Below are positions 1 to 34,361 of a DNA stretch of 34,361 nt, in pieces; position 1 is the first letter of the stretch; each line of letters starts with the position of its first letter. Made by a program: the position numbers and the translations under genes. Below the pieces are notes generated by a model that did not search any database, was not told the DNA's origin, and saw nothing but the letters and a program-made list of their open reading frames with translations. The stretch is from Atractiella rhizophila (lineage: Eukaryota): positions 1-34,361 of the forward strand of contig MU271661.1 in the NCBI GenBank assembly GCA_021432655.1. Reading direction: 5' to 3'.

Positions 1-249
1 GGTCAAGAGCTTAGAATACGAGAACATGTCAAAGTACTGGACTTTGGATGAAGTTAGGAATAAGATTTTGAGATTCTGATGTCAGCGCACAGATACCTAG
101 CAGACTTCAAGCAGCTTCGCGTCCCGTTCGTTATCTCATTGCACAGAGAGGATTGAGATATTTAGTACTCGGTGACTTTTAAGGCTCATGAGAACCATAG
201 CAATCGTTTATCCTTGAATGTGTTATTTTGTCAATTTCGATCTTCTGCA

Positions 250-900
250 TCGAAAAACTTTCAATTTCTGCAGCACAACGATAACAGTAAGCAACATTAC
301 GAACAACCAAGAGTGAAGTATACCTTTCATGGAAAGTGCCATGCCCATCTCCTCCCTGAGATCTTACTCCCGACTGCCAAAATGCCAGGTCGAAGAAATG
401 CCGTTTGTTCGCCGCTGGAATCTCTGCTTCATCATCTAAATAATAAATAATCTCTAGTCCACCCGACTACTATAACTTCTGAATCTCGATGGCGTTCAAT
501 ACCACGCCCGTCCCAAACGGGCCGTAATGTAGAGAATCCAACAGCTTACAGAGCGACAGCGTGAATTCATCCGGTTCTCATGGAAGCTTCTACAGCAAGC
601 AAAGTGTTGAACTTTTGTGGAATGCGCAAAAGGGGAATTGCGTCAAGACCTCTTCAAGATCTTTCTGCTCTTGTCAAGTTTTGTAGCTCGAGAAGGGTAG
701 ACGAAAAGCATAACGATGTGCAAACTGGTAGATATCCTACCAAGAAATGGTTAGAAGGGTTCCGAAGATCCAGCCTCAAATCCTTGATCGAGTTCGAGTT
801 TGACAGCATAACACACGCAGGCATATGATGAAGGAATCGGCAAGTCGTTGTCCCAATATCGACTGCACAATGAAACAAATCATGAAGAATCTTGATTATG
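250..900 (-). pseudogene. Decayed C-terminal part of an F-box/LRR-like gene, paralog of the gene in the mirrored block
   Basis: Minus-strand fragments in shifting frames (DND-ADSFII, SIKDLRLDLRNPSNHFL, QKDLEEVLT, LLRIPQK, LNAIEIQ, RHFFDLA, EEMGMALSMK then donor GTATAC at 323) match, in order, ENDFAHSFFM, SLRHLRLEQTNRSTYHL, QEDFQEVLT, PLRIPPN, LKHVEIR, REFLDLS, EKMGITLSIT then donor GTATGC of the mirrored gene. Several frameshifts; boundaries approximate. Confidence 0.65.
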
Positions 901-1256
901 CCTACAGCGTTCGGGACCTCTCAACCCCACCATCAGCGCTACGCCCTTCAGGAGAGTCGTCTCCATCTCAATTACCTACTGGCTGGGTAAGTCCCCAGGT
1001 CGTGCTGGTCTTCAGCTGAGGGTCTTGACCACTTGGGCATCTCCAACATCTCAGCACAGAGCTCCTCGACGAGCATTCCCGCAAACAGAATTTCCTCTTG
1101 CGTCAGTGGTTTAAAAGTGCTGCACTCAGTACTGAGCGATGAGACGTACGGCGAGTTTGGCTACGCTGGCGATGGAAAGTTGATCGCTTCCAGCTGCTGT
1201 GAGCTCATTCGGTCCCTTTCTCTGCGCTTGGGACACTGCGGAGGTTAATCTTTTTC

Positions 1257-1380
1257 NNNNNNNNNNNNNNNNNNNNNNNNNNNNNNNNNNNNNNNNNNNN
1301 NNNNNNNNNNNNNNNNNNNNNNNNNNNNNNNNNNNNNNNNNNNNNNNNNNNNNNNNNNNNNNNNNNNNNNNNNNNNNNNN
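1257..1380. other. Scaffold gap (124 N)
   Basis: Run of N bases. Confidence 1.
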
Positions 1381-3735
1381 CGACGCAGCATCTCCCAAGG
1401 ATCGACTTAAACAGCACTTATTCCACTCTCCCTCTACTGGTCGACAGGTGAAGACAAGTCCAATCCCAGTCCCAGATAGTAGCACAAAGAAACGTCGAAC
1501 GTCGTTGCACCACTTCGACGCATCTTACGTCATTAAAGTTAACCAATCTATAGTAAGCTCGTTCGTATGTCATGATGAGTTTATGGAAGGTAGCATTGCT
1601 ACTGACGTCACGCGATAACGCAAAACACAGGCAATATTAGAGAAGACGGTCATCTATTTTGCACCATTACTGTAGCGGGGTTGCTCCCCTTGCCTTAGTT
1701 TCGTGAGTTTGTTCGTAAGTAAAGTTTCGGTTACGGTCAGCAACAATCCTTCTACGAGCCGAAAACATCTTAACAGTCAGTATGTTCGCTTCTCACTGTT
1801 CGAATCGTATGGACAATATCTATTGCATTAGGGGTAGAAGAGTTCCTCAAGGAGGTTGGATCAGGAAGGAAGAAGGAAGCGACTGTCCAGGTCCTTGAGC
1901 GCAGAAAAAGATCGCTTTGGGAGTCAACCTAATCAAAGCCCGGGAGCTTAAAGCTGCACAAAGTTTCCGTGTAGGAAAAGTTTAGCTGGTAGCGTATCTC
2001 TTAAGGTCATCCAACGTCTCACCGGCTCATTTAGAACGAGCGAGAAACAGCGGCTACATCTCGTATGTCTCGACAACTTCCAAGCCGCCTTACGCGTCTC
2101 CTTCCTTGCTGTTCACTTCATGGAAATTGACTTCCGTATAGCAATTTTGGAGGACCTTCAGAAGGACGTAGACCCACGAGTACCTGCCTTTCTACAACTT
2201 GGATTTCCGAACGTTCCACCGTCTACATGGTGCATTTTTCACGTTTTTCCTTAGCGCATCTACTATCCAGCTTGCTAAGCAGACAAGGTCAGAGTTTACA
2301 GACTCGCTGGTTCAACTCCAACTGCCACTGTTGCGGAGATTCTCGTACTTTTTCCTCACGCGTTTTAGTAAGAGGTCCAGCTCTCTTCATTCCAACCTTT
2401 TGAAACCGTAGGTAGCAGATAGAAGTAATTCAAAGTCGTTGGTACAGAGGTGGGAGGGCGCCAGTCATCGAAGTACAAATAACACTTTTCTTGCCCTCGC
2501 GCAGCGGTTAAAGTTTACAAACTCGGGTACCGACTTGACTTATCGCACCTTCTTTTGTGACGGCTTTAAGCTAACTTTCCTCAGCATCTAATCCTATTCA
2601 GAAAAGTTAGGTGAACGCAATGAGTTTTGCCAGCTATCTCCGAAGGTCAGTTAACACACTCCTCGGAACTGGGTTTTATAAGGTTTATAAGACTCGCTTA
2701 GATTGAACCCCTCCGTTATGCGCTCCTAGCGCTTTATTTGTCCCAAGTTCAGAAGTTTTGGATTCGCTTGGAACTAGCAATTACGAGCCTAACGTGTCGC
2801 TTCAACTCAGCCTTCCAACCTTTTAGCTCCATACATTTGACGACCTACGAGACCACCCCCTGTCGCCATCACCTATCCTTCCTGGAAAAGAGGGTAAGTT
2901 GTACTCCCCTAACCGTCTGTTTAGAATGCTATTCCATTTCTGCTGCTCTGTTTGTTTCTGTACTCACGTCTAGACGTACGCTGAGCGCAGGGTCAGCGAG
3001 CTCCTGGTAGAGTTAGTCGAGCAAGCCTTCTTCAAGTTTTCCACTGTTTTATTGACCCAACTAACGCGGCCTTGAGCGACCACGTGAGTTCTCAAGAAGC
3101 CAAAGTCAGAGGACGGACCGTAACTTTTGTGAGGACATCTTGTCGACATCTAGAAAGCATGTTAAGCACTGCCGAAAGCGAAGTCTTACGGCTCTGTCAA
3201 CTAGTCATCTGGAGGTGTAAACCTGTTTGCCCCGCATTGAGTGAGAAGCGGGTATTTTACTTTAAGTTTAAATACAAAGCTTTGTCGGAAGGCCTACCGA
3301 AGTTCGTAGAGGGACTCGAGTCACGGAAGAACTAGGTATCTGGCTTTTGTATCCTACACTATAAAGTTGGTTTTCGAAAACTCTAGCTCTTCGCGGACAA
3401 CATTTTGTGAAACCAAACTACAACCTCGGTGGTATAGCCGCTTGACACATACGTCTGTAAGGTACTCAAAGGGACGTCATCTACGTTCCTATTATATGGA
3501 CGCTCTCGATGTCGACCTCATTCAGCAGGACCTCTTGTTATCACCATACGGCTAGATTCGAAAAACTACTAATTACTTGCAGGGAAACTAAAATGTAAAC
3601 TGAGTGTAAGGTTGTCTTCCTCGCCGTCTAAGTTCAACAACTGCTTAAGTTGACCTAAGTTGTTACGACTCGCGCCCTGCGATTATTGGTGTCTAAAACG
3701 ACGTCGTCGAACACCCCTTGTTAGGAACGTCGATA
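1381..3735. other. Mirror-image block (reversed but not complemented, equivalently complemented but not reversed)
   Basis: TpA exceeds ApT (hand count roughly 50 vs 30 over 2461-3300) and there are no credible ORFs in the six normal frames. The plain reversed string gives long ORFs, an F-box motif and GT-AG introns. Right boundary approximate (3700-3742). Confidence 0.93.
1723..3219. CDS. F-box/LRR-like protein readable only in the reversed, non-complemented string (read 3219 toward 1723)
   Basis: Reversed reading gives SPFELLPNELIEMVLERLGRESHADLHSCLCLSRRLYLI (F-box; LPNEL at 3030-3016), then intron GTAAGA..AAAG (2928-2885). An open frame runs 2884-1979 (301 codons) with LRR-like units PKLDSLRIFG, SGLKRLILIY, HGLKHLKLA, SNLTSLDLEN, WSLRHLRLEQ, QLKVLHLSF. 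One frame change near 2045 leads to VPLKHVEIRG..RLEELLEKMGITLSIT, then intron GTATGC..ACTGAC..AAAG (1811-1761) and last exon AEHLPNNDWHWL*. The start is uncertain; further exon-like segments lie at 3245-3730. Confidence 0.85.
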
Positions 3736-3742
3736 TCGCATC

Positions 3743-5008
3743 ATGGCCGTTGGAGTCCAGCCTGTCCTTAAACCTTCGCGTCCTGATTCTCCAACACCAA
3801 CGGAAGAGAGGTAAGAAGCAATCAGATCATCATTCTGGGCTGACATGACATGCATACAGTCTCCTACACGATGCGGCCTCTGAGCCTGGCGAGTCTGTCT
3901 TTTCAGTCGAGCTGCCACACAAGCCCGCCTACTCTGCCCTGTCTCGCGCTCTGCAAACTAACGATCGAGATCTTACCCCTGATTCGACTCCAAAGAAGAA
4001 GAAGACGGGCAGTTTGAGCAAGCTCTTTGGCGAACATGAGGATCCGGATGAGGCGATTGAGAGGAAGAGGAGGGTGGTCATTCGAAGAGATATCGATCCT
4101 GTGCCCATCCCTCCTCCAGATCTTAAGACAGAAGTCGAAGAAGTGATGGAGATTGGAACCCCTACTGCTGTGGTGGAGAGGATTGGGAGAGCTAGGAGCA
4201 GGACGTTCGAGGCGGTTCGTCTGGATGTTGGGAGGCAGAGGATGGAAGAGGCACTGGCGATCAGGAAAGCATGTAGGGAAGGTGGTTCGACGAGAGACGG
4301 TGGTGCAACATCGGTATGTATCCGATTACTTATTGCCCCACTCTCTTCCTTCTTCGAGACCGATTTCGATTGTGACAGAATCAGCGTGTAAACGTCCTCA
4401 TCATCCATGATGACACACTCACTTCTTCCTTCATCCGCTTCTGCAGACGGAACCCCGTTGCATGCCCCCTCCTCGCTTGCACATCCATCCCTGGGAACCC
4501 AACAAAGTTGACGCACTTAGGGATCGTGGAACCATCCTTTGATATCCCAGATCAAGACTTGGACATTACCACGGGTACGTCCTTTACCATCCTTCTTTCT
4601 TTCTCTTGCGTGGTCAACTGAAATTCCCCAGATTGTCCTTCGTATCATGTTTACGGCGCGACACCAGACGAATTTCCTCCGTACGCATCGCCCGCCATGT
4701 CAATATCAGACGACATCCTGCCTCCCGCCACACTTTCATGTGATCTCGACCCTCACATCATGCAACGAGAGCACCGCAACCTCGTACTCCCCAATCCAGG
4801 CGGTCCAGCTGGAGTACGACGCTCCCCCTCTGCTTCTCCCCTCTTTCAAGGAGTCAGTGGATGGACACCTCCGATCTCGCTCTGTTCGTCCCCGGCTCCG
4901 CTTTCTCATTTAAACTCCATCCTCCCTTCTTCCACGCTTCCTCGCTCGACCAGAGACGGTACCACATCCATTCTGCCGATTCTTCCGGCGTCCGCGAAAA
5001 TGCTTTAA
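3743..5008 (+). CDS. Divergent, truncated DUF1445 (UPF0317 hydro-lyase / D-glutamate cyclase-like) N-terminal-domain protein
   Basis: ATG 3743; introns 3811-3859, 4314-4378, 4575-4631 splice in frame. The product contains IRKACREG..NQRVNVLII..SFIRFCRRNPVACPLLA..PGNP..DLDITTDCPSYHVYG, resembling the family pattern QANLVIL..DF..FC.RNP.PCPLL..DIRTD.P.Y.V. The 3' end is uncertain. Confidence 0.7.
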
Positions 5009-5856
5009 ACAACGACGCTACCGTGGACAACGGAAAAGGAAGTCCGTTGCTGATTGGCGTCGCTACAAAACCGGGAAACATATGGAGGGCCAAAATACGC
5101 GGATAGCGACGAGACAATTCCTGTGTTGGCGCTCTCAGCTTCCCATGGGATGGATGATGAAGGCGAGAAGCTCACGTTGACCATAATATCGTTATACGTG
5201 ATGGCAGTTCTCGCAGCATTCCCCAGAGAATAGTGTTTTGCGATACCCAGATCGTCCTCGATTACCTGTCCTCCAGAGCCTGGGTGAAGGATAGAAATGA
5301 CCGACGCCTTCTCTTCTCTCTTCCCTGCTTCCTCCACTAGATCAATCAGGTCGTACGCGAACCGAAAACGGGAGAAATAATGAAGCTGAAGCTTATAATC
5401 GAGACCGTCTTTCGTAGGCGTGAAACCTTTCAAGGACAGAAGACCAGGGGATAAAACTATAAAGTTGATCTTCTCCAATTTCTCTCTCAGCTCCTTCGTC
5501 ACCTTCCTTACTTGCTCCAAATCGCCGACGTCACATTTGATGAACTCGGCTTTTCCCTCTTCATGCTTTGGCCAACTTTGCAGGATCTGCTTCGCCTTCT
5601 CTTCGTTCCGCCCAAGAAGGATGATATGCGCTCTCCCTCCTGTCTGACGCGCCAGTTTGGTGGCCATAGCTTCTCCCACGCCACTCGTACCGCCTAGGAA
5701 GAGCGAAACAGGAGGAGTGGGAGGTTGGAAGAAGGAGTTCGATTCCACAACGCGCTGAAAAGACATAGATCTCGGAGTAAAGTAGATATATGCAACAGCG
5801 GAGAAAACGAGAGGGACGAGCAAGTAAGTGGTGAATCGACTTCGTTTGAAGGGCAT
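4854..5856 (-). CDS. Atypical short-chain dehydrogenase/reductase (NAD(P)-binding Rossmann fold)
   Basis: LFLGGTSGVGEA glycine motif, ILLGRN, FIKCDV, INFIVLSPG, TKDGLD..LHYFSRFRF. Intron 5175-5121 (GTGAGC..ACAG) joins to ELSRRYP..HMFPGFVATP. No canonical YxxxK. Alternative start at MSFQRV. Confidence 0.9.
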
Positions 5857-7157
5857 TTAGCGTCCGTCTAGGAAGAAGGCGTGCCTTTGTATCCTCAGAA
5901 GCCGTAGGCCAGGTCATCCCGGCAAATTACCCCAGTTCTCATGCTCCTCCATCCTGAAAGTGGAGCTTGCAGAGGGTGGAGCTCGGGACCGTGACCGCTG
6001 TCTCCCTACTTTTACGTGCATGTGTATGCTTCCTTCCATGACGCAACTAGATTTTAAACATTGGCATGTTAATGGCCGTTCCTTCACGCTCCAACAGGAG
6101 CAGCCAAAGAACGTAAAGAAACCACAATGTCTCGACGACGTCTGCCTCAGCAGTATACGACTGTAAGTTCATGCGCATTCCTCTCCTATCTAAAGGCAAA
6201 AGTTTTCGCGTAGCGATTCTAGCAACCAGTAATCAATCGCCGGAAGTGAAAGAGATTACAAACTTGGATTATAGCCAGAGTAAGACACAACGCGACTTAG
6301 GGAAAATGGGGTGACATCTCACTTCCCGCTCAACACCACTTACTTATAAACCATCCTCCTCCATCTGTCAACGTCAAGGATTGAACCAAACTCACAGCCC
6401 ATTGTAAAGTTTACGGAACCGAAGTTCAGAATTTGGCGTCGGACAATTAACGTAGTAGGAGTCGTATTGTTAGAATGTGACAATGGACCATATAGGGAAT
6501 CCTTAACGCCTGGTTTACTTAGAACAAAATTAGAAGCTTTTGGGACAGGTTTGCTCATCCCGCAACGTGAATCTGCACATCCCATAACCACCAGTATAAC
6601 ATGAACCTTTCCTGCTGACATCCTATCTGTCCAGCACTTTCCCTGCTTTCCCTGATGACATATATCTCCTTGCGTGAAATGTGGCTGGGAAGTTTTGGTG
6701 GCTCGGTGACTGGTCATAATGGAGTGAGATACAGTTTTTTTCTCTTTTCTTTGGCATCCTTGTCTGGACCTAGGGGAAGTCTCCGGGAGGGACAAACGTT
6801 GGACATTGATCTTAGGAAACACCGCAGTGGCTCTCTGAAGTGGGCTAGGGATCTACGGCCGCCTGTGCCATCTCTTGTTGACCAATCAGCGAGGAGCCCC
6901 AGGAGGAGCCCCTACAGCACACATTGTACACCTGAATATCTTTCTCCTTGCTTCAAATGCTTCCACCTTCCTTTATTAGAGTGTTCCACAATATGCTCTC
7001 CGTCTCTGGCTGAGCTATGATTGAACGTCGAACATGATTGCAAGGGTCATTACAGCACAATTGTACAGGACCATGTCGATGAGGAGGAACACAGGGAACA
7101 GCACATTAACCGAACAGACAAAACGAAATGATACACACACCCAAGACATATCACATC

Positions 7158-8220
7158 TCAAAGTATCCACCTACTCTTCCCTGCCTCCCAATCCATGACC
7201 GTCTCGCCGTCTCCAACCGCGACCTCCCTCCTGCCTCCGTCGCTCAACACCCAAACGGCCGTCCTCCAATCCGGCCAAACGATCGGTTCTCCCCTCTCCT
7301 CCGCCTCTCCCTCCGCTTCCAAAGAAGTCCCAAAATCCCCCTCACCTCTCCTCACCCTCTCCTCATCGATTCCAAACCTTTCCAGCGCCTCCCACCCGCT
7401 CCCAAATGGCTCATCGTCCGCGTCCATATGGGTGGTGAAGGAAAAGGATACGGCGAGGACCATCGTCATCCCGTTGCTCTCCTTCGTTCCTTGCGACATG
7501 CCGCTGAAGTCGAACGGACGCGATGGGATCAGTGGGAGAGTGGAACGGTAGAGGAGGTGCGGGGAGGAGGTGGCAGGTGTGGGGAGGAAGAGGAAGCCTC
7601 GTGAGGTTGCGGTCCATGGGGCAAGGTGGACCACTTGTGCTGTCTCTTGGGTCCGGGGAACAAGGGTATTTTCTCTTCTGGGAGGGTCGGGAGGATCCCG
7701 AGGATGGATGGGTTTCGTGGTATCCAACAGAGGAGCAACAGGTTGAGGAGGACTATGGAACGGTTGGCTTCTCATCTCGCTAGCTATTGCAATTGATGGT
7801 GGAGGGATGGAGATATTGGATGGCAAAAAAGAATGATAATTTGAATGACAAAGTGAATCAGCTGGTTTGGGATTATAGCGTTAGGGTGACGGAGGGCAGG
7901 AAATGATATATTATTTTAACCGCCCATGGATGAACTCCCCAATGGATCGTAAGCTGATCGGACGAGGAGGGCTTTGATATTTGCAGGCAACCGAAGAGGA
8001 CGTCATCTTCCAAAGCGGGATGTCCAGTTCCTTGAGCTGTCCCCCACGATATCCAAGACTTCTCCAGAGCCTCCCAAAGGGACATCCCATCCTGCTTCTT
8101 CTCGTCCCTGTTTGATGGGTCGGGACTCTCTACGATCAGAGTCCTGAAGTGAGAAAGACGAGAGGAGGGCCGCCGCACGAAGGAAAGAACCCGATTGATC
8201 TTGGCGACAGGAAGTCTTAA
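7158..8220 (-). CDS. Hypothetical protein
   Basis: ORFs 8178-7873 and 7826-7158 can be joined by an intron (GTTAAA..CTAAC..CCAG), giving HWGVHPWA|LIHFVIQIIILFLPSNISIP. No family recognised; 5' end not resolved. Confidence 0.55.
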
Positions 8221-10275
8221 GTTAAAGTCGAGGAGGGAAGCACCGTATCTTGTTGACTAGTGGAGGGAACAGGTACATCGATCGAATCAAACTGCAAGCC
8301 TCGGAATTGACGAACGCGATATTCGTCACGTTTTGGTCGCCTTGTGTGCGGCGAGGATTTCGAAGATCTGCAGCAGCAATTCGGAAGGTATAGACTGGAT
8401 GGTCGCCATTACTATACTCGTAGTGCTTTCGTGGTAGCTGGAGTGGGATTCACTCTGAGATTCAAAGTGTCATTAGTTCCACATGTTGAAAGAAGAAACG
8501 TAAGGAAAATATGTACCAGGCAGGTATAAGCAGGTGCCAACGATCAATCTGCAACAATCCTTCTCTTCTCTGGCAATAGGAGGAACTGATTTGACTTCGT
8601 CGCTTTGTTACATGTCCTGACCTGACTCAAGCGGCACCAATTCTATTTATCTTGTTACCTATCAGTCCAGCCCAGGAAGCCGTCAATTGGAGAAAGGATA
8701 TCATCCTTTTCACAGAAGGCTGTGTCTTCCTCGTCTGAGTTTTCGCCTTGAAATGAAAATACACTGCAGACGTCGACCTATCCGAAAGCGTCGCTGTGGC
8801 ATGGAACAGTGGAGCGTCTGCAGCTTGAACTCCATCAGTGCAGGGGCAGGCTTCCTGACCTTACCCGCCCCATAATCCTATTCCTTCAACACCACTGACA
8901 AGGTAAAGGAATTGCCGATCCCCAAGTTACAATGAAGCAGTTTTAGGCCATTCGGGCTCAATCATGAATACGCGCAGGACACCACCGACAGCGCGAAAGA
9001 CTCGGAAGGTTCTCTTTTCCCAATTCCATGGGTTATTCCATTTCGAGTCCCATCGTCTATCTTCTGCGGTCTCCCCATCCTCCGAGTGTTCCCTGAGCAC
9101 CTCGTGCCTCCACACGACAGGTTTGAACATGTTCCTCCGTGTCAGGAGGAAGCAATCATCTTGTTTATGAAGGTTTATGAAGATGGAGGACAACGACTTG
9201 GCGATATCTTATTGTGATGCGATCCTGGAAGCGCTACTACTCGAGTAGCAGCAGCCATAAATATTTCTGAAGCAGAATATAATCCTTATCTGTGCCCGGA
9301 GCTATAGTGTGCATTTGCATTATTACGGTCGATGAATATAATAGTCAGGCGCAGTCTAGAAGTGGCCGCAGCTGTGGTAACTGAATAAAGTGGCAGTTAT
9401 CATAATGGCTGGAGAATGGAGGCGAGACGGAACAGCCCAGCCTGTCAGAGAGGACGAGATTGATCGATCATCATTCCTCGCGAATGATTACCATGCTCAA
9501 GGCCTCAAGCATGGAGCTTGCTTCGGTCTGCTGCGTCTGAGCGCTGAGCCTCTGCGGTTTCAGAGCTCTGAAAGTACATCAGCTGCGTTCCATCTCCAAC
9601 GTGGATGGAGGATTCCTCTTCTAGGATGAGATGGAGGATCAAGAATAACAGCATGTGTGGTAACGTGAAAACAAGCTGGAACAAGATCGATCATCGATCA
9701 CCATCCCCTCAAAGTGCCTCAACGTTGAAAGCGAAAGCAGTCCTAGTGAAAGGGAGCTGATTGGACGAACGTATATAAACACGATTGTGACGGTTGGATC
9801 AAGATTCGCGCTTAATTATGGAGCTTACGAGGGTAGGTACATACGTTAAGTCACGATCGGCCTTTGCTTTGCTTTGCAATCCTGGCGCCATGACAGCAGC
9901 TCAATTCTCAAACGACCATCCTTCTCTTCTCTCCACTCTATCTCTATCTCTACAATGTCAGCCTTACCATCTACATGCTTAAATATCAGACAACTGCAAC
10001 TGAAAGAGATATGGTGAGATGGCAGTCCAGAAGGAAGGAGATGGGCGAAGGTTAAGGTTGTCGGGGTGCAAGAGGGGCGAGTCGTTCCACGAAGTGACCT
10101 CGCAATCGAATCTTTTCAAGTTTTCCATCGGGTGAGCCTCTCCATTTCCCTGGGATTATCGCACACTCGCCACCTGCACCCATCCAGGCACGGGCAGGCA
10201 GCACACACCCAGCACGTCACTCGTCACTCGGCCACGCAAGACACTCGGTAGGCTCACCCCGGCATATCCTTCGGC

Positions 10276-12637
10276 ATGGGCAGGACGACACGACTGTCGA
10301 CGGCGGGGAGCACGGGCAGCAGGGAGAGCAGGGCCACCGTCGAGACATCGCCCGAGAGCTCCTCCCAGCACGACCATGCCCATTCGCATCCGCATGAGCG
10401 GGAGGAGGACGGGTCGAAAATTTCGAAATCGCCGACAGCTACGTGCAAGTTAAACGGCGAGGAGGAGGAGGAGGAGCGGAGCGGAGCGGGGTTGAGGAGG
10501 AGCGCGAGGACGAGAGCGAGGAGCGAGAAGTTTAGGGAGGCCGCTGGTGAGGCGCAAGATGAGGACGGGTTGGAGGTCGTGGAGATGGAGGATGAGGATG
10601 ATGAGGACTTTTCACCCTCCAAATCGGCCAAATCAACAAAGTCAAAAAAGGCAAAAGCAGAAGACAAGGAAAAGGAAAAGGAAAAGAAGTGGCAAGCTCC
10701 ACAATCCGGTGCGCCATTCCTCTCTTTGTTATTATATTTGGGTGTATTGAAAGGTGGTCGGTTGATTCGATAGAGAAAGAAGACGATGACCCACCATTCG
10801 CAACAACAGCAAGTTGGGTCTCCTCCCTTCCGCCCTCACTCCCCACCCTCTCCTCCCACGCCGGATCAGCCGCCGTCCCACTCTCCGTCCTCGCATCCCA
10901 GTCATCCCAATCCCAATCTCAATCTCAGTCTCAAGCGCCAGGCTTAATTCTAACGCCAATGTCGTTATCAATGCCAACGACCTACGCTTCATCCGCCGCC
11001 CCATATGCGGCCACGGCTACAAGACCGTTCGCTGCTCCCGCTCCCACCCCTCCTCCTTTTTCTTCGCCCGCGCTGGTCCCCAATCTATCGAGGGAGAAGG
11101 AGGAAATAGCTCCAACAGCGACATCACACGCAACAACAACAACAATAACAACGGAGACAGCCCCGCTAAACCAAGGTTCCATCCCTCCCACTCCCCAACC
11201 CACCAACCTCAAGTCCATGCACAACCGACACAACCGACACAGGCGCAACCACCTGTTCCGCACGCTGCTCAACTCACCTACCTTCGCGTGCGCCTTGCGC
11301 AGGCGGAAGTGTCGTTGGCGAAGGAGAAGAGGGCGTGGAAGAGGGCGGTGGTTGGGCTGTTGTTGGATGTGAATGCGAAGATGTTGGCGATCTTGAGTGA
11401 GGGCAGGAGCGGAGGGGGGGCTGGAGGGATGACTGCGGATGTTGAGAATGCGTGGGTTTTTTTTAATCTTTCTTTCTTTCTTTGCTTTGTGAGGGTTGCG
11501 ATGGATGTTGAGTGGATTGGGTTGTTGGGTAGGTTGAATGCGAGGATTAAGGAGAACCTCACGTTTTTGTTGCATGTGGCATCGACTGAAATTCTCCCTC
11601 ACCCACGCCTTCCACCCCTCAAAGTGCCGCCCAAGCCGCTCAGTCCCAACTCCCTCCCCCCTCCCTCCTCCCTCCACACCTCCTAACCGACCTTCCAACG
11701 CTACACTCGCCCACCGTCGTCCGTCTCGCCCAGTCCTTCTCCCAGATGAGACAGTTGCAAGAGAAGAGGGTGCAGTTGGAGAAGGGCGAGAAGGAGATGA
11801 GGGAAAGGGTGGGAAGCGTCATCGGTGCCATCACTGCTCAGGCTCAGGCTGCAGCACAGGCCGGGATGGGAAACGGAACGGGAACGGGAAAGATGGGTGG
11901 GGAGGTGTTGGGCAAGAGGGAGCGGAGTGGTGAGGATGTAGGCGGGAGTGGGCAGGCGGAGAAGAGGATGAGGGTGGATGGTGGTGGGGGTGGAGGGAAT
12001 GGAGGGACGATGGACTTGTCGGGTGGTGGACAGCTCCAGCCGGCGGTTTCTCAGCCTGTCCATGCGCCTCAGCAATCGTTTCCGCAGTCGACGTCACATT
12101 CCTCGACGCCGTCAGCGCTCCCTACGCTGGCGCCATCGACTTCAATAGCCTCAAACTTCCTTCAACAACCTTCGATCTCACAACCGTCGCCGTCACCAAA
12201 TCCGTTTGCCCAGTCACATCCTACCCTCCATCCCACCGTCCCTTCCTATCCTCAAGCATCATATCCTCAACCGAACCCCCAAAACGCTCATCCTTCCCCT
12301 CCAGTTCCCTCCAAACTCCAACGCGCCATTCCCCACCACGACCCATCAACCTCCGCCGGTCTCCGGCGCCATCTCCAACTCGAACCCGAATCCACAAAAC
12401 AACCACTTTCAACCCTCAAACTCGAACCCGGTCGCGGCAGGAATGAACCTCCAGCCGTCACATCCTGCCTCGAGAGCTCTCTCGGATCTGGCGGGGTTTC
12501 TTGCGTTGAAGAATAGCGCGAAGTGGGAGGCTCAGAGCGAAGAGATGAAGAGTACGATTAGGAGACATATCGAGAGGGTACGGGGACAGTTGAGGGAGAT
12601 GGGTGTCGATCCAAGTTTGGCAGGGATGTCAGGTTAG
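10276..12637 (+). CDS. Low-complexity, probably nuclear protein with a possible SSXT (SS18/Snf11-like) helical domain; three apparent frameshifts
   Basis: Acidic/basic N-terminal exon; introns 10709-10772 and 11452-11532; helical core LLDVNAKMLAILSE..LNARIKENLTFLLHVAS; P/Q/S-rich tracts. The protein-like frame switches near 11205, 11670 and 12305. Confidence 0.65.
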
Positions 12638-13098
12638 GTAGGAGTAGAGTGCACGATGCTCGATTGGTTCATTGCGTTTACGTCTGGATGTTGGATGATG
12701 AGAGGACGGTTGTGATCTGATTCGTTTGTGATTGTGAATTAAGCAAAGTACTTCTTATCACGATGTTATGATGTATGGTAATCGATGAGCACTGCTCGTT
12801 TTGTATTTCATCCCCTTTCAACTTGTCGCTGCCTGCCTGTAGCTACGTTGCTCAGTGCCGCTCTCCAAAACCGATCCTATGGAATAGCGATTGCTTGCGC
12901 AGCTTAACAGCAAGGTGATCGATGGAGAATCGAGATGGATATGGCTAATTGCTTAAGATTCAAGGTGGCATGATCAACCACCACCTCCTCCAACGCCGCT
13001 CATTCTTCCTAGCGAGACAGCTCACACGAGCGTTCCCTTCCCAACTTGAGATCCGTTACGCTCTGCCACGGTGGACGAGAAGCGAGAGTGCATCCAGA

Positions 13099-16000
13099 AT
13101 GGTGTCCTGGTCACCTAACACCCATTCTTAGTTGGTCTCCTTCATTTTATTTTGTCTTTGCTGGCGGAGTATCTTAGCAGCTGACATGTACGTTGAATTT
13201 GGTTGGATGTCCCGATTGCAGTCCGCAGACGAGGAGAGAAGAGAAAGTGGACACGTATCAGTCGACCCTGAAGGGAAAAGTGGAGGTGCCAGAGCCTTAT
13301 GGTTGGTTGGAAGATGATAAAACGGAAGAGTACAAGGCGAATTCGACTCTTCCCCTTTGTCGAATGGTATGCTGATATCTCGGTGGTGGGATAGGAATGG
13401 TGCGCGGCACAAGCAAAATATACAGAGGATTTCTTGGAAAATGTCCCCTCCCGCGCGAAGTTTGAGGTGTGTCTCCCATTACCCGTCCTGTCTTCTGTGA
13501 TGGACTCATTGGCCCCTCGGAATAGGAAGCGCTGAGAAAGGCGTGGGAATACGACAAGATCTCACTCCCGTCTCTCAAGCAGGACGGCTACTATTACTAC
13601 AACAAGAATCGCACTGATCCCCAATCCAAGATCTACCGGATCCACGAATCAACGCTCTCTCCTCAGAAGGGAGGAGGAGATATGTCCAAGATAGAAGGAG
13701 AGTTATTCTTCGATGTTCGTGTCTTTCCTCCCCCCCCTCGAAAAAAAAGTGAACCAAATTTATTATGCGTTGCGTTCCAGCCGAATACATTGAGCAAAGA
13801 TGGAACCGTTGCCCTCAAGTCCTCCTCTTTCTCTCCTAAAACAGCAAAATACTGGGCATACCAAATTAGTGTCTCTGGATCGTGCGCACATTTCTCTTCA
13901 CATCTTCCAGTGCCCCTGACTCATCCAATTGTGTATAGGGACTGGAGTACTATCCGGGTGCGTCATATGCCTTACAAAGAAGGCGCGGAAGAGGACGAGC
14001 TGAACGACGTCCGCTCCTCCTCCATCGGTTGGCGTTACAACGAGGAAGGATTTTTTTATTGCAAATATCCTGGCGGCGGGAGGAGCGATGGTGCCGCGTT
14101 ATACTACCATCGCATTGGCACTCCTCAGAGCGAAGATGTGTTGGTATACAAGAACGAAAATGAAAAGATGTGGTGGGATGCTCATGTGGAGCGAGCTGAA
14201 AACGGCAGATGGGCATTTCTCACCGGTAGCGACGCTGTTGGTCCTCTCCTAACTCCACCGTCCTTTGAAGTGATTGTTCTGTTGCGAATGGAATAGGCTG
14301 GACGCAAGAATTTGCTATACGCAGCGGATCTACAAGCTGGTCCTATTGGATCGGATCTGAAATGGCACAAACTCGCTGACGACATGAAAGCTAGTCGTCG
14401 CGTCGTATTCGTCCTCGATGGCATCGTTTATGTTGAAACAACGGAAGGCGCACCAAAGGGGAAGATTGTCGCTTTCGACCTCAGCGCTCTAGACAAGGTA
14501 AGCATAAACTTCTCCATTCCTTTCGTCCTCGATTATTCTGTACCGGTTAGCGCTTAGCACTGAGGTGATATGCGGGACTAGGGTGCCAAAGACCATATTC
14601 CGGAGAGGAAAGATGCAGTCCTTTCTTGGTCCCAGGTCGTGAACGAACGCAGCCTCATGCTCTGTTACAACAAGGAAGTGCTCGATCACCTCTACCTCTA
14701 CCCATCCCTCCCACACGCGCCTACCTCCTCAGCGGAAGAGATTCCCATCCCCCCTGCCTCCGTCGTACAATCCTTCACGGCGAGGGAAGAGGGGAGCGAG
14801 GCGTGGTTGTCAGTTGGCGGCATGACAACGCCTGCTCAAAAACTGCGACTCGTCTTTTCATCTGAGAAGGAGAAGGAAGAAGGAAGAAAAACGTGGGAGA
14901 TGCAAGATTGGGGGGCTGCACAGGTGGATGGACTCAACCCGGACGATTTTGAGTCGAAGCAGGTTGGTCATAGCACATCCTGTGGCAGTGGAGTGTTGAG
15001 AACACTCAACCGAATCGTTGTTCCTAGGTTTGGTACACGAGTAAAGATGGGACAAAGGTGCCTGTGTTCCTCACGAAGTCGAAGCGAGCTTTTGAATCTC
15101 AAGACGAACCATCAGCGTTAATCTATGGGTCTGTTTTACCCCTCTTGTTTTGTCCTCTTTAATCCCGTTCATGTGGTCCGGCGCGCAGGTATGGAGGTTT
15201 CAGCGTGTCCCTTACGCCTGCATTCTCAGTGCCGCGACTTCTTTACATACAGCATTACGGAGGATATCTCGCGATTGCAAATATCAGAGGAGGGGATGAA
15301 TTCGGAGAAGAGTGTGTCCTGGCCTTCTTCCTCCTCTCGGGAACCACTAAAAGTAGAACAGGTGGCATGAAGCAGGTATGAAGAACAAGTGCGTTCCATC
15401 TTTGATCTACGATATATACCATTCATCGTAGGAAATAGGAAGCAAAATGTGTTCGATGACTTTATAGCCTGTGCTGAATTCCTGCAGAGGGAATATAACG
15501 TCTCCCCTTCTCGAACTGCTATTCATGGGGGTAAGCTCCATCTCAGCTTACCTGCAACTGCCAGAATGAAACATAACGTACGAATGAGTACAGGATCGAA
15601 TGGCGGTTCGCCCACTTTCGCTGAATTTGAGGAAAGATGAAAGAATCGCAATGCAGGACTGCTGACTATGGCTTGCGCCAATCAACGTCCGGAGCTCTAT
15701 GGATCCGTCTTGTCAGAAGTACCCTTCCTCTTCTCACACTCAAATCTATCTTTGATGCAATCGCTGAGCTATAGGTCGGCGTGCATGACATGCTTAAAGT
15801 AATTTGCCTCCCCACTTGCATCTTATTGTTAGAACTAATACGACGCAACAGTTTCACAAATTTACAATTGGGCATTTCTGGAGAGATGAATACGGCTGTT
15901 CTGAGGACCCAGACGATTTCGACAATCTGATCAAGTCAGATTTTTCTCTCTTCATATTATTTTCACCTGAAAGGTTTATTGGGAAGGTATTCCCCACTTC

Positions 16001-16438
16001 ACAACGTGAATAAAGAGCAGGTTTACCCCTCCATCCTCATAACGACCGCAGACCATGATGACCGGGTGGTCCCTGCACATTCCCTCAAAATGGTTGGTCC
16101 TATTTCCTTCAGCAGACGATGGTTGATTACATTGGATGCAGATATCGACGCTTCAGCACGACCGTGCTGCGAATCCGGTAACGTTTCACCGTTGCAGCTC
16201 TTATTTTCACCATCACTCATTGACTCTTCATGATAAATTAGAATCCCCTCCTCGTTCGACTCGAGTTGTCGGCGGGGCACGGTGCTGGAAAGCCCACAGA
16301 AAAGGTTATACAAGAAGCTTTGGACAAGTATACCTTCTTGGTTCGTCTTATCCTCTGCGACTTCTCTCACTAATCTGAAATGTGAAGGCTCACACTCTCC
16401 AGAGGAAGTGGATAGAAGTATCTTCTAACAAGCAATAA
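13099..16438 (+). CDS. Prolyl oligopeptidase (peptidase S9A)
   Basis: Spliced N-terminus [94 protein letters not shown]. Catalytic motifs [15 protein letters not shown] and AGHGAGK are present. About 16 introns; stop TAA 16436-16438. Confidence 0.96.
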
Positions 16439-16654
16439 CAACTTGCTTTTACCTTATAGAAATGTCAGGCAATTATTTACTGTGACAAACGAAGGTCAAA
16501 AGACATGTTAAATTGTCACATCGAACCCGCATCTACTGAACGTGTTTGATAACTTGGTGCAGCATTTCCTCAGAATATCACATAAGACCATGTACAATTT
16601 CCCAAACGTCGTAAATTCATCATAGCTCCAATACATCAACATCCTGCAGGTCGT

Positions 16655-19189
16655 TTACACCACAACGGCCTCGCCGGTCCTCCTCAGAGCAACCTTGCGC
16701 TTCTGCTTGGACGCTTTCACCGGATTCGGCGCACTGAACACCTAGACCGCAACACCAATTAACAATTACACTGTTTGAGTTAACTAGTCCTACCTCGTCG
16801 AGCTCTTCAAGCGTGCGTCCTACAGTCTCAACGGCAATGAAGTACCAAATGGTCGCTGCAATGCAATCCCTACAATCATGTTCAGACAGGTGGCAAAGAA
16901 GGCGGAACACGCACCATCCAACGTAGACAATGACGTATCTCCAACCTAATGGAATAGTTAGCACTATCGTCATGAAATGGGAGGAACTATGTACCGATAT
17001 TTTCCAACCCGATAGGTGTGCAATACAAGCTGATGAAAGCAACGCAAGAGACGACGACAATCTAATGCAACAATTAGCCTGTCCAAAACAAACCTTCTCA
17101 CACACCTTCGCAGCGACACCCTTCGCTCTGATTCCATTTTCCAAGCATTCGGCTGGATAGAGAGACTGAAGTGGCGTGTAGGTGAACGCATATGAGATCT
17201 GGAAGAAGTAGAAGAAGGCAGCTCCCAGTGAGCCAAGCGGTTTACTCGTTGAGTGGGACGCTTCGAATCGAGCTCCTGCAGCAACATATGCTGCGAGACA
17301 AACCGCACAAGCAAAGGTACCAAGAGGTAACACTCTTCTGCGAGGCATTCGATCGGCGAGGAGGGAGCCGGTAACGGAGGCAAGGGCAGAGAGGCAGCTG
17401 CCTCCCAAGTTCATGGCAAAGCGCTCAGTATAACCATACCTGTATAGCTGTACCATAAGCGAGCGGCGGATGAAAATGAAGATTTCAGGACGAACCCAAG
17501 TGTTTCGTAAATATTCAATTGGAAGTAGCCCACTATCCTTTTATTAGTCAAGTTTCGACAGATCACAAGCAGCTTACGGCCATTCCCAGCAAATTGACCG
17601 CTTATTCCCATGAACGCAACCTGTTGCGGACCTCATCACCTTCCATCTGACATGAAACCGGCCACCGACTTACCATTGCGAATCTCCATCTTGCATTCTT
17701 TGTTGCGACCAATGGACGAACATCCCACCATCTCTTATCAGCAGCATCTTGCTTGATGTTCTCGTGGAACTCTTCAATCTCAAGCTTCACAAGAGGGTGG
17801 TTAGGGTCTCCATTGCCGTGATACTTGACAAGGAAATCAATCGCTTCTTGCTGCCGACCGTTCGCGTAGAGCCATCGCGGAGACTGTCACCGACATTATT
17901 GAGCTAGGTTTGCGAGAAACGAAGGGAAACGGACCTCGGGTAGGAGTAAACAAGTGCATATCACTAAATATGTCGTCGTCACCACCGGCTCAAATCTGAG
18001 GTGAAGGTACATACCCAAGGTAGCAGGCACTGCTTGTAAAATCAAGGGGACCCTCCAGCTCCAAGTGGAATTGACGAATGATGTCCCAAAAGTGATCTTG
18101 AATTGTTCAGCATCCTTAAGTTTGAACTTTCTGTTAATATAAAGTATTAACTTACAGCAGCAGCCTAGGTTTGGTTGAGTTAATATCTTGTCAACATGAA
18201 AGAGACTTACAGGAATGGCTCCTCCATTCCATCCGCTGTTGTACAAGCCTGTTATTTTTCCTCGCCAATGTGGTGGTGAGACCTACAAGAGATCTCGGAT
18301 GTGAGTACGTCTAAGGAAAGCGGAACAAAAGATATTACCTCAATGCAAAAGGTGGGGGCAGCGACGATAGCGAGAGCGATTCCGAAACCGAGAACAAATC
18401 TGCCAGCGATAAATTGCTCCTTGCTATGGGAGGAAGAGATGATAGCTGCTCCGACAATGATGGTCTATGCACAGGTCACATGTTTAGTTCTTCAAGCAAA
18501 GCTTGATCAGGAAATACACATACACAAGCACCCGCCAACATTCCGTATCGGCGCCCCCAACGATCAGATATGGGGCCAGCAAGAGTCAGTGCGCCAGAAA
18601 GTTGTCCACTTTACCATTAGCTTGATTTAGAAGGAGAACAAGTAGAAAAAAGAGAACAACGGACATTGTGTAAATGCTGAAGATGATGCCAGTCGACTTG
18701 TTTAAAGAGCCTCCACCAGGTGTAATTTCTGTGTGCTCAAGGTGAGAGAGTTTACTTGGTTAAGATGCGTGGAAAACGAACCTTGTTGATAATGCTTCAT
18801 ACCGTTGATGGCCGTCATGAGAGAACCTGGTCATGATTATCAGAGTAGGGTGAAAGAAGCCAAATGAAACTCACCGTCATATCCGCTGGTGCACGAGCAG
18901 AGAAAGGAGACAGCAGAGCAGGCATAGATAGTGAAAGCTGCTTTGCTCCATCGCGGAAGCTTTGCGCCTTCGAGCAAGGCCTGAGCATAGGCAGCTAAAA
19001 GCAACAAATGACTTAATCCACGCTCAAAGGAGTTAATGGAAGCTGCGCACCATTTCCTGCTTCTTCGACCCTTACAACTTCAGCTTCCGGGAGCGCAGTG
19101 TCGTCATATTTCAGATCTTGTGAGAATTTCTCGTCGGATCCAGAGCTGAGAGAGGCGTGGCTGGAAACAGGTGTCTTGACGGTCGCCAT
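16655..19189 (-). CDS. MFS sugar porter, lactose permease/cellodextrin transporter-like (copy 1)
   Basis: Spliced motifs GYDGSLMTAINGM, GRFVLGFGIA, PPHWRGKITGLYNSGW, WSWRVPLILQAVP, PESPRWLYANG..FLVKYHGNGD, YPAECLENGIRAKG, ETVGRTLEELDEVFSAPNPVKAS. Confidence 0.93.
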
Positions 19190-20065
19190 GTCTGAAGATC
19201 TCAAGCGGGCGAGCAACCTTCAAAAGCTGCCCCAGCACTTCGCTCTTTTTATACCTCCAAATGATTCCCTGCTGATGTCGATGTGGACACCTATTGGGGT
19301 AATTTCAAAGAGCAGGTTTGAAACCTTGGATAAATTCACCCCACGCCAAGTCGGAGTCTGCAATCCAGAAATTGGATTGCGGGGAGGAGCTTGCCAAGAA
19401 TGCTTGCTCTCCCATGAAGCTGGGACAAGGTACGGCGTCTGTGCCGATTTGAAAGTGTGCACTGACCTGTCATCTCGTCCGAACGAGTAGAAGTGAAAGA
19501 CACAGGACGCCGGGAGCACGTAAGACGTTGAGCTAAGCTCGCGAAATGCGAACAAACTCCTAACTGATGCGAAGAAGTCGGAGCACGATCACACAAGCAA
19601 AGGTGTGGCGCGGCTAGCGGTCCGAAGCAATATTAAGTGATCAAGAGACTTGTGAGGCATAAATTTTCTGCAAATAGGGGAGATACGAGATACAGCGTGG
19701 ACGAGTGGAGGGCAAGGTGTATTGCATCGATAGTTAACGACAGCCTGAGGTGGGGAGCGACCAGAGGAACGTGAAATGAAAAGGAGGTTGTTCGTAGAGC
19801 AAGGAAGTGCGAGGGCAGATGCGGTGGAGGCAAGCAACAGTCGAGAAAGGCAGCACTGGGCGGATTGTTTCATGGGGATGATTGTACTATGGTAAACTTT
19901 CGCTGTTTGTTAGAGCTTTCGCCGCTAGAAAGAAGAATACTAACTGTGCAATCCGTTTCAGTATAATTGCATAAACTCCACAGTAAGAAGGGCTCATAAT
20001 CGTCACTCAATACATACGCTGAATAATTCTTGACAAGATTTGACTCGGGTTTCCACTTCGATGGT

Positions 20066-23000
20066 CTAGCCACTTCTTCTAATCGCAACCTTCCTCTTCA
20101 TCTTGGATGCCTTGACAGGATTTGGAGCGTTGAAGACCTAGACAAAGTTTCATGAGCAAGCAGTCTTCAGTGCAACCTTCGAAGCCGAAGCACTCGCCTC
20201 CTCGAGTTCCTCTAAAGTCCTTCCAACCTGAGACAACGCATAGTGTGAGACAAGTCCACAACATTAGAACTGAAGGCTTCACCGTCTGGCAACTCTGTCA
20301 GTCATTTGCCGTGACAATGAAAACTGAGAACATACCTCAACCGCAATCAAGTACCATACAGCCGCTTCAAATACGTCCCTACTCGACTCCTTTGAGCCAG
20401 AAACCGAATAGACTTGGTGAACGTACCAAGCAGCATAAACGCAAACATATCGCCAAGCTAGTGAAACTCTCAGCTCTTTCTGAACAACGTGCAAACTACC
20501 TACCAATATTCTCCAACCCAATTGGCGAGCAATATATCGAGATGAAAGCTACCGCACTAACGATGATGATTTTCGCCTGTTCACAAAAGGGTCAAGTTGT
20601 CGACGTATGGAATGAGCAAAATGCTTACAGATACACCTTTCGCTCTAACTTCAGTTTGGAGACACTCGGCGGGATAAAGGGATTGAAGAGGTGTGTAAGT
20701 AAAGGCGAAGGAGCAAAGGAAGAGGAACCAAAATGCAGCCCCGGTTCTGGCAAGGTCTGTGTTTGCGGGATCGAGCTCGAACCGTGCACCAGCAGCGATA
20801 TATCCAGCGAGGCACAAGCCACAGGTCAAGCTGCCCAATGGGAGAACAGTCCTTCGTGGCATCCTATGAGAACCTAATCAGTACAAGTCACCACTTCTCG
20901 GGGATGACGCCAACCGATCCGCAAGAAGCGACCCTGTGATGCTGCACAGGGCAGAGAGAAGTGATCCACCCAAGTTCATGAGGAATCTATCCTCTGATTT
21001 AGCGTTTGCTGTCTACATTCATCGAGACACAGACCTTTGCGTGTAACCGTAGCCTATTTCGACATGAATGATTTGACTTGGTGGACATAGCTAAGACGTA
21101 CCAAGCGCTTCATAGATGTTGAGTTGATAATATCCTGCAGCGGCCATCCCGTCATCAAGTGCATGAGCATCAAGATTGGTGAGACGAACCCAGCCCATTT
21201 CCCGAAAACTGGAAAAGGTTAGCCAAACCACAGCAATCATATCAAGGATTTACCTGGCCTGCTATCGCCATAAATGCGACCATAGCGAACCTCCATCTTG
21301 CGGAATGTGTCCTGACAAGATCCCTCCAGTCCCACCACCTCTTATCAGCTCCGTCCTGTTTGATTGATTCGTGAAATTCTTCAATCTGCAACTTGACCAG
21401 CGCGTGGTTGGCGTTCCCATTGCCGTGATATCTAACGAGAAAATCGATGGCTTCCTGCTGCTTCCCATTGGCGTAAAGCCATCTGGGTGACTGCACCGCT
21501 CTCAGTGACTGGTTCTTCGTCTGAAGAGTTGCTTGAATAGCCCACCTCTGGAAGCCACAGCACCGTGGCAATGACTGTTAAGACGCAGCGACTTTAGAAT
21601 GGCTCACGGGCACAAGAAACACTGTACTAATGGTAGCCGGCAGTGCCTGCAGCAATAAGGGAAGTCTCCAACTCCAATTCGTATTGATATAGGACGTCCC
21701 GAACGTGAGCTTTTCCAGCATCAGGGGCAGCTAATGCAAAGCAGGAAGGGGAACGAACTGCTGCAGCCTAGAAGCAAGCGTGTGAGGAGAATAAAATAAG
21801 AAACAGAGAGGAGTCATACAGGTATCGCTCCTGTCATTAGGAGTAAATAGGTGATCAGGAAAGATACAAATAGAGAAGATCGTACCAAGGTGCCATCCAG
21901 AGTTGTAACAGCCAACGATTTTACCTCGCCAATGAGGTGGAGCACATTCCTGCAATCAGGTCTCAGCTGGCGTCCATTGACTCTCGAACCGTGTTTGGTT
22001 CGATTGATTGACATACCGTGACATATGTTGGCGCCGCAACTGGGGGGTCCTTCGTCAACACTTTGCAGTCACGCTGCGGACGAGAAGCGAACCTATAGCG
22101 AGTGCAATGCCAAAACCAAGGACGAATCTGCCACCAATGAACTGTGCCTTGTCATGAGATGAACACGTAAGCTGCAATCAAAGGGCTTTCAATACGTCGT
22201 GAAAGACAGCCCGACAGAATAACAAACCGCAGCCCCAAGGACGATAACCTGGTGCGACATCAACATGAGATTGTGACCAGCGGCAAAGCAACGTACCAAT
22301 GAGCCTATCAACATCCCCCACCGTCTCCCAAATTTATCAGAGAGGGGTCCTGCAGTTGATCGATTGTCAGAGTGAAGGTGAAGCAGATGGGTAAAGACAA
22401 CGATACCTGCAAAAGTTAGGGCTCCCGCTAGTTGACCAATCTGTTCCCCTGCTTAGACGCGTGCTATGCGCTAATAGAAAACAGAAAAGTACCGTGTAGA
22501 TGGCAAAGATGATGGAGGTAGATTTGTTGAGAGAACCCTCTCCCGGCGTGATTTCTAAGCAAGACTCTCAGAGTTAAGTAAAGTGGCGAGCGAGCGGAAA
22601 GACCTTGTTGATAATGCTTCATTCCGTTGATTGCGGTCATGAGAGAGCCTACCGACGCGGAAATCAGTCTGCTGAATTGTTTGAAAGTAGCGCGTCAAAC
22701 CATCATATCCTTAGAGGAGGTTAGTCCGAGTGTATACAGAGAGAAAAGAAAGAGATAGGCGCACCTGAAGTAGCGGAGACACTGTGCGCATTCCAGTCAA
22801 CCTTGAGTGCACATCAAGGGAAGGACATACGCGAGAGGCACCGCTGTACAAGCGTATATCTAGCCCCCAGTATCAACCTGAATCCATGCATAGGTGAAGA
22901 TGAACCTACCACCATGGCCGCTTTAGAGAACTTGGGGATATCCCCACCCTCCCTCAACGCAGCGGCAAGTGCCACATTCCTAGCCTCTTCCAGCTCCACA

Positions 23001-23158
23001 CTGTCCTCCAGCTCCTTCCCCGCCAGCTGTCCCTGTCCCAAGTCCACATCGCGTTGCTCAAGGGAGAGCCGCGATTTGCGATCATCACTGGTCTTCTCAT
23101 CATGCGAGGAAAGGGAGCCAGCGCTCGAAACTGGTGTCCTGGGTTCATGATCCGCCAT
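20066..23158 (-). CDS. MFS sugar porter, lactose permease/cellodextrin transporter-like (copy 2, tandem paralog)
   Basis: Same motif series (GYDGSLMTAINGM, DKFGRRWGM, GRFVLGFGIA, PPHWRGKIVGCYNSGW, SPRWLYANGKQQEAIDFLVRYHGNG, YPAECLQTEVRAKG, ETVGRTLEELEEVFNAPNPVKAS), with more introns and several microexons. Confidence 0.92.
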
Positions 23159-24050
23159 TGAGATGTTTGTGACAAGTTACGACGCGAAATGAATGTCCGG
23201 CTCAACGACGAGGCTGTCTTTATGCTGCTACGGTCGTGCCCAAATATGATATATTAGACGTGGGGACTCCTTGCATATCCTGTCATACCCCACACTTGAT
23301 GATGCACTATTGCTGATCTAGAGAGATCCAAACGCCGAATGTTGACGGCTCCAAATTAAGCAGCAGAATGCCAAGATTTGTACAGCATTTGTGACAACAC
23401 ACAAAACACCAAGCAACCAAAACGGCTTGCTGAACGTTTCAGTATCTTTATCTTCGCGTTCGTAAACCTTCAACAGAGAAATTTGGGAAAGAAGCTGGAG
23501 GGTGATAAGATTTAGAGGCCAAAAAAATGAGGTGGAATTTGGTAAACGGAACCTCGCGATGAAGAGAAGACGTAGAGGGCAAGCGCAGTTGTAGTTGGAA
23601 AACTTGGGAAAAAAAGAAAGATTACGTAATGTAAGCCTTCCTCATTAGTGGTTGCTGCGCAACAACAAGGGAACCTTCAGTTATCCCATACTCCCCAAAT
23701 TTGGTTTGGTATTTTATTTTTCCCTCGATTCCTCCAATAGCAGCCTGAAGCAACTGATGTGACCTGATATACAGTTTCGCGATGCAACGCCAATTTTTTG
23801 TGAACCGAAATGTTGTGGTACAAGATGCCAATTGCTCCCGTCTTTCTCACGAACAACACGAATGTCTCACTCACACACTCTGACGCCGAAACAACTCTCT
23901 ATCATGCCTCACTTCAACAACGAAGTTCTTTTTTCTCTGCAACTGTGCATCCTCGTGCGGCTGTCTATTTTGCATCAGCGCGCTGTAGCATCGACGATTA
24001 CATCGCCCAATCACACTTTCTGTCTTCGAGCGAAATTTTGAGCGAAGAAA

Positions 24051-25322
24051 ATGGTGTTTGGATTGTTTGGAATGGGAATGGACGTGAAGAAGGGTGGGAT
24101 ATCGTTAGGGACAAAAAGAATGAGTGTCATCGATGTTTCCTGCAGGCAGGAGAAATCGAAGAATAATGAAGGTACGCTTTTTTCCTCCTACCTTTATTCT
24201 GCCTGGATGTGGGGTTGCAGCACCGCCAAAAATGCACTCTCCTCTAGCAGTACCACCGCGACAACACCTTCTCTGCCCTCTACATCAATATCGACGCGTC
24301 AAGCACCGACACGCGCCATATTCCCGAACGAGATCATTTGCTCGATTGTAAACGAGCTGTATGAGATCTCATACCCAGCACGCGCATTTGCCGACTACGG
24401 CCTCGTCTCGCGGTCGTTCTATGGCTGCGTCCAGCCTCTGCTCTTCACACACGCGTCTTTCGTCGCTCGAAACGCGTCGGATTCACCCTGCACTCGACTC
24501 GCACTCTTCGAACATCTCCTAGCGCAGGATCCGTGGAAAGCTTCACTCGTACGCTCGTTGGAGATCAAGTTCCCAACCCCTCGAACTGTCTTCAGTTTCC
24601 CCTCTTATCTCACCAGCCTGAAATACCTCGCGCTTTCACGTATCGACTTCACCCAACTCTCTTCCGCCACTCCACTCCCCTCTTCCCTCCATACCCTCGT
24701 CATCGACTCCGGCACCGGTGCTCTCTCCAATTTAATTTCCTTCCTCCGAAACAGCAAAGGAAAGCTCAAGGTCTTGAAGATGCGAACGGACTGGTCGTGC
24801 ACCTGGGATGCCCTGGAAATCCACGATTTCGTACTCTTCTTCGCCTGCGGCCTTCAGTCGTTGGAAATGGCTTTCAAGTCGGCAGCGGTAGACGTTGGAC
24901 CTTCCCATGCAGTCGAGGAGCCTTGTAAAGGCCACGAGTGCCTAGAGACCCATACCTACGTTGCCGACTCCACCTTCCTCCATCTTTTGCAGCGAAGGGA
25001 AATTGCGAACTCGGAGAAGTTGAAGAGACTCGTTCTTCATGGTACAGCTAGTGCAGATATCCTCCAGGTCATCCCTTCGTCCATCCACGAGTTGGTGGTT
25101 TGCGTCAACTCGACTAAGGAACCATTGGGTCTTGGTCCTGTGCGCGAACTTTTGCAGGATGAGATGATGAAGAAGCCGAAATCGATTGTGTTTGTGGATA
25201 CGGGGAGGTCGACTTTTGATGAACGCGATGCGGCAGCGTGGGAACTGTGGGGTGATGTGAAGGACACTGCTGAGGAGATCAAGATCGATGTGACATTCGA
25301 GTTGTTGCAGTGCGTCCAATAG
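24051..25322 (+). CDS. F-box-like / LRR-like protein
   Basis: 423-codon ORF with IFPNEIICSIVNELY..AFADYGLVSRSFYGCVQPLLF (F-box-like) and LRR-like units SLKYLALSRI, SLHTLVID, KLKVLKM, KLKRLVLH. The true start may be a later ATG (e.g. 24208). Confidence 0.8.
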   Translation: MVFGLFGMGMDVKKGGISLGTKRMSVIDVSCRQEKSKNNEGTLFSSYLYSAWMWGCSTAKNALSSSSTTATTPSLPSTSISTRQAPTRAIFPNEIICSIVNELYEISYPARAFADYGLVSRSFYGCVQPLLFTHASFVARNASDSPCTRLALFEHLLAQDPWKASLVRSLEIKFPTPRTVFSFPSYLTSLKYLALSRIDFTQLSSATPLPSSLHTLVIDSGTGALSNLISFLRNSKGKLKVLKMRTDWSCTWDALEIHDFVLFFACGLQSLEMAFKSAAVDVGPSHAVEEPCKGHECLETHTYVADSTFLHLLQRREIANSEKLKRLVLHGTASADILQVIPSSIHELVVCVNSTKEPLGLGPVRELLQDEMMKKPKSIVFVDTGRSTFDERDAAAWELWGDVKDTAEEIKIDVTFELLQCVQ

Positions 25323-27626
25323 TGTGATCGCGAAAAGTGATTGCTGATGTTGGTTTCTAGCGCTGGGGAATTTCTTGGAGATGCAACGGAGCGAGTCCTC
25401 AGTTTGATAGAATAGACGTTTTCGTCCTTTCTTGTTCAGCGTAGTTCAGCTCGCTTTGTAAGTGCTTTTACAATTAGTCTTCTTGGTTAGAAGTTGTTGT
25501 TTTCTTTGTAGTAATGTTTTGGTTCCAATATAGTAGTGCAATAAATTGAATGATTTCAGCACCAACGTTCTACAATATTAGGTCTCCTGAAGCTCTCCCA
25601 GATCAGCCGATACATGCACAGCTCCTAACGATCAAGCACAGTTACCTTCAAAATTGTCGTAAAACTGTGACTTCGTTGCTTCTTTGATTCCGCGAATGCG
25701 TCAAGTCTCTGACCCAAACGCAACGCTAGAACAAATTCTGCCGCAGGAGACATGGTTGCGCTCCGTGGAACTATTAAGGAACGTTCTTTTTTCAAGGAAT
25801 AATTCCCCTTGAGGAAGCAGAACTTGATAAAACAGATGGATGGCAGATATGGCACAAACACGAGCAGTTCCGCCTTTCCATGGGGGAGCCAGATGCCACA
25901 GCGACCGCCGACAAAACCCTGAATCACGATGTATGCTGCTAGTACGATGGCATGGACGCTGAAATTTACCATGAGAGTGCATTGTTAACGATCTCTTTTA
26001 TATCCAAGATAGGAACTGACGCGCCGTCATAAGGTTTACAGAAAGATGAACAGTCTCGCTACAACAGTTTTGATCAACTGCGTAGACCTGGATACCATGC
26101 TGGTTCAAGCGCTGGAAGTCATGAGAACTTGAGCTCCAGCATTTGGACAGTTAAGATGGGACACCATACATTTTCTAAGTCCCGCCAATACTTTCGACTT
26201 GTTCTCTAGTCGATTCTTGGTCGCCTCAGGAATCTGTTTACTCCCAGAAGTGACCTGTACGAGGAACCCAAACAGTCAGCGAGAGCGTCGACACGGGGGC
26301 GAGTTTCTAATGGGACGAATGAAAGTGGCATGAATGAACGAACCTTGAGTTGTCCATCGATCTCATCCTTCACAGACATTTGAAGCAAGTCCGTCCAAAT
26401 GGTGACCCAATCGTCGTTTTGTTCCTTCTCCGAGGTCGGACGCACCAGCGAATCGTTGTCCAAGGCATCGTGAAAGTCCTCAGGCAGTCGATCGCATACA
26501 GAATGGATCACTTCAGACAAACAATCTGGTCCGTCGGAGGTGACAACAATTCTCCCAATCGAGTTTAACAGCGCCGTTGATGTCGATGCCCCATTCTCGG
26601 GAGTAGATTCTGATCCTTCACTCCCTAATTCTCCTGTGTGCTGTCCCAAGGGGAATGACGTTAGTAGTCTAGACGTATCAGGTGCCGCATTGTTTATCTG
26701 TTCATACAGCTCCTGAACACCCATTGGAGTCTTTACTTCGGAGTGCCTTGTTCGGACAAGATCTTCTAAATCCATCCACCCACGTTCCTCGTCCTCCTCA
26801 TGCTCTTTATCCCATTCCTCGTTCAGCCTTTTGCTTTGTTTCATGTTGACCTGCCTCATCATCTCCCTCATACCGCCGCCGTTTTCACCAACAACTACTT
26901 TAAAACTTGGCATCCCCAAGCTACTCAAATTTTTGAAAAATCGGAAGATCCCAAATATTCCTCCGGTCTCTTCTTCGTTCACTTTCGATGCTGATGGGGA
27001 GTTACGTCCCCATATATATGTGGCAGGGCTTCGTGGTTCAGGATTAATGACTCGAGGGAGGGCTCTCTGCTTGGGGAGGAACTTGAAAGCGAACTGGCTC
27101 GGGGTTGCACCCCCATCAGCTTCGCCCTGCGAATCCTTGTCCAACCTATTCATCTTTTCAGCAATCGTTCTGTACCTGAATGCAGACGGAAGGGCGAGTC
27201 GTTTAATAAGCGTGTGATCTACTCCTGCTTCGTCGAGCGATAGTGGTCGATCGGCTTTGAGAAGGATCGTCACTCGTTCAGACTCTTTGTCCTTCCGCGC
27301 GAATTCGGCGAGGTAGACAGGCTGGTAGACGGGGTACGCGAGCAGGATTGACTCGCTTCCTTCTTTCGATAACGCTCCTCCGGTAGATTCTATCAGCTTT
27401 GAAATCATGTTGGTCGGCACGATGGAGAATGGGAGGATTTCGGGTGGTGTGCTGGAAATGCTAGTAGGCGTGGAGGTGTAAGAAGAGAATGGGAGACATC
27501 TGTCCTCGGGGATGGGCCGGGTGTCCAAGATGGGACAATCGCTTAATATCGGTGTGGTGAATGCTGGGAGGGTGATTGACATGGAAGAGACTGAAGACAA
27601 GTCGTAACGGTTAAAGACTGCGAAGA
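25273..27626. repeat. Tandem duplication unit 1 (~2.35 kb)
   Basis: Near-identical to 27627-29989; begins in the last codons of the F-box ORF and ends at ..GACTGCGAAGA. Confidence 0.97.
26074..27590 (-). pseudogene. 5'-truncated duplicate (or second allele) of the 3' exons of the hypothetical gene at 31026-28434
   Basis: Large exon intact and almost identical to that in unit 2. It keeps the branch point and acceptor (27591) but lacks promoter and 5' exons. Confidence 0.75.
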
Positions 27627-29989
27627 AGGAGCTCAAGATAGATGTGGACTTTGAGTTGTTGCAGTGCGTCCAATAGTTTGATCGCGAAAAGTGATTGCTG
27701 ATGTTGGTTTCTAGTGCTGGGGAATTTCTTGGAGATGCAACAAAGCGAGTCCTCAGTTTGATAGAATAGGCGTTTTCGTCCTTTCTTGTTTAATTGTGAA
27801 AGCACTTACAGAGTGAGCGAAAACAACGATAGTGTTCTTGGTTAGAAGTTGTTGTTTCGTTGTAGTAATGTTATGGTTCCAATATAGTAGTGCAATAAAT
27901 TAAATGATTTCAGCACCAACGTTCTACGATATTAGGTCTCCTGGAGCTCTCCTAGATCAGCCGATACATGCACAGCTCCTAACGATCAAGCACAGTTACC
28001 TTCCTTCAAAATTGTCGTAAAACTGTTACTTCGTTGCTTCTTTGATTCCGTGAATGCGTCAAGTCTCTGACCCAAACGCAACGCTAGAACAAATCTGCTG
28101 CAGGAGGCATGGTTGCGCGCCGTGGCACTATAAAGGAACGTTCTTTTTTCAAGGAATAATTCCCCTTGAGAGAGCAGAACTTGATAAAACAGATGGATGG
28201 CAGATATGGCACAAACACAAGCAGTTCCGCCTTTCCATCAGGGGAGCCAGATGCCAACAGCGATCGCTGACGAAAACCCTGAATCACGATGGATGCTGCT
28301 AGTACGATGGCATGGACGCTGAAATTTACCATGAGAGTGCATTGTTAACGATCTCTTTTATATCCAAGATAGGAACTGACGCGCCGTCATAAGGTTTACA
28401 GAAAGATGAACAGTCTCGCTACAACAGTTTTGATCAACTGCGTAGACCTGGATACCATGCTGGTTCAAGCGCTGGAAGTCATGAGAACTTGAGCTCCAGC
28501 ATTTGGACAGTTAAGATGGGACACCATACATTTTCTAAGTCCCGCCAATACTTTCGACTTGTTCTCTAGCCGATTCTTGGTCGCCTCAGGAATCTGTTTA
28601 CTCCCAGAAGTGACCTGTACAAGAAACCCAAGCAGTCAGCGAGAGCGTCGACACGGGGGCGAGTTTCTAATGGGACGAATGAAAGTGGCATGAATGAACG
28701 AACCTTGAGTTGCTGTCCATCGATCTCATCCTTCACAGACATTTGAAGCAAGTCCGTCCAAATGGTGACCCAATCGTCGTTTTGTTCCTTCTCCGAGGTC
28801 GGACGCACCAGCGAATCGTTGTCCAAGGCATCGTGAAAGTCCTCAGGCAGTCGATCGCATACAGAATGGATCACTTCAGACAAACAATCTGGTCCGTCTG
28901 AGGTGACAACGATCCTCCCAATCGAGTTTAACAGCGCCGTTGATGTCGATGCCCCATTCTCAGGAGTAGATTCTGATCCTTCACTCCCTAATTCTCCTGT
29001 GTGCTGTCCCAAGGGGAATGACGTTAGTAGTCTAGACGTATCAGGTGCCGCATTGTTTATCTGTTCATACAGCTCCTGAACACCCATTGGAGTCTTTACT
29101 TCGGAGTGCCTTGTTCGGACAAGATCTTCTAAATCCATCCATCCACGTTCCTCGTCCTCCTCATGCTCCTTATCCCATTCCTCGTTCAGCCTTTTACTTT
29201 GTTTCATGTTGACCTGCCTCATCATCTCCCTCATACCGCCACCGTTTTCACCAACAACTACTTTAAAACTTGGCATCCCCAAGCTACTCAAATTTTTGAA
29301 AAATCGAAAGATCCCAAATATTCCTCCAGTCTCTTCTTCGTCCACTTTCGATGCTGATGGGGAGTTACGTCCCCATATATACGTGGCAGGGCTTCGTGGT
29401 TCAGGATTAATGACTCGAGGGAGGGCTCTCTGCTTGGGGAGGAACTTGAAAGCGAACTGGCTCGGGGTTGCACCGCCATCAGTCTCGCCCTGTGAATCCT
29501 TGTCCAACCTATTCATTTTTTCAGCAATCGTTCTGTACCTGAATGCAGACGGAAGGGCGAGTCGTTTAATAAGCGCCTGATCTACTCCTGCTTCGTCGAG
29601 CGATAGTGGTCGATCGGCTTTGAGAAGGATCGTCACTCGTTCAGACTCTTTGTCCTTCCGCGCGAATTCGGCGAGGTAGACAGGCTGGTAGACGGGGTAC
29701 GCGAGCAGGATTGACTCGCTTCCTTCTTTCGATAACGCTCCTCCGGTAGATTCTATCAGCTTTGAAATCATGTTGGTCGGCACGATGGAGAATGGGAGGA
29801 TTTCGGGTGGTGTGCTGGAAATGCTAGTAGGCGTGGAGGTGTAAGAAGAGAATGGGAGACATCTGTCCTCGGGGATGGGCCGGGTGTCCAAGATGGGACA
29901 ATCGCTTAATATCGGTGTGGTGAATGCTGGGAGGGTGATTGACATGGAAGAGACTGAAGACAAGTCGTAACGGTTAAAGACTGCGAAGA
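27627..29989. repeat. Tandem duplication unit 2 (~2.36 kb)
   Basis: Direct repeat of 25273-27626; junction GACTGCGAAGA|AGGAGCTCAAG at 27626/27627. Confidence 0.97.
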
Positions 29990-31026
29990 CCCGAAAAGGG
30001 AAATGGCGTACGAAACATTGCTTTACTTTCTTCGTCTCCGCCTTTGCCTGCCAATTTTAAGTTGGCGGCCAAACTGAGGTACCAAAAAGGGAGGAAGAAG
30101 GGTTGGAAAGACTGCAGTTTGGCGAGGCGGGACTCGTCGACAAGGGTATCTATGCCGAAATTTTCGGCGCCAGGACCCTTTGATAGAAAATTGGCGGCCA
30201 TGTAAACATCGGCATTCCTAGAGTAACATTGACGCTTTCATCTTGGTCAGAAAGGAAGATGTAGGACGGAAAGGGGACGGACGAGGTATCTGTTTTTTGG
30301 TGCAAAGTACAGTTGCGCAACTTCGGCAGCATACTCTCGAGCCCAGTCTGAAGGAACGTGGAATGGGAGGTCTGGAAGCAAGGACATTGGTTAGTAATCA
30401 ACGCACAACAAGAACTCCCAGAATTCCGATTAGCAGGGCTGCCGCTGAACAGCAACGAGCACGATATACAGAAAGTACCTTTCGTCTTATTCTAGATACA
30501 CCTCCTGAAGATGCCAGGAGGAGGACTTTCTAGCGAATAGAAACTTTGGCCAAAAGCAAGGACACTGCATTAAATAAGTATCAGATCTGGTCAAACACTT
30601 GCCCGAAAATAATCATGAACGCTTTTCCAGAAAGGAGGATGTCAATAAATGTTGGATTTTGAAAGCGTTGATCTAGAAAGTGATGCTTTCTTTTTTCTGT
30701 TTGATATTTGTGGTCAAAGTGCTTAACTTGATAAGAAGACGCGGAAAGAGACCGTTCTAGAAAGCATAGCATAAAAGGCAATACTCACATCCAATTTTAT
30801 TGCTTGTCCTTTACAAACCCAATAAATCAATACGAAGACTTGTTACAATTCTACTTCCACAGGGAAAACTAGGAAAGTTAGTGACACACCGTGGGTTTGC
30901 CTCTCCTGGAGCAGCAGACGTTGAAGCTGCTCGACTATTTGTTCTCCGGATGGTCGTGCTCTGGTGGATTGCGACTCGCCTGGAAAGAGCAAAAGGAGAG
31001 GCAGAGCGAGTGCGTAGAAAGAGCAT
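28434..31026 (-). CDS. Hypothetical protein with a mitochondrial-presequence-like N-terminus
   Basis: Start MLFLRTRSASPFALSRRVAIHQSTTIRRTNSRAAS (R/S-rich, no acidic residues); later exons LPFHVPSDWARE and FQPFFLPFWYLSL; intron 30011-29954; large exon of ~415 codons; terminal exons ending SLEPAWYPGLRS*. The 5' exon structure is only partly resolved. Confidence 0.7.
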
Positions 31027-31274
31027 ACTGCCCTTTTTTTAAAGTTGCACCTGCTGAGGGCCGTAAGTTAAGACGTGATGCTCGCATGAGGCTTACCTCG
31101 TACTTCTAGCTATTTTATGAAGGACTCTGCTGCAGCAGTCAATGGCAATGGTTTACAATGAATCAACAAAACTTTGTCCTGTGTAGTTCAGTCTTTCCTT
31201 TTTTGGAGGGTTGCCAGCTAAGTCATTACATATTTCAATCTCCAACAGCCAAACTCTCAAGCTAAACCCAAAAA

Positions 31275-31280
31275 ACGCGT
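31275..31280. promoter_or_regulatory. Possible MCB (ACGCGT) element upstream of SMC3
   Basis: AAAAACGCGT about 50 nt before the SMC3 ATG, with a further CGCG nearby; a short motif that may be chance. Confidence 0.3.
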
Positions 31281-31330
31281 CTTTCATTCTCGTTTGCGCG
31301 TTCTGAGCTCAAATTGAAGAGGATCCGACG

Positions 31331-34300
31331 ATGCATATCCACTCCCTAACCATCAGCGGGTTCAAGTCCTACCGGGACGCGACAACAGTCACCTTCCACA
31401 AAGGTGCGAACGTAGTCGTTGGTCGGAACGGGTCTGGAAAGTCCAACTTCTTCTCCGCCGTCCGGTTTGTGCTTTCGGACTCGTACAACTCTTTGCAGAG
31501 GGAGGAGAGGAATGCTTTGTTGCATGAAGGGAGTGGAGCTACGCAGACCTTTTCTGCCTATGTCGAAATTGTGTTTGATAATAAGGATGGGAGGTTTCCA
31601 ACCGGTAGGTTGCTCTCCTTTCTTTGGTACTTAAGCTTTGGCAGTGGGTGATGTGCTGTTGTCATTGGTTGGAAAACATAGGAAAGGACACTCTTACGTT
31701 AAGACGTACCATTGGTGCTAAGAAAGACGACTACCAACTTGACCGGAAGAGCACCTCAAAGGGAGAAGTCATGTCCATACTCGAGAGCGCTGGTTTCTCG
31801 CGGAGCAATCCATACTACATAGTGCCACAGGGGAGGGTGCGTATCGCCATTGTTCCGGAGAATGTAGAGCTTATGCTTGTTTATGTGGCTGTGGCCGGTT
31901 CGGGTGGCAGATTACCCATTTAACTAACCTGAAAGATGCTGAGAGGTTGGATTTGTTGAAGGAGGTGGCGGGTACGAAAGTGTATGAGGACAGGAGGAGC
32001 GAAAGTCTGAAAATCATGGAGGAGACAGGTGCGCCGTCTTTCCTTCCTACCAATCATCTCGCATTTCAGCTCTGACAATGACTGACTTATTGAACGCTGA
32101 CGTTGGATATGATAGACCAAAAGCGCACAAAGATCGACGAGCTCCTCAAATACATAGAGGAACGCCTCACAGAGCTGGAGGAAGAGAAGGAAGAATTGAA
32201 AGAGTTCCAGGTGCGTCCCCTTTCATTCTTCTCCCGCGTCGATACCTTAAGCACACACCTTCTAATGATTTTTTCCCTTTGTGATGTATGCACAGACTAA
32301 AGATCGTGATCGGAGATGTTTGGAGTATGCGATTTATCAGCGGGATTTGGAGGAAGTGAGTGCGGCTTTGGAAGAGGTGCGTTCCTCCCGCTGTCTGGCT
32401 GCGACCGAAAAAACTCAATTTGCTTCGCAGATCGAAGCAGAAAGGAAGAAGGATCGTGCGTCCGCTGTGAATCAAAGAAAGGACTTTGCAACGCGTCAGA
32501 AACAGATCTCCGTAAGTACCTCCACTTCCTAACTCACCATCCTATACTTTAGAGGAGAGCTCATAGAATATGTTGGTGAAACAGGCCATTGAGGGTGAGA
32601 TTACGGATGTGAAGAAGGAGATTGAGCTTCTGAAGCTGGATGCAAGTGAGCTCAGCGCGGAGCGACAGGAGAGTGTGAAGGTTCGGACGCAGTTGGAGTG
32701 TCTCATTCGCGATTCGCAGGAGGGACGACGTACGTGTTCCTTTGATCACCCTTGGTTCTAATTGGGAGCTTGACTGACTGAAAATACGTAGGGAGGACGG
32801 CGGACAATCGTACAGCTTGGAGCACGGAGTTGGATCAGATCGAGAGACTGATTGTGGAGAAGGAGGCAGAGTTGATGGAGGTTGTTCCTGAATTGGAGGG
32901 AGTGGAGAAACAGGAAGCTGAAGTGAGACAGAGGTATGTCGCTCCGTACAATTCATGTGAACACGTAAAGTGACAGTTGTTTGAGGAAAGGCATGCACAA
33001 GCGAAGACGGCACAAGAGATCCTGTATGCGAAACAAGGACGGTCCTCCCAGTTCCGTACACAAGCAGAGAGGGATCGTTACCTCCAGTCCGAGATTTCTC
33101 AGCTTCGCTCTTCTGTTGCGACGTACCAGAAACGTATCGCGGACACTCGCCAGGACATCGAATCTCGGAAGCGCACACTGTCGCAGGTGGAGGGGAGAGC
33201 AGGACGATTGGTAGAAGAGTTGGAAGGGAGGGGAGAGAACATAAAACGGTTGAAGGTGGAACTCGATCAGGCGAAGGCAGAGAAGGAAGGAAAGAGCGAG
33301 AGGAAAAAGGAGCTCTGGAAGGAGCAGTTGAAGGTTGGACAGGTGGAGAAGAGCGCAAATGAGGAGTTGAGGAGGGGAGAAGGGGAGTTGAGGAGCATGA
33401 TGGATAAGGTCTGCATTTACTTTCTCACCCATGATTTTTCCAGGGAGATATTCATGTCGCTGTTGACAATCAGCAAACGAGCTCTGGTCTCAGGTCTCTG
33501 GAGAGAATCGTCAATCAGTTACAGATAGAAGGAGTTTATGGACCCGTATACGAACTATTTCAAGTGGGGGATCATTATCGGACTGCAGTCGAGGTTACCG
33601 CAGGAAACAGGTGTGTACTACTATGCTCAGTGAAAAGGCGATCACTGATGGCACTCAGCCTGTTCCATGTCGTTTGCGATACGGATGAGACGGTTCAGAA
33701 AATTCTCACCAAGATGAATCAAGACCGAAGCGGACGATTAACTTTCATCCCTCTGAATCGAGTGCGGACGAGGCAACACAAATATCCATCCGGGGACGAC
33801 GCTGTGCCCATGTAAGTTCTTCATCCGATATTTCTTCTGGTACTAATATCCGCCGTTATGAAGGATAAAGAAGCTCCAGTTCGATCCTGCAGTCACGCCC
33901 GCGATGGAAAACATCTTTGGGAGGACGATCATCTGCAAGAACATGGCCACAGCCGCTGAGTTTACGCGATCCCACAACCTTGACGGTATCACCCTCGACG
34001 GGGACAGGGTAGATCGGAAAGGAACGCTCACTGGAGGATATCAAGACCCGAACCGTTCAAGGCTCCAGACTGTAAGACGTGTACAACATGAGAAGAACGC
34101 TTTGGATGCGGCGAGGTTGAAGGCAAAGGAGATCGACGTCGAACTTGGGAAGCTTAATGGAGAAATCAACACACTTCAAAATCGGCAGGAGAAGCTGGAG
34201 AGGGAATTGGCCGGAATTTTGGGTAAGAGGGATGAGTTGGTGTTGGGGGAGAAGAGGGCGGAGGAAGAGCGAGAGAACCTGGAAGTGACTATCAAGAGGA

Positions 34301-34361
34301 CGGAACTGCAGGTTCGAAGTTTGGAGAGGGACTTGCTGGCTTATGAAACCCAGATTGATTC
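31331..34361 (+). CDS. SMC3: Cohesin subunit SMC3 (5' part; runs off the window)
   Basis: [16 protein letters not shown], Walker [54 protein letters not shown], coiled coil, [11 protein letters not shown], and hinge [37 protein letters not shown]. Confidence 0.97.

Follow-up and report, generated by a model that had tools for sequence, protein, structure and literature searches.

Described reversals and the present locus

Misoriented contigs and inversion mis-assemblies at scaffold gaps are known technical counterparts of the block described here, since in both a contig-end error leaves genuine sequence misoriented, and misoriented contigs next to gaps are common. These contigs are reverse complements, however, and can still be read by six-frame translation and by mapping, whereas the present block is reversed without being complemented, so that neither of its strands is readable and nothing maps to it. 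The same transformation is used in reversed, non-complemented decoy genomes, which serve to estimate false-discovery rates for HMM searches, according to a preprint (10.64898/2026.04.14.718546). Base composition is kept and biological signal destroyed in decoys and block alike, but decoys are made deliberately and kept apart, while the block sits in a scaffold as if it were real. The only biological proposal known to us is that of Seligmann, who in 2012, in a work cited in PMC5591391, reportedly put forward a speculative 3'-to-5' non-complementary polymerisation ('invertase'); the swinger or invertase RNAs are said to be short mitochondrial RNAs and are unproven. They resemble the block in matching a template backwards without complement, and differ from it in that independent DNA contigs show the ordinary orientation here. 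A RIP signature is shared to the extent that the block passes both index thresholds, but the block has neither GC loss nor, within the window, a repeat partner, and ratios that RIP is not expected to touch are inverted in it too. As to content, fungal F-box proteins with degenerate leucine-rich repeats carry an N-terminal LPxE-type motif followed by Leu-rich LxxLxL repeats, as does the protein read from the reversed block, which nevertheless gave no significant match to home-made proxy profiles.

The window, that is, the whole stretch of 34,361 nucleotides analysed, consists of eukaryotic DNA that is dense in genes, has short introns (GT..AG) and appears to be fungal; Pfam searches of its long ORFs recovered a sugar transporter, a short-chain dehydrogenase and a prolyl oligopeptidase. 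The block at 1381-3721 is in all likelihood genuine genomic DNA of an intron-bearing, fungus-like eukaryote, recorded back to front and uncomplemented, and is a data-handling artefact, not new biology. The true coordinate of a base in the block equals 5102 minus its given coordinate, and the true + strand reads from 3721 down to 1381, in place. The features of the locus are collected in Table 1.

Table 1. Coordinates of the gap, the reversed block, its predicted gene and the downstream gene, as positions in the window.
Feature	Position	Strand or reading	Remarks
Assembly gap	1257..1380		124 N, the only N run in the window; the next base opens the mirror block
Mirror block	1381..3721		2341 bases, very probably real DNA in plain reverse order; from XY/YX statistics, frames and junction contigs
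First correctly written bases	3722..3742	+	X1 and X2 contigs align rightwards from 3722
Downstream gene	3743..4312	+	Normally written; ATG at 3743; RNA-like contigs splice out 3809-3857 and 4313-4377
Exon 1 (predicted)	3219 down to 2929	mirror reading	97 codons; ATG 3219-3217; F-box-like motif 3030 down to 2992
Candidate intron 1	2928-2885	mirror reading	44 nt, GTAAGA..AG, phase 0; links exon 1 to the long frame
Exon 2 (predicted)	2884 down to 1982	mirror reading	301 codons inside a 305-codon run; stop 1981-1979
Second open frame	2124 down to 1727	mirror reading	133 codons, other phase; overlaps the last part of exon 2 and is closed by a stop
Candidate intron in second frame	1811-1761	mirror reading	51 nt, GTATGC..CTGAC..AG, in frame

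Composition and reading frames of the block

An earlier note on this DNA had reported an inverted TpA/ApT bias, and the bias was recovered here: the ratio was 1.49 in the block, 0.62 in the right flank and 0.65 in the left flank, with a range of 0.43-0.82 over 13 equally long control pieces. Two further ratios, (CpA+TpG)/(ApC+GpT) (0.80; controls, 1.12-1.39) and (GpA+TpC)/(ApG+CpT) (0.90; controls, 1.01-1.24), also fell outside the range of the 13 controls, and the reciprocals of all three fell inside it. The fourth ratio, CpG/GpC, was 1.12, at the upper end of the controls (0.73-1.13). After strand symmetrisation, the observed/expected value of TA was 0.88 in the block (right flank, 0.59; left flank, 0.61) and that of AT was 0.59 (right flank, 0.95; left flank, 0.93), and the values for AG/GA, AC/CA and CG/GC were also swapped pairwise in the block relative to the flanks.

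A 4-mer statistic, in which every 4-mer is set against its plain reverse as a log ratio, was trained on the sequence to the right of 3722 and scored in 300-nt bins. The block was negative in 7/7 bins (-3.7 to -34.6; total, -134.1 nats). Normal DNA scored +19.4 per 300 nt (sd 11.6) in a two-fold cross-validation, with 96 of the 101 bins positive and five below zero, and the left flank, outside the training sequence, was positive in all four of its bins (+14.8 to +32.6). As a strand-symmetric k-mer statistic is unaltered by reverse complementation, an ordinary inversion is excluded by this score. Misoriented contigs are frequent beside gaps, which would favor a natural or mis-assembled inversion, i.e. 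a reverse complement; such an event would nevertheless keep the six-frame ORFs and the symmetrised k-mers, whereas both strands of the block as given are devoid of long ORFs, the strand-symmetric log ratio is negative, and the loose end of the junction contigs described below is a plain reverse and not a reverse complement. An inversion is, accordingly, extremely improbable.

Read as given, the block had at most 116 codons between stops in any of its six frames, whereas the plain reverse contained a run of 305 codons (2896 down to 1982), as well as others of 161 and 133 codons. The claim of a long stop-free run on backward reading only was therefore upheld, the 301 codons first reported being the exon part of the 305-codon run. 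None of 2000 shuffles of the block reached 305 codons (maximum, 261). The longest runs of the control pieces as given spanned 157-308 codons (n = 13), and by this measure the flipped block is unremarkable. The length of an ORF is weak evidence when taken by itself, however, because reversal of one of the 13 normal control pieces likewise opened a long run, 286 codons in length, at about 7000-8000, where the sequence is skewed and of low complexity. The GC skew there is -0.36 and then +0.42, and many overlapping frames, with a high content of Pro, Ser, Gly and Arg, are open on both strands, as in a low-complexity region that is either coding or a spacer.

Codon triplets favored the forward over the backward reading by +0.19 to +0.39 per codon in the mirror frames, as compared with +0.14 to +0.29 in nine reference ORFs (leave-one-out). 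A codon-usage score against an off-frame background was tried as coding evidence and discarded, because it was positive for every stop-free run, probable non-coding ones included.

The composition of the block mimics a RIP signal, as had been proposed, since both default thresholds of RIPCAL are passed (TpA/ApT >=0.89 and (CpA+TpG)/(ApC+GpT) <=1.03, as given in PMC2621366). Both indices are XY/YX ratios, and normal DNA from anywhere in this genome would therefore pass them once reversed. If the block were instead RIP-mutated or degenerate non-coding DNA, its backward ORF and its motif would have arisen by chance; the two index values, and the 286-codon reversed run seen in 1/13 controls, are compatible with this reading. 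Against it, GC was not lowered (0.461, vs 0.463 in the left flank), so that AT enrichment was absent, and BLAST searches of the window found no second copy of the block, as given or reversed, and no repeat partner in any orientation. Moreover, (GpA+TpC)/(ApG+CpT), a ratio not expected to change under RIP, is inverted as well, and the junction contigs carry the reversed string as real sequence, leaving mutation or degeneration as a highly improbable origin of the block.

The junction in public contigs

Four public runs (X1-X4) matched parts of 1381-6090, and their contigs were aligned to positions 1-7000 of the window. A contig of 1257 letters from X1 aligned to 3722-4883 (11 of 1162 letters different), and one of 1192 letters from X2 aligned to 3722-4818 (12 of 1097 letters different); each extended a further 95 letters to the left of 3722 that were unmatched to the window as written. 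The 30 junction-side letters of these 95 were identical to the plain reverse of window positions 1410-1381 (30/30), indicating that the base touching 3722 in the real DNA is the one written at 1381, and that the block flips in place. The reversal at the junction is thus verified directly at one end of the block over 30 letters, and the rest of the block rests on statistics. X1 and X2 share one sample and count as a single independent source. At a difference of about 1%, this sample represents a strain or haplotype other than that of the window, and may come from a different individual from the one assembled.

The block had previously been drawn as 1381-3735. Its mirror character and its left edge were retained, whereas its right edge was moved 14 bases to the left, to 3721|3722, where the contig alignments start; the cumulative k-mer score turns at about 3729, a change point near this edge. 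We regard the reversal, its limits and the true junction as shown.

The contigs also bear on the reading that the organism contains true mirror DNA, a strand copied in the same chemical polarity without complementing. Positive support for it is nil, the speculative proposals of 3'-to-5' non-complementary polymerisation being all that could be cited in its favor, and we know of no polymerase or recombinase that makes a non-complemented reversal. The public contigs, with the ordinary orientation at the junction, contradict it for the X1/X2 sample; as the block moreover adjoins a technical gap, true mirror DNA is vanishingly improbable in the assembled strain as well.

Depth was 0 in all four runs for the nine bins (9/9) wholly within the block (1405-3510), while X1 and X2 covered 21/30 bins in the flanks. 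This zero depth is consistent with an artefact but was not counted as evidence, since contigs of the flipped string could not have aligned to the reversed one. The shares of sampled words found for 1381-6090, a query of which the block makes up about half, were 0.35, 0.34, 0.29 and 0.08 in the four runs; these values also agree with an artefact and were likewise not counted. The locus in its true orientation was sought in metagenomes by means of the neighboring genes, and 0 relatives were found among 475 and 0 among 154 pattern matches.

X3 and X4 stopped short of the junction and carried spliced joints (GT..AG and CT..AC), for which reason they look like RNA assemblies; in the genes on either side they confirmed four introns, 49-65 nt long. 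An RNA-like contig from X4 also skipped 57 letters at 4571-4629, with non-canonical ends (CG..CC) unlike those of the other four joints, which may represent a shifted cut or a between-strain indel. Two depth classes, alternative letters and small indels were observed in the X1 and X2 contigs at 1-1256 and 4900-6900, among them six letters inserted after 1202, together with contig ends left loose at 1147, 1224, 4892 and 6843, which suggests two haplotypes or strains in that sample.

The predicted gene in the mirror reading

Once flipped, the block holds a predicted + strand gene, arranged in tandem with the one that starts at 3743. The intron strings and the F-box-like motif were located where the earlier note had placed them, and the long frame was recovered. 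The join to the terminal exon was not confirmed, the frame closed by the stop at 1981-1979 and the frame of the 1811-1761 intron being in different phases. As many as 84 GT/GC..AG combinations keep a frame open between exon 2 and the downstream frame, and none of them could be singled out as the join. Candidate 3' structures include a GC-AG intron at 2038-1975 and a GT-AG intron at 2067-1944, or the gene may just end at the stop at 1981-1979.

The two mirror introns (44 and 51 nt; donors GTAAGA and GTATGC; a CTGAC branch-like motif) resemble the four RNA-supported introns of the flanks (49-65 nt), and the GTAAGA donor hexamer is also present in the RNA-supported intron at 3809-3857. When the exon 2 translation was used as a tblastn query, no paralogue of the mirror protein was found in the window. 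As had been stated, six-frame annotation of the block as given misses the gene.

The 'clear F-box' of the earlier description was reduced by our searches to a match by eye. The F-box core motif, L-P-x-E followed by spaced hydrophobic residues, was picked after the sequence had been seen; in a strict form it gave a single hit, the one in exon 1, in the 137,436 residues of 12 frames, where 0.005 were expected. Viral contigs were scanned with a degenerate form of the motif, which yielded 82 stretches, 73 of them open in frame; 16 of the 73 were picked by eye and put to Pfam, and 13 of the 16 scored above the curated F-box cut-off. Home-made profiles were used in a 13-seed version and in a widened version comprising 202 stretches from 150 library proteins. 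The mirror segment scored -0.9 bits with the 13-seed profile (rank 720 of 1650) and 4.7 bits with the widened one (E 2.6, rank 8), the spliced model scoring 3.6 bits (E 5.7), and changing --ere left the result the same. In a phmmer search with the mirror protein, the best match among the 150 proteins had an E of 0.033 and was aligned in register with the F-box stretch; this did not exceed the controls, of which 18 of 225 queries reach E <= 0.05. On the sequence at hand, the membership of the hidden gene in the F-box family is not established.

Leucine accounts for 15.7% of exon 2, and nine LRR-like LxxLx[LIFVM] units, a motif selected post hoc, were counted at residues 61, 93, 121, 165, 194, 253, 258, 269 and 272, vs 2.4 (sd 1.46) in shuffles, 6 of 20,000 of which reached nine.

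Other segments were retrieved in the course of these searches. On the minus strand, the normally written open segment 8329-8408 begins with a Met, then has an IPSELL..IF..L-type motif, and matched the first half of the home-made F-box profile at 12.4 bits (E 0.01), above the score of the mirror segment; a genuine F-box gene probably has its first exon here and extends to the left (minus ORFs 7873-8256 and 7158-7880). Also on the minus strand, 26 residues at 24959-25036 scored 13.0 bits (E 0.006) against the latter half of this profile, either by chance or because they belong to an exon of some gene that overlaps the ORF at 24942-25445. About 60 phage contigs from the viral motif scan have in common a conserved stretch of protein, of the FPDEIFY.IFEIEDN.ER type, that is no F-box; the one of these contigs that was scanned gave a weak DUF3829-like hit only.

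Origin and consequences of the reversal

The earlier note had attributed the block to sequence handling on the side of the gap, and this explanation is supported by the adjacency of the N run, by the contigs joined to 3722 and by the normal look of the block once flipped, in which state it resembles other pieces of the genome. On this explanation the real chromosome order is the left contig, the gap, the block from 3721 down to 1381, and then 3722 onwards; the letters stand in the order obtained by an outward walk from the left end of the right-hand contig. As to the responsible step, program or person, we infer that gap filling, contig extension or a finishing read could have been the source. 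A minus-strand outward extension or finishing read may have been complemented without being reversed; alternatively, bases may have been added one by one in the outward direction and the resulting string prepended unreversed. Either slip would produce the string observed.

Alternatively, the database entry may be correct and the reversal of later date than the public record, for example a control planted on purpose, a decoy or a slip in the preparation of the window. Genomes reversed without complementing are a standard choice of decoy when false discoveries are estimated, as described in the preprint (10.64898/2026.04.14.718546), and N runs could also be masking. The block opens exactly at the end of the N run, however, as an operation on a contig end would leave it and as a random decoy rarely would, and a later introduction appears unlikely.

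Returning to an artefact of the assembly itself, it is conceivable, though doubtful, that the block is one case of a systematic and apparently undescribed gap-closing or assembly fault that writes gap-side extensions backwards; phrase searches of the literature returned no report of reversed, non-complemented blocks in assemblies. If this were true, other scaffolds of this assembly, as well as public genomes from the same pipeline, would hold many mirror blocks, with hidden genes and false RIP calls. The effect of a systematic fault would reach beyond this locus. Recognition of the artefact is useful for quality control. The log ratio of k-mers to their plain reverse, trained on the same genome, is a very cheap means of detecting mirror blocks and could be applied to whole assemblies.

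With regard to data quality, standard index scans would call the block RIP-affected, and a + strand gene, probably an expressed one, is invisible to annotation and read-mapping tools. For the biology of the organism, which has ordinary DNA here, the finding does not matter.
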